Positions 1 through 64,000 of a DNA stretch of 64,000 nucleotides are shown here, piece after piece. This DNA comes from a virus, in IMG/VR virus record IMGVR_UViG_3300045988_101578, positions 1 through 64,000 of that record, one strand, 5' to 3'. Positions within the stretch are counted from its first letter, which is position 1. Each line of letters begins with the position of its first letter. The position numbers and the translations under genes were made by a program. The notes below the pieces were generated by a model. It was not told the origin of the DNA, searched no databases, and saw only the letters and a program-made list of their open reading frames with translations.

Positions 1-27
1 AAAAAGTCAATTCAGACTTTTTAAATC
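1..27 (+). terminator. possible rho-independent terminator hairpin (aaaagtc/gactttt) with a T-run at the window start
   Basis: 7-bp inverted repeat followed by ttttt. Confidence 0.3.
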
Positions 28-525
28 CCTATTTAAAACGGTTAAACACAACCGAATAAAAGAAGAAAAGAATACTTCTATAAAAACTCATGGTAACGCC
101 ATAACCCATGTAAAAAAGATGATAGGGTAGAGTGTCGCCCGATGCAATAAGTGACATTAAGGTTATTTAGCTAATAACCCATTAGTTAGTATGTATGGCT
201 AATGTCGGGAGACACCAGCAACGCAAAACACTATACATTACATTGAACGGTATAACTTAAGGGTGTTTTATAAACACTCTGAAAAATCTTTTTTGAATAA
301 AACATCATAGCCAAAGATTAACAATGATTCAACCAGTGATCCACTGGTTAAGATATCATAATTCTTTTATAGGTCGATGATGGGGTACAAATTAACGCCT
401 TGCATGGTATGCACTCGAAAGACAAGCCACTGTCCATGACACTGTTATTTGTATCCATTCATGAACTTATAACTGAAAAATCCAGCCTTGAAAAGCTGGT
501 CGTAGTATCAAGGAGGTAAACAACT

Positions 526-708
526 ATGAAAGAAGCAATTGAAAGATTAAAAGAAAAGATCCACAATCAGTTTTTAGCTGAATGTGAAGAAATTTCATAT
601 GAATGTATGGAAGAAGGATACCCTAGCACGGGTTATAACTACGACTTAAGAGTCGCAGATTTAGAAGAATGGTACGATGGAGAATATGGATATATCGGGC
701 TATTCTAA
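526..708 (+). CDS. hypothetical small acidic protein
   Basis: ORF with RBS caaggagg 8 nt upstream of ATG. Confidence 0.5.
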   Translation: MKEAIERLKEKIHNQFLAECEEISYECMEEGYPSTGYNYDLRVADLEEWYDGEYGYIGLF

Positions 709-817
709 ACCATAAAGGCACGATCTAAAAAGATTGTGTCTTTTTTATTGTAACTATTTAAAATCCCGCTTTTATAACTTAATGTAAGTCGGGTAACTAA
801 AGAAAGAAGGTAGAATC

Positions 818-1366
818 ATGAACACGAACACAAATAAAGACGGTTTTACAGCATGGGTTACAAACTTAGGGAAATACAATGAAGGAGAAATCATTGATAA
901 AGCTGTAAATTTCCCACTTGCTGATGAAGATGAAATCAAGAACATCTTAAAAGAAATCGGTATCAATGCAAAATATGAAGAATACTTTGTCGCTGATTAT
1001 GATGCAGAGTTTGATACAACGGACTTAGGAGAATACACACCACTTTCAAGACTCCAGGAAATTGGAGAACGGTATTCAGAACTTTCAGATGAAGAAAGAA
1101 CGGTATTTAATGAAATTAGTTCAGAAACATCAACTTTAGATGAAGCCTTTGACATTGTAGAAGATGGTAACTATATCATCTATTCAGATTGCGACAGCAT
1201 GAAAGACGTTGCTTATCAGTATGTTGATAATACTGGACTACTTGAAAATATTCCAACAAGTGTATCAAATTATTTTGATTATGAAAAATTCAGTCGTGAA
1301 ATGAATATTCGTGGTTGGTATGTTAATTCTACAGCATTCAACGGCTACATTTCAATTTTAAATTAA
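818..1366 (+). CDS. ArdA-like antirestriction protein
   Basis: very acidic 182-aa protein; N-terminal LGKYNEGEI and C-terminal NYFDYEKFSREM...GWYV match ArdA family hallmarks (YNnG ... YFDYEaFarDL ... GyvF). Confidence 0.55.
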   Translation: MNTNTNKDGFTAWVTNLGKYNEGEIIDKAVNFPLADEDEIKNILKEIGINAKYEEYFVADYDAEFDTTDLGEYTPLSRLQEIGERYSELSDEERTVFNEISSETSTLDEAFDIVEDGNYIIYSDCDSMKDVAYQYVDNTGLLENIPTSVSNYFDYEKFSREMNIRGWYVNSTAFNGYISILN

Positions 1367-1377
1367 GGAGGTATATT

Positions 1378-1890
1378 ATGAACTATTATGATTTAGATGG
1401 AATTCAGACAGAAATCAAAAGGCAGATCGAAAGAACAAAATGTTTAATTGAAACATGGAAAAAAGTTACCTACCCAACTAAAAAAGATGGCACACCATTC
1501 AAAAATATGTCAAAGAATTTTGACGGTGCTACATATACCGCAAAAGATAACAGTGCAGAATTATCAATCTGCGGATGGTCTGAACTCAGCGGATATGAAC
1601 ATGATACTATTTTCTGCCATGAAACAAAATACGATCATGGACAATATACAACCATCCTTTATGACGTAAATCAGATTAAAGAAAAGATCAATAATAGGAT
1701 TGACGATTTAAAAGACAATCTTGTTTCATTAGAAAAACAATTAGAAGTATCTAAAAAAGCATATACAGAATTCCAGGAAGTATATGAAAATATGAGAAAT
1801 AGCCTTAAGGAATTAAGCGGATGCAAAAACGAACAATACGGAAATACTTTATTCCATGCAATCTATGGAACTATTGTTAAGCCATATTAG
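1378..1890 (+). CDS. hypothetical protein
   Basis: ORF with RBS aaggagg. Confidence 0.5.
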   Translation: MNYYDLDGIQTEIKRQIERTKCLIETWKKVTYPTKKDGTPFKNMSKNFDGATYTAKDNSAELSICGWSELSGYEHDTIFCHETKYDHGQYTTILYDVNQIKEKINNRIDDLKDNLVSLEKQLEVSKKAYTEFQEVYENMRNSLKELSGCKNEQYGNTLFHAIYGTIVKPY

Positions 1891-1914
1891 AGAAATAAAA
1901 GGAGTGTTTGAATT

Positions 1915-2277
1915 ATGGAACAATATTTATATGCTGATGAATATGATGACAACGAAATTAAAATTCTAACGGTTGGACAACTGTTGGAATTTTTTAATAA
2001 ATCGGATGATAAAAAGAACGGTTCAAGCCTAGATGATTATATTCAAGACAATATAAGAATGGATCTTATTGAAGCGTTCTGCCAACATAAAGAAGCAGAA
2101 ACGGTTGTTTGTGACTTACAGCCATTAGCAAAACAATATATCTTGCAAGAAGCCGAGAAGGTTTTTAATGGTATGCCGTGGGTAGATACTCAAGAAGAAC
2201 TTGATAATGTGTATCATGAGAAAATCAAGAACTTATATGATACGGTTGATTTTTCAGAGTTTGTGGCGTATTTATAG
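1915..2277 (+). CDS. hypothetical acidic protein
   Basis: ORF with RBS aaaggag. Confidence 0.5.
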   Translation: MEQYLYADEYDDNEIKILTVGQLLEFFNKSDDKKNGSSLDDYIQDNIRMDLIEAFCQHKEAETVVCDLQPLAKQYILQEAEKVFNGMPWVDTQEELDNVYHEKIKNLYDTVDFSEFVAYL

Positions 2278-2371
2278 ATTGAATATTATAGACAAGTCGT
2301 GTTTTGGCTTGTCTATTTTATTGAACTTATAAATATTTAAAGTCCCGTAAAGGGCAGAAAGAAGGAAAGTT

Positions 2372-2623
2372 ATGACAAAATATAAAGTGATTTTCGGTTA
2401 TTTTAGCGAACTTGTAGAAGTTGACGAACCTACAACGGATTATGGTGCGATCTTAGATTGTGCGATCGATCAACTAGAACGTGATGGATGCATGAGTGTA
2501 TTCATTACAGATGAAGATATAGAACGTGATGGGATCACTGATGATGCATATATCACTGGTGGCAATCATGGATTGAACCTATATCATGGTGGAAATTTCA
2601 TGATAGAAAGAGTTGATGAGTAA
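2372..2623 (+). CDS. hypothetical protein
   Basis: ORF with RBS agaaggaaag. Confidence 0.5.
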   Translation: MTKYKVIFGYFSELVEVDEPTTDYGAILDCAIDQLERDGCMSVFITDEDIERDGITDDAYITGGNHGLNLYHGGNFMIERVDE

Positions 2624-2640
2624 AGAAAGAAGGAAGAACA

Positions 2641-2835
2641 ATGGAAAATAAAGTACAACTACATAAACCACAACCGATAGACATAGCCGTTGCACTTGTA
2701 GGAATTGCAATGGCTATTATTGCGTTTATAAAGATACCGCAAGCCTTCATTTTAGAAGCATTATTGGTAATGATTACCGCTGTCTATATGCTTGCTTGCG
2801 TTGGATTTTTTGATGATGATACAGATACAGAATAA
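2641..2835 (+). CDS. small membrane protein (2 predicted TM helices)
   Basis: hydrophobic segments IAVALVGIAMAIIAFI and LLVMITAVYMLACVGFF. Confidence 0.45.
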   Translation: MENKVQLHKPQPIDIAVALVGIAMAIIAFIKIPQAFILEALLVMITAVYMLACVGFFDDDTDTE

Positions 2836-2847
2836 GAAAGAAGGTAA

Positions 2848-3249
2848 ATGATTATGAATTTTGAAAAATATAGAGAACTTGACACAATTAAATTGCATGG
2901 GATTTCTGCTGACATATTTCAAGAGAATGAACATGGAGAACTTATTGATCCTTTACGTGGAAAAGATGCAGACTGGTTAACGGGAAAATCTACATTAGCA
3001 AAAGCGGAAAATTTCAATTTTGAACAATTCGTTCTTAATGAAATCAATCAGCATTTTATTAACAATTTAGAAGCAAAAGATATTTGTATTTGTGGTAGTT
3101 GTTTTTCTTTTTGGAAACAAGAAGATGATGATGGTTTAGAAGATGATAATGGAAAATATTTTGTATCCTATGCCGTTAGTATCACAATTAATGGAAAATA
3201 CATAGATGAAGAAGATTTATACGAACTATTTCCGAATTTTGAATATTAA
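2848..3249 (+). CDS. hypothetical protein
   Basis: ORF with RBS. Confidence 0.5.
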   Translation: MIMNFEKYRELDTIKLHGISADIFQENEHGELIDPLRGKDADWLTGKSTLAKAENFNFEQFVLNEINQHFINNLEAKDICICGSCFSFWKQEDDDGLEDDNGKYFVSYAVSITINGKYIDEEDLYELFPNFEY

Positions 3250-3269
3250 GAAAGAAGGTACAGAACGCA

Positions 3270-3878
3270 ATGAAAACAAAACAGAATAAAACAATCAAGA
3301 TCCTATTAGCCGTAGCACTTATGTTTATGGCTTTTTTAATGATGGAAAATACAGTACACGCAAAGACAAAAAGAAGTAAATACAGAACGACAAACGGCAT
3401 TTACAACGCAGATGGAACAATTGACACGGTTGACGGTTACTGTTGGAAAGTTCGCAAGGAATCATATGCCTATCCAAAGACTACCGTTGTAACTGTAAAA
3501 TTCAATACTCACGGCACTAGAAACAAGCTCGATGATTCGATCGTAAAGATCAATGCAAAGAATAAAAACATCCAGCTTGTAAACGATTATATACGCCACG
3601 AGTACGACTTAAAAGCCTATAGAGTAAAGTATATCAGCACTGGAAAATTAACCGATAAAATGATTCGTGAACGTGCTGTAAAGCATACGATTTATGTGGA
3701 AATTATTAAAAGTGTTTCTGCCGGAGGTAAACATGGAACGTATGAAAAAGGTTATTACATTGCATATAACAAACGTGTACGCAGGGGAAAGCACGTAACA
3801 AGTTATTGCATATGGAATCCTTGCAATAGCTACTGTGATGATGTAGAAGCGATCGCAGATAATGGAAAAATCAGATAG
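3270..3878 (+). CDS. secreted protein with N-terminal signal peptide
   Basis: MKTKQNKTIKILLAVALMFMAFLMMENTVHA signal-like N-terminus. Confidence 0.5.
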   Translation: MKTKQNKTIKILLAVALMFMAFLMMENTVHAKTKRSKYRTTNGIYNADGTIDTVDGYCWKVRKESYAYPKTTVVTVKFNTHGTRNKLDDSIVKINAKNKNIQLVNDYIRHEYDLKAYRVKYISTGKLTDKMIRERAVKHTIYVEIIKSVSAGGKHGTYEKGYYIAYNKRVRRGKHVTSYCIWNPCNSYCDDVEAIADNGKIR

Positions 3879-3894
3879 AAAGAAGGTTGGAATC

Positions 3895-4143
3895 ATGAAA
3901 AAGAAATTAATCAATATTAATATCAAGGCATTTTTGGAAAAATTCAATGAAGAATACGACTTCTTATATGATAACTATGATCGAGTAGCTGGTTATACAG
4001 AAGCACTTGAAGCTGGTGATTCTTTTATAGAAAGTCATTTAGATTTTGTTAAAGAGTTTAATAATTATAGGGGAGATATTCTTTCTAGTGATAGAGAAGT
4101 TGTAGCATTTATGTTTGCATTAGAATCCATGGAGGTGGCATAG
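3895..4143 (+). CDS. hypothetical protein (start moved to the internal ATG with RBS gaaggttgg)
   Basis: track ORF 3862..4143; the ATG at 3895 has the better RBS. Confidence 0.4.
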   Translation: MKKKLININIKAFLEKFNEEYDFLYDNYDRVAGYTEALEAGDSFIESHLDFVKEFNNYRGDILSSDREVVAFMFALESMEVA

Positions 4144-4144
4144 A

Positions 4145-4456
4145 ATGAAAGATTATAGAACGATTATTTCTAGCGGTACAGTGGAAAATATCTGCGATGC
4201 TTTAGCGGATTTCCTTGACGAATATTTTGTAGGATGTTTACAAGATAATTATTTCTTTAGTGTTGGAAATAACAATCTAAAGTTAGGCAGAATCAAACTA
4301 AGAAAGTACGTGATGATCTTAGAAAAAGGCTTGAATGAATGGTCTAGTGTCAATGAATTGTACATGACAGACAGCGAAAAGAAGTATAGAGAACTGTTGG
4401 ATATGTACTATAAAGATCGTGAAGAATATGAGAAAGAAGAACTGGAAACGGCATAG
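4145..4456 (+). CDS. hypothetical protein
   Basis: ORF. Confidence 0.45.
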   Translation: MKDYRTIISSGTVENICDALADFLDEYFVGCLQDNYFFSVGNNNLKLGRIKLRKYVMILEKGLNEWSSVNELYMTDSEKKYRELLDMYYKDREEYEKEELETA

Positions 4457-4475
4457 AATAGGAGGATGGAAGATC

Positions 4476-4820
4476 ATGAAAGAAAGAGAAATAAGAACCG
4501 CAAAGAAGTTTGGAATTTTAGATAAATGTCAAGAACTAGAACAAGAACTCTTACAAATTGGCAGAGTTAAAAAGATAGAATTTGATCTTAATGGATTTTA
4601 CAGTGATATATATCAAGTAATTATCTTAGCAATATATGATATTCCAGCAACTTTGGAAAACTATTTTGAAACACGGAAGGAAGTCGTGAAAAATATCATC
4701 AAGGTTGCTGGAAATTATGGATTAACAAGAACAGAAGATGCTATCGAGGACTACGGAACGACATTTTATTTTGTGTTTCGTTGTTCTAAAGAATGGAAAA
4801 ATAAAGAAACTAAAAGATAA
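4476..4820 (+). CDS. hypothetical protein (start at the ATG at 4476 after RBS ggagg)
   Basis: track ORF 4419..4820; RBS-supported internal start. Confidence 0.45.
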   Translation: MKEREIRTAKKFGILDKCQELEQELLQIGRVKKIEFDLNGFYSDIYQVIILAIYDIPATLENYFETRKEVVKNIIKVAGNYGLTRTEDAIEDYGTTFYFVFRCSKEWKNKETKR

Positions 4821-4838
4821 CCAGGAGGAACAATAGAT

Positions 4839-5174
4839 ATGATTGGAAATAGATATGAATTGAAAAAAGATGGAACAGAACTAAAAGAAATTGAAAATGA
4901 TCTTGCAAAATATCTTAATGTGCCATTTGTAAAATGTAGCTACGATAATGTAAATAGTCATAAATATAAAGATAAGAATGAAATTGAATATAGAAATAAA
5001 GAAGCAATGGAAACTGGTTTATATGATATGTGTGATTACATTATTAACTATGAAAAATACAATACGCTAGATGGCTATAAACAAAATAATGGCGGATACG
5101 ATGGGGAGGTGTATGAATTGTTATATCTTAAGGGAAATGGAAATTATATTGTGATTACCAATATCGCAGAATGA
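4839..5174 (+). CDS. hypothetical protein
   Basis: RBS aggagg upstream. Confidence 0.5.
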   Translation: MIGNRYELKKDGTELKEIENDLAKYLNVPFVKCSYDNVNSHKYKDKNEIEYRNKEAMETGLYDMCDYIINYEKYNTLDGYKQNNGGYDGEVYELLYLKGNGNYIVITNIAE

Positions 5175-5204
5175 TTTATAAGAAAGAAAAGGAGGTAAGA
5201 TAGA

Positions 5205-5477
5205 ATGGAAATTTTAAAGATGACAAGAACAAACATGGTAGTGATTCAGACAGTGGAAAAGGAAGAACGTAACACTTTTGACATTGGAAAAATCAAGGTA
5301 TCAGCTTTACCACCGATCGCAAAGAAAGATCTTATCGCAGAACTTAAAAGTAAAGGATTCTGTGATGGAATGATTCATACAGCTTTACAATGTAAGTTAG
5401 AAGATCTGAACGGATATGTGAACGTATGGAAGTATGTAGCATATATCCTTGCTGTAGAACTGATGGAAAGATTATAA
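5205..5477 (+). CDS. hypothetical protein
   Basis: RBS aaaggagg. Confidence 0.5.
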   Translation: MEILKMTRTNMVVIQTVEKEERNTFDIGKIKVSALPPIAKKDLIAELKSKGFCDGMIHTALQCKLEDLNGYVNVWKYVAYILAVELMERL

Positions 5478-5493
5478 GAAGGGCGGTGGAAAC

Positions 5494-5952
5494 ATGGAAA
5501 ATACAAATACATTAACAGTAAAATTCGTCGGTTTTGGTGGTGGATTTATGGAATATCCATGCTATAAAGATGAAAACGAAAAGCTATATTTTGACATAAA
5601 CGATGGGAAAAATGGACTTGACTTATACACTGGTGCTTACATGGATGAACTTGGAGATATTTGTGGTGAACCAAATCAGTCAGTAATGCAAGAAATCAAA
5701 TGCGATAAACCATTTTCAAGGAATCTTAGAGAACGTGATTATCAGTTTCTAAGTAGATTAAAAGCAGATTGCGAATACTTCTTAAGAAATGGAAACGGTT
5801 GTAAGAAATACTTATATAAAGAAAGCATTGAAAAACATTGCGATGAGATGGAAAAAATATGGAATTCATTTACAGACGAACAAAAACCTAAATGGTTAAC
5901 GATGGAACAAATAAAAGATTTTAGAAAGAAAATGTTAAATACAAGAAAGTAG
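5494..5952 (+). CDS. hypothetical Cys-rich protein
   Basis: ORF. Confidence 0.45.
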   Translation: MENTNTLTVKFVGFGGGFMEYPCYKDENEKLYFDINDGKNGLDLYTGAYMDELGDICGEPNQSVMQEIKCDKPFSRNLRERDYQFLSRLKADCEYFLRNGNGCKKYLYKESIEKHCDEMEKIWNSFTDEQKPKWLTMEQIKDFRKKMLNTRK

Positions 5953-6150
5953 GTGGAAATTATGATCGTAAGAAACACTTATACAGATGGTAGAACAGAA
6001 ATTTTTTGTAATACGCCCGATGAATACAATGACTTATGTTGTGAGTACGATTTAGAAGATTGTGGTATGAGTGGAAAATACGTTGGATCTAGTTGGAGCC
6101 ACGATGATAAGAACAATGTAGACGTTTATTTTAAATATAAAGAAGAATAG
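5953..6150 (+). CDS. hypothetical small protein
   Basis: RBS aggtgg. Confidence 0.45.
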   Translation: MEIMIVRNTYTDGRTEIFCNTPDEYNDLCCEYDLEDCGMSGKYVGSSWSHDDKNNVDVYFKYKEE

Positions 6151-6157
6151 AAAGTAG

Positions 6158-6340
6158 GTGGAAAGAATGAGTCGCAGAACAACTATGACAGCATTAGCGT
6201 GTCACGTAGAACGAAAGTATAATACTTTATACTTCACAGAAAATCCTCCGAACGCTGGAATTGATGATAGCTTACATGGTTACAAATACTTCTTGTTATT
6301 CAAGAACACGTTCGGAATTTTTCGGAAGTACAAAACGTAA
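6158..6340 (+). CDS. hypothetical small protein
   Basis: RBS aggtgg. Confidence 0.4.
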   Translation: MERMSRRTTMTALACHVERKYNTLYFTENPPNAGIDDSLHGYKYFLLFKNTFGIFRKYKT

Positions 6341-6631
6341 GAAGAAGCAATTAATGGCATGACGGAAATTTTAAAAGGAGATCCAACTAATCTATTCAAT
6401 TTCTCTATGTGTCGTGCATAGCTTATTACATAGCCAATTAAAGGCTTTTACTGTCTGTAATGAAGCAGACTACACCTTAACGGAAATACTGGACTATTGA
6501 AGCTAATAGTTACTTCAAATGAACGGAATGACTGTACTACTGATTGCTAGTAGTGACGTATTGGAACGGAAAAACGGTGGCGTATGGTAGATAAAAGAAA
6601 AGTTTTATCACATGAATAGGAGTGACGAACA

Positions 6632-7168
6632 ATGGAAAATAAAACAAGATTAATTACTTTATCTGATAGTCCTGGAATGGATGGAGAGTTAGTTATTTTT
6701 AGAACAAACGCACCTGTGGAAAGATTGAAAGCGTTAGAAGTAGAAAGCTGTAAAGCATATACAAACAATACTGATATTCCAGTTTGGGCAGGTGTATTGG
6801 AAAAAGAAGGTTATATATGCGATATTGTAGATTCGCACAGTCATGTAACACCATATGAAACATCTTTTGTATGGAAAACAAAGTGTTATCCTTATATTAC
6901 AGAATGTTATGACATTGATAATGTTATAAGTCTTATTAACGGATCAGAAGAAGAGAGAATTGCAAATATTTTATTTAATATGTCTTTAGATATGGATTAT
7001 GATAGCTCTGTTGATGACTACAGAGAGGATATGGAAATGCTGACTAAAAGCATTGGAAATTTATCTATGATAGATGATCCTCTGTTCCATGTATTACAGA
7101 ATATTGCAGACAACAACGCAGAAATGGAAAATAAGCTTGTCAATGCAGATGGATCTATTTGCAGATAG
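6632..7168 (+). CDS. hypothetical protein
   Basis: RBS aggag. Confidence 0.5.
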   Translation: MENKTRLITLSDSPGMDGELVIFRTNAPVERLKALEVESCKAYTNNTDIPVWAGVLEKEGYICDIVDSHSHVTPYETSFVWKTKCYPYITECYDIDNVISLINGSEEERIANILFNMSLDMDYDSSVDDYREDMEMLTKSIGNLSMIDDPLFHVLQNIADNNAEMENKLVNADGSICR

Positions 7169-7171
7169 GAG

Positions 7172-7462
7172 ATGGAAACTATGAATGATAAAAAATATGA
7201 TACAGAAATGATGATGGCAATAAGATTTAAATATAGACAGTCGTCTCAAAATCTATCTGATTTAACCAAAAAGTTGGAAAATGTTAATTTGGAGTTAATG
7301 CAAGCAGAAAACTATACAAAAGAAATGTCATATAAACAGTATAAAAGATTAAAAGAAGAAGCAGAAGAATTAACAGAAGCAATTCGTATTGAAACGATTG
7401 CCCGTAATGTTTGGGATGACGCAAGAGAAGTTTGCATGAATGTTGTTGATGATGAAAATTAA
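7172..7462 (+). CDS. hypothetical coiled-coil protein
   Basis: ORF. Confidence 0.45.
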   Translation: METMNDKKYDTEMMMAIRFKYRQSSQNLSDLTKKLENVNLELMQAENYTKEMSYKQYKRLKEEAEELTEAIRIETIARNVWDDAREVCMNVVDDEN

Positions 7463-7485
7463 ATGTCAATTCTATTGTAGGAAGG

Positions 7486-7692
7486 ATGGAAATTTACATG
7501 AAAAAATATATAATAGATGTTGTAGAAACATATAAGAGATCAGTTGAAATTAAAGCAGAAACAGAGGATGAAGCAAGAAATATTGTAGCGGAAAAGATTA
7601 ATACAGGAGATATTGATATTCCTTGTGATGGCGGTGGTTACGACTATGAGTACGAGTTATTTGCAAGTGAGGTAGAGGAAAGCGAAGTGTAA
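7486..7692 (+). CDS. hypothetical small acidic protein
   Basis: RBS aggaagg. Confidence 0.45.
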   Translation: MEIYMKKYIIDVVETYKRSVEIKAETEDEARNIVAEKINTGDIDIPCDGGGYDYEYELFASEVEESEV

Positions 7693-7799
7693 TTTTTATG
7701 GACTGTTTACTACAGTTAGAGAAGATGATAATATATACATATTAGTTGAGATACAAGACAAACAAAAAACTTAAAGAACAGAGCAAAGGAGAGTAAATT

Positions 7800-7970
7800 A
7801 TGCCATTTGTTTTATTATTAATAATTATATTTATCGTTCCAGAGGATAGTTTGGAATATATGTTAGGAGCTATCTTAGGTGGTGGCTATGGAATTTTAAT
7901 GGTTATAGCATTTGTTGCTATTCTGTATGGAATTTATAAGTTCTTTTCCGATCTTTGGAACGGAAGATAG
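7800..7970 (+). CDS. small membrane protein (56 aa, 2 TM); not in the ORF track because it is under 60 aa
   Basis: ATG at 7800 preceded by RBS aaaggagag; hydrophobic MPFVLLLIIIFIV and GILMVIAFVAILYGI. Confidence 0.45.
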   Translation: MPFVLLLIIIFIVPEDSLEYMLGAILGGGYGILMVIAFVAILYGIYKFFSDLWNGR

Positions 7971-8004
7971 AATGGAAAATATTATTTGATAAAGCAGATT
8001 ATAT

Positions 8005-8544
8005 ATGGAAGGAGTTATGAATATGAATAAATTCAAGCATTATGGGAAAGATGTATGGGTTCAGACATTTACAGAAACAAACTGGGTAGATGGACTAAAG
8101 AAAAACGGATTAGAATATGTAGCACTTCCAGATCTTGAACATGAAGTATATAAATATGTTAAGAATGGAAAAGAGAGGTATGCTCTAATTCATTATCCTG
8201 ATGTACCTGAAGAAGCATTACAAGAAGTATATATAATAGAAAAGATTCCTGATGATCTTAGTTGGGATAACATAATAGAAGATTACAGACAGCAGAGTAG
8301 AGGATATGAACCGATGAAACTGCCAACACGAGCAAGGCTATTGTATGATAAAGCCGATCACATAGCATATGAATTGGAAAAAGAAGATCACAATTTTGCT
8401 AAAAATTTTTGGCATAGACCTACAGGATATATTGATCCTAAACGATTTAAGTCGGCTCTTACTTTGCTTGGAACAAGTATCGAAGAACTAAGGGAAATGG
8501 ATCATTCCGATACGCCAGAAATTGATGAACTAGAATTAGAATGA
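8005..8544 (+). CDS. hypothetical protein
   Basis: ORF. Confidence 0.5.
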   Translation: MEGVMNMNKFKHYGKDVWVQTFTETNWVDGLKKNGLEYVALPDLEHEVYKYVKNGKERYALIHYPDVPEEALQEVYIIEKIPDDLSWDNIIEDYRQQSRGYEPMKLPTRARLLYDKADHIAYELEKEDHNFAKNFWHRPTGYIDPKRFKSALTLLGTSIEELREMDHSDTPEIDELELE

Positions 8545-8566
8545 ATACAAATTAATATAGGTAACT

Positions 8567-8602
8567 AGGACACTTATGGAAAATTCCAGAGTGTCTTTTT
8601 TA
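8567..8602 (+). terminator. rho-independent terminator
   Basis: hairpin gacact...agtgtc followed by tttttt. Confidence 0.5.
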
Positions 8603-8637
8603 ATACAAATTTTTACATAAGAAAGGTGGAATTAATT

Positions 8638-9990
8638 ATGAATCTAAACGAAATGGAAATCCCTTGCGATCCAATTTTGGATAAAGCAAAGAGGGATGAG
8701 TTAGTGCAGAACACGGAGCTTTTAAAACAAGTTACGATCAAGCCGATTCCGTGGCTCCCTGGACGAGATTATATCACTACGGAACAGGTAGCACGATTTT
8801 TTGATGGAGATGTTGACGAGGTTAAGAGATTGTGTACGAAGTATCGCAAAGAGTTTTTAGACGATGGAATGGAAGTTAAGACAATACAAGAAATCATTGA
8901 CGGTCAGGACGCAACAACGGAAAAACAGAAGGGAAGAATCATTGTAACGTATCCGAACGGATTGAATATCTCATTCGGCTATAAGGGTGCTAAGGTGTTT
9001 ACTCTTAAATGTTTGATCAGATTGTCTTTACTGATGGAAACTTCAAGCCTTGCTGAGAACGTAAGACATTATGTTTTTATTAATGAGTACATCACGATGG
9101 AAGAGCAGAGAGAACAAGAGCAGGTAGAGGCAGGTGTGCAGCTTGTAGACACAACGGAAATTTTAGGTAGAAGAATTGACTTATACAGAAGCATTGAAGA
9201 TCCGTTATTCTTGGCAAGAGATGTTGCAGAATGGATTGATTATAGTAAACGTCCTGATGGAAGTTATAAAACAGATATGATGTTACAGGCGATTGATTCA
9301 GAGGAAAAATATAAGACCAAAATCTTAACCGCCAATAATGTTGGCGGGTCAAATTTAGGTCAGATTGATTCTACGGGAAAGACTATTAATCCATTTTGGT
9401 TTCTGACAGAAGATGGACTCTATGAAGTATGTATGCAGTCACGCAAACCGATTGCAAAGCAGATGAAGAAACAGATTAAAGAATATCTTAGAAACATTCG
9501 TAAGACAGGCGGTGCGGTTGACTTTGGAAAAGAGTCACAGTTCATTGAACACTACTTCCCGTCATTTTCTGAGGATGTCAAGCTTGCTATGGTAACCGAT
9601 CTGCGAACACAAAACAAAGAACTCAAAGAAGAGAATCAGAAGTTACAGAATGATAATAAGCTATTAGCAGCGGAAATTTTGACGTGGGATGATCGCAATA
9701 AGATGAACGCTGGAATTAGGAAGTTGGCTGCCGTTACAGGAACACAATTCTCTGTTATGTGGAACGAGCTTTATAAGAACTTGCAATACAAATATCAGAT
9801 TGATGTTAAGAAACGTGGTAAGAAACCATTTCTTCAGTGGATTCAAGAACATGAATGGGATAAGGTAATGAAAGTCTTTTGTGCAATGTGTGAAGCTAGA
9901 AACCTATCTCCAACAGATATGTTCCAACAGACAGCACCAGTGGAAAATTTATATGATAATGAAGATGAGGCTGATGAAGTATGGAATTAG
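8638..9990 (+). CDS. Bro-N domain protein (phage antirepressor-like) with a central Bro-N domain
   Basis: segment FLTEDGLYEVCMQSRKPIAKQMKKQIKEYLRNIRKTG matches the Bro-N C-terminal consensus (GlY.L...Srkp.Ak.F..Wv...v.P.IRktG); ATG at 8638 after RBS aaaggtgg (track ORF starts at GTG 8626). Confidence 0.6.
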   Translation: MNLNEMEIPCDPILDKAKRDELVQNTELLKQVTIKPIPWLPGRDYITTEQVARFFDGDVDEVKRLCTKYRKEFLDDGMEVKTIQEIIDGQDATTEKQKGRIIVTYPNGLNISFGYKGAKVFTLKCLIRLSLLMETSSLAENVRHYVFINEYITMEEQREQEQVEAGVQLVDTTEILGRRIDLYRSIEDPLFLARDVAEWIDYSKRPDGSYKTDMMLQAIDSEEKYKTKILTANNVGGSNLGQIDSTGKTINPFWFLTEDGLYEVCMQSRKPIAKQMKKQIKEYLRNIRKTGGAVDFGKESQFIEHYFPSFSEDVKLAMVTDLRTQNKELKEENQKLQNDNKLLAAEILTWDDRNKMNAGIRKLAAVTGTQFSVMWNELYKNLQYKYQIDVKKRGKKPFLQWIQEHEWDKVMKVFCAMCEARNLSPTDMFQQTAPVENLYDNEDEADEVWN

Positions 9991-10226
9991 AACAGATTAT
10001 TCATTTCTTTGAACAGTTCTGCGGAATATCTTTTGTGTTATATGTGATTGTTTTCCTAGCTTGGTTATCGCTAAGAAAAATTGATCGTGAACATAATAAG
10101 GTATATTTAAGCAAATATATAGACGTATTAGAGGAAATATTAGAAGCTATTATGAAGCCTATGAAAGCAATTACGACATTATGGGTTATCGTAGCTTTCG
10201 GAATGCTTATTTATCAGCTGATTTAA
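9981..10226 (+). CDS. small membrane protein
   Basis: two hydrophobic helices. Confidence 0.4.
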   Translation: MELEQIIHFFEQFCGISFVLYVIVFLAWLSLRKIDREHNKVYLSKYIDVLEEILEAIMKPMKAITTLWVIVAFGMLIYQLI

Positions 10227-10246
10227 TTCCATATAATAATTTTGGC

Positions 10247-10276
10247 AAAGAACCGAACGGAAGGTTCTTTTTGTTT
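10247..10276 (+). terminator. rho-independent terminator 1
   Basis: agaaccgaacggaaggttct hairpin followed by ttttgtttt. Confidence 0.55.
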
Positions 10277-10292
10277 TACGGAAATATTTGGC

Positions 10293-10323
10293 AGGAACCG
10301 ATTTGGCAGGTCGGTTCTTTGTC
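10293..10323 (+). terminator. rho-independent terminator 2
   Basis: gaaccgatttggcaggtcggttc hairpin followed by tttg. Confidence 0.5.
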
Positions 10324-10548
10324 AAATTTATTATACACAAATTAATGATTAACTAAGCATAGAATTGTTAATAGGTAAGGTGTTAATTACATAGAGAACT
10401 AATAGGAATAGAATAGGTTTCTATTAGGATTGGCACACTAATAGTTGGAATTAAATGTTGATTTTATTCCTATTGGTTTACGGAATACAGTTATACAAAA
10501 ATAATGAGTGTAGAGAAAAATAAGACAGTTTAGAAAGGAAGATGAAGA

Positions 10549-11643
10549 ATGAACCTACAGTTAGTAAAAACGGAAAATTTTAACGATATAACGTGTGATT
10601 TTTATAGTGCTGACGATCAGTTGTGGATGAGCAGGCAACAGATTGGACTTGCATTAGAATATAAAGATCCTAGAGTCGCCATTGCAAAAATTCACGATGC
10701 TAATAAAGAAAGACTAGATAGAGATTCAGTTGTTACCAAATTGGAAACAACTGATGGAAAATCTTATTCTAGTTATATCTATAATGAACGTGGCATTTAT
10801 GAAATTTGTAGAAGAAGTAGACAGCCCAAGGCTGATGCCTTTATGGATTGGGTATGGGATGTGATTGGAGCTTATCGTCATGGAAATTTAAGAACAGGAA
10901 CTCCTGTAACGACAGTAGAGCAATTTCTTACAGAACAGACAGAACTTATGAGGCAGATGGAAAGAAACAATGAACGCCTATACAATGTTACTATCAAAGG
11001 TTTCAATCAATTAGCAGACATTGTGAAAGAGATGAAAGCCGAACGGAAAGAATTGTATAAGCAGATTGGCAAACCTACGAAAGATATTCCAGTCGTAGAT
11101 ACTGAAAGTGTTATTGCAGAATACAAACTCAATGAATGGAAATCCAATGTCTATTCTATTATTGATGATATTCTAAAAGAATCTGACGAACTAGGAACAA
11201 CTACTAGAGATATTCTTAAAGAAGTATACAGGTATCTCACTAACACATATGGAATTGTGTGGGAGCAGGATCGGAAAGAATACAAGGAGAAATATAATAT
11301 TAGCGAAAGAGGTAATGTACCAACGATTGATCTTTGCTATGACAAGTATCCTGATCTGCTAGTCAATTCATTGGAAAAAGTTTTACGGCAGTTTAGAAAA
11401 GAAAATGCACAGCCTGATTGGGAAGAAATGAAGATCAAGATTACTAATTATGCTAATCATATTGGAAATAAATCTAAAGGTGGAACGTCTGTTTATCGGA
11501 AAATTTACACTAAGATGACAGAGAATGGAGTTAACTGGGATGAGTATGCTCATGGAGTGCCTAAATCTCAACTTATTAAAACTAATGCAACTTTATACAA
11601 TAGATTTTATGAAGCTGCGGTGGAAATTATTTCAGAAGAATAG
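10549..11643 (+). CDS. Bro-N domain antirepressor-like protein
   Basis: N-terminal ...FYSADDQLWMSRQQIGLALEY...ERGIYEICRRSRQPKADAFMDWV fits Bro-N. Confidence 0.6.
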   Translation: MNLQLVKTENFNDITCDFYSADDQLWMSRQQIGLALEYKDPRVAIAKIHDANKERLDRDSVVTKLETTDGKSYSSYIYNERGIYEICRRSRQPKADAFMDWVWDVIGAYRHGNLRTGTPVTTVEQFLTEQTELMRQMERNNERLYNVTIKGFNQLADIVKEMKAERKELYKQIGKPTKDIPVVDTESVIAEYKLNEWKSNVYSIIDDILKESDELGTTTRDILKEVYRYLTNTYGIVWEQDRKEYKEKYNISERGNVPTIDLCYDKYPDLLVNSLEKVLRQFRKENAQPDWEEMKIKITNYANHIGNKSKGGTSVYRKIYTKMTENGVNWDEYAHGVPKSQLIKTNATLYNRFYEAAVEIISEE

Positions 11644-11692
11644 AGAGGTGTGATATAATTATGACACAAAACGAAAAAGGAGTTGTCTCAAA

Positions 11693-11962
11693 ATGAATAA
11701 ATTGGAAAACCGAAAAGAAGAAGCTAAAGAATATAGGAAATTAGTTGATAAATGTTTAGCTTTAATGGATAAATACGTTGGAGTAACATTTGGAATTCCT
11801 GTATGGGTAGATCGTGGCTCTCATACACTAGAGTTTAAAAAGAATGGAACTGATGAATGGAGACTCCTAACAAAAGAAGAAGTATCTAATATTATTGAAA
11901 AATATGAGATATTAGATTCTGTAGCGGCAAAGATTACAAAAGAAACCAATATGGGATATTGA
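11693..11962 (+). CDS. hypothetical protein
   Basis: ORF. Confidence 0.45.
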   Translation: MNKLENRKEEAKEYRKLVDKCLALMDKYVGVTFGIPVWVDRGSHTLEFKKNGTDEWRLLTKEEVSNIIEKYEILDSVAAKITKETNMGY

Positions 11963-11989
11963 AATCAAACAAATATTTGATCAGAAGGA

Positions 11990-12583
11990 GTGATGGAAAT
12001 GGAAGATAGATATATGTATAAAGATATGAGCAAAATTCTAAAAGATAGGCAGATTGGAGATTTTAAATTATCTCATTTTATAATAAGCAATCATGATGGG
12101 TATGCCATGTGTCATGGAATTACATCAGGAGATTATGTAAGATTAGAACATCGTGGCAGCGTCTTAATGTCTAATACACCAATGGAAAAAAGGACTAATG
12201 AAGATTTTGTAACAAATGCCCACGGAAAAGTTCTTATTGGTGGACTTGGAATTGGTTTGATTTTACTTGCGATTCAAGATGATCCAATGATAGATAAGAT
12301 TACTGTAGTGGAAAAGAATCAGGAAGTTATTGATTTGGTAGCAAGTCAGTTGCCATTGAACGATAAGGTAGAAATCATCTGTGAAGATGTATATGATTAT
12401 GTCCCAGAAGATTTTTATAATACAATTTATATGGACATTTGGAGCTTTATTAATGAAGATGTTTGTTACGATGAAATGTACCCACTCATGGATAAATATG
12501 AACAGTATTTAGATGTTAATGATGAAGATGGATATATTGATTGCTGGTGTAGATATGAGGCAGAGCATGGTATTAGAATTTAG
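11990..12583 (+). CDS. Rossmann-fold protein, possible SAM-dependent methyltransferase-like
   Basis: VLIGGLGIGLILLAI (motif I-like GxGxG), acidic VVEKN, EDVYDYV; weak. Confidence 0.3.
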   Translation: MMEMEDRYMYKDMSKILKDRQIGDFKLSHFIISNHDGYAMCHGITSGDYVRLEHRGSVLMSNTPMEKRTNEDFVTNAHGKVLIGGLGIGLILLAIQDDPMIDKITVVEKNQEVIDLVASQLPLNDKVEIICEDVYDYVPEDFYNTIYMDIWSFINEDVCYDEMYPLMDKYEQYLDVNDEDGYIDCWCRYEAEHGIRI

Positions 12584-12758
12584 AAATTGAGGTGATGTGA
12601 ATGGAAATATTAACATTAAAAGGTATTGGAAAATCCAAATTGTTCACACGATTATTAAGGCAATGCCCGACAGAAAATTGTTTGATTACAGTTATCCAAC
12701 TTGCATTGTAGCCTGCAAAGAATAAAATGAAACTTTGATAGAAAGGAAAGTGGTAAGT

Positions 12759-13748
12759 ATGGCTAAATATGAAGGTACTTACGCTTGTGGGCATGATGGC
12801 GTAGTAAATGTGATTGGAAAAATGAGTGAAAGACAGAGAAAAGCTGACTATGCTTTTTCTCATTTATGTCCGAAATGTGCAAAAGAAGAAAAAGAAAGAA
12901 AAATTGCAGAAGAAAACAAAAAGTCTAAAGAACTATCAGAAGAATACGGATTCCCAAACCTAACAGGAACGGAAAAACAAGTAGCATGGGGTAATACCAT
13001 TCGATTGGGTTTTTACAATGAGTTTGAAAACGACAGAACGGCACAATCTATTATTGAGAATGAAACGACAGCTTCTTTTTGGTTAGACTTAGACCGATTT
13101 ATTAGTAAACAAGATTTTCTGCGAAAATATAAACGAACTAAGAGGGAGAAAGAACGTCGAGAAAGAATCATTAGTATTGATGCTGTGGCACCAGAAAGAT
13201 TAGAACATGAAGGTGTTGTGGAAATTGTTAAAAAACTTGATAAAATATGCCTGTTTTATCTGAAAGATCAGGACTTCATCAATTTGGTTAAATCAAAAGA
13301 TTATAGATGGAATGAAGATGATTGTTGTTGGTGTCGTTGTCTGACCGAGAAAAGCGGAAATTATGCTGATAGAGTAGCAGAAATTGGACATGGCTTATTG
13401 CAGAATGGGTTTGCAATTTGTATTCATGATAGTGAAATTACAGAAATGGCAATCAGTGGAAATTATAAAAAAGAAAACACTCGTTGGATTAATTACGATT
13501 CAGAAGATAAAGTTCTAACATTGCGTTGGAGCGCAAGGAGTAATGAAATTTACAATGCTGCAAGGAAAATTATGAATAATCGGTATAGTCGGGATAAAGG
13601 GTGTGTGGAAGTACCTATAGCCAATTACAGGTCTGTAAATAACTTTGCGAAAAAGTATGATTTTTGTTATACTGAAAATGCACTTGATGCTATCGAACAG
13701 TATAAAAAAGAAGTCAGAGAAATGAGAAGGGTTAAGGTGGACAAGTAA
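12759..13748 (+). CDS. hypothetical protein with an N-terminal Cys4 zinc-ribbon-like motif
   Basis: CGHD...CPKC; start at ATG 12759 with RBS aaaggaaagtgg. Confidence 0.45.
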   Translation: MAKYEGTYACGHDGVVNVIGKMSERQRKADYAFSHLCPKCAKEEKERKIAEENKKSKELSEEYGFPNLTGTEKQVAWGNTIRLGFYNEFENDRTAQSIIENETTASFWLDLDRFISKQDFLRKYKRTKREKERRERIISIDAVAPERLEHEGVVEIVKKLDKICLFYLKDQDFINLVKSKDYRWNEDDCCWCRCLTEKSGNYADRVAEIGHGLLQNGFAICIHDSEITEMAISGNYKKENTRWINYDSEDKVLTLRWSARSNEIYNAARKIMNNRYSRDKGCVEVPIANYRSVNNFAKKYDFCYTENALDAIEQYKKEVREMRRVKVDK

Positions 13749-14533
13749 TGGAATATATTAATCATTATACTCTGTTGACAGGGCATATGAGAAAATCTTA
13801 TTCAGAGGAAATCAGTAGTGAAATAAGAACTAGAATGAGAGAGCTTATTGAATTTGATAGGAATGTATCATCTAATTACACAGTACCGTTTATGGATGGA
13901 ACTAAATTGCACATTACTGCGGATGGAGCTTTCTATTGTGCAGAAGTTATATTAGAAGCTGAAGGCGAAAATATTGTATTGCTGACAACAGTAGGATGCA
14001 AAGATAGAAGCGGATTATCCCTTGCAATGAGATCAATAGAGTGTGCGTACAAAGATTTGTTTGGAAAATCCTTGGGTGAATATCACCCAGAACTGCCATT
14101 CATTGTAGATATTCCAACGCCATTTTGTACCATAATCTCAAACTGGTCAGGGGATTTTTGCAGAACATTGGCATGGTCAGTTTTTGATGACAAAGATGAT
14201 CAGCCGACAGAAGAAAAAGTAGAAACAAATACAATTCGTAGAAGTGTAGAAGATCTTCACGGAGTAAAGAAAGATAATTATAAAGGACTTCCAGAGGAAT
14301 TAAAAGAATTCAATTATTATTTTGCTGATTGTGGACATTCTATCCTTGCAATTCCAGAATGTAAGTTAGACGAAGCAATTAAAGATGGAGATTTGGATAT
14401 GTTTGAATGTCCGTTCCCTGTAAAATATGTTCTTGAAAAAGGATATAGAATGTATAAAGATCATGTAGTTTGTGACGCAGAATATCATCCTGCATTTGGG
14501 TTAGTAATTGACGAAGAATGGGATGAATTTTAG
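13748..14533 (+). CDS. hypothetical protein
   Basis: ORF overlapping the upstream stop (ATGA). Confidence 0.5.
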   Translation: MEYINHYTLLTGHMRKSYSEEISSEIRTRMRELIEFDRNVSSNYTVPFMDGTKLHITADGAFYCAEVILEAEGENIVLLTTVGCKDRSGLSLAMRSIECAYKDLFGKSLGEYHPELPFIVDIPTPFCTIISNWSGDFCRTLAWSVFDDKDDQPTEEKVETNTIRRSVEDLHGVKKDNYKGLPEELKEFNYYFADCGHSILAIPECKLDEAIKDGDLDMFECPFPVKYVLEKGYRMYKDHVVCDAEYHPAFGLVIDEEWDEF

Positions 14534-14560
14534 AGCAACTTAATAAGATAGAACAAGTTA

Positions 14561-14594
14561 AAGCATATCATTTTTTGTAATGGTATGCTTTAAA
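14561..14594 (+). terminator. possible terminator hairpin (aaagcata...tatgcttt)
   Basis: imperfect 12-bp inverted repeat downstream of a stop codon. Confidence 0.35.
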
Positions 14595-14617
14595 AATATA
14601 GAAAGGAATGAGAGTAG

Positions 14618-15001
14618 GTGAAAGATAAAGAAAAGAAATTTATATCAAAAGGAGATATAGATTTTGCTTATGGTAAAGATGGAATGATGCATAGGGTATG
14701 GCAGCTTGAAGATTTAAGAAGGTTATATCATGGTGTTTTAACAGATGATATGATAAAAGATATGCATTGTACCTATAATATTTATGATCTATTCAGTGGA
14801 AAAGAGTTTCTACAAATGGTTGAAGAAGATTGTATTATAGATTATGATGGTTCTCTATCGGATATTTTCGTCGATGGATACAAAAGTAACTTAGGACTTG
14901 TAGCTAACAATTTTTGTCAAGGAAAATTCTTAGTAACAACGGAAATATTCAGAGAATTATGTGATGAATATGATATTCAAGTTAACTGGGCAAATAAATA
15001 A
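14618..15001 (+). CDS. hypothetical protein (GTG start)
   Basis: ORF. Confidence 0.4.
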   Translation: MKDKEKKFISKGDIDFAYGKDGMMHRVWQLEDLRRLYHGVLTDDMIKDMHCTYNIYDLFSGKEFLQMVEEDCIIDYDGSLSDIFVDGYKSNLGLVANNFCQGKFLVTTEIFRELCDEYDIQVNWANK

Positions 15002-15025
15002 GCAAATGGAAAGGAAGTTGGATAA

Positions 15026-15754
15026 ATGAGAGAAAATGCTAGGAAAGAAGGAGATTATATAATATCAGAAGATGCTCTTGGGACATCATATAAACACCCA
15101 TCATTTGGAATGTTATCATTCAATCGTACTCATGGCGGGCATAGCAATTTATTTGGCAGTAGCATTCAGCATAACGATACAATCCATATGGTATTAAGGG
15201 AAGGTGTGGTTACAAGGGGGCTCAATGATGATTGGTATGTTGGAGAAGATGAGATTCTGGAAGTAGAAATGTCGCAATCACAATTTGCGGAATTAATTAC
15301 TTCTATGAACGTTGGAACAGGTACTCCATGTACTATTAAATATTTACGTGGTAAAGGACGTATTAACGAAGCGGATTTTATCAATAAAAGACAGCAGATA
15401 ACAAATGAATTTAAAGAGTCTATGAACGAGCGTATGAGCAATGCAAAAGAATTTTATGATGAAGTCAAGGAGCTTTTTACTACGAAGAAATCTATTGGAA
15501 AAGGTGATCGAGAAATGATTCTAAGAAGACTTGCCAACGTGACTCAAGGTATGGAATCTAGTTCAAAATTTATCTTTGATCAATTCCAAAATCAGATAGA
15601 CAAAACAATTACAGAAGCTAAAGGAGAAATCGAGGCTTTTGCACAGAATAAAATTAATGCAATAGCTCAACAGGCTCTTGTAGAACAGAAAGAAGATATT
15701 TTAAAATTAGAGAATCCTGTTGATGTAAATCATATGGAACTTGATGAAGAATAA
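15026..15754 (+). CDS. hypothetical protein
   Basis: ORF with RBS aaaggaag. Confidence 0.5.
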   Translation: MRENARKEGDYIISEDALGTSYKHPSFGMLSFNRTHGGHSNLFGSSIQHNDTIHMVLREGVVTRGLNDDWYVGEDEILEVEMSQSQFAELITSMNVGTGTPCTIKYLRGKGRINEADFINKRQQITNEFKESMNERMSNAKEFYDEVKELFTTKKSIGKGDREMILRRLANVTQGMESSSKFIFDQFQNQIDKTITEAKGEIEAFAQNKINAIAQQALVEQKEDILKLENPVDVNHMELDEE

Positions 15755-15782
15755 AACGAAAATTTGATAGGTGGTGGTACGA

Positions 15783-16157
15783 ATGGTGGATTTGAATGAT
15801 CACAAATGTACGTTTGAATATACAGATGATGAACTGTTGGAGCAGGGAAAGTTAGACATTCAGGTAAGATCACATGGAATAAGAGACGATAGAACTTTTT
15901 TAGAACAATATATAGTCTTGGAAGAAATCGGCAAGCGATGGATTCGAGAACATGAAAATATGAAGAAAGAAAATATCGTGAGTAATCAGTTCAAAAGCTG
16001 GAGCGATGATAAGTTGTTGAAATTTTATAAGGAACGAAAAGAAATTTATAATGGAAATTTCCCTATCTCGTATATTAATATGTTAGCGGAAATTTCTGAT
16101 CGTTGGATTAAACAGAATGAAATTAAAGAGATAGAATTAGAAGAAGGTGCTAAATGA
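15783..16157 (+). CDS. hypothetical protein (ATG 15783 after RBS ggtggtgg)
   Basis: track ORF 15771..16157. Confidence 0.45.
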   Translation: MVDLNDHKCTFEYTDDELLEQGKLDIQVRSHGIRDDRTFLEQYIVLEEIGKRWIREHENMKKENIVSNQFKSWSDDKLLKFYKERKEIYNGNFPISYINMLAEISDRWIKQNEIKEIELEEGAK

Positions 16158-16399
16158 GAAAACCAATAACAAAATGTCCGCACTGCGGAAGTGATCGTGG
16201 AATGGCTGTTAGGTTTAAAGCTACTGGAACCGATATATATAGTTTTGATGGACATTTTCAAGATGAAGAAATTATTGAATACTGTACATATAATAAATGT
16301 ATGACATGCTGTGACTGTGGTAAACGTATAATGAGTTATGATGAATTTATGACACATTATGCAATTGATGAATTAACAGGTAAGCATTTAAAACAGTGA
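16154..16399 (+). CDS. zinc-ribbon protein
   Basis: CPHCGS ... CMTCCDCGKR. Confidence 0.45.
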   Translation: MRKPITKCPHCGSDRGMAVRFKATGTDIYSFDGHFQDEEIIEYCTYNKCMTCCDCGKRIMSYDEFMTHYAIDELTGKHLKQ

Positions 16400-16439
16400 A
16401 AGGAGAATTTTATCTCCATATATAGAGGGGAGTGATGCC

Positions 16440-17162
16440 ATGAGTAACACAGGATGGATCAAACTCCATCGGAAAATTACAGATCATTGGCTATGGGAAG
16501 ACAAACCATTTGCCAGAGGACAAGCAATGATTGACTTACTTATTCTCGCAGGTTATAATAATCAACCTAAGTATGTTGATGGAAACTTAGAAATAGTCGA
16601 GCGAGGATCGATGGTTACTTCGATCAGAAGATTGTGTGATCGATGGGGGTGGAGTAATTCAAAGGTTATCAAATTTTTAAAGACACTGGAAAACGACAGT
16701 ATCATACATGTAAAAAGCGACACTAAAAAGACGGTCATAACCATAGTAAATTACAGTGTTTATCAAGGTTTTGTAGACGAACAAGCTACACAGAAACGAC
16801 ACCAAAACGACGCAGAAGCGACACATAAAAAGAAAGTAAAGAATAATAATAAATATAATAATAATAATATAAAGCGATTCACACCGCCTGATTGCGAGCA
16901 AGTCTCCAGATATTGTCAACAAAGAAACAATGGGATTGATCCAGAAGAGTTTGTGGATTATTACACAGCCAAAGATTGGATGATGGGCAATAGCAAGATG
17001 CAAGACTGGAAGGCAGCAGTACGAAACTGGGAACGAAATCAGGCTAAGAAGAACGCTAAACAAAAGCCAAAGGTAACGAACCTTGCACACTTGGAATGTG
17101 ATCGTGATTATGATTTTGGTGCGTTGGAAAGACAGTTGTTTGAGAAGCAGATGACAGGATAA
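16440..17162 (+). CDS. phage replication initiator / replisome organizer (N-terminal HTH domain plus Phg_2220_C-like C-terminus)
   Basis: N-terminus IKLHRKITDHWLWEDKPF...ITIVNYSVYQ typical of Firmicute phage replisome organizers; C-terminus FTPPDCEQVSRYCQQRNNGIDPEEFVDYYTAKDWMMGNSKMQDWKAAVRNWERN matches the conserved phage C-terminal domain. Confidence 0.65.
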   Translation: MSNTGWIKLHRKITDHWLWEDKPFARGQAMIDLLILAGYNNQPKYVDGNLEIVERGSMVTSIRRLCDRWGWSNSKVIKFLKTLENDSIIHVKSDTKKTVITIVNYSVYQGFVDEQATQKRHQNDAEATHKKKVKNNNKYNNNNIKRFTPPDCEQVSRYCQQRNNGIDPEEFVDYYTAKDWMMGNSKMQDWKAAVRNWERNQAKKNAKQKPKVTNLAHLECDRDYDFGALERQLFEKQMTG

Positions 17163-17240
17163 GTTTGACGAAAGGATGGAAAAATGTCAGAAAATATTTA
17201 TATTCACTACGGAAGTGATAAGTTTTAGAAAGAGTTGTTT

Positions 17241-17648
17241 ATGTCAATTGTGAACAGAAACATGATTAACAAACCATTTGGAGGTTTATGGGCATCGGAT
17301 ATAAAGGCGGATCAGCCGTGGGAGAAATGGTGTATTGATAATGATTTTAGAATTGATAAACTAGACAAAAACTTTAAATTTACATTGGATGATTCGGCAA
17401 ATATTGTTGAATGGACAGCGAAAGCCGATTTAAAGCAGGTTCCAACGCAAGATCTATCGGGATATCTCCCAGAATATTTATTTGATACAATGGGCGTTGT
17501 GCCAGATTTTGAGAAGATGGTCGAAGATGGAGTTGATGCAATTAAGCTTAATTTATCCAAAGGTGATTATGAGTTATATTATGAGCTTTACGGTTGGGAT
17601 TGTGATAGTATTCTGATCATGAATCCTGATATTATTAGACCATTGTAG
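17241..17648 (+). CDS. hypothetical protein
   Basis: track ORF 17235 (TTG); ATG at 17241. Confidence 0.45.
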   Translation: MSIVNRNMINKPFGGLWASDIKADQPWEKWCIDNDFRIDKLDKNFKFTLDDSANIVEWTAKADLKQVPTQDLSGYLPEYLFDTMGVVPDFEKMVEDGVDAIKLNLSKGDYELYYELYGWDCDSILIMNPDIIRPL

Positions 17649-17672
17649 AAATTGAATAACAGAATGAGATTG

Positions 17673-17699
17673 AGAAGCTTAGGGGCTTCTTTTTATTTT
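17673..17699 (+). terminator. rho-independent terminator
   Basis: agaagc-ttaggg-gcttct followed by ttttatttt. Confidence 0.6.
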
Positions 17700-17801
17700 G
17701 CCTAAATTTAGAGAATAGGAGTAAGAATTATGGAATTAATCGAAGTAGAAATTAGACCAGAAGTACGTGAACAGTGTAATAATTAGAGAGGAGAGATTAT
17801 C

Positions 17802-18752
17802 ATGGCAGCAACACAGTTTGAAGTTATTGAAACAGTAAACAATAATAACGCAGAAGAATCTGAAACAAAGATTAAAAGACGTAAGGATGGAAGTCCTAAA
17901 TGGACTCGATCTAACAAACAGAAAGGCGTATCATCTTTAGTGTATCCGATCAAGGACAGAAAACAATTTGCAGCCTTTAATGCATATTTTAGAGACCAGA
18001 TTGATAAATCGTACACAGAGTACAAACGATATGTAGCTGCCAGAAACAATCTTTTGGTTGCAGTTGGAAACAATACAGCATATCGTATCTCTGATATCGT
18101 CAGACTCAAATGGGGCGATTTATTAGACGATAAGACTCGTAAGCAGGAAAAGAAAACAAAGAAATTCAGAACTGTATACTTTAACGATTTGGTAACTGAA
18201 GCAGTGGATATTTTCTTTGAAGCTGTTGCAGGAACTAAATATGATGTCAAGATTGATGGCGAAGTGCCAATGGATGATTATGTTTTTGGAACATGTAAGT
18301 CTGGATCAGGACACATGACTGAAGCAAATGCTTTGGATTTTGTTAAAAAAGGTGCTAAAGCAGTTGGAATTGAGGACAATATTGGTACGCATACATTACG
18401 AAAGAACTTTGTGTATTGGACACTTGTCGATCATAAAGATGATCAGAACGTATTGTATACACTTATGAGATTATTGAATCATAGTAGCCCTGCAATGACA
18501 TTTCTGTATGCAACAATCACAGAGGAAGAAACTCATGTATTGTTTGATGATATTGCGCAGACATACAAGGAAATTATCAGTGGGGCTTTTAACGGATTGA
18601 AGGAAAATGTTGTTAATGTGAGTTATGATAGAGTTATGGAGATTATCAAGTTTGCTTATAAGACTGGCAAAGATGATGCAGATCAAGATGATAGAGTACA
18701 TGAAGATAATATGCAGGCATTAGAAGAGTTATTGGAAGGAGTAATTGTATGA
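17802..18752 (+). CDS. tyrosine recombinase / phage integrase family protein
   Basis: box I AYRISDIVRLKWGDL; HTLRKNF (HxxR); LNHSSPAMTFLYAT (catalytic Tyr context). Confidence 0.7.
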   Translation: MAATQFEVIETVNNNNAEESETKIKRRKDGSPKWTRSNKQKGVSSLVYPIKDRKQFAAFNAYFRDQIDKSYTEYKRYVAARNNLLVAVGNNTAYRISDIVRLKWGDLLDDKTRKQEKKTKKFRTVYFNDLVTEAVDIFFEAVAGTKYDVKIDGEVPMDDYVFGTCKSGSGHMTEANALDFVKKGAKAVGIEDNIGTHTLRKNFVYWTLVDHKDDQNVLYTLMRLLNHSSPAMTFLYATITEEETHVLFDDIAQTYKEIISGAFNGLKENVVNVSYDRVMEIIKFAYKTGKDDADQDDRVHEDNMQALEELLEGVIV

Positions 18753-19495
18753 TATTTGTAACAGGAGATACACATGGGGATTGGATGACTCGATTAAACA
18801 GTCGTTCTTTCCCAGAGGGAGTTGAGTTAACCAAAGATGATTATGTGATTATCTGCGGAGATTTTGGACTGTGGCATGACACAAAAGAAGAACGATATAA
18901 TCTGGAATGGTTAGATAACAAGCCATTTACTACATTGTTTGTATGTGGGAATCATGAAAATTACGACCGCTTATATCAATATCCTGTAGAGAAATGGTGT
19001 GGCGGAAAGATTCACAAGATCAAAGACTCTGTATTTCATCTTATGCGTGGACAGGTGTTTGAAATTCAAGTAAAGAAATTCTTTACATTTGGCGGTGCCA
19101 GTTCCCATGATGTGCAAGATGGAATTTTAGAGCCAGACGATCCAAGAATTAATGAATGGTACAGAGATTATGACAAAATGTTTAGGATTAATCATGTGAG
19201 CTGGTGGAAAGAAGAATTGCCTTCAGAGGAGGAAATGACAGAAGGTATGATGAATCTGAAGCAGAATGGATCGCAAGTGGATTATATAATTACACATAGT
19301 CCATATGCATCTGTATTATGTCAAATGGATCAAGGATTAGGAGTGTATAAAACAGATATATTGACGGATTATTTGCAAGAGATTAAAGAATCTGTTGAAT
19401 ATAAAAAGTGGTTCTTTGGACATATGCATGTGAACCAGAACTTTCCAGGAGATAATGCGATTGCAATTTACGAACAAATTATTAGGATTTTATAG
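18749..19495 (+). CDS. calcineurin-like metallophosphoesterase
   Basis: GDTHGD, GDFGLW, GNHENYD motifs. Confidence 0.75.
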   Translation: MIFVTGDTHGDWMTRLNSRSFPEGVELTKDDYVIICGDFGLWHDTKEERYNLEWLDNKPFTTLFVCGNHENYDRLYQYPVEKWCGGKIHKIKDSVFHLMRGQVFEIQVKKFFTFGGASSHDVQDGILEPDDPRINEWYRDYDKMFRINHVSWWKEELPSEEEMTEGMMNLKQNGSQVDYIITHSPYASVLCQMDQGLGVYKTDILTDYLQEIKESVEYKKWFFGHMHVNQNFPGDNAIAIYEQIIRIL

Positions 19496-19506
19496 GAGAA
19501 TTTTGT

Positions 19507-19827
19507 ATGAAGATAAATACGATTAGACAAAATAAGGAAGAAAAGAAAGCAAACCAGAATCTTATGTGGATTTCAGCAGAGATTCCACCATTAAAACCAG
19601 ATAATGCATCACGTTACATGAGGTATAAAACATATCCTGTTATTGTGGATTACAAATATAATGATGGATGTGTGGACGAAGTGCTTGATTTTTGTGACTA
19701 TGATTTTGAAGAAAAGAAATGGAAACTGGATAAGCCTCATAAAGTTAGACAGTATTTCCCCCTTCCAAGTAAGCACAAAGTAAAGTGTTCGAACAAAAAG
19801 AGAACATCTGTTCGAAAAATATCTTGA
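19507..19827 (+). CDS. hypothetical protein
   Basis: ORF. Confidence 0.45.
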   Translation: MKINTIRQNKEEKKANQNLMWISAEIPPLKPDNASRYMRYKTYPVIVDYKYNDGCVDEVLDFCDYDFEEKKWKLDKPHKVRQYFPLPSKHKVKCSNKKRTSVRKIS

Positions 19828-19881
19828 TTTTGTTCTATGGTAGCATTATAATAAGAAATGTAGAGATTCTTTGTTCACAAC

Positions 19882-19933
19882 AAAAATTAACTTTCTTTCT
19901 TGCACCTATTGACAGGGTGCAAAAAGTATGGTA
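19882..19933 (+). repeat. 52-bp direct repeat copy A (aaaaattaactttctttcttgcacctattgacagggtgcaaaaagtatggta); contains the hairpin ttgcacc/ggtgcaa
   Basis: exact second copy at 61950..62001. Confidence 0.9.
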
Positions 19934-19987
19934 TATTTAATTCATGAAAATAAAAAATACAACTGGGGAAAGTTGAGGGACGTAAAA

Positions 19988-20437
19988 ATGAACGGATATA
20001 CTAACAAAGAAAGAAAAGGAAACGATAACAGAAAAAGAAAAGAATATGTATATGGTAAATATCAAAATCCTCAAGTTTGGGGAATATATTTTGCAGATTT
20101 GCCGAAAATCGAAGGTAGCCATATCTTGCATGGAAAAAGACCAGTTATTGTATATTCTAATAACATCTGTAACAATACGAGCACAGAGATTAACGTGTAT
20201 CCAATTACAAAAAAATTAAGGAACTGGATACCAACACATGTAACCATTTATCCAAATACCAGTAATGGATTAAAAATGGTATCACAGGTGTATTTAGAGC
20301 AAGGAAGAACAATTCCAAAGAATAATCTTTTAGAGTATTGGGGAAGAATATCTGATCTATCTTTAATGCTAAAAATAGGACATGGCATTTTAATACAAAA
20401 CGGCATGTTATCGTACATGAATGCAATGGCATCCTAG
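19988..20437 (+). CDS. MazF/EndoA (PemK) family endoribonuclease toxin-like protein
   Basis: GIYFADLPKIEGSHILHGKRPVIVYSNNICN ... IPTHVTI ... SQVYLEQGRTIPKNNL closely parallels B. subtilis EndoA ([29 protein letters not shown] ... LPTHVEI ... ILLEQIRTIDKQRL); start placed at ATG 19988 (RBS gaggga); the track start 19928 lies inside the 52-bp repeat. Confidence 0.75.
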   Translation: MNGYTNKERKGNDNRKRKEYVYGKYQNPQVWGIYFADLPKIEGSHILHGKRPVIVYSNNICNNTSTEINVYPITKKLRNWIPTHVTIYPNTSNGLKMVSQVYLEQGRTIPKNNLLEYWGRISDLSLMLKIGHGILIQNGMLSYMNAMAS

Positions 20438-20439
20438 AA

Positions 20440-21468
20440 ATGGAGAATATTATGAATAATAAAGAATTGATACAAAATTATATAGATTCTCACGTATCAG
20501 AATCACGTCGCCCAACATGGAATTGGTTATTAGATTCTGATATTGCGGACGACAATGAATCTGGGTTAACGTATGCACCAGGTACAATCCAAGAGGCTAT
20601 ATTATCAGATACTAGAGGTAAAAAAACCAAAAGTATGAATTCTATTAAAAAAAGATATGACCAGCTCGTTAAACTATATACTTATGCATATGAACAAAAT
20701 TACATTAAATATAATCCATTTGTTAATGATAAATTTATAAACTTGCAATTAGCAGTTGATATATATTTCTCAAATAGAGTTAATGTTAATTATGTTACAC
20801 CAGATAAAATAAATGCGTTTATTGCGAATCTGATGTCGTGCAATGCATCAGCCGATACCAAATTAAATACTAGATTTCACATTGTGAGTTTATATAATGG
20901 GATAAATGGAAAGGAGTTAAGAAATCTAAAATTCTCAGATATTAATCAAAATGATTTAACAATTTTTGGGAAACCAGTCTCCAAAGATTTTATCGAGACA
21001 TTGAATGAATATAAATTGAAAATGGGAGATACGAATATATATGATGATTTTGTATTAATACCACGAAAAAAATGTAATAATATAGAAGAATATCAGGCAG
21101 AGCAAAAGAGGATATATAATAATGTGCAGTCTCAATTAGAATTAACTGGTAACACTTTATCTTATGAGAAATTGACAACCATTGATGTTATTAATTCTGG
21201 TTTTATACAATATTTAAAATCTAAAATGGATATCAAGGCAATTGCAGATTTATATTATATTAAATCAAAAGAAGGAATCGCACGATCTGTAATCGCACGT
21301 CAATTTAGTGATATTGCAATTGATTTTTATTATAATTATTATATATCATATAGATTAAAAAAGAAACAATTTAGTGATCGTCAAACTGTAATTGGTAAAA
21401 CTATTGGTTATTTATATAAAGATGAGGACTATAAGAATTATCGTGTACATCAAATCATGACAGAATAA
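20440..21468 (+). CDS. hypothetical protein, integrase-like box-I motif only (GKELRNLKFSDI); very AT-rich
   Basis: no HxxR or Tyr motifs recognisable. Confidence 0.4.
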   Translation: MENIMNNKELIQNYIDSHVSESRRPTWNWLLDSDIADDNESGLTYAPGTIQEAILSDTRGKKTKSMNSIKKRYDQLVKLYTYAYEQNYIKYNPFVNDKFINLQLAVDIYFSNRVNVNYVTPDKINAFIANLMSCNASADTKLNTRFHIVSLYNGINGKELRNLKFSDINQNDLTIFGKPVSKDFIETLNEYKLKMGDTNIYDDFVLIPRKKCNNIEEYQAEQKRIYNNVQSQLELTGNTLSYEKLTTIDVINSGFIQYLKSKMDIKAIADLYYIKSKEGIARSVIARQFSDIAIDFYYNYYISYRLKKKQFSDRQTVIGKTIGYLYKDEDYKNYRVHQIMTE

Positions 21469-21482
21469 AGGAAGGTATATGT

Positions 21483-21848
21483 ATGGACAATCAAATATTA
21501 GAAATGTTGGCAGCGAATCAATCAAATCAAATGCATATTGATGTACTTGATTTACACTCATCAGAAATGTCATCGTGGTTTCTGAGTGAATATAAGATTC
21601 GAGCAGATGATAGAAAGATGAAGATCTATGGCAAAGATAAAGATCTTTCATATCATTGGATCGAATTTATTCAAGATGAGAATTTGTTCTCTCATATTAG
21701 GCAGGACGACATATTTGACATAATCAAATGCCTGCAATTTACATACAAAGAGAGATACAATGTTGGAATAAAAATACAGACAATAAAAAAGAAAGTAGAA
21801 GTCTTTGATAAAACTTCTACTTTCACACAAACTAAAAATTTCAACTAA
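21483..21848 (+). CDS. hypothetical protein
   Basis: ORF. Confidence 0.45.
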   Translation: MDNQILEMLAANQSNQMHIDVLDLHSSEMSSWFLSEYKIRADDRKMKIYGKDKDLSYHWIEFIQDENLFSHIRQDDIFDIIKCLQFTYKERYNVGIKIQTIKKKVEVFDKTSTFTQTKNFN

Positions 21849-22040
21849 ACAAATCATAGATAACAAAAAAAGATTTTTTGAATCTACCGTGTTGGCAGCA
21901 CGATAGAAAATCGAATTTGATATTTAGAATTGTTTAATCTGAAAGGATAATAATATCCTTAAAATCATTATAACAATTCTAAACATGTTCGTCAACATGA
22001 AAATTTTTCCAAAAACTACAATTAAATATAGGAGTGATGT

Positions 22041-22691
22041 ATGAAATACATAATTACGAATGAAGAGTTCTATGTGAAAAGAGATCATGCAAGAAATAAA
22101 TACGTTCGTGATAATCGTAAGTCTGAAGCTACTCAATTTACCTCCAAGCAAGCAAAGCACATTTTAGGTTTGAAGCATAAATATACGTGGATGAAAGACG
22201 GATTTTATGCCAGAGAAATTGAGCTAGGTAAAGTTGGAAAACCCATGGAATCTAGCGAAATAATGCGTAAAGGTAATGGAAATTGCTTTATGGACTGGGA
22301 ATGTGATAATACATTGATCGACAACATAGAGACTGAGGAAAGAGCTATAGTAGGGCTTTTAGCATATGACTCAGATCAATTAGGAGAAAAGAAGTTTGAG
22401 TTAGAACAGGCATTATCATATGCCGATTCTGCCAGAAGTGATATTCTTCATGCAATTGAGTTTAAAAAGATTGATGCTGCGAAACGTGCCGTGATTGTTG
22501 GGTATCTTAAAACCTTACAAGAATTGCATAGAAAGATCAAGAATTGTATTCGATACATAGAAGTGATGCAGAATTGCATGGATAATCAGAAAGACATATG
22601 TACTTTGAAGAAAGAATTAAAAGATGCAGAGCATAAACCTTATGTCGGCAGAACAAAGTATTATGAGCTGATTCAGAATATAATCGGGTAG
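22041..22691 (+). CDS. hypothetical protein
   Basis: RBS aggagtg. Confidence 0.5.
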   Translation: MKYIITNEEFYVKRDHARNKYVRDNRKSEATQFTSKQAKHILGLKHKYTWMKDGFYAREIELGKVGKPMESSEIMRKGNGNCFMDWECDNTLIDNIETEERAIVGLLAYDSDQLGEKKFELEQALSYADSARSDILHAIEFKKIDAAKRAVIVGYLKTLQELHRKIKNCIRYIEVMQNCMDNQKDICTLKKELKDAEHKPYVGRTKYYELIQNIIG

Positions 22692-22887
22692 AGTTCTTCC
22701 TTATTATATATGATGACTCGCACAGGTATTTGTGCAAAATTGAAATGTAAATATTATGTTAGAAAGGAGAAAAACTCCAATACTGTCTGGGTATTCGAGA
22801 TGGGTACGCAGGTATTGAGTGTCGATGAATGTCGATACCATAAAAAATGTAAAGTAACAAATTGATACATTAGAAAAGGAGAATTAT

Positions 22888-24231
22888 ATGGACGAAAATA
22901 AAACGGGCGTTTGGATACAAAACAGTATGAATGGCAAAATAATTAAATATAATCCACGAGATGATATGGCACCATTTAATGTAGGAGATGTTGTTGAAGT
23001 AGAGAATGACGATGTATATGCGATGTTTAAAATTGAAACAGTAGAATTCAAAGGAAATCTTCCAATAACCGAAACTTATATGATAAAGCCGCATGGAAAG
23101 GTTTCTAAAAAAACGCAATCTTGGCAATATGTTACATTTGATGATGCTGAGTCGATTGAAATGGATGTGTATAGAGATGGTAGAGTAAATATTATTGTTC
23201 CATATTGGTATGAAAAAGTGCGATATAGACTACAAAGTATAAAGTCGACAGAGGCAACCATTATAATCAGAAGAATCACAAGAAAAGAATCAATGAATGA
23301 AAATCTTGAGATTCATACAGGTACGATTTTAGCTGACGAAATAAAAATTGGAACATTAGCCCCACCACCACGCTCAGAAAGAAGAGTGTCTGCTATGCCC
23401 TACTATCAGCAAAAACCAATTACCGCAATGTCAGAAGCAGAAAAGAATTGGCTTGGTGGACTCTCAGCCCCAGGGGAATCAAGGATGATACATGACGACC
23501 ATGGGTTGAGTCCTTATGCACCAACACATATTGTTTGGAATGGTGAAACGAGTGCGACTTTAACGTTTTCGTCAGAAAAATTGGATGAAATCATGAGTGA
23601 ACTTACAGAAAACGAAGAGGAGAAAGATATGTATACAGAAAAATTAAAAGACAAAATCAAAAAAGTTATTTATGTAGACAAGGAAATGACGGTCAAAGAA
23701 CCAGTGTTAGATGGTAATGGTAAGCCGCTCGAAGAAGATGGTAAACCAGTAACTAAGTATAAATTTTACAGAGGTATGGTTAAGGTGGTTTGGAACTGCG
23801 GTACTGAAACTGTTGCTTATACAAGCAGGTTCGACAGATTTAACAGAGAAGAAGGTTTCAAGACTTGTGTATTAAAATACCTGTTTGGTAACGCAGGTGC
23901 TCATGATGCAGTTGATTTTTGGACAAACAAATATGTGAAATATCCAAGTAGCTGCATTGAAGTGACAGAAAATTTATGCAAACTGGAAGAGATCATCGAG
24001 AATGATAAGCACAGAGAAGAGGAACGCAAAGGTTTACCTCATGCAAAATTCTTTGTCGTAAAGAAAGAAGAATTAATGTTTGATCCACTTAAAGAATCAT
24101 ATGAGGACGAGAATGGTCAAAAGATTAAGGAATTTAAGAAACTTGCTAAGAAGTATTTCCCAGAACTCAAGGGCAAAGAAATTTATATCAATGACAATAA
24201 GAGTTATGAAATCTTCGTAGCAATTAAATAA
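22888..24231 (+). CDS. hypothetical protein (447 aa)
   Basis: RBS aaaggag. Confidence 0.55.
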   Translation: MDENKTGVWIQNSMNGKIIKYNPRDDMAPFNVGDVVEVENDDVYAMFKIETVEFKGNLPITETYMIKPHGKVSKKTQSWQYVTFDDAESIEMDVYRDGRVNIIVPYWYEKVRYRLQSIKSTEATIIIRRITRKESMNENLEIHTGTILADEIKIGTLAPPPRSERRVSAMPYYQQKPITAMSEAEKNWLGGLSAPGESRMIHDDHGLSPYAPTHIVWNGETSATLTFSSEKLDEIMSELTENEEEKDMYTEKLKDKIKKVIYVDKEMTVKEPVLDGNGKPLEEDGKPVTKYKFYRGMVKVVWNCGTETVAYTSRFDRFNREEGFKTCVLKYLFGNAGAHDAVDFWTNKYVKYPSSCIEVTENLCKLEEIIENDKHREEERKGLPHAKFFVVKKEELMFDPLKESYEDENGQKIKEFKKLAKKYFPELKGKEIYINDNKSYEIFVAIK

Positions 24232-24253
24232 CAAAATGAAAAGGAGATAAATT

Positions 24254-26323
24254 ATGTGCACACCAATGAATGAAAACTGGAGCAATTTTTTAAACAAATT
24301 GTCAGAGCGTTTAAATAAGATGCTCGACTATGTAGAGAAAAACAATTCTACATTGTATGAAACTGATATTGATAAAGATGTGCTGTGGGAAGTATATCTG
24401 AGCAGTTTTCCTGAAGGAACTAATAAGATGTATCGCAAGCGACGAGAATATGACTGTGGTCATTGCCGTAACTTTATTAAAACAATCGGTGGAGCTGTGG
24501 CAATTGTTGACGGCAAGATTCATACAATTTGGGAAATTGATACTGAGGATGCCGTATTTCAGCCAGTAGTTGATGCTTTACGAACATATGTAGAATCAAA
24601 GCCGATCAAAGATATTTGGAGACATTTTACAAATACAGTTGGTACAAAAACCACAAATGAGTATACAGAAGATAAGCAGATTATCAAATGGACTCATATG
24701 TATACACCGATTCCAGAGAGATTACTAGAAAGAAAATCCGATATTCCTACAGCAAAAGCAAAAGTGAGAGATCGAAAGAATGTGTTTAAAAGATCACTTG
24801 ATGAAATCACAGAAGAAGCTGTTGATACAGTGTTAGAGCTGATCGCTTCAAATACTCTTTATAGAGGACAGGAGTGGGAAAGAGTCTTAAAGGACTTTAG
24901 AAAATATCAGCGAGAATACAATGGTTTATCCGATGAAGAAAAAGATACATATACATGGACAAAAGCCATGACCATCGGAGATGTAATTGGTCGTATTAGA
25001 AATCATAGCATCGGTACATTACTTGTGAATATCAGCGAAGGCATGGACTTAGATAATGCAGTAAAAGCCTATGAAAATGTTGTAGCTCCTGCGAATTACA
25101 AACGACCAAAGGTAATTTTTACGAAGAAAATGCTTGAGGATGCAAAGAAAACTGTAACCGATTTAGGATATATGGATTCATTGCAGCGTAGATTTGCAAG
25201 ACTTGACGATATTACGGTAAACAATATTCTGTTTTGTAATCGTGATGCAGCACCACGTATCCAGGGCGGCTTAGATATTTTTGATGAGATGAGTAAGGAA
25301 GTCGCTGTAAATCCTAAGAAATTCTCTAAAGTAGAAGAGATCAGTGCAGAGAAATTTGTATCAGATGTTCTTCCAACCGCAAAAGAATTAGAAGTCTTGT
25401 TTGAAAATCGACATAAGAAGAACATGGTTTCACTGATCGCACCTGTAAACAAAGATGCCAAGAACATGATGAAGTGGAGCAATCCTTTCAGTTGGGCATA
25501 TTCAGGAAATATGACAGATAGCGAGATGAAAGAACGAGTTAAGAACGCAGGCGGAGCAGTTGATGGTGTCTTAAGATTTTCAATCCAGTGGAACGCAGGA
25601 AAAGATTGGAACAGAGATGACTTTGACGCACATTGTAAAACACCTTGTCAGCATATTTTCTTTAGTCATATGTTTGATTCTGGAACACGAGGCAGACTTG
25701 ATGTTGATGTGATTAATCCAGTAAAGGGGAAACCTGCTGTAGAAAATATTACATGGGCGGATAAATCCAAGATGGTTGATGGAGATTATGAATTTTTCGT
25801 ACACAATTATTGCCATAGCAACGGTACATCAGGATTTACAGCAGAGATTGAATTTGATGGTCAGATTTATGAATTTGAATACGATCAGCCTTTGCGACAG
25901 GGACAAAACGTGCCAGTGGCTACAGTTACATTAAAAGATGGAGTATTCACAATCAAAGAGAAACTTCCATCTACAACATCTTCAAGAGAAATCTGGGGTG
26001 TCAATACAAATCAGTTTGTGCCAGTAACAGTAATGTGTTATTCGCCTAACTATTGGGATGAACAGACAGGTATTGGACACAAACATTATCTGTTCATGTT
26101 AAACGGATGTGTAAATGAAGATACTCCAAATGGATTCTTCAATGAGTTCTTGAAACAGGAATTAGTACAGCACAAGAGAGTATTCGAGGCTTTAGGAAGT
26201 AAGATGCATGTCGCAGATGATCAAAACCAGTTATCAGGAATTGGTTTTAGTTCTACAAAACGAGATGATGTGATCGTCAAAGTCAAGGGCGCTACTGAAA
26301 GAGTTCTTAAAATTAAATTTTAA
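24254..26323 (+). CDS. large hypothetical protein (689 aa)
   Basis: RBS aaaggag. Confidence 0.55.
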   Translation: MCTPMNENWSNFLNKLSERLNKMLDYVEKNNSTLYETDIDKDVLWEVYLSSFPEGTNKMYRKRREYDCGHCRNFIKTIGGAVAIVDGKIHTIWEIDTEDAVFQPVVDALRTYVESKPIKDIWRHFTNTVGTKTTNEYTEDKQIIKWTHMYTPIPERLLERKSDIPTAKAKVRDRKNVFKRSLDEITEEAVDTVLELIASNTLYRGQEWERVLKDFRKYQREYNGLSDEEKDTYTWTKAMTIGDVIGRIRNHSIGTLLVNISEGMDLDNAVKAYENVVAPANYKRPKVIFTKKMLEDAKKTVTDLGYMDSLQRRFARLDDITVNNILFCNRDAAPRIQGGLDIFDEMSKEVAVNPKKFSKVEEISAEKFVSDVLPTAKELEVLFENRHKKNMVSLIAPVNKDAKNMMKWSNPFSWAYSGNMTDSEMKERVKNAGGAVDGVLRFSIQWNAGKDWNRDDFDAHCKTPCQHIFFSHMFDSGTRGRLDVDVINPVKGKPAVENITWADKSKMVDGDYEFFVHNYCHSNGTSGFTAEIEFDGQIYEFEYDQPLRQGQNVPVATVTLKDGVFTIKEKLPSTTSSREIWGVNTNQFVPVTVMCYSPNYWDEQTGIGHKHYLFMLNGCVNEDTPNGFFNEFLKQELVQHKRVFEALGSKMHVADDQNQLSGIGFSSTKRDDVIVKVKGATERVLKIKF

Positions 26324-26343
26324 TATAAAAAGGAGATTGAATT

Positions 26344-26733
26344 ATGACAACAGAAAATTTATTCGAAATGGCAACAAGAAGTAAATTGAGATTCCCATCA
26401 ACAAAGGGCGAATTATCCGTAGAAGATTTATGGGATTTATCTGATAAAGATTTAGACGTGGTTTATAAAAATCTGAAAGATCAGGAAGTTAAATCTTCAG
26501 AAGAAAGTCTGTTGGATGATGCAAATGTTGATCCAAAGTTAACAGCTGCGATTGGTATTGTGAAGTATATCTTTATAACAAAACGTAATGAGAGACTTGC
26601 TGAAAAGGAACGTATTAATAAGAAACTGACACAGAGAAAATATATTGATGCTCTTTCCAAGAAACAGGATGAGGCTATTGAGAAGATGTCAGAAGCAGAA
26701 TTACGTGCGATGATTGATTCTTTAGAAGATTAA
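26344..26733 (+). CDS. hypothetical protein
   Basis: RBS aaaggag. Confidence 0.5.
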   Translation: MTTENLFEMATRSKLRFPSTKGELSVEDLWDLSDKDLDVVYKNLKDQEVKSSEESLLDDANVDPKLTAAIGIVKYIFITKRNERLAEKERINKKLTQRKYIDALSKKQDEAIEKMSEAELRAMIDSLED

Positions 26734-26790
26734 GATGATATACCTGCTCGTCATATTTGACGGGTGGGTGCCTAAAGAAAGGAGACTGGA

Positions 26791-27258
26791 ATGATTTATA
26801 AATTAGAATTAGGCGACTGGTCGGAAGATGGGCATAAAATATCAGAAAGTTTTTTATTTGATTGTAACTATGATATTCATAAAATTCGACAAGCGTATAA
26901 AGACAGCTGTAAAAAGCTAGGAGTAGGTTTTAATTGTAATGAAGATTATACGGGGCTAGGTCTTGGTCGTAGAAGTGAGAGACTGATTTGGACAGAGTAT
27001 CAAGAATCAGAAATTAGCGAAACAGCATTTGAAATTTTAAATAATTCTGGGTGTTTTAAAGAGGTTGATTTCTATAAAGAAGATGGCGTGTATTATATCG
27101 AAGAAAGGAAAGACTGTGCAAAACTTATTATGAATTTTATCGCATTGTCTATGCCTAAAGATTTTCGATATAAGCTTGTCAAAGAGCGAAAAGTTGAATC
27201 GATTAATAGTTGGAATCATGAACTGAGACAGCACTTTGGGTATGGATTATTTGATTAA
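26791..27258 (+). CDS. hypothetical protein
   Basis: RBS aaaggag. Confidence 0.5.
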   Translation: MIYKLELGDWSEDGHKISESFLFDCNYDIHKIRQAYKDSCKKLGVGFNCNEDYTGLGLGRRSERLIWTEYQESEISETAFEILNNSGCFKEVDFYKEDGVYYIEERKDCAKLIMNFIALSMPKDFRYKLVKERKVESINSWNHELRQHFGYGLFD

Positions 27259-27288
27259 TAAAACAGTAATTTAAAGGAAGGAGAGAAA

Positions 27289-28251
27289 ATGAGACAGATT
27301 ACAGACACACATACAGGAGAAATTATCTCCGATACAGATTTAACATTGGAATACTTATTTGTTGGTGATTATGGCAAGGAAAACAACATTAAGGCAGATT
27401 TTCTTGGGTATGATAAACGAATTGAAAAAGTTGAACATAAACCAGTTGATATTAGAGAAAAATTAGTTGTGACTGTTTCGTCACAGAAAGGTTGCCCGAT
27501 GCATTGCAATTTCTGTGATTGCCCTAAACTTGGATTTAAAGGAAACGCATCGTTGCCAGAGTTAATGATGGAGATCACTTCTGGAATTGCTTTATCAGGA
27601 ATCAGACATGGAGAACGATTAAATGTACATTATGCAAGAATGGGAGAGCCTACATTTAATCAAAATGTAATTGCTTCGGCTAAACAGATTGCACATATGT
27701 TAGCAGATCCAGACAGCGATATACATTTCAACACATATCATCCAGTAATTTCTACAATGATGCCAAAGGCAAATAATAATTTAAAAGAATTTTTACATAA
27801 ATGGGTTAAAACTGGATTCGAATATGGTGGAGAAGATGGCTTTGGTCTTCAGTTCTCTATCAATACTCTTAATGAAGAACAAAGAAATGAAATGTTTCGA
27901 GGATGTTCATTATCTTTAACAGAGATCGGAGGCATTATTGATTGGTTGCCAATGCCAAAGAAACGTAAGTATACATTGAATTTTGCTGTTACATCCAAAA
28001 GTAATTTAGACGTAGATTTGATGAACAAGTATTTCGATAAGGAAAAATGCATTGTCAAGATTACTCCTATCCATGAAACAGTTGAAGCAGTTAACGAAGG
28101 ATATGAGATCGTAACAGATTTTGACGTATATGAAAAATTTGAACAACCACTTGTAAAAGACGGTTGGGATGTAATTGTATTTGTTCCGTCGAAAGAAGAA
28201 GACACAGACAGAATTACATGTGGAAATTCATTAATTGCATTAGGAAATTAA
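27289..28251 (+). CDS. radical SAM domain protein
   Basis: CPMHCNFC = CxxxCxxC cluster near the N-terminus, GxE-like motif downstream. Confidence 0.55.
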   Translation: MRQITDTHTGEIISDTDLTLEYLFVGDYGKENNIKADFLGYDKRIEKVEHKPVDIREKLVVTVSSQKGCPMHCNFCDCPKLGFKGNASLPELMMEITSGIALSGIRHGERLNVHYARMGEPTFNQNVIASAKQIAHMLADPDSDIHFNTYHPVISTMMPKANNNLKEFLHKWVKTGFEYGGEDGFGLQFSINTLNEEQRNEMFRGCSLSLTEIGGIIDWLPMPKKRKYTLNFAVTSKSNLDVDLMNKYFDKEKCIVKITPIHETVEAVNEGYEIVTDFDVYEKFEQPLVKDGWDVIVFVPSKEEDTDRITCGNSLIALGN

Positions 28252-28271
28252 ATTGAAGAGGATGATTAAAT

Positions 28272-28604
28272 ATGGAAGTTAAAGCAAAATGGACAGGTCG
28301 TGGTTTTGCACTCTGTATTGGAGAATGGAAGCTTTATGTTGATGGCAAAGATGTTACCGATAAGATTCCAGAAGACTTACGCACAGAACCTATGAATACA
28401 TATAAGAAATATGAGAGATGGTATTTCAAAGGTTGGGTTGAAGAATGGGAGTCATATTATGACGGACTGAAACAAGATGAGTGGATTGAGGCTAATAAGT
28501 ATTGGTTAGATAAAATTACAAAAGATATTGATGTTCAGCGCCAGATCTTCAAAGCAATCAATGAAGAGGATTTTCGCACTAATTCTTGTGGCGGATGTAT
28601 TTAG
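28272..28604 (+). CDS. hypothetical protein
   Basis: ORF. Confidence 0.45.
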   Translation: MEVKAKWTGRGFALCIGEWKLYVDGKDVTDKIPEDLRTEPMNTYKKYERWYFKGWVEEWESYYDGLKQDEWIEANKYWLDKITKDIDVQRQIFKAINEEDFRTNSCGGCI

Positions 28605-28669
28605 TAACAAGATTATGACATCTATATATGGTGTTGTGATAAATAAATTTTATAACAAAGGAGATATTT

Positions 28670-30130
28670 ATGGTTGAAGTAATTGGAACAGTGGTACCAG
28701 CGGTTATTGCGGTAGGTGGCGTAGGAGCTATTATCGGTAGCGGTTATGTCAAAGCAAGTCCAGATAAAGCTTATATTATTTCTGGACTTAGAAAGACACC
28801 TAAGACATTAATTGGTAAGGCAGGGTTAAAAATCCCATTCTTTGAAAAAGCAGATCATCTTAATCTTGAGTTAATTCCAATTGATGTTAAGACATCAAGT
28901 TCTGTGCCTACAGCAGATTATATCAATATCAATGTAGATGCAGCGGTCAATGTAAAGGTTAGCAGTAATCCAGAAAGATTAAAACTTGCAGCAGAAAACT
29001 TCTTAAATAAGCCAGTAGGCGATATTGGACAGGTCGCAAGAGAAGTCCTTGAAGGTAATATGCGAGAGATCGTTGGAAAGATGAGCCTCGAAGAAATGGT
29101 TTCTGATCGTCAGAAATTTGCACAGCTTGTTACAGAAAATGCGAAGCCAGACCTTGCTGCAATGGGATTAGATATCATCAGTTTTAATGTGCAGAATTTT
29201 ATGGATGATAATGATGTTATTGAAAATCTTGGTGTAGATAATGTTGTTAAAATTCAGAAGAAGGCTGCAATTTCCAGAGCTGAAAGCGAAAGAGATATTG
29301 AAAAAGCAAAAGCAATGGCTGAAAAAGAAGCGAATGATGCAAGGGTTGAGTCAGAAACAGCGATCGCAGAAAAGAATAACAATCTGGAAATTAAAAAATC
29401 TGAACTTGAGAAGATTTCAAAAGCAAAGAAGGCTGAGGCAGATGCAGCATACAAGATTCAGGAAGAAAAATCACGTAAAGAAATTGAAATTGTAACTGCG
29501 GATGCTAATATTATGCGTCAGGAAAAAGAAATTGAACTGAAACGTAAAGACGTTGAGGTAACAGAGCAGACATTAGATGCACAGATCAAGAAACAGGCAG
29601 AGGCTGAAAGATATGCCTCTCAGCAGAAAGCAGATGCAGATTTATATAAGAGACAGAAAGAGTCTGAAGCTAACAAATATGCCAAAGAAAAAGAAGCTGA
29701 ATCTACAAAATATGCTATGGAGCAGGAAGCTGAAGGTATTCGTGCAAAGGGTGTAGCAGAAGCCGAGGCAATCAAAGCTAAAGGTATTGCTGAAGCAGAA
29801 GCAATTGAAAAGAAAGCAGAAGCTATGAAACAGATGGGTAAAGCATCTATTGTAGAAATGATGTGTCAGATGTTCCCAGAAGCAGTTAAAAATGCAGCCG
29901 CACCATTAGGAAATGTAGGAAGTATCACTATGTATGGAGAAGGAAACACAACAAAATTAACAAAAGATATTATGAATGTTGTGAATCAGGTATCAGATGG
30001 TGTTAAAGGATCTACAGGTGTTGATCTTGCAAAGATGTTAAAAGATTTTGTTTCTGAAGATAACGAAGTAGAATCTACAGATAATGAAAATCTTGTAACA
30101 CCAGAGCCAGCAGATTACCGTGAGTTCTAA
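28670..30130 (+). CDS. flotillin-like SPFH/band-7 membrane protein with a C-terminal EA-repeat coiled coil
   Basis: N-terminal TM; SPFH-like core; AEAEAIKAKGIAEAEAIEKKAEAMKQ EA repeats as in FloT/YuaG. Confidence 0.7.
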   Translation: MVEVIGTVVPAVIAVGGVGAIIGSGYVKASPDKAYIISGLRKTPKTLIGKAGLKIPFFEKADHLNLELIPIDVKTSSSVPTADYININVDAAVNVKVSSNPERLKLAAENFLNKPVGDIGQVAREVLEGNMREIVGKMSLEEMVSDRQKFAQLVTENAKPDLAAMGLDIISFNVQNFMDDNDVIENLGVDNVVKIQKKAAISRAESERDIEKAKAMAEKEANDARVESETAIAEKNNNLEIKKSELEKISKAKKAEADAAYKIQEEKSRKEIEIVTADANIMRQEKEIELKRKDVEVTEQTLDAQIKKQAEAERYASQQKADADLYKRQKESEANKYAKEKEAESTKYAMEQEAEGIRAKGVAEAEAIKAKGIAEAEAIEKKAEAMKQMGKASIVEMMCQMFPEAVKNAAAPLGNVGSITMYGEGNTTKLTKDIMNVVNQVSDGVKGSTGVDLAKMLKDFVSEDNEVESTDNENLVTPEPADYREF

Positions 30131-30144
30131 TAGGAGAAATTATT

Positions 30145-30879
30145 ATGGCAATTATTATTATTTGTGTAATTGTAGTGATTATCGCATATTTACAATTTAC
30201 TAAAAATGGAAAGCAGATTAAAAATGTAGCATCTGGAACAGTTACAGAGAAAATCAAAGAAAATGCAATGACTCCAGAGGGAGCTAGAGCTAGATATAAT
30301 ACTGCAATTAAAGATAAGCAGGACTTCTACCAGAAAACAATGGGTACATACACAATGGTAGCTGGTCGATTAGCAACAATGGAAGATGACCTCAAAGAAA
30401 CAAAAGAAGAAATTTCTAAAACCGAGGCAATGATCAACCAGTATATTGATAACAATGATGATAAAAAAGCAATGTATTATGCTCAAAAATTAGCCACGTT
30501 AAAGGCACAGAAATCAGTGTACGAAAAGAAGATCCCAGAGTTGCAAGCAACAAAAGATAAGCAAGAAGAAATTAAAAACCAAGCATATGATCAGCTTATT
30601 AAACTAAAAGGCGAAAAAGACACTGTAGTTCTCCAGATGGAGGCAGATCAGCAGATTGCAGAATTGCAGAAAAATTTAGATCAATACAATAGTTCAAATG
30701 CTGCTCAGGAAGGTTTGGAAGAGGTTCGAGAAGGAGCAAAGAAACTTAGCGAACAAGCCAAAGGCGTTGCTATTGCGTATGAATCTAGTGCAGAAACATT
30801 GGATTATCATATGGAGCAAGAAGAGCGACAGCAAGAAGCTAAAGCCATATTAGATCAGATGAAAAATGCTCGCAAATAA
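30145..30879 (+). CDS. membrane-anchored coiled-coil protein, possible PspA/IM30-like partner of the flotillin
   Basis: N-terminal TM then long heptad coiled coil; weak resemblance only. Confidence 0.3.
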   Translation: MAIIIICVIVVIIAYLQFTKNGKQIKNVASGTVTEKIKENAMTPEGARARYNTAIKDKQDFYQKTMGTYTMVAGRLATMEDDLKETKEEISKTEAMINQYIDNNDDKKAMYYAQKLATLKAQKSVYEKKIPELQATKDKQEEIKNQAYDQLIKLKGEKDTVVLQMEADQQIAELQKNLDQYNSSNAAQEGLEEVREGAKKLSEQAKGVAIAYESSAETLDYHMEQEERQQEAKAILDQMKNARK

Positions 30880-31009
30880 CGGATAAATTCATCTACAAAA
30901 ATTAATTTCACAAACATAAAACTGGCATTTTATGACTCTATAAAACACAATATATAGTGATTATCCAATTACTGAACCACTATATATAGTTGTATAAAGT
31001 GCCAGTCAT

Positions 31010-31147
31010 GGAAACATAGCTCAGTTGGTAGAGCAGGCAATACATAAACATTCATTTTTCTACCTCCATATAAGTATTTTTATTTATTTACATTTAATTT
31101 TCATCACATATAAATTGCCGACACAGGTTCGATTCCTGTCGTGTCCA
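31010..31147 (+). tRNA. tRNA-like element split by a 72-nt AT-rich insertion (5-prime half with canonical D-arm; 3-prime half with anticodon-stem strand, T-arm and acceptor strand); acceptor stem pairs only 5 of 7
   Basis: ggaaacaTAGCTCAGTTGGTAGAGCAggcaat ... attgccgacACAGGTTCGATTCCTGTcgtgtcca. Confidence 0.35.
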
Positions 31148-31150
31148 CTA

Positions 31151-31185
31151 AAAAAGACCTCAACCTAAATGGTTAAAGTCTTTTT
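31151..31185. terminator. bidirectional terminator hairpin (aaaaagac...gtcttttt)
   Basis: A-run / stem / inner aacc-ggtt stem / T-run; sits between the tRNA-like element and the minus-strand HTH gene. Confidence 0.55.
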
Positions 31186-31187
31186 GG

Positions 31188-31391
31188 TTAATCGTTTGGT
31201 ATGACCTCGATAACATCTTCAACTTTGCAATCAAGATATAAGCAAATTTTGTCAATGTTTTCGAGACTGATATACTGATTCTTTGCCATCTTGGCAATTG
31301 TACCAGACCCCATATTTAAAGCGGTTCGTAAATCAGATTTTGTCATACCCTTTTTCGCTAAAGTTACGAAAAGCGGTTTATAACTTATCAT
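31188..31391 (-). CDS. XRE-family HTH DNA-binding protein (Cro/CI-like; HTH_26-type)
   Basis: MISYKPLFVTLAKKGMTKSDLRTALNMGSGTIAKMAKNQYISLENIDKICLYLDCKVEDVIEV; start at the internal ATG with RBS ggagg; the only convincing minus-strand gene. Confidence 0.7.
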   Translation of the reverse strand: MISYKPLFVTLAKKGMTKSDLRTALNMGSGTIAKMAKNQYISLENIDKICLYLDCKVEDVIEVIPND

Positions 31392-31412
31392 ATGATATAC
31401 CTCCACATCTAT

Positions 31413-31441
31413 ATTGTAACATATTATATACAGGATGTAAA
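31413..31441 (-). promoter_or_regulatory. candidate promoter for the HTH gene (tttaca, 17 nt, tacaat on the minus strand)
   Basis: consensus-like hexamers at correct spacing; leader would be very short. Confidence 0.35.
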
Positions 31442-31472
31442 ATAAAATATTCAAGAAGTTGAAGATTTTGTA

Positions 31473-31501
31473 TTGACACTATGTGCAAGAAGTGGTATAT
31501 T
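31473..31501 (+). promoter_or_regulatory. near-consensus sigma-A promoter: TTGACA, 17 nt, TGgTATATT (extended -10)
   Basis: ttgacactatgtgcaagaagtggtatatt; divergent from the HTH gene, drives 31558 onward. Confidence 0.6.
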
Positions 31502-31557
31502 ATATTCAACAAATGAAAGATAAACTTCAAGAAAATGAAATATGAAGGAGTGAGAAA

Positions 31558-31965
31558 ATGTCAAATAAAATTTACAGATATTATCAACCAAACGATAAAG
31601 ATACAAAAGACAATCATTCAGATTGCGTGATCAGAGCATTAACAAAAGTGCTTGATAAAGAATGGTTAACAACATTTGATGATTTGTTACCATACGCAAG
31701 GGATATGCAGTGTATGCCATCAGAGCGAAAATGTTACGAAGAATATTTATTCGATAATGGGTTTGCTTATCAAGGTATTAGCAACCGAAAAGGATCTAAA
31801 CGACCAACAGTTGAAAGTTTTGCAAAAGATCATAAACAAGGCAATTACTTGGTAAATGTTGCGAATCATGTAGTTGCAATTTCAGACGGTTGTTATTACG
31901 ACACATGGGATTCTGGAGATTGTTGCTTGTATGGATATTACTATAAGGAAGAAGGAGAGAAATAA
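31558..31965 (+). CDS. hypothetical protein
   Basis: RBS gaaggagtg. Confidence 0.5.
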   Translation: MSNKIYRYYQPNDKDTKDNHSDCVIRALTKVLDKEWLTTFDDLLPYARDMQCMPSERKCYEEYLFDNGFAYQGISNRKGSKRPTVESFAKDHKQGNYLVNVANHVVAISDGCYYDTWDSGDCCLYGYYYKEEGEK

Positions 31966-32253
31966 ATGAGAAAGAAAATTTTGGCAACGGTTCTAGGAAC
32001 AACGATTTGCTTAGGATCAATGACAGGATGTACCGCAGGATTCAAAAGAGGAGTTGTTGATATGAAAAGCAATTGGAATGGTGGTATGAATAGAGTCATT
32101 ACAGTATACACGGCAGACGGTAAGAAGATTGCTGAATATAAAGGAAAAATTGATATTGATACAAATGATGGTGGATATGTCAAGTTTGACTACAAAGGTA
32201 AGAGATATATTTATTATAACTGTTTTGTAGAGAGTATCGCAGATATTGATTAG
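31966..32253 (+). CDS. putative lipoprotein
   Basis: MRKKILATVLGTTICLGSMTGC signal with lipobox-like MTGC. Confidence 0.5.
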   Translation: MRKKILATVLGTTICLGSMTGCTAGFKRGVVDMKSNWNGGMNRVITVYTADGKKIAEYKGKIDIDTNDGGYVKFDYKGKRYIYYNCFVESIADID

Positions 32254-32268
32254 AGAGGAGAGAAACAA

Positions 32269-32661
32269 ATGAATTTAGAAGAAACTATCAAATGCGCAAA
32301 TGATATGACAACAAAGAAATACACAGAAGCCATGTTGTGTCATGCGAATCCAGACGATGAAGAACTTGATGGATTGATTGACTGTGCCTTAAATCATGAG
32401 CAACTTGCGAAGTGGCTGGGAGAATTGAAAGAGTTAAAAGAATATAAAGAAAAGTATAGATGGCATGACTTAAGAAAGAATCCTGATGATCTGCCAGAAG
32501 ATATTAAGTACGTTTGGGTTTTTATAAAAGGTGAATGCACTCATAGGTCATGGCACGATTCTCATGGATGGAGAAGGCGTAACAGTAACATTTTATACTA
32601 TAACGACGAAAGTGTTTTGGCGTGGAGAGAGATTGAAGAGTTTAAAAGTGAGGGGAAATAA
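32269..32661 (+). CDS. hypothetical protein
   Basis: ORF. Confidence 0.5.
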   Translation: MNLEETIKCANDMTTKKYTEAMLCHANPDDEELDGLIDCALNHEQLAKWLGELKELKEYKEKYRWHDLRKNPDDLPEDIKYVWVFIKGECTHRSWHDSHGWRRRNSNILYYNDESVLAWREIEEFKSEGK

Positions 32662-33174
32662 ATGAGTACAACAAAAACAATTGATATTTCAGTGCTGCCA
32701 GAGGCAGAACAGGATCTAATAAAAGCATTATTTGATAAATGTTGTGAAAGAGCGAAACCAAAAGAAAAAACTAATTCAGGGTCTAAAGTTTGGAAACCAA
32801 AATACGGTGAAAGATATCATTACATTGATGGTAGCGGATCTATTTATAGTGCAATATGGTTTAATAGCATTGTCGATAGCGGTAGATGGGTATTAGGCAA
32901 CGTATTTAAAACACAAGAAGAAGCAGTATTTGCAAGAAAGAAAAGAAAAGTAGAAGTTGAACTTGAGCGGTATGCAAAGGAACACAACGGCACAGAATTT
33001 GCCAATCGTTGTTATTGTATTCGATGTGAAGAAGATGGAAAAAGACTTCTTTGCGATACATGGGCTACAACAAAAATACAGGGTACAGTTATGTTTACAT
33101 CAAAAGATGTTTTAGTTGATGCAATTGAAGCAATCGGAAGAGACAGAATCATTAAATACATCTTTGATGCGTAA
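32662..33174 (+). CDS. hypothetical protein
   Basis: ORF. Confidence 0.5.
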   Translation: MSTTKTIDISVLPEAEQDLIKALFDKCCERAKPKEKTNSGSKVWKPKYGERYHYIDGSGSIYSAIWFNSIVDSGRWVLGNVFKTQEEAVFARKKRKVEVELERYAKEHNGTEFANRCYCIRCEEDGKRLLCDTWATTKIQGTVMFTSKDVLVDAIEAIGRDRIIKYIFDA

Positions 33175-33191
33175 AGTGAGGGAAATGAGTA

Positions 33192-33515
33192 ATGAGTACA
33201 TATAAAATCGGAGAAATATTAGTATCAAAAAGAGAAACAGAAGTTGAAACAATTTTTGGACGAAAAGAGGTAATCCCTAAAGGAAACAAAATTATTATTA
33301 CAGCTCATAGGCTTGGGCATCATATCAGGAATGGCATGAAACAACCTTTACAAAAAGAAGATGTTGTAGAAGGCTATGACACAGAAGGACTTGCGGAGTA
33401 TTTGTTTACATGTATGAAAAGTCATCTTCCGATGGATGATATGATGTGTGATTATGATTTAACACAAACAGATGTTCAAGAAGTTATTGAAGAAGCATTG
33501 GATGAGATTTTTTAG
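33192..33515 (+). CDS. hypothetical protein
   Basis: ORF. Confidence 0.5.
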   Translation: MSTYKIGEILVSKRETEVETIFGRKEVIPKGNKIIITAHRLGHHIRNGMKQPLQKEDVVEGYDTEGLAEYLFTCMKSHLPMDDMMCDYDLTQTDVQEVIEEALDEIF

Positions 33516-33531
33516 AAGAGGAGGATGAATA

Positions 33532-33996
33532 GTGCTGATAACAATACTTGTAATTACTATAATTGCTTCAATAACCTATTATCATCATGCTAAAAACAAG
33601 GATTACTCCTCTGGTGATCTTGATATTCTTAGTGTTGTATTAATTCTGATTAACTTTGCCATTATCGTACTTTTATGTTCACTACTGAGTAATCTATATG
33701 AAAATCAAGGTGTCAATCAGAAAATCAAAATGTATGAAACACAAAATCGGCAGCTTGAGAGAAAGATTGATGTGACTGTTAAGAGTTACATGAATCATGA
33801 AAAGGATACATACAAAGAATTTAAAGCTGGTGATGGAATGGCATTGATCACAACATATCCTGAATTAAGAAGCAATGAACTTGTTAAAAAACAGATGGAT
33901 ACATACCAAAGCAATAATCGTAAGATTGCAAAATTAAAAGAAAAAGAAATTGATTGCAATGTTACCAAGTGGTGGATTTATTTTGGAGGAGAATAA
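33532..33996 (+). CDS. membrane protein (2 TM) with a coiled-coil tail
   Basis: hydrophobic N-terminal 50 aa. Confidence 0.5.
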   Translation: MLITILVITIIASITYYHHAKNKDYSSGDLDILSVVLILINFAIIVLLCSLLSNLYENQGVNQKIKMYETQNRQLERKIDVTVKSYMNHEKDTYKEFKAGDGMALITTYPELRSNELVKKQMDTYQSNNRKIAKLKEKEIDCNVTKWWIYFGGE

Positions 33997-33998
33997 TT

Positions 33999-34175
33999 AT
34001 GAAAGTTTTATATCATGCAAAACCATATAAAGTGTATGGAGTTTGCACAGACAAATGTGATTCTAGCAGTTGTGGAGACACTTATACAGCCTTTTTGATT
34101 TATCTTGATGAAGCATTTAGATGGTCATGGGTTAATGTTCGTGATTGTACGCCATATAAGAAGAAAAAAACATAA
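33999..34175 (+). CDS. small Cys-rich protein (start at ATG 33999 after RBS ggagga)
   Basis: track ORF 33954..34175. Confidence 0.4.
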   Translation: MKVLYHAKPYKVYGVCTDKCDSSSCGDTYTAFLIYLDEAFRWSWVNVRDCTPYKKKKT

Positions 34176-34294
34176 GAAGAAAGGGTGTAAACAATATTAG
34201 ATACGCACTTAGAGATGTTTCGCTATTTGCACTTAGTGACGATACAACTGATGAAGAAAAAATAATATTTACAATTCAAGGGAGCAAGGCTGAT

Positions 34295-34615
34295 ATGAAT
34301 TACAATCTAACATTCCCTGTCGTAGTTCTGAAAGATGAAAATGACTCAGTTCCATATATGGCATATATCCCATATTTTGATGTAATAACGCAGGGATATG
34401 ATGAAGAAGAATTGCAGATGATGATCAAAGATTTGTTAAATCTCTGCTTAGAAGATAAGGAATCTTACACAATTCCTGCATGGGCATATAGTTATTTCAA
34501 TGAAGACGATGTTAAGGAACGAGGCAGAAAATATTTTAAAGAACTTGATGACGGAGACGATACATATTTTCAAAAGAATTTTTACACAGTATGGTGGTTC
34601 GATTTTAGGAGATAG
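34295..34615 (+). CDS. hypothetical protein
   Basis: ORF. Confidence 0.45.
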   Translation: MNYNLTFPVVVLKDENDSVPYMAYIPYFDVITQGYDEEELQMMIKDLLNLCLEDKESYTIPAWAYSYFNEDDVKERGRKYFKELDDGDDTYFQKNFYTVWWFDFRR

Positions 34616-34642
34616 TAGTAGATAGAAAAGGAGAAAGATAAA

Positions 34643-34825
34643 ATGGACGTTTTGTTTTACATAATTTGGGTATTGGCGTTTATGGTGATCATAGCAATTG
34701 GAATTGGAGTACCATATATGACATATTACAACTACAAAAGAATCAAGGCAATGGACAAGAAACTTACAGGAATGTGTACAGGTCTTGGGATTATGCTAAG
34801 ACCAGAAGAGGGTGATGAAGAATGA
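34643..34825 (+). CDS. small membrane protein
   Basis: RBS aaaggag; one TM. Confidence 0.45.
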   Translation: MDVLFYIIWVLAFMVIIAIGIGVPYMTYYNYKRIKAMDKKLTGMCTGLGIMLRPEEGDEE

Positions 34826-35130
34826 AAGATATGAGAAATAATCCCATTGAAAATGGAAATCTGTGTTTTAGATCAAGAATAGTAAATGGAGAAACATTGA
34901 TGGGATATGCATTAGTTATCTCAAACAAGTTGTTTTGGAAAGACGGATGGAATAACTATATTTCTAGTCACGACAAACTTAATTCTAAGCAATTAATTGT
35001 AATCGAACACTTAAATGATGACGAAAAGAAAATGAGAAAAGAGTGGTTAGAGTTTATGGCAACAACAAAATCAAAAAAAGTTAAAGACGAAGATCGAGTA
35101 ATTGTGAAAGACTTATTGAGTGAAATATGA
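34822..35130 (+). CDS. hypothetical protein
   Basis: overlapping start ATGA. Confidence 0.45.
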   Translation: MKDMRNNPIENGNLCFRSRIVNGETLMGYALVISNKLFWKDGWNNYISSHDKLNSKQLIVIEHLNDDEKKMRKEWLEFMATTKSKKVKDEDRVIVKDLLSEI

Positions 35131-35348
35131 GGTGCAAGGTATTAAATGAGAAGATTAATTTGGTATATCAGGTCTTGTTTCTGTAAACATGATTGGGAAC
35201 AGATATTTGAGTCTGTAATATATTATGGCGACAGATCTACAAAACCTTATAGATGTGAGAAGGTTTATCGCTGCAAGAAATGTGGCTGTGAGAAAAGATA
35301 TGTAATAGAGTAAAATCTGAGTTTTATGTAAAGAGAGGATGATGAGAA

Positions 35349-35933
35349 ATGAGTTGGTGGACATATGTAAAGGGATTTGTTGAAGTTAGACCATTTGGAA
35401 GAACACAAGCAGAGGAAAGATACATACTTGAAACTGCATTGAATCATTTGCCTAGAGTAACAGGGTCTGAAAGCGATATGAATATACATATAGTTCAAAA
35501 AGCAGGATATGATATGAGCGATTCATGTAATGAATTTGAACAACGAACTCATTTGGGAAATGGTAGAAGAGGAAATTTCGAAACACAGGGAACATATTAT
35601 TTGTTAGTCGAAGGCAGTTTGCGAGACAGAGAATTTCAAGAAACATATAGAGAATTACAAAAATGGCTATGTCGGCTTGCTAAAAGAGTTAGTGTCCAAG
35701 ATGTAATGATTGAGGTCAAAGCATGGAACAGAAATAAACTTATTAGAAATGATAAAGGACTTTATACTCAAATGCTCGAAGATGTTAGTTGGATAAACAA
35801 GAATAGCATTAATTGGTGCGAATATCTAATGTGGAAACCTTATGGAACACATAGAATGGTTGGTTATCCTGAGAAGCTTGTAGAAAAATATTATTCAGAG
35901 ATATACAAGAAAGAAAAGGAGTATGAGGAATGA
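35349..35933 (+). CDS. hypothetical protein
   Basis: RBS agaggatg. Confidence 0.5.
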   Translation: MSWWTYVKGFVEVRPFGRTQAEERYILETALNHLPRVTGSESDMNIHIVQKAGYDMSDSCNEFEQRTHLGNGRRGNFETQGTYYLLVEGSLRDREFQETYRELQKWLCRLAKRVSVQDVMIEVKAWNRNKLIRNDKGLYTQMLEDVSWINKNSINWCEYLMWKPYGTHRMVGYPEKLVEKYYSEIYKKEKEYEE

Positions 35934-36268
35934 TAAATATAGTTGCGATTATATTGGGAACGATTGTTGGTAACATTATTGGTAACGAAATATTTGATAG
36001 TTTGTATCGAAAAGATAAACGTGTTAGTGATTTTCACAAGGATAATGATGTATCACTGCGTACTCGGACAGAAAATGATATGAAGCAATTAGATATGATG
36101 TTTGATGATCAGGTTATTAGGATATTAAGAGATATTCAAAACCATTGGTTACCTGAAAGACCAATAATATACGAAGATGATCGTATGTATACAGAGTCAC
36201 AATACCAGGCAGAAAAGATGCATCAGGCTATTGACGATGCCGTTACTGTGTTATTAGAAAAAATGTAA
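35930..36268 (+). CDS. hypothetical protein with N-terminal TM
   Basis: overlapping start. Confidence 0.45.
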   Translation: MINIVAIILGTIVGNIIGNEIFDSLYRKDKRVSDFHKDNDVSLRTRTENDMKQLDMMFDDQVIRILRDIQNHWLPERPIIYEDDRMYTESQYQAEKMHQAIDDAVTVLLEKM

Positions 36269-36274
36269 AGCGAG

Positions 36275-36595
36275 GTGATTAATATGGGAGCCAATATTGA
36301 GTTTGCCATTGGCTATGCAATCGGTTTTTGTATCGTTGGAGTGATTGTATTTCTAAGATACGAAAGAAAGATGGATCGACTGAGGAAGACAAATGTAAAT
36401 CTGATCTTGGATAAGATGTCGTTTATGTCAGATGCCAACGACAAAGAAAGTGGTACATATAATAAGGAAGAAACTCGTTCAGATGTTAAGGACGCAGTGA
36501 AGTATGCAATGAAGAAAAGTCATCCAGATAATGGTGGTAGTGCAGATGATTTTAGAAAATTTAGAGAGCTTTATGAAGAAATGGAAGGTAAGTAA
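36275..36595 (+). CDS. membrane protein with a C-terminal J-domain-like segment (HPD motif)
   Basis: AMKKSHPDNGGSADDFRKFRELYEEM resembles the DnaJ J-domain helix II-III. Confidence 0.35.
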   Translation: MINMGANIEFAIGYAIGFCIVGVIVFLRYERKMDRLRKTNVNLILDKMSFMSDANDKESGTYNKEETRSDVKDAVKYAMKKSHPDNGGSADDFRKFRELYEEMEGK

Positions 36596-36877
36596 ATGCT
36601 AAAGGTCGGAGATAGAGTTTATATTTATAGAATGAAGCCAGCGGCTAAAGGAGGTTTGGTTAGAAATAACGACAAAGGTACAATTACTCGCATCGGAACA
36701 GATGAGATTGGTCGCAGATATGGGTATAGATATATGACCGTTAAATTTGACAAACCAGTAAATACCTCTAATCGTGATATTTACTCTTTAGAATTTTTTG
36801 AAAACAAGGATGATCGTAAGATAGGTAGAATACGAGATATTGGATTCTTACTATATGGTAGAAAATGTGAGGAATAA
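36596..36877 (+). CDS. hypothetical protein
   Basis: ORF, tightly coupled to neighbours. Confidence 0.45.
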   Translation: MLKVGDRVYIYRMKPAAKGGLVRNNDKGTITRIGTDEIGRRYGYRYMTVKFDKPVNTSNRDIYSLEFFENKDDRKIGRIRDIGFLLYGRKCEE

Positions 36878-36882
36878 GACTC

Positions 36883-37071
36883 ATGAGTAAACAAGACTCA
36901 TTAAAGTTTCTGAAAAGTCTGATTGATGAAATTAGAAACGGTTTAACAAAAGAAGATATTGAGCGAGGTCAGAAATTGATGGAGAAAATAAAAAAAGAAG
37001 AACTAAAAGAAGTTGAAAATAGTGATGGGTATTGGGAATTTATAATGCCAGATGGTAAAGGAGTGAAGTAG
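36883..37071 (+). CDS. small hypothetical protein immediately upstream of the nuclease gene (stop 2 nt before its ATG)
   Basis: ORF. Confidence 0.4.
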   Translation: MSKQDSLKFLKSLIDEIRNGLTKEDIERGQKLMEKIKKEELKEVENSDGYWEFIMPDGKGVK

Positions 37072-37073
37072 AT

Positions 37074-38705
37074 ATGGCTAAGAAACAAGACGATAACACA
37101 ATGACAATTGCAAGGAAAATCACGTTAATTCCTGTTGCAAGCGAGCGAAAAGAGTGGAAGAAAAGAATTGATGCTTTCTTAGAAAAAGATTTTCCAAGGA
37201 AAATTGAAGCAAAGAAGAAACAGATTAAGAACACAAGTAAACCAGAAAAGAAAGATGGGTATAAACAGCAGCTTGCAGAATTAGAAAAGCAATATGAAGA
37301 GTTCAAAGAAAATGAAATGAAAGAATACACTCAGAAAATGGTTAATGATTATACATATGGTCTTGTGAGAGATGCGATGGAAAGTGAAGCAAGGCGAAAG
37401 AATTACATTATGTCATACATATATACAAAAATGGTACAGGACGAAGTAGCGAATTTACCGACTCTTACAGAAAAGAATAAATGGGTGAGTGCCAATGTTA
37501 ACAAATGTTATCGTAAAGCGGGTAATAAAAATGGAAGTATTTTTACAGACGTTGATATTAGTAATCCGTTGATGGGATACGGTTTTGAGTTTAAACAAGC
37601 GCTTACAAGCAAAATTAAGAATTTAATTAAAGATGGAGTATTGAAAGGAAAAGTTTCTGTCCCAAATTATAAATTCGATTCTCCTTTTACTTTAAGTAAT
37701 AAGAGTTTTGGTATTTTTACAGATTGCAAAGATATAACAGAATTAAAAAAGAATATTGGTAAGCCTACATACCCAGTGTATGTGTGCTTGGGCGGTAATG
37801 GTCTTCCAACAATTGCTAAATTCAAGATTAATTTTGGACATAAACAAAACAAGAATAAGGCAGAATTAATTTCAACAATTATTAAGATTTTCACAGGGGA
37901 GTATTCAGTTGGCGGAAGTACATTTGGTATTGATAATAATAAAATAGAAATGAACTTAAGCATAACAATGAAAAAACAAAAAATGGATTTAGATGAAAAT
38001 ACTGTTGTTGGAGTTGACTTGGGACTTGCTGTTCCTGCTGTGTGTGCTTTAAATAATAACGAATATGATAAACAATATATTGGAAGTGGGAATGATCTTG
38101 TTTCAAAAAGAACAAAATTTCAAAATGAATATACGCAGTTACAAAAAGCTTTAAAATTAGCAAAAGGTGGACATGGAAGAAAAAGAAAATTATTAGCTTT
38201 AGAAAGGCTAAAAGAAAAAGAAAACAATTTTGTTGATACATATTGTCATCGAGTTAGTAAAAAAGTTGTTGATTATGCAATCAAACATAGAGCAAAATAT
38301 ATCAACATAGAAAATTTAAAAGGGTATGATTCAAGTGAATTTGTTTTAAGAAATTGGAGCTTTTATAAACTACAGCAATATATTACATATAAAGCAGAAC
38401 AATGTGGGATCATAGTTAGAAAAATCAATCCATCATTTACATCTCAAGTGTGTAGTTTTTGTGGGCACTGGGAGAAAGGACAAAGAAAAGATCAGGCAAC
38501 ATTTAAATGTAAGAACCCTAATTGTAAAAGTCACAAGCTATATACTGTAAATGCAGATTACAATGCGGCTAGAAACATCGCAATGTCAACACAATTTACA
38601 GACGATAAATTTAAATGTTCAGAAGAAACGATTCAAGCTGCGGCAGATTATTATGGAATTGTATTAGAAGATGATAAAAATAATGATAATAAAAAAACTG
38701 CTTAA
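37074..38705 (+). CDS. cas12f: Cas12f (Cas14)/TnpB-family RNA-guided nuclease, 543 aa; RuvC split by a CxxC...CxxC zinc finger; catalytic D/E/D intact
   Basis: RuvC-I VVGVDLGLAVPAVCALNN; GGHGRKRK linker; RuvC-II KYINIENLKG; Zn finger CSFCGH...CKNPNCKSH; RuvC-III NADYNAARNIA; RBS gaaggagtgaag; followed by tracr-like RNAs and repeat-spacer arrays. Confidence 0.8.
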   Translation: MAKKQDDNTMTIARKITLIPVASERKEWKKRIDAFLEKDFPRKIEAKKKQIKNTSKPEKKDGYKQQLAELEKQYEEFKENEMKEYTQKMVNDYTYGLVRDAMESEARRKNYIMSYIYTKMVQDEVANLPTLTEKNKWVSANVNKCYRKAGNKNGSIFTDVDISNPLMGYGFEFKQALTSKIKNLIKDGVLKGKVSVPNYKFDSPFTLSNKSFGIFTDCKDITELKKNIGKPTYPVYVCLGGNGLPTIAKFKINFGHKQNKNKAELISTIIKIFTGEYSVGGSTFGIDNNKIEMNLSITMKKQKMDLDENTVVGVDLGLAVPAVCALNNNEYDKQYIGSGNDLVSKRTKFQNEYTQLQKALKLAKGGHGRKRKLLALERLKEKENNFVDTYCHRVSKKVVDYAIKHRAKYINIENLKGYDSSEFVLRNWSFYKLQQYITYKAEQCGIIVRKINPSFTSQVCSFCGHWEKGQRKDQATFKCKNPNCKSHKLYTVNADYNAARNIAMSTQFTDDKFKCSEETIQAAADYYGIVLEDDKNNDNKKTA

Positions 38706-38852
38706 ATATTTGGTGTGTTTTGGAGGGAGTTCGGTACTCCCTCAGCCATAAATAAAATGGTTACGCCAAAAGTGAGGAGAAATCACTCACTAAAATTTGT
38801 GTAATGAAGCAGAACGTAAAGTTTTGTATTGTATACATAATTAAGATTTGAG
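38706..38852 (+). ncRNA. tracrRNA-like scaffold 1 (conserved blocks tggtgtgttttgg / acgccaaaagtgag / actcactaaaat, then an anti-repeat atttgtgtaat and gttttgtatt complementary to repeat family 1)
   Basis: hairpin gagggagt/actccctc; stem agtgag/ctcact; anti-repeat complementary to attacacaaat of the downstream repeat. Confidence 0.6.
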
Positions 38853-38954
38853 GTTTGAGAACCATAAAAAATTACACAAATACAAAACGATCTTGGCTCG
38901 CTGATCCAGTGCATGGGTGTTTGAGAACCATAAAAAATTACACAAATAAAATAC
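38853..38954 (+). CRISPR. mini CRISPR array 1: 36-nt repeat gtttgagaaccataaaaaattacacaaatacaaaac, 30-nt spacer gatcttggctcgctgatccagtgcatgggt, second repeat 34/36 identical
   Basis: repeat-spacer-repeat read directly. Confidence 0.7.
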
Positions 38955-39089
38955 ATGGCATGTTTTGGGAAATTTTATTCCAATTAAAATTTCTGGTCAC
39001 AGAGTTGTGGCTATGCCAAAAGTGAGATCGTAAGGTACTCACTAAAATCTATGTAAATTAGGTAACAAAATTGGACAAAAGAATTTGAG
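38955..39089 (+). ncRNA. tracrRNA-like scaffold 2 (catgttttggg ... tatgccaaaagtgag ... actcactaaaat then anti-repeat ctatgtaaattaggtaacaaa)
   Basis: hairpin gaaatttta/taaaatttc; stem agtgag/ctcact with a different loop; anti-repeat complementary to repeat family 2. Confidence 0.6.
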
Positions 39090-39263
39090 GTTTGATACCT
39101 AATTAATTTTACATAGGTACAAAACTGTGCAAGCCTCTTTCTTCTGCTAATGCTTTGTTTGATACCTAATTAATTTTACATAGGTACAAAACGGCAGAAG
39201 CAATTAAAGAAAAAATGCAAAAATGTAGTTTGATGCCTAATTAATTTTACATCATAAACTTAA
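39090..39263 (+). CRISPR. mini CRISPR array 2: two exact 36-nt repeats gtttgatacctaattaattttacataggtacaaaac, spacers of 31 and 35 nt, and a degenerate terminal repeat gtttgatgcctaattaattttacatcataaacttaa
   Basis: R-S-R-S-degenerate R architecture. Confidence 0.8.
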
Positions 39264-39273
39264 TAAAATTTTA

Positions 39274-39400
39274 AAATATTTGGTGTGTTTTGGGAGTATA
39301 TAAAATATTCTGCTCAAATAATATTGAGTACGCCAAAAGTGAGGCTTACTATAGCACTCACTAAAATCTATGTTATATTGTCGGATTTATGTTATTTGAT
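39274..39400 (+). ncRNA. tracrRNA-like scaffold 3 (aaatatttggtgtgttttgggag ... tacgccaaaagtgag ... actcactaaaat then anti-repeat ctatgttat ... ttgtc)
   Basis: first 20 nt identical to the scaffold-1 start; anti-repeat complementary to repeat family 3. Confidence 0.6.
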
Positions 39401-39497
39401 GTTTGACAACTATAAAAAATAACATAGGTACAAAACCAACACATTTGCCCTTGATTTATCGAATGTGTTTGGCAATTATAAAAAAAATAACAAAAAC
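39401..39497 (+). CRISPR. mini CRISPR array 3: 36-nt repeat gtttgacaactataaaaaataacataggtacaaaac, 30-nt spacer caacacatttgcccttgatttatcgaatgt, degenerate 31-nt terminal repeat
   Basis: read directly. Confidence 0.65.
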
Positions 39498-39517
39498 CTA
39501 AAGGAATTTAAACAAAA

Positions 39518-39685
39518 ATGAAAACAAGACGGCAACGTAAACAGGAAATAAAACGATTCTTTGATCGGCTGAGTCCCAGTGAATTGGACAGGCTGTTAGA
39601 AAGAAATGGAATTAATGATAGAGAGTCCAATGAAGCTTCTGTATATAGAATCATTAAAGAAGAAATTGAGAAAGGAGAGATATAA
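39518..39685 (+). CDS. small basic protein (55 aa, MKTRRQRKQEIKRFFDRLSPSELDRLLERNG...) immediately after the arrays; below the ORF-track cutoff
   Basis: ATG 39518 with RBS aaggaa 12 nt upstream; stop 39683-39685. Confidence 0.35.
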   Translation: MKTRRQRKQEIKRFFDRLSPSELDRLLERNGINDRESNEASVYRIIKEEIEKGEI

Positions 39686-39686
39686 T

Positions 39687-39989
39687 ATGGCACATAACTT
39701 GTATATTGAAACACAATCAGAATATACAGGATGTAGTCCACAGCTGGAGGTATTAAATGTAAGAGATTGCAAACATATCATTGCATCATTAGATCATTAC
39801 CCACCTACAGCCGAGGAGGTTAAGAAAGCAGCTTGTATATTAATCGGACGATGTATTTACAAACGTATTTGGAACATGGAAATCGACATTGATAATTTGG
39901 ATATGCATTGTTCTCCGCCAAAAGAAATGACGATTGAAGAAATTGAAAAGGAACTTGGTTATAAAGTTAAAATTGTAAAGGAGAAATAA
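39687..39989 (+). CDS. hypothetical protein (start at ATG 39687 after RBS aaaggagaga)
   Basis: track ORF 39606..39989 extends 5-prime over the small ORF. Confidence 0.45.
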   Translation: MAHNLYIETQSEYTGCSPQLEVLNVRDCKHIIASLDHYPPTAEEVKKAACILIGRCIYKRIWNMEIDIDNLDMHCSPPKEMTIEEIEKELGYKVKIVKEK

Positions 39990-40300
39990 TGCCAATGGCA
40001 AAAAAGAAACAAGGAATGTCGTTTGAAATGATGATGCAAAATATGGAAATTAATCCAAGGCAATTGTATCGTCGTAGTTCGTGGAAGAAGACACGAACAA
40101 CTTATGATTATGTGTTTATGATGTGCGAAGAAGAATTAAATGAGATTATTCCATTTGATAAAAAATATAAAATGAAACCACTCTTATGTAGAGACCAAAA
40201 TGGAGTTATAACATTGGGATGGTTGCCTACACAAGAGGATATTTTCGCAAATGATTGGGTTGAGCAAGGATGGGATTTTAACAGTAAAAGGAAGAGGTGA
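39989..40300 (+). CDS. hypothetical protein
   Basis: ORF. Confidence 0.45.
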   Translation: MPMAKKKQGMSFEMMMQNMEINPRQLYRRSSWKKTRTTYDYVFMMCEEELNEIIPFDKKYKMKPLLCRDQNGVITLGWLPTQEDIFANDWVEQGWDFNSKRKR

Positions 40301-40308
40301 ATAATTAA

Positions 40309-40593
40309 TTGAATTTTATAAAAGCAATGATTGCAATAAAAAAAGACAAAACTACTATAAGAAGAGGCATTTGGGGAAAGGAAAAGTATTTGAAAATTTA
40401 TTCGTCAGAATTAACTAATGTTTATTTTGAGTGTAATGATATGGGTGAATATAAGCCAGATTCAATTATTTTTTTATTTGATAAAGAAAACGCAGAAGTT
40501 TGGATACCTCTTGCGGAAGATGTATATGCAGATGACTGGGAAATATATGTTGAGTCACTTAATAAAGGTGAGCAGATAAAGGAGGAAAAATAA
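40309..40593 (+). CDS. hypothetical protein (TTG start)
   Basis: ORF. Confidence 0.4.
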   Translation: MNFIKAMIAIKKDKTTIRRGIWGKEKYLKIYSSELTNVYFECNDMGEYKPDSIIFLFDKENAEVWIPLAEDVYADDWEIYVESLNKGEQIKEEK

Positions 40594-41546
40594 TGAAGTG
40601 TTTTTATCATGTTGATCAAGACGGCATCGTATCTGGTTTCTATGTCAGAAAAGCTTGCGAACAGCGAGGTTTAGCATTTGAACCAGAAGACTTCCGAAAA
40701 ATTAATTACGACATGAAATTCCCGTTTCATGACATTGAGCAGGATGAATTTGTGTTTATTGTAGACTACAGTATTGAGCCAGAAGAGATGTGGCAGTTGC
40801 TCAGTATTACAAAGAATGTATTTTGGATCGACCATCATCAGTCTACGATTGAAGCGTATAAAGATTTCAAGTGTGATGTAAAAGGAATCAGAATTACTGG
40901 AGCGGGTATTTCAGGAGCGAATTTGACATGGTTATATTTTAAATATATGTGTGATGAAAATTGGGAGCAAATTGAGAGGACGGATGAGAAAAATGTAAAA
41001 AGATTACTCAATATATATAAATATAAAGCAGATTATCCAAAACTGGCAGAATATACAGCCATGTGGGATACATTTTATTTTGGTGAAACGTCAAAACAAT
41101 TCGTAAAAGCATTTCACTATGCATTTGAATCGTATGATTTTGATGCGTTAAGTCCATTGCTAAACACGTTAAATAAAGATCAAGGAATTTATGAAGCAGC
41201 AAAAATTATTGGTGATATGATAGCAGATGGCTTATCAATTATTGAGTATTTAGCAGCAAATGCAGAACAATATCTTAGAGCATATGGTTTTGAAACCATA
41301 TTTGAGGGACATAAAGTCTATGCAATCAACCGAGCATTAATCAATTCTGATTTCTTTGAATCTATTGATGCTTCTAAATATGATATGTTCATTGGTTTTT
41401 CGTTCAATGGAAGTATGTGGGAATATCAGTTGCGATCCGCAGAACAGGATAAAGTAAATGTGTATGAGCTTGCTGTGAAATATGGTGGCGGTGGTCATCC
41501 AAATGCAGCTGGGTTCAGAAGTGATAAGTATGTGTTAGGAGTGTGA
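40593..41546 (+). CDS. DHH/DHHA1 phosphoesterase, NrnA-like (nanoRNase / pAp phosphatase family)
   Basis: YHVDQDGIVSG (DxD motif), FWIDHHQ (DHH), GGGGHPNAAGF (DHHA1 GGGH); 317 aa like NrnA. Confidence 0.7.
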   Translation: MKCFYHVDQDGIVSGFYVRKACEQRGLAFEPEDFRKINYDMKFPFHDIEQDEFVFIVDYSIEPEEMWQLLSITKNVFWIDHHQSTIEAYKDFKCDVKGIRITGAGISGANLTWLYFKYMCDENWEQIERTDEKNVKRLLNIYKYKADYPKLAEYTAMWDTFYFGETSKQFVKAFHYAFESYDFDALSPLLNTLNKDQGIYEAAKIIGDMIADGLSIIEYLAANAEQYLRAYGFETIFEGHKVYAINRALINSDFFESIDASKYDMFIGFSFNGSMWEYQLRSAEQDKVNVYELAVKYGGGGHPNAAGFRSDKYVLGV

Positions 41547-41549
41547 TGT

Positions 41550-42311
41550 ATGGATAAAGGTATAACTATAGAATTTTATAGGAATTATGAATTTGATATT
41601 GTACGAGGTATTTGTCTTGGAGATGAATCAACAAAAATTGACTTCCCTATAAATGATGAAACTTTAAACATAATGGCTTCAGATTTTCAATATAATGAAC
41701 AAACTATACAGTTAGATTATGGTTATAAATATAGAAGAAAAAATTATGTAAAAATCGACGAAATGCAAGCTACATCAACAAATATATTGTCATGTAACGG
41801 AATTATATTAAAAGATGGCATTAAGTTTTTTATTGGTGAAGCAGTAATGGATGTTTCTAGTGGAAAAGAAATATATAAATTATATGACAAAGATGTATAT
41901 AAAGATAAAACTTATTATAATCAAACGAAAGAAATGGTATTTGAATGGGCAAAGAAAGATATATATAAAGTTGTAATGATGATGGACAGGATTGCAGGAG
42001 AGGCAATTAATCGAGCGATGACCGAATATGCTAATCACGGATCTTTGTATCGTATGTTCTTTCCACCTAATATTCCTGAGCCACAATATAGTTATTCTAT
42101 GCATGATTTATACTTGATGACTGATCCTAATATAATGAAGGGTGACATTCGTAGGCGTATATGCTGCAAGGTACCTAATTTTGATAGGAGGGTGAGGAAA
42201 TGGGATTATAGTGCAGATCGTTATGAACATTACTTAGTGTTGGATTACAGTAAGGAAGTACAAAAATTCATTAAAGAACAGGAGGCAAAGAGATGTGAAG
42301 AAGCTAAATGA
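41550..42311 (+). CDS. hypothetical protein
   Basis: ORF. Confidence 0.5.
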   Translation: MDKGITIEFYRNYEFDIVRGICLGDESTKIDFPINDETLNIMASDFQYNEQTIQLDYGYKYRRKNYVKIDEMQATSTNILSCNGIILKDGIKFFIGEAVMDVSSGKEIYKLYDKDVYKDKTYYNQTKEMVFEWAKKDIYKVVMMMDRIAGEAINRAMTEYANHGSLYRMFFPPNIPEPQYSYSMHDLYLMTDPNIMKGDIRRRICCKVPNFDRRVRKWDYSADRYEHYLVLDYSKEVQKFIKEQEAKRCEEAK

Positions 42312-42828
42312 TGAACAGCGAAGGCTGATTGAAGATAATTACTCTTTGATTTGGCATTTACATGAAAAATATTTTACAAAGTTTACAGATTTTGATACAT
42401 ATATGGATCTTGGTCGTATGGCAATTTGTAAAGCAGCATTAAAATGGGACGAGTCTAAAGGAACTTTTGGTACATATCTCTTCTGGGTATTACGTTCAGA
42501 AGTGAATCAATATTATACAAAATGGCACAGACTAACAGAAAAAATGAATAGGAATGCTGAATCGTTAGATACGCCATTGGCAGGATATGAGCTAGAAGAT
42601 GATATTACAATCGGAACAACACTGATGAGTAAAGATAATGTGGAGGATGAGGTGCTTACAAAGGTACATTTTCAAAATGAGTTTGATAAATTGGCACCGA
42701 GAAATAAAAAGATTATCACGTTAAAGCAGAAAGGTTTAACACAAAGACAAATTGCAAGTCAGCTTGGAATCACTCATCAGTGGGTTAGTCAAAATATTGT
42801 ACAGTTTAAGAAAGCATTATGTGGATAA
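42295..42828 (+). CDS. sigma-70 family RNA polymerase sigma factor (phage-encoded), paralogue 1
   Basis: region 2 DLGRMAICKAALKWDESKGTFGTYLFWVLRSEV; region 4 HTH LTQRQIASQLGITHQWVSQNIVQFKKAL. Confidence 0.75.
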   Translation: MKKLNDEQRRLIEDNYSLIWHLHEKYFTKFTDFDTYMDLGRMAICKAALKWDESKGTFGTYLFWVLRSEVNQYYTKWHRLTEKMNRNAESLDTPLAGYELEDDITIGTTLMSKDNVEDEVLTKVHFQNEFDKLAPRNKKIITLKQKGLTQRQIASQLGITHQWVSQNIVQFKKALCG

Positions 42829-42841
42829 AAGAGGTGAGACC

Positions 42842-43675
42842 ATGACAATTGAAGAAGTAAAGGATTACATAAACTCGTCTACAGAGTATGACTTTTTGCG
42901 AGATTATCCGCACAAAATCGCTTTTCTCACGTTAGGTGGAAGTTATGCCTACGGAACAAACACAGAGGATTCTGACATTGATTTACGTGGTGTTTTTCTT
43001 AGTGATAAAAGAGAGATTTTGTTGAATAATAATCCAAATAATCTTGAAAAGACAGACGATCATAAAGATGTTGATACTGTGTTACATTCGCATATTAAGA
43101 TGATTAACATGCTTGCAAAAGGTAACCCTACATATTTAGAACTGTTGTATTTTGCGCCAGACCGTTATTTGTGTGTATCCGATATTGGTATGGAGTTGAT
43201 CAAAAATAGAGATATGTTCTTATCTAAGAGAGTTTATCATGCATATCAAGGATATATATGTGATTGCCTGACTCGAACGAGTTTTAAGTATTATAAAAAT
43301 AAAGATTCAGAGAAAGAAAAGCAAAAGGCGGAACGATACGCTAATAAATCAATGATGCACGCAGTTCGATTATTGTTACAGGGCATTGAATTATTGCATA
43401 ACGGAACAATGTTAGGATCTATGGATGACATAGGAAAAGATCTTGTAAAGATCAAAGAAGGATATAATAGTACGCATAAAACATATAGATTTGGCAAACA
43501 CAATGAGCATACAGAATATTTCCCAAATCAGTCATACGATGTTTTTATTGAAGGATTACTTTATCAATTTGATTATGATTATATGAATACTGATTTGCCA
43601 GACGAACCAGACTGGGATCGTATCAATAACTTCTTGATGACAACAAATGAACGAATTGTGAGAGGAATGGTGTAA
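42842..43675 (+). CDS. nucleotidyltransferase (Pol-beta superfamily, PF10127-like)
   Basis: GGSYAYGTNTEDSDIDLRGVF = GS...D.D NTase motif; ATG 42842 after RBS aagaggtgag. Confidence 0.55.
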   Translation: MTIEEVKDYINSSTEYDFLRDYPHKIAFLTLGGSYAYGTNTEDSDIDLRGVFLSDKREILLNNNPNNLEKTDDHKDVDTVLHSHIKMINMLAKGNPTYLELLYFAPDRYLCVSDIGMELIKNRDMFLSKRVYHAYQGYICDCLTRTSFKYYKNKDSEKEKQKAERYANKSMMHAVRLLLQGIELLHNGTMLGSMDDIGKDLVKIKEGYNSTHKTYRFGKHNEHTEYFPNQSYDVFIEGLLYQFDYDYMNTDLPDEPDWDRINNFLMTTNERIVRGMV

Positions 43676-43677
43676 AA

Positions 43678-43947
43678 ATGTATGTAAAGATTGGAGACGA
43701 AATTGCTTTTCATCCTGGCGAATGCTTAGAAGAATTTGTTGAATCTTGCAGGATGACTCCTTATCAGCTTGCGAGTAAAATTGGCATGGATGTTGATTAT
43801 GTTCAAGGGTTGATTGACGGATCACAAAGTGTTACAAAAGAATTTGCGAAAACAATGGCAGACCATTATGGGTTTGCTGATGATGGTCAGTTCTGGTTAA
43901 ATTTGCAAGAAACATTTGATAAGAAAGTAGGTGGCAGAAATGTTTAA
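43678..43947 (+). CDS. HigA-family HTH antitoxin-like protein
   Basis: FHPGECLEEF ... QLASKIGMDVDYVQGLIDGSQSVTKEFAKTMADHYGF ... FWLNLQETFD matches the HigA consensus (hPGE.L.Eef...FWlnLQ..yD). Confidence 0.7.
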   Translation: MYVKIGDEIAFHPGECLEEFVESCRMTPYQLASKIGMDVDYVQGLIDGSQSVTKEFAKTMADHYGFADDGQFWLNLQETFDKKVGGRNV

Positions 43948-44443
43948 TTTGTTGAAAAGTGATGTAAAATTTGACAAGGAATATACCGTTAAAAAATTTA
44001 TTGAAGAAATGATGCAAACAAGAGTTGGGGATTGGGGATATATCAATATTTATGATAATGCGAAGCGTATTGAACAATTAGAATATGATACGGCAGGATA
44101 TTATGTTGCATCAGACAATGAAGATTATAAGATTAAAAAGGCATATGCAGTCCGTAGAGGCTCAAGAACGGATTATAATATCTGTATTGAATATCAAAAA
44201 CAGAAGCCGAATAAAGCAGCAAAAGGTTCACTTCGATTCATTGTCAAAAAACCAAATGGAGAAGAATCAGTAGTTGTTATTTTTAAGAACAAATCCGATG
44301 GCACATATTCATTTGTTAATTTGACAAAAGAGCATATTTGTTCATGTAAATTTAAAACAATTGAGGAAGCCATTCAGGACATGAATGATCGCTTAAGAAA
44401 AGGATTGATTGAGTCCTATATTGTGAAAGGAGAAAGAAAATAA
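43931..44443 (+). CDS. hypothetical protein
   Basis: ORF. Confidence 0.45.
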   Translation: MAEMFNLLKSDVKFDKEYTVKKFIEEMMQTRVGDWGYINIYDNAKRIEQLEYDTAGYYVASDNEDYKIKKAYAVRRGSRTDYNICIEYQKQKPNKAAKGSLRFIVKKPNGEESVVVIFKNKSDGTYSFVNLTKEHICSCKFKTIEEAIQDMNDRLRKGLIESYIVKGERK

Positions 44444-44781
44444 TGGATATACATATTGGAGATTTTTGGCAGAATAAATGTAATCCAAAAGTAATTCAGC
44501 ATGTGGTTAATTTTTCATTTAGAATGGGTGGAGTCCCAAGTAGTAAAGATATGCTACTGATCTGTGAAGAATTTCATTATACAAAGATAGGTGAGAATCC
44601 TGCCTCTGTTAAAGAAGATTCCAGATTCTTCTCACATATTACAGTGGATAATTTTAAAAAGATGAATCAATGTATTCTCAGTGCTGAGAGGATTATGAAA
44701 GATACTCAGGCATTTAAAACAGATAAAGATATTTTGGATTATTTAACGAAGAAAGTGGAGGAGAAATTAAATGCAAAATAA
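44443..44781 (+). CDS. hypothetical protein
   Basis: ORF. Confidence 0.45.
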   Translation: MDIHIGDFWQNKCNPKVIQHVVNFSFRMGGVPSSKDMLLICEEFHYTKIGENPASVKEDSRFFSHITVDNFKKMNQCILSAERIMKDTQAFKTDKDILDYLTKKVEEKLNAK

Positions 44782-45244
44782 TATATTTCAGATTTATTTG
44801 GCTGGCGGTATGCAGGATTTATCGTTTGAAGAGCAGAATGTTTGGAGAGAAAGAATTTGCAATCAAATTATTACTATGCGTAGGATTCTTAATGTTAATA
44901 TGAAAGAAGTTAATATTATTAACCCTGTTGATTATTACAATTTTCAAACAGAGTTGCATGATACAGAAAAAGAAGTAATGAGATTTGATACAAATTTTGT
45001 TAGAAATAGTGATCTTGTTGTAGTAAATGCGAATGATCCGAAAAGCATTGGTACATCTATGGAGATTGCAATTGCATATGAACGTCATATTCCTGTACTG
45101 GTTTTGAATACAGAAAAGAAAAGATTACATGCTTGGTGGGTGCAAATGTCTGACAAGATATTTGACGATGAGAAAAAATTATGTACATATATATATGATT
45201 TTTATCTTAAGATGGGTCATTGTAGTATTCGAGCATGGGTGTAA
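44771..45244 (+). CDS. nucleoside 2-deoxyribosyltransferase-like protein
   Basis: IYLAGGM ... DLVVVNANDPKSIGTSMEIAIAYERHIPVLVL matches PF05014-type motifs. Confidence 0.45.
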   Translation: MQNNIFQIYLAGGMQDLSFEEQNVWRERICNQIITMRRILNVNMKEVNIINPVDYYNFQTELHDTEKEVMRFDTNFVRNSDLVVVNANDPKSIGTSMEIAIAYERHIPVLVLNTEKKRLHAWWVQMSDKIFDDEKKLCTYIYDFYLKMGHCSIRAWV

Positions 45245-45405
45245 ATGCAATGATATAAAATAGGAATTTGAGGCGAAATGAAAGGAGTTGAAACATTATC
45301 ACGGCAGAAAAACAAGGCAAGTGTATTATTTTCCATCTGGATGATGGTAAAACTTGCAAATATGATTTATCAAATGGTGATTGCTATGGCAAAAGTGGTA
45401 AGAAA

Positions 45406-46440
45406 GTGAAAGCTTTAAATAATATTCTGTCTGGGCATTCGGCTGATGAATTGGATAAATTATTTGTGTCCGATCCACATTATGCAGAGTTTTTAAAATA
45501 TGTAAACTGGCGAAAAAATTGTGAAATGGGAAGAACTACATGGGGCTTCATTGATTATAATTTAGGAACATTGTTTAAATATGCAAGTAAATATTCGGTA
45601 TGTGAGCAGTTCTTTGCTATAGGATTTACACATAAACAAGTCACAGAAGATTTTAAATATTCAATCAATGAAGTACCAAAATGGTTAAGGAATTATTGTC
45701 TTGGTGTGAAGAATAGACGATTGTTAAGTAATGATTTTGTTGATTTTTATAAGATGTATCCAGATTATGTACAAACGATTTTGCAGACAGAGTATATGAC
45801 ATTAACTAAAGAATATTTAATAAATTTCTTCGAGGATAATCATAGATATCGTTTCACAAAAATTTTGGAGGCTTTAAATCAGGATTATGGCTATAATCTT
45901 GCAGATGTGTTTGTTTATATAGATAGAATAATTACATTTGAAGCTGCTACCAATAGTATAAATTGGTTACTCGGAGAATTGCGTGATTATGCCCGTATGA
46001 TGGACGCAATCAGTCATAAATTTGATAGATATCCAAGACATTTCAAAACAACAATGGATATTGTCACAAGAAATTACAAAAGATTGCAAAAAGAATTTTC
46101 GGAAGAAGTCTTTAAGAACCGTATTAACAAAGAATACGAATTTACATATAAAGGACTGAGATTCTTTTATCCAGATTCTACTCAAGACATTAAAGACGAA
46201 GCGGTGCAGCAAAATAATTGTGTGGCAAGTTACATAGATCGAGTCATTGATGGCGAATGCCATATTATGTTCTTGAGAAGAGTAAAAGAACCAAACAAAT
46301 CGTTAGTGACGATTGAAATACAAAATGGACGAATCGTACAAGCACTGCAAAGATTCAATGATCCTCTAACTGCCGATCAACAAGAAGCGGTTGATGCATG
46401 GAATAAACATTTTAGTAAGAAAGGTAAGGTGGCAGCATGA
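45406..46440 (+). CDS. hypothetical protein, possibly PcfJ-like (GTG start; the in-frame coding-like sequence extends upstream to 45289 without an ATG)
   Basis: NNCVASYIDRVIDGECHIMFLRR segment; tentative. Confidence 0.3.
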   Translation: MKALNNILSGHSADELDKLFVSDPHYAEFLKYVNWRKNCEMGRTTWGFIDYNLGTLFKYASKYSVCEQFFAIGFTHKQVTEDFKYSINEVPKWLRNYCLGVKNRRLLSNDFVDFYKMYPDYVQTILQTEYMTLTKEYLINFFEDNHRYRFTKILEALNQDYGYNLADVFVYIDRIITFEAATNSINWLLGELRDYARMMDAISHKFDRYPRHFKTTMDIVTRNYKRLQKEFSEEVFKNRINKEYEFTYKGLRFFYPDSTQDIKDEAVQQNNCVASYIDRVIDGECHIMFLRRVKEPNKSLVTIEIQNGRIVQALQRFNDPLTADQQEAVDAWNKHFSKKGKVAA

Positions 46441-46976
46441 TTAATATTAATGAATTGACAACAGATCATAAGATTAAATTAAAGAAACCAATGGGATGCT
46501 TCGATAATCTTGGCGAGGTATGTGAGATTGTTAAGATTGATACAGATGAAAATGTTATTAATTTTAGATTTGGTGTAGATGGAGTACATCTTGGCGTGAT
46601 GTCAGGAGATGAATTGGAAAAATATTTTGATGTTATTGAACCAACTGTTATTCCTGATGATTATGAGTGGCATCCATATGGTTTTATTGAAGATAATCAG
46701 GTTATGTATCATGCTCTTAAGAATGGTAGTATTTCGATGGAGACTACATATGATGGAGATGGAACAATTTCTGTTGTGTACGAGCACCCTGAAAATCCTT
46801 ATCGGCAAATTAAAAATGGGCAAAGAGGTAGGTTTTATTGTGAAGATTTGAAAGTAGCATTTTTTAAATTAAAGAAAACATACTATGACAAATTATATGA
46901 AGATATACAAGAAGAAGTCATGTTGGATTTTGTTAAAAATAAAGACAAATTAGAGCCAGTTGAAGTCAATGAATAG
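46437..46976 (+). CDS. hypothetical protein
   Basis: overlapping start ATGA. Confidence 0.5.
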   Translation: MININELTTDHKIKLKKPMGCFDNLGEVCEIVKIDTDENVINFRFGVDGVHLGVMSGDELEKYFDVIEPTVIPDDYEWHPYGFIEDNQVMYHALKNGSISMETTYDGDGTISVVYEHPENPYRQIKNGQRGRFYCEDLKVAFFKLKKTYYDKLYEDIQEEVMLDFVKNKDKLEPVEVNE

Positions 46977-46985
46977 TAGGATGCA

Positions 46986-47192
46986 ATGATAGATAATGTT
47001 AAATTAACAATCAGAATATTTTCAATTGCTGTGTGCGTATTGTTGTATGTAGCTGCTTGGGTTTGGTTCATAATTACTGCTCGTGATGACTCGGACAATT
47101 GGAATTGGACTAAATATTATAGGACATTTTTCTTATGGATTATGTTACATGTAGTATGCTTAATTGGAGTAATTTTGTGGGCTTGGTGTTAG
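46986..47192 (+). CDS. small membrane protein (2 TM)
   Basis: hydrophobic helices. Confidence 0.45.
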   Translation: MIDNVKLTIRIFSIAVCVLLYVAAWVWFIITARDDSDNWNWTKYYRTFFLWIMLHVVCLIGVILWAWC

Positions 47193-47198
47193 AAAGAG

Positions 47199-47606
47199 GT
47201 GATAAAGATGGGCGATTTTAAAGTTGGAGACGAAGTGTATTTTGCTTGGTACGATGAACCATATACTGTTAAATCTGGAATTATTACGGAGATTAAATGC
47301 CTTGGCGATCTAATATATATAATGATACAAGACAGTATAACGCATGGTTTATATATGGTTCTTTTAGAAGAGATATATCGCACTGAATCAGAAATAAAAT
47401 CGGTTTTAAAACGAGAGTTTTATGGCAAGGTAAATGAGGTTAAAAAAGACATTCATACTTTAGAAGATTTGCTGAAATTTATGTATGACAATGATCTCAC
47501 AGATTGGTCATCAAAATCTATAAATGGCTGGCAGACAGATTGGGTAGGTCGTGTTGCAGTAAGAGAACTAGCAAAAGAAATTTGCGGTATTGAGTTAGGA
47601 GAGTAA
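47199..47606 (+). CDS. hypothetical protein
   Basis: RBS agaggtg. Confidence 0.5.
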   Translation: MIKMGDFKVGDEVYFAWYDEPYTVKSGIITEIKCLGDLIYIMIQDSITHGLYMVLLEEIYRTESEIKSVLKREFYGKVNEVKKDIHTLEDLLKFMYDNDLTDWSSKSINGWQTDWVGRVAVRELAKEICGIELGE

Positions 47607-47611
47607 TGTAG

Positions 47612-47851
47612 ATGGAGAAAGAAAAGAAAAATAAATTACATACATCTGAAGAAATTTTAAATGCACTGCATGTGATTCAGGATACGTGCGAATATTATCA
47701 GAGCAATATTGTCGATAGAGATCGGTGTAAGCAATGCCCTTTATGCACGAGAATCGAAGATAATGATACGTGTACAATTACAGATTTAGAGCCTGATAAT
47801 TGGAGTATTGCAGACAATCCAGATACTACGTGGCGAGCATTTGAAAAGTAG
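47612..47851 (+). CDS. small Cys-rich protein, paralogue A
   Basis: shares the pattern IQD.C...C..CP...W...W..F.K with 47865..48101. Confidence 0.45.
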   Translation: MEKEKKNKLHTSEEILNALHVIQDTCEYYQSNIVDRDRCKQCPLCTRIEDNDTCTITDLEPDNWSIADNPDTTWRAFEK

Positions 47852-47864
47852 GAGATGAAGATTT

Positions 47865-48101
47865 ATGAGTGAGAAAAATTATGGAGAGTATACGGAAGAA
47901 GCAGTTGCTGTTGCATTAAAAACAATTCAAGATATTTGTACTATTAACAAAGATAGTTGTGGTTGTAATATCACATGTCCGTTTTTAAAATTACTAGATG
48001 GCGGGACTAGGCAAATATGTCCTATTACCTCTAGTCATCCTGGTTATTGGAGATTGAACGAATTTCCGCCCAAACAATGGGTGCCTTTTTGCAAGGGATA
48101 A
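47865..48101 (+). CDS. small Cys-rich protein, paralogue B
   Basis: paralogous to 47612..47851. Confidence 0.45.
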   Translation: MSEKNYGEYTEEAVAVALKTIQDICTINKDSCGCNITCPFLKLLDGGTRQICPITSSHPGYWRLNEFPPKQWVPFCKG

Positions 48102-48131
48102 TTACATAAGAACAAGTAAATAAAGGAGTAA

Positions 48132-48674
48132 ATGTCGTTGAAATTAAATGACGAACAGAGAAAATTAGTAGAACAAAATCATAATTTGATTTACTCTGCT
48201 ATGACAAAATGCGGTATCCGCAGACAAGATTTTGATGACTATTATGGATTCGCTGCTATTGGGTTGTGTAAGGCAGCAATTGATTATGATGAAACACGAT
48301 CTAAATCATTTTCGACATATGCGTATTTATGTATACAAAATGAAATAACGGTATATAATAAATACAGATTTCGGCAGAGAAGAAAGGGTGATATGAATAC
48401 TATTTCATATAATCATATGTTAGATGATTGGGATGAAGACAAAAATGAAAATTCATTTCTTTTAAAGGATGAAGAAAATTTTGAAAAAAATATTATTTTC
48501 AAGTTGAATTTTCAAGATAAATGTTACACACTAAATAATAAGGACAGAATGATTGTTGATTTAAAATCAAAAGGTTATACATATCAAGAAATCGCAAAAA
48601 TGTTTGGTACATCATTTCAAGCGATACAACAAAAGATTAAAAGAATGCGATCAACAACATTTTCCAGATTATAA
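48132..48674 (+). CDS. sigma-70 family sigma factor, paralogue 2
   Basis: same N-terminal LNDEQRKLVEQNHNLIY ... GLCKAAIDYDE ... C-terminal HTH YTYQEIAKMFGTSFQAIQQKIKRM as 42295..42828. Confidence 0.7.
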   Translation: MSLKLNDEQRKLVEQNHNLIYSAMTKCGIRRQDFDDYYGFAAIGLCKAAIDYDETRSKSFSTYAYLCIQNEITVYNKYRFRQRRKGDMNTISYNHMLDDWDEDKNENSFLLKDEENFEKNIIFKLNFQDKCYTLNNKDRMIVDLKSKGYTYQEIAKMFGTSFQAIQQKIKRMRSTTFSRL

Positions 48675-48710
48675 AAGTTGAATAACGCAAACAACTTTTA
48701 TTATTTTTTT
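48672..48710 (+). terminator. rho-independent terminator
   Basis: aaaagttg ... caactttt hairpin followed by tattatttttttt. Confidence 0.65.
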
Positions 48711-48884
48711 TGACGCATTTGTTATAAACGTGCTAGAACGATTATAACAATATAAGACGATCAGATAAAATTATTTTTTGTTCCTGTTGACTTTGGCAGA
48801 GTTGACAGTGGATATAAATTGATGACTTATTTACAAACTAAAAACTAACTAAACAAATTTAATAACAGAAAGAGGTAAATTTAT

Positions 48885-49997
48885 TTGGCAGAAAACACAA
48901 AATCTAAAAGACTTTTCAACTTACCAGAAACTAAAGGTACATTTCAGTTAGAAGGATTAATCACTGATTGTGCAAAAGACGACTTTTATAAGGAAGGTAA
49001 AACGCAGAAAGGCAAAGATAAACGAACGTTATCTTTCGGAGTTAAAGTAGAACCCGATGTAAAAGTTGGATGTAAAATTCAGGCATTTGAAAAACCTACA
49101 GTATGTTTTATCAAACGAGAGAAAGACGGTACATACAAAACTAAAAAAATTCCTTGGGCGGATCGTTTTAAATCGGCTGAAGAATTAGGACTTGGCGAAG
49201 GTTGGGCAATTATTGGTTCAAGAGCAGGTCTTGAAAAAGAGACCAATGATAAAGGACAGGTTGTTAATAAGAAAGTTGTCTTAGATCCATTTGATTTAAC
49301 AAAATATACTTCAGAACATATGGCAGACAACCAGAGCGTATTCATCAAAGGAGATATTGAATATGGAAGTTTTACTGGGGAAGACGGTACTAAACGTCAG
49401 TGGTCAAGAATGTCTCCAACACAGATTAGTTTAACAAGTAAAGAAATTGATCTTGATGATGAAGAACGTAAAGTAAGATCTGATTTCAAACAGACAATGG
49501 TATTCACAAATATCGAACAGGAAAAAGAAAATGATGTGCCAACAGGACGTTTTATCGTTTATGGAAAGATTATTGGTTATTCATCTGTTGATGACGCTGA
49601 ATTCTATATGACAAATAAGAAATTAGCAAAAACTTTTAAGAAAAATGTGAAGCCATATTCATCTATTGAAGTTTGGGGACATATTAAGACAGAAATTCAG
49701 ACAGAAGAAGTTGAAGTAGAAGATGATGGATGGGGAGAAGCAGATCCTACAAAGAGAGTCGTAAATTCTGCAAGAAAAGAACTTATTATCACTGGCGCAA
49801 GCAAAGACAGTATTGATTCAGAAACATACACCAGAGAAGCAATTGATGCAGCGATTGAAGCTATTAAAAAGGCAGAAGCAGCAAGAAGTGATTTCGGTGA
49901 GTCTGATGATAAACAGACAAGTAGTTCTTCTACAGATGATGAATGGGGATCTGGTTTTGATGATTCTTCAGATGATACTGAAGGCGATGTTTGGTAA
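48885..49997 (+). CDS. acidic protein with a D/E-rich C-terminal tail; possible DNA-binding/SSB-like (TTG start)
   Basis: acidic tail DDEWGSGFDDSSDDTEGDVW; position ahead of the replisome genes. Confidence 0.3.
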   Translation: MAENTKSKRLFNLPETKGTFQLEGLITDCAKDDFYKEGKTQKGKDKRTLSFGVKVEPDVKVGCKIQAFEKPTVCFIKREKDGTYKTKKIPWADRFKSAEELGLGEGWAIIGSRAGLEKETNDKGQVVNKKVVLDPFDLTKYTSEHMADNQSVFIKGDIEYGSFTGEDGTKRQWSRMSPTQISLTSKEIDLDDEERKVRSDFKQTMVFTNIEQEKENDVPTGRFIVYGKIIGYSSVDDAEFYMTNKKLAKTFKKNVKPYSSIEVWGHIKTEIQTEEVEVEDDGWGEADPTKRVVNSARKELIITGASKDSIDSETYTREAIDAAIEAIKKAEAARSDFGESDDKQTSSSSTDDEWGSGFDDSSDDTEGDVW

Positions 49998-50062
49998 GAG
50001 CAATTCTAAATCGTTTCACAAATAAATAACAAAAACAATATATACATAAAGGAGTTTTACAT

Positions 50063-51277
50063 TTGGCAAAAGCAAGAAAAGCAGCAAAAACACAGAGTAA
50101 ATTGATGACTATTATTTATGGAGAACCTTTTACTGGTAAAAGTACACTGGCAATGCAGTTAGCGTATTTTAAACGCCCAGATGGGAAACCTTTCAGAGTC
50201 TTATATTTAGACTCTGAATCAGGAAGTATTGATGATTATTTACCAGAATTAGAGGAAAATGGTGTAAATCTCGAAAACATTTACATTGTTTACACTCAGA
50301 GCTTAGGAGAAGTAAGACATTATATTGATACAGTTAAAACAAACGGTGACTTCTACGAGCTTGATGACGATGGAGAAGAAACTGATGATGTAGTTTTAGA
50401 TGCAGATGGTCTTCCATTTAGAGCTGATGCAATTGTTGTAGATGGATCAACAATCTTAAATCTGACTACAAAACAGGGATTGATTGAGTTCTCTAAGAAA
50501 AGAAATCGTGTAAAAGCGGATGCTGCAAATATGACAGGTGAAGCCAGACTTGTCAAGATTGAAGGTGCAGGTATGGAATTAAAAGATTACCAGACTGTAA
50601 ATTTCAAAGGTCAGGATTTAATTCTTGATTTATTAGCTTCTGGAGCACATTGTGTTGTAACAGCAAGAGAAAAAGATGAAACAGAATCTAAGATGATTGA
50701 TGGTAAAAGAGAAACTGTTACAACAGGTCGTAAAATTATTGACGGATTTAAAGGTATGGATTATAACGCCAAAACAGTAATTCGTACATTCGTTGATAGT
50801 GAAACTGATATGGTTTGTGCTCAGATATTGAAAGATAGAACACATACATATAAAAAGAACGAGATTGTAGAAGATCCACAGATGTTAGCTTGGCAGAAAG
50901 TTATTGATAATTCTGTTGGGAACAAAGAGTTTACACTTGGTAATGCTCTTACAAAAGCAGTAGATGTCGAACAGAAAATCTATAAGAGAGAAATTCTTGG
51001 AGAAGCAGGTAAACCAGTTTCCGAAGAGGAAGCAGAAAAAGAAGAATCTGGTGTGTTATCCAGTGGCTCATCTAGCAAAAAAGATTCTGTTCAGGATGTA
51101 AAAAAACGAATTTCTGATAGAATTAAAAAATTAGCCCCTCCAAAAAGACAGGAAATGAAAGATAAGCTCGCCAAAGAAGGATTACCTACCGCCTTTAGTC
51201 GTCTTAATGATCTTGATCAGCTAAAGAAGATAGAAGAAATCTTAGTGAAAAAAATCAAAGAAGATCAAGAAGGATAA
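50063..51277 (+). CDS. phage AAA_24/Sak4-like ATPase (RecA-fold)
   Basis: Walker A IIYGEPFTGKSTLA then LYLDSESG. Confidence 0.55.
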   Translation: MAKARKAAKTQSKLMTIIYGEPFTGKSTLAMQLAYFKRPDGKPFRVLYLDSESGSIDDYLPELEENGVNLENIYIVYTQSLGEVRHYIDTVKTNGDFYELDDDGEETDDVVLDADGLPFRADAIVVDGSTILNLTTKQGLIEFSKKRNRVKADAANMTGEARLVKIEGAGMELKDYQTVNFKGQDLILDLLASGAHCVVTAREKDETESKMIDGKRETVTTGRKIIDGFKGMDYNAKTVIRTFVDSETDMVCAQILKDRTHTYKKNEIVEDPQMLAWQKVIDNSVGNKEFTLGNALTKAVDVEQKIYKREILGEAGKPVSEEEAEKEESGVLSSGSSSKKDSVQDVKKRISDRIKKLAPPKRQEMKDKLAKEGLPTAFSRLNDLDQLKKIEEILVKKIKEDQEG

Positions 51278-51356
51278 GGTGAAATTACAAAAGGGTTTAT
51301 TTGGTAGCCATTTTGGCTACCTAATCCTTTGATATTGGACGAGGAGTAACTGTAGT

Positions 51357-52052
51357 ATGGCAGATGTTTTAACAGTAAAATGTGCTTATTGTAAAGAAGT
51401 AATTGAACTTGATTTAGATAAAGTACAAGAGATTGTTAAATATGACAATAGTTATTATCACAAAGAATGTTTCCGAAAAATGTGTGAAGCAAAATTATTA
51501 TCCAAAAATACTAAACATGATAAATGGTTATCTGCATTATCTAAGATTGACGAATATAATCAGAAAGCACGATTGTTACTTGAACCAAGATTATTAGAAG
51601 ACAAAGTATATCGGTTTATTCTTGATAATTATAATTACATTGGTTCTGTACCAGCATATGTTTTTACAAAATTGAAAAGCATTTACAAAGGTACATATCG
51701 TGGTTTGGCGAAACCAATTCCGCCAAGTGACCTTTTAGATATGTGGAAGCGTCAAATGAAATATCTTAAGAAAAATCGAACATTTTTGATACAAAAAGGA
51801 ACGATGGATGAAGATAATCCAACACATCAGGTTAATTATGATTTAGCAGTTTTAGTAGGAAAGTATGATAGTTATTTACGATGGAAAGAGAAACAGAAAT
51901 TAAATGAAGTAGACAAAAAGAATAATGAAAAATTTGCAAAATCTTTTGTTGAAACAAATAATATCACAACTCAGAAAACTGTAGTAACAGCCACACAAGA
52001 CGATGATATGGACGACATTTTAAGTGATATTTTTGGTGAGGGACTTGATTGA
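51357..52052 (+). CDS. hypothetical protein with an N-terminal zinc-ribbon motif (CAYCKE...HKEC)
   Basis: ORF. Confidence 0.45.
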   Translation: MADVLTVKCAYCKEVIELDLDKVQEIVKYDNSYYHKECFRKMCEAKLLSKNTKHDKWLSALSKIDEYNQKARLLLEPRLLEDKVYRFILDNYNYIGSVPAYVFTKLKSIYKGTYRGLAKPIPPSDLLDMWKRQMKYLKKNRTFLIQKGTMDEDNPTHQVNYDLAVLVGKYDSYLRWKEKQKLNEVDKKNNEKFAKSFVETNNITTQKTVVTATQDDDMDDILSDIFGEGLD

Positions 52053-53602
52053 CAGAAGAAACAGTAGAACGTAAAAGTGTAACTAACATTCAGAGTGAAA
52101 TGATGTTTATCGGTGCTTTGTATAAACAGCCAGATTTATATGTTTCTTATGGTGGATATATGAGAAGTCAGTATGATTTCAGTGACGAGGCATGTAAATT
52201 TTTCTATGATATGTTTGAGATTATGTATAAAACATTTACTCAAACGATTGAGGAAGACAAGGTAAATATGTTCATGAGTCAATCAGATGAAAGACTTAGG
52301 ACATACAAAAGATACAAAGGGTGGAAGACGATTTCATCATGGATGCAGGTTGCAGATTGTGATGATTTTAAAAAATATTATAATCTCGTTAAGAAATATT
52401 CTCTTGTAAGAGAGTATGACAGAAATGGATATCCTGTTCAACGAATTTTAAACCATAGGTTATTTGAAAAATGGGAAGCAAAAGATATTTATAGAGTGAT
52501 TCGATCTCAGGCGGACAAAATTAACACTGTTATTAGCGCAGGCGAAGATTCTGTCTTATTGAATAGTGGTGTTGAATCACAGGTTGAATCATTTTTATCA
52601 AAACCAGATTTGGGGATTCCGTTACCTTGGGCGATTCTCAATAAGATGTTCAGAGGGTGTCGTCTTGGAAAGGTAATTTTTAATGGATTCTTAAGTAATG
52701 AAGGAAAATCAAGAAATATGATGTTGTTGATTGCATATATCGTATTGGCAATGGACGAGAAATTTTTATTACTCAGTAATGAGATGGATGAAGACGATTT
52801 ACGAAATTGCTTAGTCGTTACAGTGATCAACAACAAATGTTTCAAAGAGCTTCATGGGATTGATATTGAAAAGCCAGAAGAAGAAATAGTTCTTGGTATT
52901 TACAGAGATAACAATGGCAATGTGATTGAAAGAAAAACAAATGAAAATGGAGACTTTATTGAAACAGAAGATGAGTACAAACATAGAGTGGCTACTACGT
53001 CAGATGAGTTTCAGAAAGTTATGCAAGTTGCAAAATGGGTTGATCAGAAACGTCAAGGGAAATTATATTTCAAAGATGTTGGCTCTGACTACTCAGATTC
53101 TGCATTAGAGTTTGAATTTAGAAAACATCGTATGTTATATGATGTGAAATATTGTGGTTATGACACATTAAAAGGTTATCGTATTGATGATTGGCAAACA
53201 GTGAAACAGACAGCCACAAAAATTAAAGAACTTATGAAAGAGATCCATATGTTTTGCTTTTCTGTATTCCAGTTAACTGATGATACGGTGTATACAGATA
53301 TATTCCAGCTAAGTAGTAATAATATTGCCAATGCAAAACAGATTAAGCACGTTGCTGACATCTTAATGCTTGGTAAAAGATTACATCCTGACGAATATTA
53401 CAAATATCAGTATATATCAATTAGCGATTGGGGAGAACCACAGGCGCACGATCTAAAAAAGGACAAGACATATTTCTGTATTAAGGTTGATAAAAACCGA
53501 GGTGGTAACAAGAATGTTATTCCAATTTTTGAAATCAATTTGGATTTAAATACTTGGGACGAAATAGGATATGTCATAAAACGAGAGAAAAACGGAGCGT
53601 AG
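52049..53602 (+). CDS. DnaB-like replicative helicase
   Basis: N-terminal DnaB-like helical domain (IGALYKQPDLY...) and GIPLPWAILNKMFRGCRLGKVIFNGFLSNEGKS (P-loop-like) resembling DnaB motifs H1/H1a. Confidence 0.5.
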   Translation: MTEETVERKSVTNIQSEMMFIGALYKQPDLYVSYGGYMRSQYDFSDEACKFFYDMFEIMYKTFTQTIEEDKVNMFMSQSDERLRTYKRYKGWKTISSWMQVADCDDFKKYYNLVKKYSLVREYDRNGYPVQRILNHRLFEKWEAKDIYRVIRSQADKINTVISAGEDSVLLNSGVESQVESFLSKPDLGIPLPWAILNKMFRGCRLGKVIFNGFLSNEGKSRNMMLLIAYIVLAMDEKFLLLSNEMDEDDLRNCLVVTVINNKCFKELHGIDIEKPEEEIVLGIYRDNNGNVIERKTNENGDFIETEDEYKHRVATTSDEFQKVMQVAKWVDQKRQGKLYFKDVGSDYSDSALEFEFRKHRMLYDVKYCGYDTLKGYRIDDWQTVKQTATKIKELMKEIHMFCFSVFQLTDDTVYTDIFQLSSNNIANAKQIKHVADILMLGKRLHPDEYYKYQYISISDWGEPQAHDLKKDKTYFCIKVDKNRGGNKNVIPIFEINLDLNTWDEIGYVIKREKNGA

Positions 53603-53605
53603 GTT

Positions 53606-54634
53606 ATGGACGTAGCACAGCTAAAAGAATATATATACGACAACAATTATGTAGAAAATATTCTGAAAGATATAGGCTGTCATCATATTAAATATCATTC
53701 GTCTGGATATTGGAGCTGTGCAAATAAAGATGGGGATAATGAATCCGCAGTTATTACATATAACAACGAAAACCTAAATTGCACAAATTATACAAGAAAA
53801 ATGACAGCAAAAGAAAGACAGACAGATTTAATTGACTTGGTATGCTTTACAAAAAGTCTGTCTTTCCCAGACGGTTTAAAATATCTAGCCAATTTGATCG
53901 GCATAGATTATTATCATGATTTTAATGAGCAACTGCCAGAAAGTTTGCAGATCACTCAATTGATTCATGATATGAAAGAAAATATAGAAACCGAAGAAGA
54001 TAAACCAGTCAAGCCAATTCCAAAACAAATTCTTTCCTATTATAAAGACTATGTTAATGATTTATTTTATGAAGATCATATCAGTTATTTAACTCAGAAG
54101 GAATTTAATATTGGCTATGACGAAGATACAAACAGAATTACAATACCTATTTTTTCTGAAATTGGTGATTTGGTAGGTGTTAAAGGACGATTGTTCAAGA
54201 AAAAGTTAGATAAACATGATTTGAAATATTTATATATTGAGCCATGCGCTAGACAAAGAATCTTATACGGATTGAATAAAACTCTACCTTATATAGAAAG
54301 GATTGGAAGAGTATATGTTGCAGAAGCAGAAAAAGCTGTCATGCAGCTATGGTCATATGGATATCAAAATGTTGTGGCAACTGGCGGCAAGCAAGTTTCA
54401 AGACAGCAAATCGACATGTTAACAAGACTCGGAGTTGAAATAGTATTTATTTTTGACAAAGATGTTGAGTTAAAAGAGATTCAAAAGCTTGGCGATCGTT
54501 TTATTGATGGAGTTCCGATTTCATACATTATGGATAATTCAAAAGAAGGAATCCTTGATGAAAAAGAATCACCTACTGATGATCCTAAAAAATGGGAACT
54601 ATTGTTAAATAACTATTTGTATACACTTAAATAA
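53606..54634 (+). CDS. DNA primase (TOPRIM domain)
   Basis: VYVAEAEKAVMQLWSYGYQNVVATGGKQVSRQQIDMLTRLGVEIVFIFDKDVE fits TOPRIM (E...G...D.D). Confidence 0.5.
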   Translation: MDVAQLKEYIYDNNYVENILKDIGCHHIKYHSSGYWSCANKDGDNESAVITYNNENLNCTNYTRKMTAKERQTDLIDLVCFTKSLSFPDGLKYLANLIGIDYYHDFNEQLPESLQITQLIHDMKENIETEEDKPVKPIPKQILSYYKDYVNDLFYEDHISYLTQKEFNIGYDEDTNRITIPIFSEIGDLVGVKGRLFKKKLDKHDLKYLYIEPCARQRILYGLNKTLPYIERIGRVYVAEAEKAVMQLWSYGYQNVVATGGKQVSRQQIDMLTRLGVEIVFIFDKDVELKEIQKLGDRFIDGVPISYIMDNSKEGILDEKESPTDDPKKWELLLNNYLYTLK

Positions 54635-54701
54635 GAACAGGCAGGTTATACATATAAAATACAAATTATATGAAGGAGGCACAAATGATACCTCTAATGT
54701 T

Positions 54702-56450
54702 GTGCCAGAAATTTTAAGAAATAGAGGGATTGATGATTATGAAACGTATTTGAACCTTGATGATAGCGTAATTCAAGAGTATGCCGATTTAGAGGGTATC
54801 AAAAATGCAGTAAATACAACGATTTTTGCACTTGAAAATGGACATAAAATCGGTATTTTAATTGACGAGGACGTAGACGGATTTTGCTCAGCTTCAATGG
54901 CATACATGTACTTAAATCGTATTAATAATGAACTTTATGACAGCAAGAGTAACATTTGTTACTTATTGCATAAAAAAGCAAAAGCTCACGGATTAAGTGA
55001 AGATATTACTATACCTGAAGACGTAAAACTTTTAATAATCCCAGATGCAGGCACCAACGATGTAACACAGTGTGCAGAACTTACAAATCGTGGCGTACAG
55101 ATTGTAATTCTTGATCACCATGAAAAAGAAGAATCTGAAATTAAAATGCCAGAGGAAGTTGTAATTGTAAATAACCAGTGCAGTCCACGCTATAAGAACA
55201 AAGACTTATGTGGGGCAGGCGTTGTTTATAGATTTTTGCAAGCAATGGATGACGAATTATGGATCAATTATGCTGATGATTATTTAGATTTATGTGCATT
55301 AGCGAATATCGGTGATGTCATGGATATGAGATCATTTGAGACACGTCGATTAGTGGATAAAGGGATTCAGAATATTCAGAATAAATGCTTTAAAGCACTA
55401 ATTCAGGCACAAGATTATTCAATGCATAGTATTGTAAATATTCATAACATTCAGTGGTATATCGTTCCAATTATCAATGGTATGGTGCGATTTGGTTCTT
55501 TGAAAGATAAAGAATTGGTTTTTAGAGCATTTATCGAAGACTATGAGGTATTTGATTATAAGAAAAGAGCAACAAAGAACAATCCTGCGGAAGTAATTAA
55601 AGAGAACATTTACGATCGTGCTGCTCGATTATGCAAAAATGCCAAAGGTAAACAGGATCGTCAAAAGAAAAAGATGGTTCCAATCATTATGAAAGAGGCT
55701 GAAAAAGATAAAGATAGCAAGATTACTATTCTTGATGTTACAGAAACATTAGATAGCAGTTTGACAGGATTGGTTGCTATTAAGATTGCTGAAGATATGA
55801 ACAGACCATGTTTGTTATTACGAAAACATATTAATCCAGAAACAGGATTAGTAGAAATGAGTGGTAGCGCAAGGAATGTAGATCATAGCCCGATTGATAG
55901 TTTGAAAGATGTGATATCCGAAACAAATTCATTTTTATGGGCAAAAGGTCACGCCAATGCATTTGGATGTTCGACAGATAATATCTCTGGAGCAATCACA
56001 GAATTAAACGACAAGCTGAAAGATATTAAATATGATGCAACTTATAGAGTTGATTTCATTGTAGATGCTTGCAGATTAGATTTTGAACTACTACAGGAAA
56101 TGTCTAAATTGGATGATATTCGTGGGCAGGGCATTGATGATCCGATGATTGCTGTCGAGAATATAACATTAAATAAGGAAGAAATTAATGTTGTTGGTAA
56201 GAAAATGGATACAATGCAATTCAAGATTAATGATATTCCATGCGTGATGTTTAGATGCGATGAACAAAATAAGATTTATGATTGGATTATGAACGATTTT
56301 TCTGACGAAGGCACAGTTACATTTGAATTAGTAGGAACTGCACAGACTAATATCTTTAACGGAATTAGACAATATCAAATTGCGGTTGATGATATTAATG
56401 TTCTGAGCATCACAACAGATGAAGAATTAGACGAAGATATTTGGGATTGA
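54702..56450 (+). CDS. RecJ-like DHH/DHHA1 single-strand exonuclease
   Basis: IDEDVDGF (DxDG), ILDHHE (DHH), GHANAFG (DHHA1). Confidence 0.65.
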   Translation: MPEILRNRGIDDYETYLNLDDSVIQEYADLEGIKNAVNTTIFALENGHKIGILIDEDVDGFCSASMAYMYLNRINNELYDSKSNICYLLHKKAKAHGLSEDITIPEDVKLLIIPDAGTNDVTQCAELTNRGVQIVILDHHEKEESEIKMPEEVVIVNNQCSPRYKNKDLCGAGVVYRFLQAMDDELWINYADDYLDLCALANIGDVMDMRSFETRRLVDKGIQNIQNKCFKALIQAQDYSMHSIVNIHNIQWYIVPIINGMVRFGSLKDKELVFRAFIEDYEVFDYKKRATKNNPAEVIKENIYDRAARLCKNAKGKQDRQKKKMVPIIMKEAEKDKDSKITILDVTETLDSSLTGLVAIKIAEDMNRPCLLLRKHINPETGLVEMSGSARNVDHSPIDSLKDVISETNSFLWAKGHANAFGCSTDNISGAITELNDKLKDIKYDATYRVDFIVDACRLDFELLQEMSKLDDIRGQGIDDPMIAVENITLNKEEINVVGKKMDTMQFKINDIPCVMFRCDEQNKIYDWIMNDFSDEGTVTFELVGTAQTNIFNGIRQYQIAVDDINVLSITTDEELDEDIWD

Positions 56451-56461
56451 GGTGAAAGTTA

Positions 56462-59400
56462 GTGAGCAGTTCATTACATACACATTCGCATTATTCATTG
56501 TTAGATGGATATGCATTACCTGAAGAAAACTTACAAAGAGCAGAAGAGATAGGACTAAAAGCCCTGGCTATCACAGAACATGGCAATGAGTATAGTTGGT
56601 GCTATTATGATAAGCTTCATGAGAAATATCCAAGTGTTAAATTGATTTTTGGAGTTGAATTTTATGAATGCTTTGATATGACAGAACAGAATAAGGATAG
56701 CAAATATTTCCATTTAATTGCATTGGCAAAGAATGAGAATGGTAGAAAAGCAATTAATCAATTGGTAACTGATTCAAATTTTCATGGATTTTACTACAAA
56801 CCACGAATTGATCTGAACGCATTGAAACCATATGCTAAGGATTTGATTGTAAGTAGTGCTTGTTTAGCATCTAAACTTGCCAGAGAGCCAGATTACCAGA
56901 AATGTGTTGAATATGTTCGTGAATACAAAGAGATTTTTCCACATTTTTATTTAGAAATGCAGTCACATTCACATCAGGATCAAATGGTATATAATCAGAA
57001 AATCTTACAGCTTTCAGTAGACACTAATACACCATACATTATCACAACTGATAGTCACGCTGCTAGAAAAGAAGATTTATATTATCAGAACTGGCATGTA
57101 AAACTTGCTCACGATACTGAAACCGCAGCAGAAATTTACGAAGGATGTTATTTGCAATCTGATGATGAAATTCATGCAATTATGGATAGTCAAATTGGAG
57201 AAGACGCAGTAACTAAAGGACTTGAAGAAACTGATAGGATTGCAGATTTAATTGATGAAATCCACATGCCATTTCAGGCACCTCAGTTACCATCTTTTCC
57301 ATTACCAGAAGGGTTTGAAGATAATTATTCTTATTTAAAGTATCTGATTGATACAGGGTGGGTAAAACGAGGATTCGATAAATTACCAGAAGAAGAACAG
57401 AAACTCAGAAAAGAAAGAATTGATTATGAATTAGATATTATTCATTCAATGGGATTCGATGGGTATTTCTTAATTGTATGGGATTTTATCAATTTTGCAA
57501 GAGAAAATGGTATTCCAATTGGTGCTGGTCGAGGTAGTTGTGCAGGTAGTTTAGTGTGTTACACGATTACAATTACAGACTTAGATCCTATCAAATATGG
57601 ACTAATTTTTGAAAGATTTTTGAATCCAGAGCGAATTTCAATGCCAGATACAGATACAGATGTTGGTACACGAGATGAGATTATCCAATATTTGATCGAT
57701 AAGTATGGCGACAACAGAGTATGCCAGATTATCAATTTCAGTTTTATTACTCCAATTGTAGCGATCAAAGATGTTGGTAAGGTCTTAGGGTTCAATTATC
57801 ACGAGATGGACAAATTAAGTAAAAAATTCGTATATGACACAATTGAAGAATCTTTGTGGAATAACAGAGATTTAACAGAGAACCCAAGATATGAAGAACT
57901 TTTTGATGTTGCATCACATCTTGCAGGCAGAGTAAAAACAGTATCTTCTCATGCAGGTGGTGTAGGAATTGTAGATACAGATATTAGCGATTATATGGCA
58001 ATGAAGCTTGGAACTGACGGAGAGCACGTTATTCAAGTAGATAAACGTATCGTTGAAGAAATTGGAATTATTAAATTTGATATTCTGGGTGTTGCCACAT
58101 TAAACACTGTAAAAGAAGCTGAAATTGACGCAGGGTTAACTGAGTTTGATGTAAATATTAACAATCCAAAGTTTGAAATGGATAAAGGATCATATGAATT
58201 ATTGCGTAGTGCAATGACGAATGGTGTTTTCCAAGTTGAAAGTGCTGGCATGAAGGATTTGTTGGTTAGGTTACAGGTATCAAACATGGAAGAGTTGGCA
58301 GCTGTATTAGCACTGTATAGACCAGATGCAATGGATGTCTTAGAAGAATTTATTGAGTACAAACATCACCCAGAGAAAATTACATATATCCATCCAGATA
58401 TGGAGCCAATCTTAAAGGAAACGTATGGATGTATGATTTATCAGGAGCAATTACTTGATATTGTTCGTAAATTTGGTAGTCGAAGTTATGGAGGAGCCGA
58501 CTTATTCCGTAAAGCGATTGGTAAAAAGAATATTGAACTTGTGAAGTCTGAATCTAAAAAACTTTATTACGAGATTATTGAGAATGGATACCCCGAAGAA
58601 ATTGCAAAACAGATTAGCGAGACGTTATCTCAAAAAGGGGGATACTTATTCAATAAAAGTCATGCGTACTCATACGCTGTATTATGCTTACAAACAGCGT
58701 TTTTAAAGAAACATTATGCGTTGTGTTTTTTTAAGGCATTATTGAATCGCAATAAAGATAAGGCAGGAATGGTAAATAAATATATTCTTGATGCCAAGGC
58801 GTTTAAGATTCAAGTGTTACCACCAAACTTAAATAAATCAATGATGAATTTCAGTATTGACGATGTGTATATATTGTTTGGATTATCGGCTATCAGTGGT
58901 ATTGGAGAAAAAATTGCAAAGGTAATTCTTGAAGACCGTGATAAAAATGGTAAATTCATAGGATTTGAAAACTTTTGCGAACGTATTAATCCAAGTAAAT
59001 CACAGGTTATTCAGTTGATCAAAGCAGGTGCAATTCCAACAAAGAATAAACGTAAAACTTTAATTCAGTATTTGAAATCTATGTATCAGCCAACAACATT
59101 CAAGCCAGTTGCAAAAGCACCGAGTTACAAACAATTACTTATTAAATGGGATATTGACGCTGAAGATTACCGTATAGGTGAGAAGAAATATGATTACGAC
59201 AAAGATGCAATATTGAAAGCTTATAACGATAAAAAGTATGAATTGTACAAAGATAAGGAAAAAGAACGATTTCAGAAATTTATCGCACAGAATCAAAAAT
59301 ATCTTGAGAATGAAGATTTTTGGGAATTTGAAGCATTGCAAATCTTTATCAACGATAACCCATTTGATCAGGCATACAAGTATATGTCAAAACAATTTCA

Positions 59401-59695
59401 AGATGTTGAAAATGGAGATGATTGCACTGTGGTTGCAGTGATCGCTAAAGTTGATAAAAAGAAAGACAAAAATAAAAAGACATTTGCGTATGTGAATTTA
59501 TATTCTAGTTTTGGATTGACTGAGGCAATCGTCTGGCATTCGCAATTAAAAGAATATGAAGATATGATTGCCAAAGGAAATCAGATTGCGATGTTATGCA
59601 GAAAAGATTCAGACGAGAAGGTTATCGCAAAGAAAATTAAACCATATAAACAATGGCTAGAAGATATTAAGAAAGTGAAGGGGGTTGTCGCCTAA
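56462..59695 (+). CDS. dnaE: DNA polymerase III alpha subunit (DnaE-type; PHP domain plus polymerase core)
   Basis: HTHSHYSLLDGY PHP motif; GAGRGSCAGSLVCYTITITDLDPIKYGLIFERFLNPERISMPDTDTD hallmark. Confidence 0.9.
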   Translation: MSSSLHTHSHYSLLDGYALPEENLQRAEEIGLKALAITEHGNEYSWCYYDKLHEKYPSVKLIFGVEFYECFDMTEQNKDSKYFHLIALAKNENGRKAINQLVTDSNFHGFYYKPRIDLNALKPYAKDLIVSSACLASKLAREPDYQKCVEYVREYKEIFPHFYLEMQSHSHQDQMVYNQKILQLSVDTNTPYIITTDSHAARKEDLYYQNWHVKLAHDTETAAEIYEGCYLQSDDEIHAIMDSQIGEDAVTKGLEETDRIADLIDEIHMPFQAPQLPSFPLPEGFEDNYSYLKYLIDTGWVKRGFDKLPEEEQKLRKERIDYELDIIHSMGFDGYFLIVWDFINFARENGIPIGAGRGSCAGSLVCYTITITDLDPIKYGLIFERFLNPERISMPDTDTDVGTRDEIIQYLIDKYGDNRVCQIINFSFITPIVAIKDVGKVLGFNYHEMDKLSKKFVYDTIEESLWNNRDLTENPRYEELFDVASHLAGRVKTVSSHAGGVGIVDTDISDYMAMKLGTDGEHVIQVDKRIVEEIGIIKFDILGVATLNTVKEAEIDAGLTEFDVNINNPKFEMDKGSYELLRSAMTNGVFQVESAGMKDLLVRLQVSNMEELAAVLALYRPDAMDVLEEFIEYKHHPEKITYIHPDMEPILKETYGCMIYQEQLLDIVRKFGSRSYGGADLFRKAIGKKNIELVKSESKKLYYEIIENGYPEEIAKQISETLSQKGGYLFNKSHAYSYAVLCLQTAFLKKHYALCFFKALLNRNKDKAGMVNKYILDAKAFKIQVLPPNLNKSMMNFSIDDVYILFGLSAISGIGEKIAKVILEDRDKNGKFIGFENFCERINPSKSQVIQLIKAGAIPTKNKRKTLIQYLKSMYQPTTFKPVAKAPSYKQLLIKWDIDAEDYRIGEKKYDYDKDAILKAYNDKKYELYKDKEKERFQKFIAQNQKYLENEDFWEFEALQIFINDNPFDQAYKYMSKQFQDVENGDDCTVVAVIAKVDKKKDKNKKTFAYVNLYSSFGLTEAIVWHSQLKEYEDMIAKGNQIAMLCRKDSDEKVIAKKIKPYKQWLEDIKKVKGVVA

Positions 59696-61958
59696 AGTGG
59701 TGGATAGTACAAAAGAATATGAGTTTGAGATTGTCCCATTATATCAGATTTATTATAATGAAGAATCTTTATTTGGGATTTACACATTCTGTACAGCAGA
59801 AGATTTACCAGAATGTAAACCATATAATAATAATGATTTTGATGACTTATCCGATAAAAAAATGAACAAATGTGGCAAATTGGTTGGTAATATGCAGGAG
59901 TTGTATTTAGGAACGAAATATAAGGTTAAAGCCAATATGACATATTCTAAGAAATACAATGAATATCAATATAAACCACTTTCTATAGTTGCTGAAGTTC
60001 CTAAAACTTTTGAAGCACAAAAGGTATTTTTAAAAACACAGACGAACGCAGCGATCGCAGATCAGTTAATTGCGAAATATCCTAATGTTGTTGAAGATGT
60101 AATGAATGGTCAGTTAGAGATGATTGACCATTCAGAAATCAAAGGACTAGGAGATAAAACTTGGAAGAAACTTAGAGATAAAATTATTAAAAATTATGTG
60201 ATTTCTGATATTGTTGTAATGTTACAACCATATGGAGTTACATTACCAACGATTGAAAGATTGTTGAAATCTGAACCTAATCCAAGTGTTTTAAAAAAAC
60301 AGATTGAACAAAATCCATATATACTCACTAGAGTAAAGGGCATGGGGTTTAAACGAGTTGATGATATTGCGCTCAAATTAAAACCAGAATTGCGATGCTC
60401 AAATCAACGGTTAAATGCATTTATTTCTTACGACTTGCATCAAGTTGGTGATAATGATGGACATACATATGTATATATCAAAAATTTAAGAAGCGATATT
60501 AGTAATGCAGCGTCTGAATGCCTACCTATATTTGACGAATGGCTTGATGAAGAATCAGATAAAAAAATACCAAATTATTTATATACATCTGGAGATAAAA
60601 TTGGTCTGAAATCGTATCATAAAATTGAAATGGATATTTACGAATTAATTAAAGATATGGAGAAATATTCATTTGGGGATACGACAGATTACGAACCAAT
60701 AACAGATAATGAGATTAGCCAGACGATTTCTGAGGTTGAAGATGAAGAAGGATTTATGTTTTCAGAAGAGCAAATTACAGGAGTTAACAAAGCGTTAAAT
60801 TGCCAAGTTGTGTTTATTTCTGGAGAAGCTGGAACTGGTAAAACAACAATTCTGAAACCAATTATTAAATGCTACCAAAAAAGAAATAATAGCATTGTTG
60901 CGTGTGCGTTATCTGCAAAAGCAGCCCAGAGAATTAAAGAAGCAACAGGTTTGGACTCACGGACTATTCATAGATTACTTGTGGCAGAAGGTATTGATAG
61001 TTTTTGCTACAATCAAGATAACCCATTACCTGCTGATGTTGTGATCATGGATGAAAGCAGTATGACAAATGCGAGCCTTTTCTATAATTTTTTATTGGCA
61101 ATTCGACCAGGAACACGATTAATTTTTTGTGGTGACTATATGCAGTTGCCACCGATTGGATTTGGTAATATTTTCTCGGATCTGTTAAAAAAGAAAGGCT
61201 TGAATAGCGTTCAGCTTACCAAACCGATGAGGCAAGCAGAAAAATCTGGTATTTTAACGGATGCAAGAAAGATTCGTAGAGGGATCAACCCATTGGACAG
61301 TCCACAATTAAAAATTGTTCATGGTGAACTAAATGATATGTTCTATTTGTTCAGGAAGAATAGAGAATCGTTGTTTAACATGGCAGTAAAGCAGTATATT
61401 AAATCTGTTAAAGAGGAAGGGCTTGATAATGTTGTGATTATTTCCCCACGAAGAAGTAATTGTACCAATAGCACAGATGAATTAAATAAAGCAGTGCAGA
61501 AAGAATTATTTGCTGATAGTAATAAACCATTTGTTGAATTCAAAGATCGTAAATACTATTTAGGAGATAAGGTATTACAGACTTCAAATGACTACGAGCG
61601 AGATGTATTCAATGGCGATATCGGATATATTACAGCGATTGATAAAGAAAAAGAAATATGTTTGGTATCTATGAATGCAAATATTGAAGAGAAGATGATT
61701 GAATATTCTTTTGCTCAGTTGGGACAATTGCAATTAGCATACGCATTAACAACGCATAAGCTGCAAGGATCGGCTGCTCAAACTGTCATTGGTATCATTG
61801 ATAACACACATTACAAATTGCTTGATAACTGTATGTTATATACGATGTTAACACGAGCTAAGAAAAGATTTGCACTCCTTGCAGAGCCAGAAGCCTTTAA
61901 GAGATGTATCGTAACAAATCATAATAAGAGGCGCACTTGGTTAAGCCTAAAAAATTAA
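59685..61958 (+). CDS. RecD-like SF1 DNA helicase
   Basis: Walker A ISGEAGTGKTT; Walker B VVIMDESSM; motif VI-like ALTTHKLQGSAAQTV. Confidence 0.75.
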   Translation: MSPKVVDSTKEYEFEIVPLYQIYYNEESLFGIYTFCTAEDLPECKPYNNNDFDDLSDKKMNKCGKLVGNMQELYLGTKYKVKANMTYSKKYNEYQYKPLSIVAEVPKTFEAQKVFLKTQTNAAIADQLIAKYPNVVEDVMNGQLEMIDHSEIKGLGDKTWKKLRDKIIKNYVISDIVVMLQPYGVTLPTIERLLKSEPNPSVLKKQIEQNPYILTRVKGMGFKRVDDIALKLKPELRCSNQRLNAFISYDLHQVGDNDGHTYVYIKNLRSDISNAASECLPIFDEWLDEESDKKIPNYLYTSGDKIGLKSYHKIEMDIYELIKDMEKYSFGDTTDYEPITDNEISQTISEVEDEEGFMFSEEQITGVNKALNCQVVFISGEAGTGKTTILKPIIKCYQKRNNSIVACALSAKAAQRIKEATGLDSRTIHRLLVAEGIDSFCYNQDNPLPADVVIMDESSMTNASLFYNFLLAIRPGTRLIFCGDYMQLPPIGFGNIFSDLLKKKGLNSVQLTKPMRQAEKSGILTDARKIRRGINPLDSPQLKIVHGELNDMFYLFRKNRESLFNMAVKQYIKSVKEEGLDNVVIISPRRSNCTNSTDELNKAVQKELFADSNKPFVEFKDRKYYLGDKVLQTSNDYERDVFNGDIGYITAIDKEKEICLVSMNANIEEKMIEYSFAQLGQLQLAYALTTHKLQGSAAQTVIGIIDNTHYKLLDNCMLYTMLTRAKKRFALLAEPEAFKRCIVTNHNKRRTWLSLKN

Positions 61959-62001
61959 CTTTCTTTCTTGCACCTATTGACAGGGTGCAAAAAGTATGGT
62001 A
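61950..62001 (+). repeat. 52-bp direct repeat copy B, identical to 19882..19933
   Basis: exact match read in sequence. Confidence 0.9.
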
Positions 62002-62035
62002 AGATACCAATATGTTAAAGAAAGGAGATGTGAAA

Positions 62036-62674
62036 ATGAGAAAAAGATTTTTAACGAAAGTTGTCTCGTTTAGTTTTTTAGCAATGTGCTCGGGCTTTAT
62101 GACTCACACAGTTAAAGCAGAGGAGCGACCCTCGGTAGAGGCTTCAACCTCACCAACAGAGACAACTGTTGTAGAAAATAAACAAGATGATGTGATTTCA
62201 AACAATCCGATCAGTCAAAGCGTTGAATTAAAAGATGTTCATGAGCATTATCAGAAATGTAAGAAAGCTGATGACGAGAAAGCAAGGCAGATTCGATTAG
62301 AAAAACTTCGAAAAAAACGATTGCGAATTAAACGACAACGGCTGAAGCGAAAGCGAGAACTTGAAAAGAGTTCACTTGGAACATTTTTAATCACGGCATA
62401 TTGTCCATGTTATGAGTGTTCTGAAGGATATGGATCTAAGATTTCTTGGAATCATGCAGGACATAAATTTGCTCGACCGTATCATACGATTGCGGTTGAT
62501 CCAAACATTATCCCTTATGGTACAAAAGTTAAGATTGAGGGATATGGAGATACAATCTTTGTGGCAGAAGATTGTGGAGGCAAAGTAAAAGGAATGCATG
62601 TAGATGTGTTCAAATCAACACATTCCGAAACAATCAATGTGCAACAGCACAGAAAAATATATGTAGTGAAGTAA
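62036..62674 (+). CDS. secreted 3D-domain protein (MltA/YuiC-like lytic transglycosylase fold)
   Basis: signal peptide MRKRFLTKVVSFSFLAMCSGFMTHTVKA; TAY...GHKFARPYHTIAVDPNIIPYGTKVKIEGYGDTIFVAEDCGGKVKGMHVDVF 3D motifs; ATG 62036 after RBS aaaggagatg. Confidence 0.65.
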   Translation: MRKRFLTKVVSFSFLAMCSGFMTHTVKAEERPSVEASTSPTETTVVENKQDDVISNNPISQSVELKDVHEHYQKCKKADDEKARQIRLEKLRKKRLRIKRQRLKRKRELEKSSLGTFLITAYCPCYECSEGYGSKISWNHAGHKFARPYHTIAVDPNIIPYGTKVKIEGYGDTIFVAEDCGGKVKGMHVDVFKSTHSETINVQQHRKIYVVK

Positions 62675-62757
62675 TTGGCAGTTACTGAAAGACATAGAAA
62701 CACAAATTAAAATAATTAACTAAACAATATAAACAAGAAAAGGAAAATCCAAAAATT

Positions 62758-64000
62758 ATGAAAACTGAATATGTGAAAGAAATGAATGTCTTGATCGACA
62801 GAATCAATGATGCTTCATATGCGTACTACGCAGAGGATAATCCGATCATTTCAGATAAAGAATTTGACGATTTATGCGCTGCTTTAGAACGACTTGAGAG
62901 AGATTCTGACGTTGTTTTGAATAATTCGCCCATCCACCACGTTCAAGGATTTATAATTGATTCTCTTGCTAAAGTAAAGCATACACGCCCAATGTTATCA
63001 GCTCAGAAGACGAAGGATGTCAATGAGGTCAAAAAATTTCTTGCGGATAAAATTGGTGTTTTATCGTGGAAAGAAGATGGTCTCAGTATTGTTCTCAGAT
63101 ACGAAAATGGACGCTTAAAACAAGCAATTACAAGGGGAAATGGAGAAATCGGTGAGGATGTCACTCACACGATGAAAATGGTACGAAATGTTCCACAGTC
63201 AATCCCTGAAAAGCGTTATCTTGAAATTCGTGGTGAAGCAGTTATTGGATATGATGATTTTGCTAAGATTAATGAAAAATTACATGGCAAATACAAAAAT
63301 GCAAGAAATTTAGCAGCAGGTACTGTTAGACAGTTAGACTCTAATGTGGCAAAAGACAGGAAGTTGGCTTACAAAGTATTTGAATTAGTCAAACTTGGAG
63401 ACACACCTGAATCAGAAATGCCAAGCATTGCAGATAGCTTTAAATATCTTGCAGAACAAGGGTTTGATGTAGTAGAGCATCAGGTCGTTAACCGAGATAA
63501 TGTTGAAGAGTATATGGCAACATTTCAGCCAGAAGAATACAAATATCCTGTTGATGGTTTAATTATTTCCTACAACGATTATCAATATGGTAAATCGTTA
63601 GGAATGACGGGGCATCATCCATTATCGTTGATCGCCTACAAATATAAAGATGACCTCTACGAAACAACAATCAGAGATATTGAATGGAATACATCTCGTA
63701 CAGGGTTGATTAATCCAGTTGCAGTATTCGATCCAGTTGATCTTGATGGCGCAGAAACCACAAGAGCTACATTACATAATGTAAGTTACATTGAAGGGTT
63801 GGAACTTGGTGCAGGTGATACGATTCAGGTTTATCGTAGTAATATGGTGATTCCAAAAGTACACGATAATCTGACAAGAAGCAATACATTCAAGATTCCA
63901 GATACTTGTCCAACCTGCGGTGGCGAAGCAAAAATCATCAATGAAAATGGTAGCAAAGTTTTAAAATGCATGAATCCTGACTGCAAAGCGAAATTGTTAA
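62758..64000 (+). CDS. ligA: NAD-dependent DNA ligase LigA (truncated by the window end)
   Basis: YYAEDNPIISDKEFDDL; RPMLSAQKT; WKEDG (KxDG adenylation site); TRGNGEIGEDVT; CPTCGG zinc finger near the end. Confidence 0.85.
   Translation, partial: MKTEYVKEMNVLIDRINDASYAYYAEDNPIISDKEFDDLCAALERLERDSDVVLNNSPIHHVQGFIIDSLAKVKHTRPMLSAQKTKDVNEVKKFLADKIGVLSWKEDGLSIVLRYENGRLKQAITRGNGEIGEDVTHTMKMVRNVPQSIPEKRYLEIRGEAVIGYDDFAKINEKLHGKYKNARNLAAGTVRQLDSNVAKDRKLAYKVFELVKLGDTPESEMPSIADSFKYLAEQGFDVVEHQVVNRDNVEEYMATFQPEEYKYPVDGLIISYNDYQYGKSLGMTGHHPLSLIAYKYKDDLYETTIRDIEWNTSRTGLINPVAVFDPVDLDGAETTRATLHNVSYIEGLELGAGDTIQVYRSNMVIPKVHDNLTRSNTFKIPDTCPTCGGEAKIINENGSKVLKCMNPDCKAKLL

Follow-up and report, generated by a model that had tools for sequence, protein, structure and literature searches.

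The locus described here lies within a 64,000-nucleotide stretch of viral DNA (positions 1 to 64,000 of the IMG/VR record IMGVR_UViG_3300045988_101578), which is referred to throughout as the window. The stop codon of a 543-aa effector gene is found at 38703-38705 and the next ATG at 39518, with the 812 nt between them (38706-39517) carrying no credible ORF, in agreement with the original prediction that some 800 bp of non-coding DNA directly follow the gene. This gap is occupied by three paralogous modules in the orientation of the gene; each is made up of a tracr-like scaffold of ~120-140 nt and then 36-nt repeats, giving a total of seven repeats and four spacers. Full repeats start at 38853, 39090, 39157 and 39401, and degenerate terminal repeats at 38919, 39228 and 39467; the terminal repeat of module 1 is near-intact with two changes in its 3' tail, and the last repeat of module 2 is degenerate in its 3' half. 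The features are as follows.

37074..38705, + strand: cas12f1-type effector gene, 543 aa (profile, PDB, Foldseek, family alignment)
38263..38292, - strand: protospacer within the cas12f gene itself, 28/30 identical to a sister-phage spacer, 5' flank TTTTG on the protospacer strand
38712..38852, + strand: module 1 scaffold, tracr-like (covariance-model match, fold z -6.1, covariation)
38712-38716, + strand: module 1 P1 5' arm GGTGT, with the 3' arm ACGCC
38717-38722, + strand: module 1 putative pseudoknot element GTTTTG, then two hairpins
38741-38803, + strand: covariance-model match, module 1 core, E 3e-13
38853..38954, + strand: module 1 mini-array (repeat 38853-38888, spacer 1, terminal repeat 38919-38954)
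38889-38918, + strand: spacer 1, 30 nt
38957..39089, + strand: module 2 scaffold (covariance-model match, fold z -5.8, cognate duplex)
38962-38967, + strand: module 2 putative pseudoknot element GTTTTG
38991-39055, + strand: covariance-model match, module 2 core, E 1e-14
39090..39263, + strand: module 2 mini-array (repeats 39090-39125, 39157-39192 and 39228-39263, spacers 2 and 3)
39126-39156, + strand: spacer 2, 31 nt
39193-39227, + strand: spacer 3, 35 nt
39282..39400, + strand: module 3 scaffold (covariance-model match, fold z -4.7, cognate duplex)
39287-39292, + strand: module 3 putative pseudoknot element GTTTTG
39308-39374, + strand: covariance-model match, module 3 core, E 3e-15
39401..39502, + strand: module 3 mini-array (repeat 39401-39436, spacer 4, degenerate terminal repeat 39467-39502)
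39437-39466, + strand: spacer 4, 30 nt

Three units of tracr plus array, with 36-nt repeats and spacers of 30-35 nt, had been proposed, and both the coordinates and the covariation described below agree with this. The further proposal that every unit is a repeat-spacer-repeat array holds for modules 1 and 3 but not for module 2, which has two spacers and is therefore arranged as repeat-spacer-repeat-spacer-repeat.

On the evidence of its sequence and predicted fold, the effector is a Cas12f-family (V-F1/V-U3) RuvC nuclease with an intact D-E-D triad and zinc ribbon, as had been claimed for a protein of the Cas12f/TnpB lineage with the full catalytic signature. It consists of an N-terminal helical/WED part, which is K/E-rich, helical and longer than in solved Cas12f, the RuvC domain (D315/E413/D495) and a TNB zinc ribbon (C460, C463, C479, C484). 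The motifs GVDLG (D315), NIENL (E413), NADYNAARNI (D495) and CSFC (C460/C463) are all present, although of the CxxC...CxxC zinc finger originally described only the first pair is of that form, the second being CKNPNC (C479/C484), that is CxxxxC. Within a 20-member family alignment D315, E413 and D495 are invariant together with C460, C463 and C479, and the three acidic residues align with conserved residues of Al3Cas12f.

The profile and structure searches that had been suggested for this protein have solved Cas12f structures as their best matches in sequence and fold. Pfam matches are to Cas12f1-like_TNB and OrfB_IS605, the NCBIfam match is guided_TnpB (2.6e-39), and PADLOC assigns it to Cas12u3 (1.5e-94) and Cas12f (4.4e-92). 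Against PDB sequences the matches are Cas12f throughout (2e-59 to 1e-24), the best being Al3Cas12f (2e-59) and CnCas12f1 (5e-59), and with an AF2 model (pLDDT 85.9) the top 22 Foldseek matches are Cas12f, with CnCas12f1 at 4e-27 and TnpB at just 1e-11 to 1e-13. The V-F1/V-U3 enzymes CnCas12f1 (8hr5), Al3Cas12f (9nzo/9nzr) and AsCas12f (8j12) thus belong to the same family (E ~1e-59 to 1e-43) and have the same fold (Foldseek 4e-27 to 4e-24), with the catalytic triad and zinc ribbon in common, although identity over the aligned structure is only ~25-30%. Membership of the Cas12p clade is not supported, the effector being just a distant relation, with 9jfs matching at E 3e-5 compared to 1e-59 for Cas12f, and at 6e-11 compared to 4e-27 in Foldseek.

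The scaffolds of all three modules have a common core, GCCAAAAGTGAG-loop-CTCACTAAAAT, and a covariance model of this core finds exactly three matches in the 64-kb window, all on the + strand (E 3e-13 to 3e-15). When each scaffold is folded together with its first repeat the stability far exceeds that of shuffled sequences (z = -6.1, -5.8 and -4.7 for modules 1, 2 and 3), and the predicted fold is that of a single molecule with the guide at its 3' end. P1 is GGTGT:ACGCC in modules 1 and 3 and GGCAT:ATGCC in module 2, a compensatory change, and all of the variants seen (GGTGT:ACGCC, GGCAT:ATGCC, GGCGT:ACGCC, GGTGT:ACACC) pair. P3, which in module 1 is GTGAG..CTCAC with a bulged A, is 98.9% paired, with GC/AU/UA/CG swaps at its upper three pairs; its covariation score was reached by none of 500 shuffles, and slid controls fell to 34-44% paired. 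The putative pseudoknot also covaries (CAAAAC~GTTTTG, CGAAAC~GTTTCG, CAGAAC~GTTCTG, CAAAAT~ATTTTG). No Rfam family matched between 36000 and 41000 at E<=1, and a scan for sigma-70 promoters and terminators found nothing above shuffles.

The anti-repeats are TTTGTGTAAT in module 1, CTATGTAAATTAGGTAACAAA in module 2 and CTATGTTATATTGTC in module 3, and for every repeat in the window the best anti-repeat partner is that of its own module. The cognate duplexes of modules 2 and 3 are predicted at -20.5 and -16.3 kcal/mol; that of module 1, at -11.8 compared to -12.3 kcal/mol with the repeat of module 2, is inside the range of shuffled repeats. Over 45 distinct modules the mean is -14.6 kcal/mol for cognate and -9.9 for non-cognate pairs. 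Comparison of these sequences therefore supports the downstream units being modules of a tracr-like scaffold and mini-array, with anti-repeats that covary with their own repeats. The predicted layout is that of the validated sgRNAs of Al3Cas12f and MG119-2, and Cas12f sgRNAs in general have the same P3-like stem, A-rich linker and anti-repeat:repeat duplex, with 7-8 nt of 3' repeat tail ahead of the spacer; the closing P1, the variable hairpins, the bulged A of P3 and a 3' tail that may pair with the 5' GUUUUG are likewise in keeping with them. The 36-nt repeats and ~30-nt spacers are also as in V-F1/V-U3 loci, yet where a usual V-F1 locus has one tracrRNA and one array this locus has three modules (2-4 in relatives) with diverged cognate pairs.

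That the locus belongs to a phage, as originally stated, is confirmed by the genes in the window (DNA polymerase, DnaB, RecJ, Ant, ArdA and Tad2) and by relatives on viral contigs; around it lie small ORFs and anti-defence genes. The identical effector protein occurs on 22 contigs, the longest of 61-164 kb, and effectors 90-99% identical are found on IMG/VR viral contigs of 44-169 kb. The carrier phage is ~105-170 kb in size, with the array also on one 211-kb contig, and the family as a whole, a large gut-phage clade, covers at least 112 IMG/VR contigs. A megablast of the locus against INPHARED phages gave no match. In many of these phages the locus is at one syntenic position. In 69 of 85 family loci effector and scaffolds occur together, without exception in one orientation, and at least 39 of the 85 have 2-4 modules. 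Modules 1, 2 and 3 form distinct orthologous lineages down to ~70% effector identity, and every mini-array has a scaffold of its own no more than 15-65 nt away. In each of four bacterial relatives there is a single array, with 6-15 repeats in three of them. Among the Lachnospiraceae, Roseburia sp. 1XD42-69 carries a relative. Between the window and the sister phage L057 (IMGVR_UViG_3300029861_000362) the flanking genes are 93-97% identical in nucleotides, cas12f is 70% and the modules 72-83%. Within the locus it is the cas12f cassette that seems to diverge fastest.

The absence of cas1, cas2 and cas4 from the window was also borne out, with none among the best 25 PADLOC/Pfam families over 83 ORFs, matches outside these being weak; this applies to 64 kb, the whole genome being 105 kb or more. 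Adaptation genes are present in some V-F loci and absent from V-U3-type loci, so a window without them fits a V-U3-like variant, as it does phage systems in general. V-U3-type loci without adaptation genes were reportedly described by Shmakov in 2017.

Spacers turn over, with relatives whose effectors are 90-93% identical having the same three modules and wholly different spacers, and one related contig (L002) is without the repeat-spacer unit of spacer 2. Spacer 2 itself is matched at 31/31 in four metagenome contigs and at 27/31 in two, with no flanking repeats at any of the sites. Its protospacer is in a SprT-like gene adjoining ParA and Rep-like genes of a mobile element, and neither PLSDB nor INPHARED has anything close to the target contig. 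With spacers that differ between phages and perfect protospacers for spacer 2, the arrays behave as genuine CRISPR arrays do, and as one guide matches a gene of a rival mobile element the locus looks like a working weapon between phages and plasmids, of an unusual modular build. The 5' flanks of these protospacers, which are few, are TTCGA/TTCAA, and TTCRA is not obviously the T-rich PAM of Cas12f.

A spacer of L057 matches the cas12f gene of the window at 28/30, and that of a 93%-identical relative (L026) at 29/30, at a site where the allele of L057 itself has diverged. The 5' flanks here are TTTTG/CTTTG, although the sites are few and the effector is not that of the window. Spacers 1, 3 and 4 gave no target in INPHARED, IMG/VR or the window, nor spacer 1 in GTDB genomes or JGI metagenomes. 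Against INPHARED the four window spacers gave chance 24-nt matches only, exact 24-26-nt seeds in IMG/VR gave arrays only or nothing, and a codon-degenerate pattern of spacer 3 there gave arrays only. No self matches were found in the window at up to three mismatches, and at up to six mismatches the collected family loci had none but the arrays themselves. One L026 spacer was found in IMG/VR in its own array only, and an apparent protospacer of an L065 spacer in L060-L064 proved to be a spacer of another array in reverse complement and not a target gene.

Taken as a whole the locus is, going by comparative analysis, a real and probably active system, and we think it likely that it is a phage type V-F1 (V-U3-like) Cas12f interference system without an adaptation module of its own that serves in conflicts between mobile elements. 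Each module would be transcribed from the + strand, possibly from a -10-like box of its own, and its scaffold would pair with the cognate repeat. For the first spacer of a module this pairing could be in cis, giving a natural single-guide transcript, and for later spacers it would be in trans. The RNA would be loaded on a Cas12f dimer, which on recognition of a PAM would cut target DNA with its RuvC domain and so, in the course of infection, rid the cell of co-resident plasmids, phage-plasmids or rival phages. New spacers may come from the adaptation machinery of the host or from recombination between phages, and the modules may have arisen by tandem duplication of a scaffold-plus-array unit with subsequent co-evolution of each tracr:repeat pair.

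The L057 spacer raises the question of whether the cassette is instead a selfish element that circulates among near-identical gut phages by RNA-guided homing or allele exclusion, in a manner resembling TnpB or a homing endonuclease. The spacer would cut the divergent cas12f of a rival during co-infection, and repair from the attacker through the similar flanks would convert the cassette. The near-identity of the flanks around a diverged cassette is as expected from this, as is a match to window-type cas12f beside a TTTG-like flank by a phage whose own allele has diverged. However, this is a single spacer out of at least 130 surveyed, spacer 2 of the window is aimed at an unrelated SprT-like gene in another element, which fits plain interference, and the divergence of the cassette could equally be due to cassette swapping or diversifying selection without homing; homing is an unlikely explanation. 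The modularity may also have no function, the triplication being neutral and one ordinary trans-acting tracrRNA serving all of the repeats. The modules are clearly paralogous, and cross-use of scaffolds is plausible as modules 2 and 3 have a CTATGT:ACATAG core in common and the anti-repeat of module 1 pairs about as well with the repeat of module 2. Neutral duplicates would be expected to decay, yet the distinct lineages and multiple modules have persisted over the divergence given above, anti-repeat and repeat co-vary inside modules, each mini-array retains a nearby scaffold, and the four bacterial relatives have a single array, long in three cases, so that a neutral origin also seems improbable.

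Two other readings carry far less weight. An IS200/IS605-type TnpB element with its omega-RNA, whose degenerate ends have been mistaken for arrays, would account for the matches of the effector to TnpB-family models and for the start of the module 1 scaffold 7 nt past the stop codon, about where an omega-RNA would be. However, no TnpA/Y1 transposase is among the matches listed for the 83 ORFs, the scaffold model matches only the cas12f locus in 64 kb, and this has a fixed syntenic position across many phages. Its guides lie between 36-nt repeats and vary from one related phage to the next, one of them matches a foreign gene and not flanking DNA, and in both sequence and fold the effector is far nearer to Cas12f than to TnpB. 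The IS element, which had been named as the finding that would overturn the original prediction, is therefore largely refuted and exceedingly improbable. Phage mini-arrays and solitary repeats are known to exploit or block host CRISPR (PMC11656645), and the repeat RNAs might accordingly be decoys (RNA anti-CRISPRs) or users of a host Cas12f rather than arming the phage nuclease. This is rejected as very improbable, given an intact full-length effector directly upstream that co-occurs with the scaffolds on the same strand in most loci, and scaffolds that fit the sgRNA layout of the effector's own subfamily.

The Cas12f effector, the missing adaptation genes and the phage location are of kinds already known, and to call the combination rare, as was done originally, was an overstatement since V-F/V-U systems that have compact arrays and lack Cas1/2/4 were already described from phages (Al-Shayeb et al. 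2020, PMC7162821). Cas-phi/Cas12j, Cas-lambda and the Cas12p 'hacker' are likewise phage-borne single-effector type V systems without Cas1/2/4, with spacers against other mobile elements or phages as in the phage Cas12f (PMC7162821). No account of a single effector with 2-4 mini-arrays that each have a cognate scaffold turned up in the literature searched, which did not cover Al-Shayeb 2022 (Cell), and a literature search for natural multiple-tracrRNA loci returned nothing relevant. The multi-module layout is a trait of a large gut-phage clade and not unique to this phage. Cas12j and Cas-lambda are not known to need a tracrRNA.

If the modules work as predicted this would be a naturally multiplexed Cas12f, in which one nuclease is served by two to four guide cassettes with co-diverged tracr:repeat pairs, and the scaffolds could be ready-made for compact editors, being partly orthogonal and recombination-resistant. 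A widespread gut-phage clade (at least 112 IMG/VR contigs) would then be using Cas12f against plasmid-like elements and the CRISPR genes of each other. Like the omega-RNA of TnpB and TranC, the modules have scaffold and guide in one contiguous stretch of one strand, shortly past the nuclease gene, and their predicted single-molecule fold recalls an unsplit omega-RNA, but their guides are bounded by a downstream repeat, the spacers vary, there is no transposon context and the protein groups with Cas12f. The idea that an omega-RNA was split into tracrRNA and crRNA to give type V CRISPR comes from Jin et al. 2025 (cited in PMC13565253). Modules that work as predicted would form a natural series of units, with scaffold, repeat and guide contiguous, that bears on this split. 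It may even be, though this is unlikely, that each of them is an unsplit single-guide RNA made by nature and a living intermediate between the two states.

A last parallel is with the arrays of one or two spacers found in viral genomes (PMC11656645), which the phage modules resemble in size, and the L057 spacer on the window cas12f fits the theme of targeting related viruses seen in such mini-arrays. Classical viral mini-arrays have host-type repeats and depend on host Cas, whereas this locus brings its own effector and scaffolds.

A phage Cas12f1-type system is indeed present at this locus and, judging from its sequence, is probably active; what the original prediction observed is confirmed overall, and its interpretation is supported. 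The main features are as follows.

Features of the CRISPR locus and of the anti-defence genes in the window
37074-38705, + strand, cas12f1-type effector ORF, 543 aa, from ORF calling
38853 and 38919, starts of group 1 repeats
39090, 39157 and 39228, starts of group 2 repeats
39401 and 39467, starts of group 3 repeats
39989-40297 and 40309-40590, tandem Tad2-like ORFs (Thoeris anti-defence), 3.8e-8 and 1e-11
818-1363, ArdA antirestriction ORF near the window start, 7e-30

The 543-aa protein was predicted to be of the Cas12f/TnpB lineage, and its place with Cas12f is borne out by profile, PDB sequence and Foldseek searches. It matches Cas12f1-like_TNB (1.4e-17) and OrfB_IS605 in Pfam, guided_TnpB in NCBIfam (2.6e-39), and Cas12u3 (1.5e-94) and Cas12f (4.4e-92) in PADLOC, with residues 58-511 covered. 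V-U3 is reportedly Cas12f1 in the naming of Karvelis in 2020, therefore the effector is of Cas12f1 type. The closest PDB sequences are Al3Cas12f (2e-59) and CnCas12f1 (5e-59), then RhCas12f and AsCas12f, with ISDra2 TnpB at just 1e-3 and Cas12p, the phage 'Cas12 hacker', at just 3e-5. The AlphaFold2 model, built with 20 relatives as input, has a mean pLDDT of 85.9, and its first 22 Foldseek matches in the PDB are Cas12f chains (CnCas12f1 4e-27), with TnpB ranking after them at 1e-11 to 1e-13. The predicted catalytic and zinc motifs are intact, with D315, E413, D495, C460, C463 and C479 invariant across the family alignment, although the second zinc-ribbon cysteine pair is CxxxxC and not CxxC.

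After cas12f there are 812 nt without a credible ORF (38706-39517), the next called gene running from 39518. Repeat finding and manual parsing placed seven 36-nt repeats and four spacers of 30, 31, 35 and 30 nt here, with the final repeat of every group degenerate in its 3' part. Three repeat-spacer-repeat units had been proposed; the three groups are present, but module 2 runs repeat-spacer-repeat-spacer-repeat, with two spacers. The degenerate 3' end of the module 1 terminal repeat, AAATAAAATAC (38944-38956), gives a TAAAAT hexamer 5-6 nt ahead of the module 2 scaffold, and at an equal offset TTAAAT lies ahead of module 1 (38702-38711) and TAAAAT ahead of module 3 (39272-39281). The hexamers may serve as a -10 box for each module; a scan for consensus promoters picked up none of them.

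The non-coding units of modules 1-3, each a tracr-like scaffold with its mini-array, are paralogues of one another. Each scaffold begins at its 5' end with GG(Y)(R)T-GTTTTG, followed by two variable hairpins and A(Y)GCC-AAAA-GTGAG-loop-CTCAC-TAAAAT, 3' of which lie an anti-repeat, a short linker whose 3' end is ATTTGAG or ATTTGAT, and the first repeat. Scaffold and first repeat fold into one architecture in all three (z = -6.1, -5.8 and -4.7 for modules 1-3), and covariation supports each of its parts, that is stems P1 and P3, the pseudoknot and the anti-repeat. P3 is 98.9% paired in 24 distinct scaffolds, with GC/AU/UA/CG swaps at the upper three pairs, its covariation score being reached by none of 500 shuffles and slid controls being 34-44% paired. 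The P1 variants GGTGT:ACGCC, GGCAT:ATGCC, GGCGT:ACGCC and GGTGT:ACACC all pair. In the pseudoknot the final six nt of the repeat, on the spacer side, covary with the 5' hexamer of the scaffold (CAAAAC~GTTTTG, CGAAAC~GTTTCG, CAGAAC/CGGAAC~GTTCTG, CAAAAT~ATTTTG).

Each window repeat has its own anti-repeat as best partner, at -11.8, -20.5 and -16.3 kcal/mol for modules 1, 2 and 3, against -4.4/-5.4, -10.3/-12.3 and -8.6/-8.6 kcal/mol with the two non-cognate ones. Across 45 distinct modules cognate pairing averages -14.6 kcal/mol and non-cognate -9.9, and a median of just 5% of dissimilar repeats pair equally well with an anti-repeat. No Rfam family matches the modules. The predicted layout matches that of the validated sgRNAs of the nearest characterised enzymes, Al3Cas12f, which reads ...GAGGUG..CACUCAAAAAAUUCACUUGA/UCAAGUGAAUAUCCAAC, and MG119-2, with repeat tail UAUAAAAC (both in the supplement of PMC13186708).

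It is apparent that the modular guide architecture is a conserved trait of the family. R1, a covariance model for the core of the scaffold, has exactly three matches in the 64-kb window and 134 in 85 sources (680 kb), all on the effector's strand and no more than about 1 kb from its gene. At least one match is found in 69 of the 85 loci, with two in 17, three in 18 and four in 4, counts per locus that are lower bounds because divergent scaffolds (e.g. L017, L019) are missed, that of L019 (5650-5770) through an insertion of ~100 nt in the P3 loop (GTGAGG...CTCACTAAAAC). A repeat pair of period 65-67 lies within 15-65 nt 3' of most of the 115 distinct matches, and modules can flank the effector gene on either side or on both. 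Four bacterial relatives have a single downstream array, of 6-15 repeats in Bacillus bruguierae, Priestia endophytica and Anaerotignum sp., the fourth being a Clostridium.

Phages with 90-93% identical effectors keep modules 1-3 and have no spacers in common with the window, and a near-identical contig (L002) is without one repeat-spacer unit. In a 49%-identical relative (L017, NCBI GCA_029782595) positions 3753-3958 hold an exact tandem duplication of a 103-bp repeat-spacer-repeat unit, thus arrays in this family change by duplication too. Spacers of sister phages, at ~2580 in L065 and 2626-2655 in L060-L064, are mutual reverse complements with a 3-nt offset, which argues for two independent acquisitions from one target on opposite strands. 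No cas1/2 was found near the locus in these phages. As predicted for the window, Pfam and PADLOC profile searches list no Cas1, Cas2 or Cas4 family among the matches for its 83 ORFs, so acquisition would be by other machinery or by recombination.

Spacer 2 (39126-39156) has 31/31-nt matches on four metagenome contigs and 27/31-nt matches on two others, with repeats flanking none of these sites. The protospacer lies inside an SprT-like gene (Pfam 1e-10), whose neighbours on one target contig (L168 1-12995, PPYF01621623.1) encode a ParA ATPase, an HTH_36/DUF6017 Rep-like protein, a PBECR nuclease, an HNH/NUMOD4 (homing) endonuclease, a radical-SAM protein and a serine recombinase. On sequence grounds the target is a plasmid-like or phage-plasmid-like element, and as neither PLSDB nor INPHARED holds anything close to it, it would be an uncharacterised gut plasmid or phage-plasmid. 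For spacers 1, 3 and 4 no target could be detected in the collections searched.

A spacer of the sister phage L057 (IMGVR_UViG_3300029861_000362, effector 61% identical) matches the cas12f minus strand at 38263-38292, by 28/30 nt in the window and 29/30 in a 93%-identical relative (L026), and L057's own allele has diverged at this site. The 5' flanks, TTCGA/TTCAA at spacer 2 sites and TTTTG/CTTTG at L057-spacer sites, are two differing sets that yield no PAM call. Between L057 and the window flanking genes are 93-97% identical in nucleotides, cas12f 70% and the modules 72-83%, with the same trend in L035 and L031; cas12f and its modules form a hyper-divergent island at 37051-39436 (70-83%). 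Island and allele-targeting spacer together suggest, as a hypothesis from one spacer, an arms race, or a dynamic like homing, with the cassette at its centre.

The effector family, tracr dependence, phage-borne V-F/V-U systems, compact arrays, phage systems without Cas1/2/4 and phage-against-phage targeting are all documented (Al-Shayeb 2020, PMC7162821; review by Koonin and Makarova 2024, PMC11656645). One effector with several tandem modules that each have a cognate scaffold was not found in the searchable literature, outside which lies Al-Shayeb 2022 (Cell), so that an earlier description is possible. Effector, phage location and compact arrays are therefore known and the modular guide architecture is apparently new, with clear engineering and evolutionary angles though its component parts are familiar. 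The contiguous scaffold-repeat-guide arrangement bears on omega-RNA splitting as a model for type V origin (Jin 2025, as relayed in PMC13565253).

The window has a GC content of 33.5%, and every ORF of at least 90 aa that does not lie inside a longer one is read from the + strand. Among the gene products, PHROGs and Pfam recognise DNA polymerase III alpha, DnaB-like helicase, RecJ-like and RecD-like enzymes, Ant/Bro, ArdA, two Tad2-like proteins, sigma factors and an integrase. The Tad2-like pair is directly downstream of the CRISPR locus, which with ArdA places the locus in an accessory, anti-defence region of this phage's genome. Two sigma-70-like proteins, a PemK/MazF-like toxin, a phage integrase, and LPD11 and PcfJ-like domains are among the Pfam matches of the window ORFs.

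There are 691 effector homologues at E<=1e-30 in the protein database and at least 112 viral contigs in IMG/VR encoding a relative. A 190-kb scaffold of the Roseburia sp. 1XD42-69 isolate carries relatives, as do MAGs of Lachnospiraceae, Butyrivibrio and Ruminococcus, thus the phage host is probably a gut clostridial bacterium. An identical protein is found on 22 metagenome contigs, the longest among the matches listed being 61, 106 and 164 kb; its sources include a human gut metagenome.

What the first reader, a model, noticed from the sequence alone, without database searches (positions are those of the whole stretch)
38706..39497. Three different repeat families, each with a co-varying anti-repeat in its own upstream scaffold
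There are three repeat families.
- R1: gtttgagaaccataaaaaattacacaaatacaaaac.
- R2: gtttgatacctaattaattttacataggtacaaaac.
- R3: gtttgacaactataaaaaataacataggtacaaaac.
They share only the ends (gtttga ... tacaaaac) and differ in the middle. Each scaffold carries, right after the invariant block actcactaaaat, a stretch complementary to the variable middle of its OWN repeat.
- Scaffold 1: atttgtgtaat pairs with attacacaaat.
- Scaffold 2: ctatgtaaa-ttaggta pairs with tacctaat...tttacatag.
- Scaffold 3: ctatgttat pairs with ataacatag.
This is compensatory covariation across three paralogous modules. It is strong sequence-only evidence that these are functional tracrRNA:crRNA pairs. One effector may be loaded by three orthogonal or mosaic guide scaffolds.
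Basis: seen in the sequence. Interest (0 to 1): 0.9.

Follow-up and report, generated by a model that had tools for sequence, protein, structure and literature searches.

The report
Phage Cas12f with three private tracrRNAs
A gut phage carries one miniature CRISPR nuclease gene (Cas12f) followed by three small guide-RNA cassettes, each with its own helper RNA (tracrRNA) matched to its own repeat; this layout is shared by dozens of related phages and I found no description of it in the papers I could search.

Summary
A 543-aa Cas12f1-type gene (37074-38705) with intact RuvC and zinc-finger residues is followed by three homologous cassettes at 38706-39502. Each cassette has a ~100-nt structured scaffold, an anti-repeat, a short leader, one or two repeat-spacer units and a terminal repeat degenerate at its 3' end.

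The scaffold follows the same plan as experimentally validated Cas12f tracrRNAs. Each one pairs best with its own repeat: -10 to -19 kcal/mol, against -4 to -8.5 for non-cognate pairs.

All seven close relatives keep the three cassettes but carry different spacers. More distant clades have 2-5 cassettes. In those clades the "invariant" repeat end also co-varies with a loop in the cassette's own tracrRNA, in at least nine pair types.

One relative's spacer matches this phage clade's cas12f gene next to a TTTG PAM. That points to phage-versus-phage targeting.

Strict orthogonality is not shown in this window. All three cassettes share the pseudoknot pair, and cassettes 2 and 3 share 8 nt of anti-repeat. 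No transcription or cleavage data exist.

Verdict: a new architectural variant of type V-F CRISPR. The search of the held library found no prior description.

The parts
37074..38705 (+). cas12f gene (543 aa), Cas12f1 / former V-U3 lineage. RuvC residues D315, E413, D495 and zinc-finger cysteines C460, C463, C479, C484 are present.
   Evidence: Pfam Cas12f1-like_TNB 1.4e-17 plus OrfB_IS605. PDB Cas12f-MG119-28 (9NZO/9NZR) 2e-59 and 8HR5 5e-59. PADLOC Cas12u3 1.5e-94 and Cas12f 4e-92. Residues checked.
38706..38852 (+). Cassette 1 tracrRNA-like scaffold. The core is 38706-38807, with pseudoknot strand GTTTTG at 38717-38722 and anti-repeat-1 ATTTGTGTAAT at 38795-38805. The tail holds the hairpin CAGAAC-GTAAA-GTTTTG and the leader motif GATTTGAG (38845-38852).
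   Evidence: Covariance-model hit of 103.3 bits. Fold. Pairing.
38853..38954 (+). Cassette 1 mini-array: repeat R1 38853-38888, spacer 38889-38918 (30 nt), terminal repeat 38919-38954. The terminal repeat is identical for 30 nt and has lost the 3' CAAAAC end.
38951..39089 (+). Cassette 2 tracrRNA-like scaffold. The core is 38951-39059, with pseudoknot strand at 38962-38967, anti-repeat-1 ATCTATGTAAA at 39047-39057 and anti-repeat-2 TTAGGTAACAAA at 39058-39069. The leader motif AATTTGAG is at 39082-39089.
   Evidence: Covariance-model hit of 100.1 bits. Inverted repeats I12 and I13. Cofold gain -12.1 kcal/mol.
39090..39263 (+). Cassette 2 mini-array: R2 at 39090-39125 and 39157-39192, spacers 39126-39156 (31 nt) and 39193-39227 (35 nt), degenerate terminal repeat 39228-39263.
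39276..39400 (+). Cassette 3 tracrRNA-like scaffold. The core is 39276-39378, with pseudoknot strand at 39287-39292, anti-repeat-1 ATCTATGTTAT at 39366-39376 and anti-repeat-2 TTGTCGGAT at 39378-39386 (pairs with GTTTGACAA using three G-U pairs). The leader motif TATTTGAT is at 39393-39400.
   Evidence: Covariance-model hit of 97.1 bits. Cofold gain -12.5 kcal/mol.
39401..39502 (+). Cassette 3 mini-array: R3 39401-39436, spacer 39437-39466 (30 nt), degenerate terminal repeat 39467-39502.
38263..38292 (-). Protospacer inside this phage's own cas12f gene. It is matched 28/30 by a spacer of a related phage (L042, cassette 2). The sequence 5'-TTTG lies immediately 5' on the non-target strand (38293-38296, read on the minus strand).
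   Evidence: The same site matches 29/30 in relative L010.

Best explanation
This is a phage-borne type V-F (Cas12f1) CRISPR locus without adaptation genes. Its guide-RNA part is split into three tandem cassettes, and each cassette carries its own tracrRNA.

Each cassette encodes a ~100-nt scaffold. A stem (GG[CT][AG]TG / [CT][AG]CC) encloses the pseudoknot strand GUUUUG and two hairpins. A GUGAG...CUCAC hairpin and the linker UAAAAU follow. After that come a cassette-specific anti-repeat, a short leader ending in UUUGAG, and one or two repeat-spacer units closed by a repeat that has lost its 3' end.

The tracrRNA pairs with repeats of its own cassette through three helices:
- the pseudoknot with repeat nt 31-36;
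- anti-repeat-1 (including the AU of the linker) with repeat nt 19-29;
- anti-repeat-2 with repeat nt 1-12.

The dual RNA then loads the single Cas12f. That enzyme most likely cuts DNA of competing phages next to a T-rich 5' PAM.

Shown by sequence evidence: the anatomy, the conserved structure, the cognate co-variation, long-term retention of several cassettes, spacer turnover in every cassette, and one phage-against-phage protospacer.

Inferred: transcription, probably as read-through from cas12f or as tracr-array co-transcripts, because the scan found no terminator-like site in the region and only two weak promoter-like matches within the cassettes, both on the opposite strand; processing; loading; cleavage; and the reason for the split.

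My preferred reason for the split is that tandem cassettes must diverge wherever pairing allows. Otherwise they recombine away, and the L020 deletion chimera shows that this happens. Compensatory drift then produces private tracr:repeat pairs. The near 1:1 ratio of tracrRNA to crRNA suits arrays of one or two spacers.
For: Effector identity and intact catalytic residues.

Three homologous cassettes.

Scaffold structure:
- 28 pairs, 17 with compensatory changes.
- The covariance model gives exactly 3 hits in the 64-kb window and 176 hits in 81 sources, all on the gene's strand.

Same plan as validated Cas12f-MG119 / Al3 single guides: GGUGUG-[loop pairing with the repeat end]-ACGCC, a GAG...CUC stem, an A-rich linker, then the anti-repeat (PMC13186708 supplement). 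A pseudoknot between the repeat 3' end and the tracrRNA 5' region is reported as a shared feature of Cas12 tracrRNAs (10.1101/2025.01.20.633832).

Cognate duplex:
- Best in 33 of 34 cassettes, mean -13.8 against -7.1 kcal/mol.
- 98.6% of cells paired, 44 cells changed on both sides, 0 of 500 shuffles reach the observed values, slid controls 23-55%.

Pseudoknot co-variation across the family:
- Loop/repeat-end pairs seen are TTTTG/CAAAA, TTTCG/CGAAA, TTCTG/C[AG]GAA, TTCAG/CTGAA, CCTTT/AAAGG, TTTGG/CCAAA, TTTGA/TCAAA, TTTCA/TGAAA, CTTTG/CAAAG and TTTTA/TAAAA.
- 32 of 36 cassettes have an exact complement of 5 nt or more.
- 0 of 10000 permutations reach the observed sum.

Cassette types are orthologous across Cas12f clades that are 62-99% identical. 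Spacers differ in every cassette between relatives that are 90-99% identical.

Of 114 cassettes, 104 carry only one or two spacers.

The L042 spacer matches cas12f of the window clade next to TTTG.

No Cas1, Cas2 or Cas4 appears among the 25 of 26 PADLOC families and 25 of 29 Pfam families shown for 82 ORFs of the window. This agrees with phage CRISPR loci described in PMC7162821.
Against: No RNA or activity data are available.

The consensus scan found no sigma-70-type promoter on the cassette strand and no terminator, so the transcription units are unknown.

The four spacers of this window have no detected target. I searched the window itself, 50,697 GenBank phages, and IMG/VR by exact 21-24-nt matches for three of the four.

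PAM evidence rests on one protospacer, which has 2 mismatches in this window.

Within this window the pseudoknot pair is identical in all cassettes, and cassettes 2 and 3 share 8 nt of anti-repeat. The pairs are therefore private by co-evolution but not shown to be insulated.

Co-variation statistics are inflated by relatedness among the phages.
Confidence: 0.85

Rival explanations
1. Each cassette is a natural single-guide RNA. Scaffold, leader, first repeat and spacer are one transcript that folds on itself, like a TnpB omega/reRNA with a repeat-derived hairpin. The co-variation then reflects a cis hairpin rather than a trans-acting tracrRNA.
For: Scaffold and array lie on the same strand. 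Only 14-47 nt separate the end of the anti-repeat from the first repeat in this window, and 13 nt in type-D cassettes of relatives. The scan found no terminator and no same-strand promoter between them. The cis fold gives the same helices. Most cassettes carry one spacer (62 of 114).
Against: 42 cassettes have two spacers and 10 have three or four, including cassette 2 here. The later repeats can only pair in trans. The terminal repeat keeps its first ~24-30 nt, which suggests pairing and processing at every repeat. The closest validated relatives use separate tracrRNA and crRNA.
Confidence: 0.3
2. Only one cassette works. The others are decaying tandem duplicates, and their complementarity is inherited rather than selected.
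For: Tandem duplication is the obvious origin. Terminal repeats are degenerate. The L020 chimera shows that cassettes are lost by recombination.
Against: The same cassette types sit in the same order in clades with 62-99% Cas12f identity. All three scaffolds keep every stem through compensatory changes. Anti-repeat and repeat change together within orthologous cassettes, for example AAA/TTT in the window and GAT/ATT in L015 cassette 2. Spacers turn over in all three cassettes.
Confidence: 0.06
3. The scaffolds are not guide-RNA partners. They are duplicated CRISPR leaders or regulatory elements, such as promoters or integration-host sites, that happen to contain repeat-like inverted segments.
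For: Each sits immediately upstream of an array. A conserved motif ATTTGAG abuts the first repeat.
Against: Leaders do not show RNA-type compensatory changes in four stems. They also do not show a loop co-varying with the repeat's 3' end. The scaffolds match the plan of validated Cas12f tracrRNAs.
Confidence: 0.03
4. The gene is a TnpB of an IS200/IS605-type element, and the downstream RNAs are omega/reRNA copies of a transposon.
For: Pfam OrfB_IS605 and the NCBIfam 'guided_TnpB' subfamily match the protein.
Against: The best matches are CRISPR-associated Cas12f proteins with solved guide complexes. The guides sit between direct repeats with variable spacers at fixed positions. No Y1 transposase appears among the Pfam families listed for the window (which shows 25 of 29 families).
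Confidence: 0.02

Closest known systems
Type V-F1 CRISPR-Cas12f systems with tracrRNA (Cas12f-MG119-28 / Al3Cas12f, CnCas12f1, AsCas12f1, OsCas12f1, Un1Cas12f1/Cas14a)
   Same: A small TnpB-like effector with RuvC and a zinc finger. Repeats of 36 nt and spacers of about 30 nt. A tracrRNA with a loop that pairs with the repeat's 3' end, a GAG...CUC stem, an A-rich linker and then the anti-repeat. A likely T-rich 5' PAM (T-rich PAMs for the MG119 family).
   Different: The characterised loci are described with one tracrRNA and one array. Here there are three (2-5 in relatives), each next to its own 1-2-spacer array and each co-varying with its own repeat family. No cas1, cas2 or cas4 was found. 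The locus is in a phage. The Cas12f is only ~40-50% identical to the solved proteins over the C-terminal half.
Phage-encoded compact CRISPR loci of huge phages (Al-Shayeb et al. 2020, PMC7162821), including type V-F/Cas14 variants
   Same: Phage location, no adaptation genes, very short arrays, and spacers against competing phages (one search compared).
   Different: The passages of that paper retrieved concern arrays and effectors and do not mention several tracrRNA-array cassettes or tracr:repeat co-variation. The contigs here are 96-211 kb.
Second or alternative tracrRNAs in some CRISPR-Cas9 loci (mentioned in 10.1101/2020.09.02.279885); tracr-L natural single guide and scaRNA of type II systems (the last two from my own knowledge)
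   Same: More than one tracr-type RNA in one class 2 locus.
   Different: Those belong to type II. The extra RNA serves the same array or a regulatory role. They are not tandem cassettes in which each tracrRNA has a private repeat family.
TnpB omega/reRNA (IS200/IS605)
   Same: Related protein fold. A structured RNA is encoded directly after the gene's stop codon on the same strand. The scaffold lies 5' of the guide.
   Different: Here the guide is separated from the scaffold by a repeat and is followed by another repeat. Guides vary between near-identical genomes. No transposon features were found.

Membership tests
Type V-F (Cas12f1) CRISPR-Cas | Effector of about 400-700 aa with a TnpB-like C-terminal RuvC domain interrupted by a zinc-finger (TNB) domain, and catalytic D/E/D present | tested here: met
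   Pfam PF07282 and PF01385. PDB Cas12f hits down to 2e-59. PADLOC Cas12u3/Cas12f. D315, E413, D495 and four Cys present.
Type V-F (Cas12f1) CRISPR-Cas | CRISPR array next to the effector gene, with repeats on the gene's strand and the spacer 3' of the repeat | tested here: met
   Three mini-arrays of 36-nt repeats and 30-35-nt spacers at 38853-39502.
Type V-F (Cas12f1) CRISPR-Cas | tracrRNA with an anti-repeat and a pseudoknot to the repeat's 3' end | tested here: met
   Met at the sequence and structure level only. Plan shared with validated guides. Expression could not be tested.
Type V-F (Cas12f1) CRISPR-Cas | Adaptation module (cas1, cas2, cas4), present in many cellular V-F loci | tested here: not met
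   No Cas1, Cas2 or Cas4 among the families listed for 82 ORFs of the 64-kb window. Absence is the rule for phage-encoded loci, so this does not exclude membership.
Type V-F (Cas12f1) CRISPR-Cas | 5' T-rich PAM and dsDNA cleavage by a Cas12f dimer on one guide | tested here: inconclusive
   One protospacer with 5'-TTTG. Cleavage and dimerisation cannot be tested with these tools.
IS200/IS605 TnpB with omega/reRNA | Transposon ends, usually a TnpA, and a guide taken from DNA flanking the element's right end, with no direct repeats around the guide | tested here: not met
   Guides are flanked by direct repeats and differ between near-identical genomes. No Y1 transposase among the listed Pfam families.
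Rfam-curated RNA families | Match to any curated covariance model | tested here: not met
   No match at gathering threshold in the region. Only a chance CrcZ hit, E = 0.048 at 16.6 bits against a cut-off of 95.

The most novel reading that the evidence does not exclude
The cassettes are autonomous, exchangeable guide-RNA genes. Each is made as a tracr-crRNA co-transcript. The three helices (pseudoknot, anti-repeat-1, anti-repeat-2) act as a private address that keeps cassettes from mis-pairing and from recombining. Cas12f would then read the shape of these helices rather than their sequence. In that case the roughly ten natural pseudoknot variants and the many repeat:anti-repeat variants form a ready-made set of mutually insulated scaffolds for one miniature nuclease. 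Cassette shuffling, not Cas1-Cas2, would be how these phages renew their guides.
Probability: 0.35. Interest if true: 0.8.

Novelty: new variant of a known kind. Interest (0 to 1): 0.7.

Why it matters
Textbook class 2 CRISPR loci have one tracrRNA serving one array. Here a whole family of gut phages splits its guide store into 2-5 cassettes, each with a co-evolving tracrRNA. I saw this in at least 62 loci.

This matters in three ways:
- It gives a large natural co-variation data set. The data show which parts of the Cas12f guide can change freely as long as pairing is kept (repeat:anti-repeat and even the pseudoknot) and which parts are fixed (GCCAAAAGUGAG...CUCACUAAAAU). That is directly useful for designing non-repetitive or mutually insulated scaffolds for multiplexed use of a miniature editor.
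- It raises a testable question: how do phages without Cas1-Cas2 renew spacers so fast? Closely related phages share none.
- It adds a case of phage-against-phage CRISPR targeting in which the target is the rival's own cas12f gene.

Tried and rejected
- DNA similarity search of the locus against 50,697 GenBank phages: no match.
- 40 non-redundant spacers from 11 loci against the same collection: no match.
- Exact-match scans of IMG/VR with three of the window's four spacers: only the near-identical contigs themselves, or nothing. Spacer 39193-39227 was not scanned.
- Relaxed local BLAST of spacers against the window: only chance 9-14-nt matches, apart from the L042 spacer.
- Search for long, host-type arrays with the R2/R3 repeat end in IMG/VR and in metagenome contigs: only mini-arrays, with at most two adjacent spacers, on 96-211-kb contigs and a few short fragments. 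The idea that each repeat family mirrors a host array is therefore unsupported.
- Promoter and terminator consensus scan: two weak promoter-like matches fall inside the cassettes, both on the opposite strand, and the count for the whole region (10) is below the shuffled expectation (15.1); no terminator-like site was found.
- Rfam: no family.
- Pairwise local alignment of the scaffolds to validated tracrRNAs was uninformative. The shared plan was read from motifs and folds instead.
- My first attempt to score the pseudoknot used the last five bases of the repeat and was in the wrong register. I replaced it with a register-free longest-complement measure.
- Six literature searches for natural multiple tracrRNAs or phage Cas12f cassettes found no description. 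The nearest item was a passing remark on second tracrRNAs in Cas9 loci.
Full report
**What is there**

A 543-aa ORF ends at 38705. The next ~800 nt hold three units that align with each other over their whole length.

Each unit has the same order of parts:
- a ~100-nt conserved segment;
- a variable segment;
- a short stretch ending in ATTTGAG (ATTTGAT in unit 3);
- one or two 36-nt repeats with spacers of 30-35 nt;
- a last repeat whose first 24-30 nt are conserved but whose 3' end is lost.

Exact coordinates were verified and are listed under 'parts'.

**The protein**

The ORF is a Cas12f.
- Pfam gives Cas12f1-like TNB and OrfB_IS605.
- PADLOC gives Cas12u3 and Cas12f at 1e-94 and 4e-92.
- The best solved relatives are Cas12f-MG119-28 (9NZO/9NZR, 2e-59) and 8HR5 (5e-59). 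AsCas12f and the 8J12 group follow.
- The RuvC residues D315, E413 and D495 and the four zinc-finger cysteines are present. They are invariant or nearly so in 26 homologues.

The database search returned 745 homologues, many on contigs of 80-230 kb.

**The setting**

The window is phage DNA.
- All long ORFs are on one strand.
- There is a replication block: a DnaB-like helicase, a RecJ-like exonuclease, a DnaE-type polymerase and a RecD/Dda-like helicase.
- There are several counter-defence genes: ArdA, and two Tad2-like ORFs directly after the cassettes.
- The cas12f gene is 99% identical to one on a 146-kb IMG/VR viral contig.
- No Cas1, Cas2 or Cas4 appears among the families listed for 82 ORFs. 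This is the usual state of phage CRISPR loci (PMC7162821).

**Are the scaffolds tracrRNAs?**

I collected 33 scaffolds from the window and from relatives with 62-93% Cas12f identity. RNAalifold gives one consensus fold:
- a stem GG[CT][AG]TG / [CT][AG]CC that encloses an unpaired GTT[TC][TC]G and two hairpins;
- then a GTGAG...CTCAC hairpin;
- then TAAAAT.

Of its 28 pairs, 17 show changes on both sides that keep the pair.

A covariance model built from this alignment finds exactly three matches in the 64-kb window: 38706-38807, 38951-39059 and 39276-39378. It finds 176 matches in 81 of 95 sources, every one on the strand of cas12f.

The experimentally validated guides of the Cas12f-MG119 / Al3 group have the same plan (supplement of PMC13186708):
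- GGGUGUG-UUGGA-ACGCC, whose loop is complementary to the repeat end UCCAAC;
- UUUGAGG...CACUCA;
- an A-rich linker ending in U;
- then the anti-repeat.

In the window the corresponding loop holds two extra hairpins. A paper on another phage Cas12 states that tracrRNAs of Cas12 enzymes generally form such a pseudoknot with the 3' end of the repeat. Rfam has no matching family.

**Cognate pairing**

In the window, each scaffold's tail pairs best with its own repeat. The energies are -10.3, -18.7 and -14.5 kcal/mol, against -4.2 to -8.5 for the six wrong combinations. Shuffled repeats rarely reach the cognate values.

Over 34 cassettes from 11 loci, the cognate repeat is the best partner within its locus in 33 cases.

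All these cassettes fit one register. The pseudoknot strand pairs with repeat nt 36-31. The last AU of the linker plus nine bases pairs with repeat nt 29-19. Counted on 30 distinct cassettes:
- 98.6% of cells are standard pairs, against 23-55% when the partner is slid by 1-3 columns;
- six of 17 pairs change on both sides (44 cells);
- no shuffle out of 500 reaches the observed values.

These counts include related sequences, so they overstate the number of independent events. However, orthologous cassettes also differ by compensatory changes. For example, cassette 2 has AAA/TTT in the window and GAT/ATT in L015.

**The pseudoknot co-varies too**

In the window the repeat end CAAAAC and the scaffold's GTTTTG are invariant. 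In relatives they are not.

Within single loci, different cassettes carry different loop/repeat-end pairs, each matched within its own cassette. The pairs seen are TTTCG/CGAAA, TTCTG/C[AG]GAA, TTCAG/CTGAA, CCTTT/AAAGG, TTTGG/CCAAA, TTTGA/TCAAA, TTTCA/TGAAA, CTTTG/CAAAG and TTTTA/TAAAA.

I applied a register-free measure to 36 non-identical, well-delimited cassettes. Of these, 32 hold an exact complement of at least 5 nt to their own repeat end. In the four exceptions the model hit starts upstream of the stem. No permutation out of 10000 of tracr-repeat assignments reaches the observed sum.

This is the strongest single argument that each scaffold works with the array next to it.

**How general the layout is**

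- All seven relatives with 90-99% Cas12f identity keep three cassettes in the same order, but with entirely different spacers.
- The 70% clade has three cassettes.
- In the 62% clade two phages have four cassettes. A third (L020) has two, because of a deletion that joined the core of cassette 2 to the tail and array of cassette 4. This left a mismatched pseudoknot.
- More distant clades (about 48-54% identity) have cassettes on both sides of the gene, up to five in all.
- 62 of 81 sources have at least two model hits. This is a lower bound, because the model is biased to the window's clade.
- Of 114 cassettes with a detectable array, 62 have one spacer, 42 have two and 10 have three or four.
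- A pattern scan for the R2/R3-type repeat end in IMG/VR and in metagenome contigs found only such mini-arrays. They sit on 96-211-kb contigs, including human-gut assemblies, and on a few short fragments.

**Targets**

The window's own spacers have no detectable target in the window, in GenBank phages, or (three of the four, by exact match) in IMG/VR.

One spacer of relative L042 (cassette 2) matches the cas12f gene of the window's clade. It matches 28/30 in the window (38263-38292, minus strand) and 29/30 in L010. The sequence 5'-TTTG lies directly 5' of the protospacer on the non-target strand. L042's own cas12f has no such match.

This fits a T-rich PAM, as reported for the MG119 family. 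It also fits the phage-against-phage use of phage CRISPR loci described before. It is a single case.

**Mechanism and its weak points**

I conclude that the region encodes three tracrRNA-plus-mini-array cassettes that all serve the one Cas12f. The details are set out under 'best explanation'.

The following are not shown:
- Transcription. The scan found no terminator and no same-strand sigma-70-type promoter in the cassettes. The phage has its own sigma-like gene.
- Processing.
- Loading.
- Cleavage.

Whether the scaffold acts in trans or as part of a fused single guide is open. The short distance to the first repeat favours co-transcription. The many two-spacer cassettes require trans pairing as well.

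'Orthogonal' is too strong for this window. The pseudoknot pair is shared, and cassettes 2 and 3 share ATCTATGT. Validated guides function with a repeat:anti-repeat stem of only 5 bp.

Why the guide store is split is inference. I favour divergence forced by the instability of tandem repeats, combined with compensatory drift. Cassette exchange between phages is a possible added benefit. The L020 chimera, and a spacer shared by cassettes with different repeats, show that cassettes do recombine.

**Comparison with what is known, and novelty**

By its defining features the locus is a type V-F1 system that lacks an adaptation module, in a phage. What is unusual is the organisation of the guide RNA.

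Six full-text searches found no description of natural multiple tracrRNAs for Cas12f, or of tracr-array cassettes in phages. [quoted passage not shown] The library does not cover most subscription journals, so prior description cannot be excluded.

I rate it a new variant of a known kind, with interest 0.7.

Noticed in passing
window 38845-38852, 39082-39089, 39393-39400; also relatives (e.g. L051 2250-2256, L041 cassettes): A motif [AG]ATTTGAG(G) sits directly 5' of the first repeat in nearly every cassette, even in clades where the anti-repeat, the repeat and the pseudoknot all differ. It could be a leader-anchoring site for an integrase acting in trans, or a processing signal.
   Followed up: partly
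window 38811-38827 (tail of cassette 1): A small hairpin CAGAAC-GTAAA-GTTTTG co-varies in relatives (CAGAAC/GTTCTG, CAAAAC/GTTTTG). It looks like a cis copy of the repeat-end / pseudoknot-strand pair. Its role is unknown.
   Followed up: partly
L020 4995-5160 compared with L042 4996-5180 and 5549-5700: A natural chimeric cassette. The tracrRNA core of cassette 2 is joined, inside the shared CTAAAATGTATGTT, to the tail and array of cassette 4, with everything between deleted. Its pseudoknot strand GTTTCG no longer matches its repeat end CAGAAC.
   Followed up: yes
L069 4299-4336 vs L061 2618-2654; L045 2629-2665 vs L049 2583-2609: The same 30-nt spacer occurs in cassettes with different repeat families in two phages. 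Another spacer occurs as its reverse complement in a different phage. This hints at spacer movement between cassettes, or at repeated acquisition from one target region.
   Followed up: no
L014 5080-5109 and 5323-5353: Two spacers in different cassettes of one phage end in the same 12 nt (ATGCAAGTCTGC).
   Followed up: no
window 39989-40300, 40309-40593, 40593-41546: Directly after the cassettes lie two tandem Tad2-like (Thoeris anti-defence) ORFs and a DHH/DHHA1 phosphoesterase. Together with ArdA at 818-1363, this suggests cas12f sits in a counter-defence region of the phage.
   Followed up: partly
window 42295-42828 and 42752-43675: A sigma-70-like factor (regions 2 and 4) is followed by an RlaP-family nucleotidyltransferase. 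A phage-encoded sigma factor could explain the lack of sigma-70 consensus promoters around the cassettes.
   Followed up: no
window 31010-31147: Rfam tRNA match spanning 138 nt (34.9 bits, above the gathering score) that ARAGORN does not call. It may be an intron-containing or degenerate tRNA.
   Followed up: no
L096 2118-2198 and 3993-4074 (Clostridioides difficile chromosome OX246690.1): Two weak hits of the scaffold model (E about 0.003) flank a 38%-identical Cas12f/TnpB-like gene in a bacterial chromosome. The two flanks are near-identical to each other and no CRISPR repeats were seen, so this may be a transposon-type relative.
   Followed up: no

Follow-up and report, generated by a model that had tools for sequence, protein, structure and literature searches.

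Type V-F1 CRISPR loci, for which Un1Cas12f1, AsCas12f, CnCas12f1 (8HR5), and Al3Cas12f (9NZO) served as our comparison set, have one tracrRNA and one array. In the sgRNA of Cas12f, a pseudoknot (repeat:anti-repeat 1) and stem 5 (repeat:anti-repeat 2) have been described (PMC10097598). In the guide RNAs that were verified experimentally for Al3Cas12f and its relatives, the GUUGGA loop pairs with ...UCCAAC of the crRNA, and the tracrRNA's 3' end consists of ...CACUCAAAAAAU followed by the anti-repeat (PMC13186708). Omega-RNA arrays, the Cas12f1 and V-U40-43 clades, and sigma-associated inactivated TnpB have also been described (Altae-Tran et al. 2023, PMC10691335). In the open-access literature, we found no account of multiple tracrRNAs or of tracrRNA-array cassettes, whether for Cas12f or for phage loci.

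Here we analyzed a 64,000-nucleotide stretch of a large gut phage (positions 1 to 64,000 of IMG/VR record IMGVR_UViG_3300045988_101578; hereafter, the window), in which three related segments of ~100 nt, referred to as scaffolds, lie directly 3' of a nuclease gene and each head a mini CRISPR array. Very probably, these scaffolds are paralogous tracrRNA genes belonging to a type V-F (Cas12f-like) CRISPR system that the phage carries. The RNA is of a known kind, an uncatalogued type V-F tracrRNA; the unusual part is its arrangement in tandem tracrRNA-array cassettes with cognate pairing.

Results

Nuclease gene and its surroundings

The Cas12f-family RNA-guided nuclease gene is located at positions 37074-38705 on the + strand and encodes 543 aa. 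Its product contains the Pfam domains Cas12f1-like_TNB and OrfB_IS605, with an intact CxxC...CxxC zinc finger and intact RuvC residues (D315/E413/D495); the catalytic residues and the four zinc-binding cysteines showed no variation across 20 homologues. The top relatives among solved structures were Al3Cas12f (9nzo/9nzr, 2e-59) and then 8hr5 (5e-59), and Cas12p was matched at E = 3e-5 only. The N-terminal ~180 residues had no sequence match to solved structures, which, together with the phage-borne location, distinguishes this nuclease from the V-F1 comparison systems. Cas1, Cas2, and Cas4 were absent from the 20 window ORFs examined; V-F1 loci likewise lack these genes. A weak tblastn match at 63739-63999, considered as a second nuclease, was rejected because it is the zinc-finger part of an NAD-dependent ligase.

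The nuclease also scored 135.6 bits with the NCBIfam model guided_TnpB, exceeding the model cutoff, and scaffold 1 begins at the nuclease stop codon, the usual location of an omega-RNA. Both observations would fit scaffolds that are omega-RNA (reRNA) remnants of TnpB copies, representing IS200/IS605-type right ends, and not tracrRNAs. However, the closest solved relatives are Cas12f enzymes, the gene is present as a single copy with no paralogue in the window, no TnpA was found among the 20 ORFs examined, and the locus occupies a fixed, syntenic position in many phages. The organization of the arrays, described below, also bears on this reading.

Scaffold structure

The three putative tracrRNAs are all encoded on the + strand. 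A covariance model derived from close relatives found exactly these three sites in the 64-kb window, all on this strand, at 103-110 bits (E ~1e-19 to 1e-20). Each was predicted to fold more stably than its shuffled versions, and the minimum-free-energy architecture was identical in all three, a likeness well above what chance would give. In order, it comprises an outer stem P1 enclosing variable hairpins P2 and P3, a conserved GUGAG/CUCAC hairpin P4, the sequence UAAAAU, and a 3' anti-repeat.

TracrRNA 1 (38707-38810; 110.2 bits, z = -4.7) has P1 at 38711-38717/38762-38768, the pseudoknot anti-repeat GUUUUG at 38717-38722, P2 at 38723-38743, P3 at 38745-38761, P4 at 38771-38791, and the linker AAAAU at 38792-38796; its 3' anti-repeat, AUUUGUGUAAU (38795-38805), can form 11 bp with its own repeat. 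For tracrRNA 2 (38952-39062; 102.6 bits, z = -5.2), the corresponding positions are 38956-38962/39013-39018 (P1), 38962-38967 (GUUUUG), 38968-38994 (P2), 38995-39012 (P3), 39021-39043 (P4), and 39044-39048 (linker), and the 3' anti-repeat at 39049-39069 extends past the end of the covariance model match. TracrRNA 3 (39277-39382; 103.1 bits, z = -3.4) carries P1 at 39281-39287/39330-39335, GUUUUG at 39287-39292, P2 at 39293-39311, P3 at 39312-39329, P4 at 39338-39362, the linker at 39363-39367, and the 3' anti-repeat at 39368-39382. An Rfam scan of 36500-40000 at E <= 1 gave no match, and no DNA similar to the locus was found among 50,697 GenBank phage records.

A sequence-only reading of this DNA had noted three scaffolds with shared stems and drifting loops and taken this as the signature of a structured RNA under selection. 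All of the motifs that it quoted were located: ttttgg at 38718-38723, 38963-38968, and 39288-39293; gccaaaa at 38765-38771, 39015-39021, and 39332-39338; gagggagt/actccctc in module 1 and gaaatttta/taaaatttc in module 2; and agtgag...ctcact with aaaat in all three modules. The 20-nt identity between the starts of scaffolds 1 and 3 was also found (38704-38723 = 39274-39293), with scaffold 1 starting inside the TAA stop codon (38703-38705). It had further proposed one internal hairpin per scaffold, listing none for module 3; internal hairpins are indeed present, but each scaffold has two. The agtgag/ctcact stem exists in all three copies, although the loops were quoted one A short before ctcact. 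By contrast, the proposed enclosing stem of ttttgg with ccaaaa gained no support, since its covariation among 57 distinct sequences equaled that of shuffled controls. The enclosing stem that is supported, UGGYRU with AYRCCA, lies one register 5' of it, and ttttgg appears instead to be part of a second anti-repeat, complementary to the 3' end of the CRISPR repeat.

We then evaluated the conservation of the structure in this and related phages. In the UGGYRU/AYRCCA register of P1, changes on both sides were observed in six of seven pairs, and 95.7% of cells were paired. The covariation score of P1 and P2 was 0.366 compared with 0.139 for shuffled alignments, and none of 500 shuffles reached 0.366; because the alignment was fitted to a model and its sequences are related, the covariation counts do not represent independent events. 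When the partner was shifted by one to three columns, P1/P2 pairing dropped to 30-49%. Compensatory changes were numerous in P1 and the base of P2. Because a plain MAFFT alignment mis-registers P2 and P3, these hairpins were assessed by single-sequence folds, in which 49 of 52 distinct full-length copies adopted the same shape, [[P2][P3]]P1 + [P4], despite 33 versions of P2 and 34 of P3. Many scaffold pairs are G-U, and these pairs, together with model matches on one strand only, assign the structure to + strand RNA. These results confirm that the scaffolds are structured RNAs under selection, with folds consistent among the three copies and stems conserved while loops drift. They also outline the guide-RNA architecture of this clade without experiment.

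Like V-F1 tracrRNAs, the scaffolds lie between nuclease gene and array on the same strand and follow the order of 5' stems, hairpin, A-rich linker, and anti-repeat; the likeness to verified Cas12f guide RNAs is at the motif level only. P2 and P3 within the P1 loop make a three-way junction here, whereas Al3Cas12f and more distant relatives have a plain hairpin.

Repeat:anti-repeat pairing

The hexamer GUUUUG is complementary to CAAAAC, the last six bases of the repeat, next to the spacer. All 33 distinct tracr-repeat pairs had a perfect 5-bp core of this helix, for which six compensatory versions were seen (UUUUG/CAAAA, UUUCG/CGAAA, UUCUG/CAGAA, UUCAG/CUGAA, CUUUG/CAAAG, and UUUUA/UAAAA). With shuffled partners, a mean of 15.5 pairs were perfect, and none of 20,000 shuffles reached 33. 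By this complementarity and covariation, GUUUUG:CAAAAC corresponds to the pseudoknot of Cas12f guide RNAs (repeat:anti-repeat 1), in which a loop or junction hexamer likewise pairs with the bases that end the repeat.

The 3' tail would pair with the repeat as repeat:anti-repeat 2, also as in V-F1 systems. Across relatives, changes in the 3' anti-repeat are matched by changes in the cognate repeat (CUAUG/CAUAG, GUAUG/CAUAC, CUGUG/CACAG, and UUGUG/CACAA). A second complementary segment in the tail of module 1 (GTTTTGTATT) was dropped because it did not covary with the repeat in relatives. The predicted energies of the cognate duplexes in modules 1, 2, and 3 were -11.8, -20.5, and -16.3 kcal/mol, respectively. 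With the other two repeats, the tail of tracrRNA 2 gave -4.2 and -8.6 kcal/mol and that of tracrRNA 3 gave -4.4 and -10.3 kcal/mol. The most stable duplex was always the cognate one; energies of some non-cognate duplexes came to -10 kcal/mol for the window and to -19.4 kcal/mol for the related phage L019. The cassettes may therefore be orthogonal only in part.

Only 18-118 nt separate the anti-repeat from the first repeat. In predicted folds of whole-cassette transcripts, the anti-repeat:repeat duplex formed in cis and left ACAAAAC and the spacer at the 3' side. The tracrRNA and its array may thus be co-transcribed, giving a natural single-guide-like RNA folded in cis. The unpaired block of ~9 nt 5' of the spacer is AUACAAAAC here and AUAUCCAAC in Al3.

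The conservation of the segments might alternatively reflect protein-DNA binding, if they were DNA-level array leaders carrying promoter or spacer-integration signals. Each scaffold is indeed on the leader side of its array, the distal repeat is degenerate, and the scaffolds are flanked by an ATTTGAG|G motif and a conserved TAAAAT-like box, which ends 4 nt upstream of P1. However, compensatory double changes preserve the pairing of P1, P2, and P3 despite sequence change, the many G-U pairs are workable in + strand RNA only, both GUUUUG and the tail change in concert with the repeat, and the layout matches verified Cas12f guide RNAs. We therefore consider DNA leaders a very unlikely explanation and retain tracrRNA genes as the reading of the scaffolds. 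A simple sigma-70 consensus scan found no + strand promoter before the scaffolds, and a consensus scan found no terminator-like sites in the locus.

Mini-arrays, spacers, and targets

All three mini-arrays are on the + strand, with 36-nt repeats, spacers of 30-35 nt, and one or two spacers each; repeats of 36 nt and spacers of ~30 nt are also found in Alistipes uCas loci (V-F1). Mini-array 1 (38853-38954) consists of a repeat (38853-38888), a spacer (38889-38918), and a terminal repeat (38919-38954) that is degenerate in its 3' part. Mini-array 2 (39090-39263) has repeats at 39090-39125, 39157-39192, and 39228-39263, the last being terminal and degenerate, and spacers at 39126-39156 and 39193-39227. 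In mini-array 3 (39401-39502), a repeat (39401-39436) and a spacer (39437-39466) precede a degenerate terminal repeat (39467-39502).

These arrays bear on the omega-RNA reading raised above. A guide-pseudoknot-stem core is common to omega-RNAs and Cas12f guide RNAs, and tandem long units with a scaffold and a guide each, the first starting at the nuclease 3' end, resemble TnpB omega-RNAs and omega-RNA arrays; a cassette transcript would also fold like a natural single guide. However, true repeat-spacer-repeat units lie behind each scaffold, with spacers that vary between near-identical phages, and the guide is unfused, being separated from the scaffold by a repeat with two separate anti-repeat matches. 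Moreover, the phage nuclease retains its catalytic residues, unlike sigma-associated inactivated TnpB. We judge omega-RNA remnants to be highly improbable and tracrRNA genes to remain the best reading.

Related phage contigs in IMG/VR show the same arrangement of three or four cassettes, but their spacers differ. Three to four cassettes are in positional orthology among relatives with nucleases 62-99% identical, the arrays of relatives hold up to three spacers, and spacers differ even between phages with nucleases 90-93% identical to that of the window.

A spacer in module 2 of the related phage L042 matches a protospacer inside the cas12f gene itself (38263-38292, - strand), with two mismatches to the window's gene and one to that of phage L003 (BLAST E = 2.8e-9 for L003). 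On the strand of the protospacer, TTTG adjoins this site on the 5' side. A spacer of another relative matches Lachnospiraceae phages. T-rich 5' flanks, TTTG and TTTTT, were seen at two protospacers, each for a different orthologue, and on this basis a 5' T-rich PAM, as in V-F1 systems, is a candidate. In metagenomes, spacer S2b of the window partially matched a plasmid-like element over 24 nt, where the flank was not rich in T. An exact IMG/VR search with spacers S1, S2a, and S3 returned arrays of the same phage only, S1 had no match in metagenomes, and searches with three spacers of close relatives returned arrays only. Cross-matches of spacers sp84 and sp86 were rejected as targets because they are spacers shared between arrays.

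The cassettes might also act on a host Cas12f as decoys or hijackers, that is, as RNA anti-CRISPRs or viral single-guide mimics. Preprints of 2026 report phage-encoded sgRNA mimics (vsgRNA and rAcrIIA1) that subvert Cas9 and that, like these cassettes, join tracrRNA-like and crRNA-like parts in one phage-encoded unit. Some viral mini-arrays are known to work with host Cas proteins, and one related phage contig has a hybrid array with no nuclease gene or scaffold in the available 4.7 kb. However, whereas vsgRNA and rAcrIIA1 inhibit host Cas9, the matching nuclease is here carried by the phage, and an intact cognate gene adjoins the cassettes in the window and in 190 IMG/VR stretches. Among GTDB species-representative genomes, close relatives of the nuclease (43-49% identity) were limited to four MAG contigs of phage-like size, and no host Cas12f or host-genome source with these repeats was found. 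The spacers also turn over and match rival mobile elements beside a T-rich flank, as working guides would. We accordingly give very little credence to decoys of a host enzyme and favor guide cassettes for the phage's own nuclease.

Discussion

Taken as tracrRNA genes, the scaffolds suggest how the system may work. Each cassette would have four parts, starting with the tracrRNA scaffold and its 3' anti-repeat, followed by a short linker and then a mini CRISPR array that holds one or two spacers. A protein-binding core, common to all cassettes because one nuclease serves them, would be made up of P1, the unpaired GUUUUG, hairpin P4 (GUGAG/CUCAC), and UAAAAU, and P2 and P3 would be variable insertions within the P1 loop. 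The guide would be assembled through two helices, GUUUUG with CAAAAC directly 5' of the spacer, and the 3' tail with the middle or 5' part of the same repeat, the latter in a cassette-specific sequence. Transcribed and bound in this way, the RNA-loaded nuclease would probably cut spacer-matching DNA beside a 5' T-rich motif, with rival phages and a plasmid-like element as candidate targets.

In its lack of adaptation genes, very short arrays, and spacers against competing phages, the locus resembles known compact phage-borne CRISPR loci. It differs from Cas12p in having a Cas12f-like effector that is probably tracrRNA-dependent and in its arrays being split into tracrRNA-headed cassettes. Unlike V-F1 loci, it contains three diverged tracrRNA genes (relatives have up to four), and each of these has a separate mini-array and a matching anti-repeat. 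It likewise differs from omega-RNA arrays, in that each unit has a real repeat-spacer-repeat array.

A broader scenario is possible, which we offer tentatively and regard as less likely than not. A sizeable clade of gut phages may have reorganized Cas12f into tandem self-contained guide cassettes, each with its own promoter, one cis-folding RNA (tracrRNA, loop, repeat, and spacer), and a partly orthogonal anti-repeat pair. Recombination could lead to duplication, fusion, loss, and exchange of such cassettes without Cas1-Cas2. They would represent an extant intermediate form linking CRISPR arrays with omega-RNA arrays and might serve phage-against-phage warfare, including attack on a rival's cas12f.

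The main significance of the locus is its organization, in which one miniature nuclease is accompanied by three or four diverged tracrRNA genes with cognate mini-arrays, a layout maintained across phages whose nucleases share only 62-70% identity. Should the cassettes function as proposed, they would be natural examples of tracrRNA:crRNA pairs that are partly orthogonal and serve one compact editor, and would supply natural single-guide-like transcripts of use in guide design and multiplexing. They would also offer a testable intermediate on the proposed path linking omega-RNA, split tracrRNA-crRNA, and omega-RNA arrays, and a clear case of phage-against-phage CRISPR targeting among Lachnospiraceae-associated gut phages.

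Nuclease gene and cassette layout

An open reading frame (ORF) of 543 codons (37074-38705, + strand) lies directly upstream of the scaffold stretch (38711-39372). It matched the Pfam families Cas12f1-like_TNB and OrfB_IS605 and the NCBIfam RNA-guided TnpB family (135.6 bits, cutoff 100), and its score against the NCBIfam Cas12f2 model was under the model cutoff. The nearest solved structures were Al3Cas12f (9nzo and 9nzr; E = 2e-59) and 8hr5 (5e-59), with RhCas12f, AsCas12f, and Un1Cas12f1 also among the closest; Cas12p gave only E = 3e-5. The RuvC residues D315, E413, and D495 and four zinc-finger cysteines were unchanged in 20 homologues. Judged from its sequence, the nuclease gene is intact, and there is one in the locus.

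Downstream of this gene, we found three modules, each consisting of a ~100-nt scaffold (38707-38810, 38952-39062, and 39277-39382, all + strand), a short linker, and a mini CRISPR array (38853-38954, 39090-39263, and 39401-39502). The arrays have 36-nt repeats and contain one, two, and one spacers in modules 1, 2, and 3, respectively, and each ends in a repeat whose 3' part is degenerate. No Cas1, Cas2, or Cas4 was found among 20 ORFs of the window, as is usual for the Cas12f branch. Genes for DNA polymerase, helicase, a RecJ-like protein, exonuclease V, an anti-repressor, and integrase mark the window as phage DNA. Because a 103-aa ORF (39989-40300, + strand) with a Thoeris anti-defence Tad2-like domain (PF11195, 34.2 bits, above cutoff) lies ~0.5 kb beyond the last array, the CRISPR locus may sit in a counter-defence region. 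A 55-aa ORF (MKTRRQRKQEIKRFFDRLSPSELDRLLERNG...; 39518-39685, + strand) directly follows the last cassette; it occupies the same place in all close relatives, including a contig without the nuclease, and a family search with it gave no significant match.

Two short motifs recur in the cassettes. ATTTGAG or ATTTGAT is located immediately 5' of the first repeat in every cassette (38846-38852, 39083-39089, and 39394-39400). These repeats begin with GTTTGA, and relatives carry a TTTGRGG version. The motif resembles a second copy of the repeat start and could act as a processing site, a leader-repeat junction, or a pairing partner. In addition, a TAAAAT-like box (38702-38707, TTAAAT, for module 1; 38947-38952; and 39272-39277) ends 4 nt 5' of the first scaffold stem, and among 34 distinct upstream regions of relatives, most have it too. 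The box of module 2 falls within array 1, in its degenerate terminal repeat. Such a box is a possible -10 element of each cassette.

Scaffold structure and covariation

The sequence-only reading had described the scaffolds as copies of a structured RNA under selection. All motifs that it quoted were found where it had placed them, and scaffolds 1 and 3 do share their first 20 nt, a stretch that begins, in scaffold 1, within the TAA stop codon. Scaffolds 1, 2, and 3 folded much more stably than their shuffles (z = -4.7, -5.2, and -3.4, respectively). The three copies were structurally consistent and shared one architecture: an outer stem P1 enclosing two hairpins (P2 and P3), then hairpin P4, which has GUGAG/CUCAC as its closing stem in all three, UAAAAU, and a tail. 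The internal hairpins quoted earlier are present, but the count of one per module was too low, since a second hairpin had been missed in each and both had been missed in module 3.

A covariance model based on 19 scaffold copies, taken from seven near-identical loci in IMG/VR, detected three sites in the 64-kb window and no others; all three are on the + strand (103-110 bits). The covariation alignment was made up of 71 matches, representing 57 distinct sequences, taken from 39 phage loci in addition to the window. In this alignment, which was fitted to the model and contains related sequences, 96.7% of the cells were paired compared with 80.4% after shuffling, and the covariation score was 0.366 compared with 0.139, a value reached by none of 500 shuffles. 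When the partner was slid by 1-3 columns, pairing fell to 30-49%. Both sides had changed in 6 of the 7 pairs of P1 (e.g., UA to CG and AU to GC). Independent single-sequence folds gave the shape [[P2][P3]]P1 + [P4] in 49 of 52 distinct full-length copies, and among the copies of this shape, P2 occurs in 33 and P3 in 34 different sequences. These results support a structured RNA under selection, and the three tracrRNA-like scaffolds have a common core with variable P2 and P3.

An enclosing stem of ttttgg and ccaaaa had also been proposed. This stem was rejected: it did not covary, every measure equaled that of the shuffled control, and it competes with P1 for the CCA bases. Separately, P2 loops of the module 2 type (38980-38983 in the window, and in relatives) keep CCAA or CCCAAA, which complements UUGG of the GUUUUGG junction and is absent from the module 1 and module 3 types. 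The two could form an alternative or tertiary pairing.

Two anti-repeats in each cassette

The scaffold hexamer GUUUUG is the reverse complement of CAAAAC, the final six bases of all window repeats, located directly 5' of each spacer. Across related phage loci (L-numbers), a change in the hexamer is matched by one in the repeat end of that module: GUUCUG/CAGAAC in L016 module 3 and L019 module 4, GUUUCG/CGAAAC in module 2 of L019 and L042, AUUCAG/CUGAAC in L035, ACUUUG/CAAAGC in L041 and L033, AUUUUA/UAAAAC in L079, L080, and L050, and AUUUUG/CAAAAU in L051, L054, L057, and L038. A perfect 5-bp core was found in 33 of 33 distinct tracr-repeat pairs; shuffled partners gave a mean of 15.5, and none of 20000 shuffles reached 33. 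The same pairing is seen in the experimentally verified guide RNAs of Al3Cas12f, in which the loop GUUGGA pairs with crRNA ...UCCAAC, and MG119-2, in which UUUUAU pairs with AUAAAA (PMC13186708 supplement). This helix has been described as the pseudoknot (repeat:anti-repeat 1) 5' of the guide in Cas12f sgRNA and TnpB omega-RNA, with stem 5 of the Cas12f sgRNA being repeat:anti-repeat 2 (PMC10097598).

The tail 3' of UAAAAU in each scaffold complements the repeat of its own module. In module 1, AUUUGUGUAAU pairs with AUUACACAAAU; the module 2 tail, CUAUGUAAA plus UUAGGUAaCAAA, pairs with both repeat halves, and the module 3 tail consists of CUAUGUUAU plus UUGUC. The own-repeat duplex was always the most stable in the window, at -11.8 kcal/mol for module 1 (other repeats, -8.2 and -6.1), -20.5 for module 2 (-4.2 and -8.6), and -16.3 for module 3 (-4.4 and -10.3). 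The cognate duplexes were likewise best among the four modules of L019, where the pseudoknot hexamers also differ. Tail and repeat covary in relatives (CUAUG/CAUAG, GUAUG/CAUAC, CUGUG/CACAG, and UUGUG/CACAA), and each cassette has two covarying anti-repeat helices. The predicted orthogonality of the cassettes is only partial, because some non-cognate duplexes stay fairly stable.

Cassettes in related phages

Relatives of the nuclease are encoded in 190 IMG/VR stretches, and most of the contigs involved are 44-216 kb long. Three cassettes were present in all loci with 90-99% identical nucleases and in those with 69-70% identical nucleases. At 61-62% identity, two loci had four cassettes and one had two; in more distant loci the number was one to three, and some of these cassettes precede the nuclease gene. 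At least two scaffolds were found in 20 of the 40 sources having a scaffold match. Scaffolds at the same position in different phages were more alike than those at different positions within one phage: window scaffold 1 was 84% and 75% identical to scaffold 1 of L015 and L019, respectively, and only 57-69% identical to window scaffolds 2 and 3. This positional orthology argues that the cassette duplication is old and has since been maintained.

In distant relatives, the scaffold is simpler and has the same layout as the guide RNA of Al3Cas12f: an extra upstream hairpin is present, and P1 forms a plain hairpin whose loop is AUUUUG. In L021, L022-L031, L035, L044-L066, and others (~45-54% identity), cassettes also occur upstream of the nuclease gene, with the shorter scaffold type (plain P1 hairpin, AUUUUG loop). 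Among GTDB species-representative genomes, close nuclease relatives (43-49% identity) were found on four MAG contigs only, labeled Lachnospiraceae (two), Erysipelotrichaceae, and Treponema (a 173-kb contig). In L177 (IMGVR_UViG_3300045988_130367, 3660-3930), a module 2 linker remnant precedes a hybrid array of two module-2-type repeats followed by module-3-type repeats, and one spacer is in common with L006 module 3; neither nuclease gene nor scaffold was found within its 4.7-kb stretch. This hybrid array is evidence that cassettes fuse and are lost by recombination.

Spacers and their targets

Spacers turn over: they differ among phages with nucleases 90-93% identical to that of the window and are the same as in the window in two loci with a 99%-identical nuclease. 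Protospacers were found for 2 of 134 distinct spacers. A module 2 spacer of L042, whose nuclease is 61% identical, has its match in cas12f of the clade to which the window belongs, with 1-3 mismatches (one in L003) and a 5' flank of TTTG; in the window, the protospacer lies inside cas12f at 38263-38292 (- strand, two mismatches). The CRISPR of one phage appears to be aimed at the CRISPR nuclease gene of a rival. A spacer of L035 matches phages of Lachnospiraceae, Agathobacter, Coprococcus, and Dorea (29/29 in six phage records and one mismatch in two further), with a 5' flank of TTTTT. Both protospacers fit the repeat-then-spacer orientation (+) and the T-rich 5' PAM usual for Cas12f.

No exact target of the window's own spacers was found in IMG/VR. 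The first 24 nt of spacer 2b (39193-39227), the second spacer of array 2, match a small gene in three metagenome contigs of 11-15 kb (L172 332-355, L173, and L174); the remaining 11 nt diverge, and the flank on the 5' side, AAATTCGT, is not T-rich. The gene is ribbon-helix-helix-like and is followed by genes for a replication initiator, ParA, and an invertase, and the contigs look plasmid-like or phage-plasmid-like. Spacers of L050 (~3044) and L045 (~3129-3155) are mutual reverse complements over 27 nt, which suggests independent capture from both strands of one target region.

Proposed mechanism and relation to known systems

Each cassette may be one transcript, because the gap between anti-repeat and first repeat is short (18-118 nt, median ~37) and a consensus scan found no terminator-like site in the locus. 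In the predicted fold, such an RNA would form the anti-repeat:repeat duplex in cis and leave ACAAAAC and the spacer at its 3' side, the layout of engineered Cas12f sgRNA. For the second spacer in module 2, a trans-acting tracrRNA would remain necessary. Multiple cassettes may be kept for independent expression, for gain or loss of guides by recombination without Cas1-Cas2, to reduce recombination between arrays, or to escape repeat-mimicking inhibitors.

All the defining features of a Cas12f tracrRNA that could be tested are present in the scaffold. Known Cas12f loci, including the closest from Alistipes, have been described with a single array and a single tracrRNA located between it and the nuclease gene, whereas three tracrRNA-array cassettes are present here. 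Altae-Tran et al. (PMC10691335) proposed that half a repeat was fused to the tracrRNA, followed by duplication; therefore, the general idea of tandem scaffold-plus-guide units already exists. In the open-access literature searched, we found no description of tandem units each keeping a true mini-array, of a cassette-specific anti-repeat pair, or of such a layout maintained across a large phage clade, and these three features of the phage-borne cassettes may be new.
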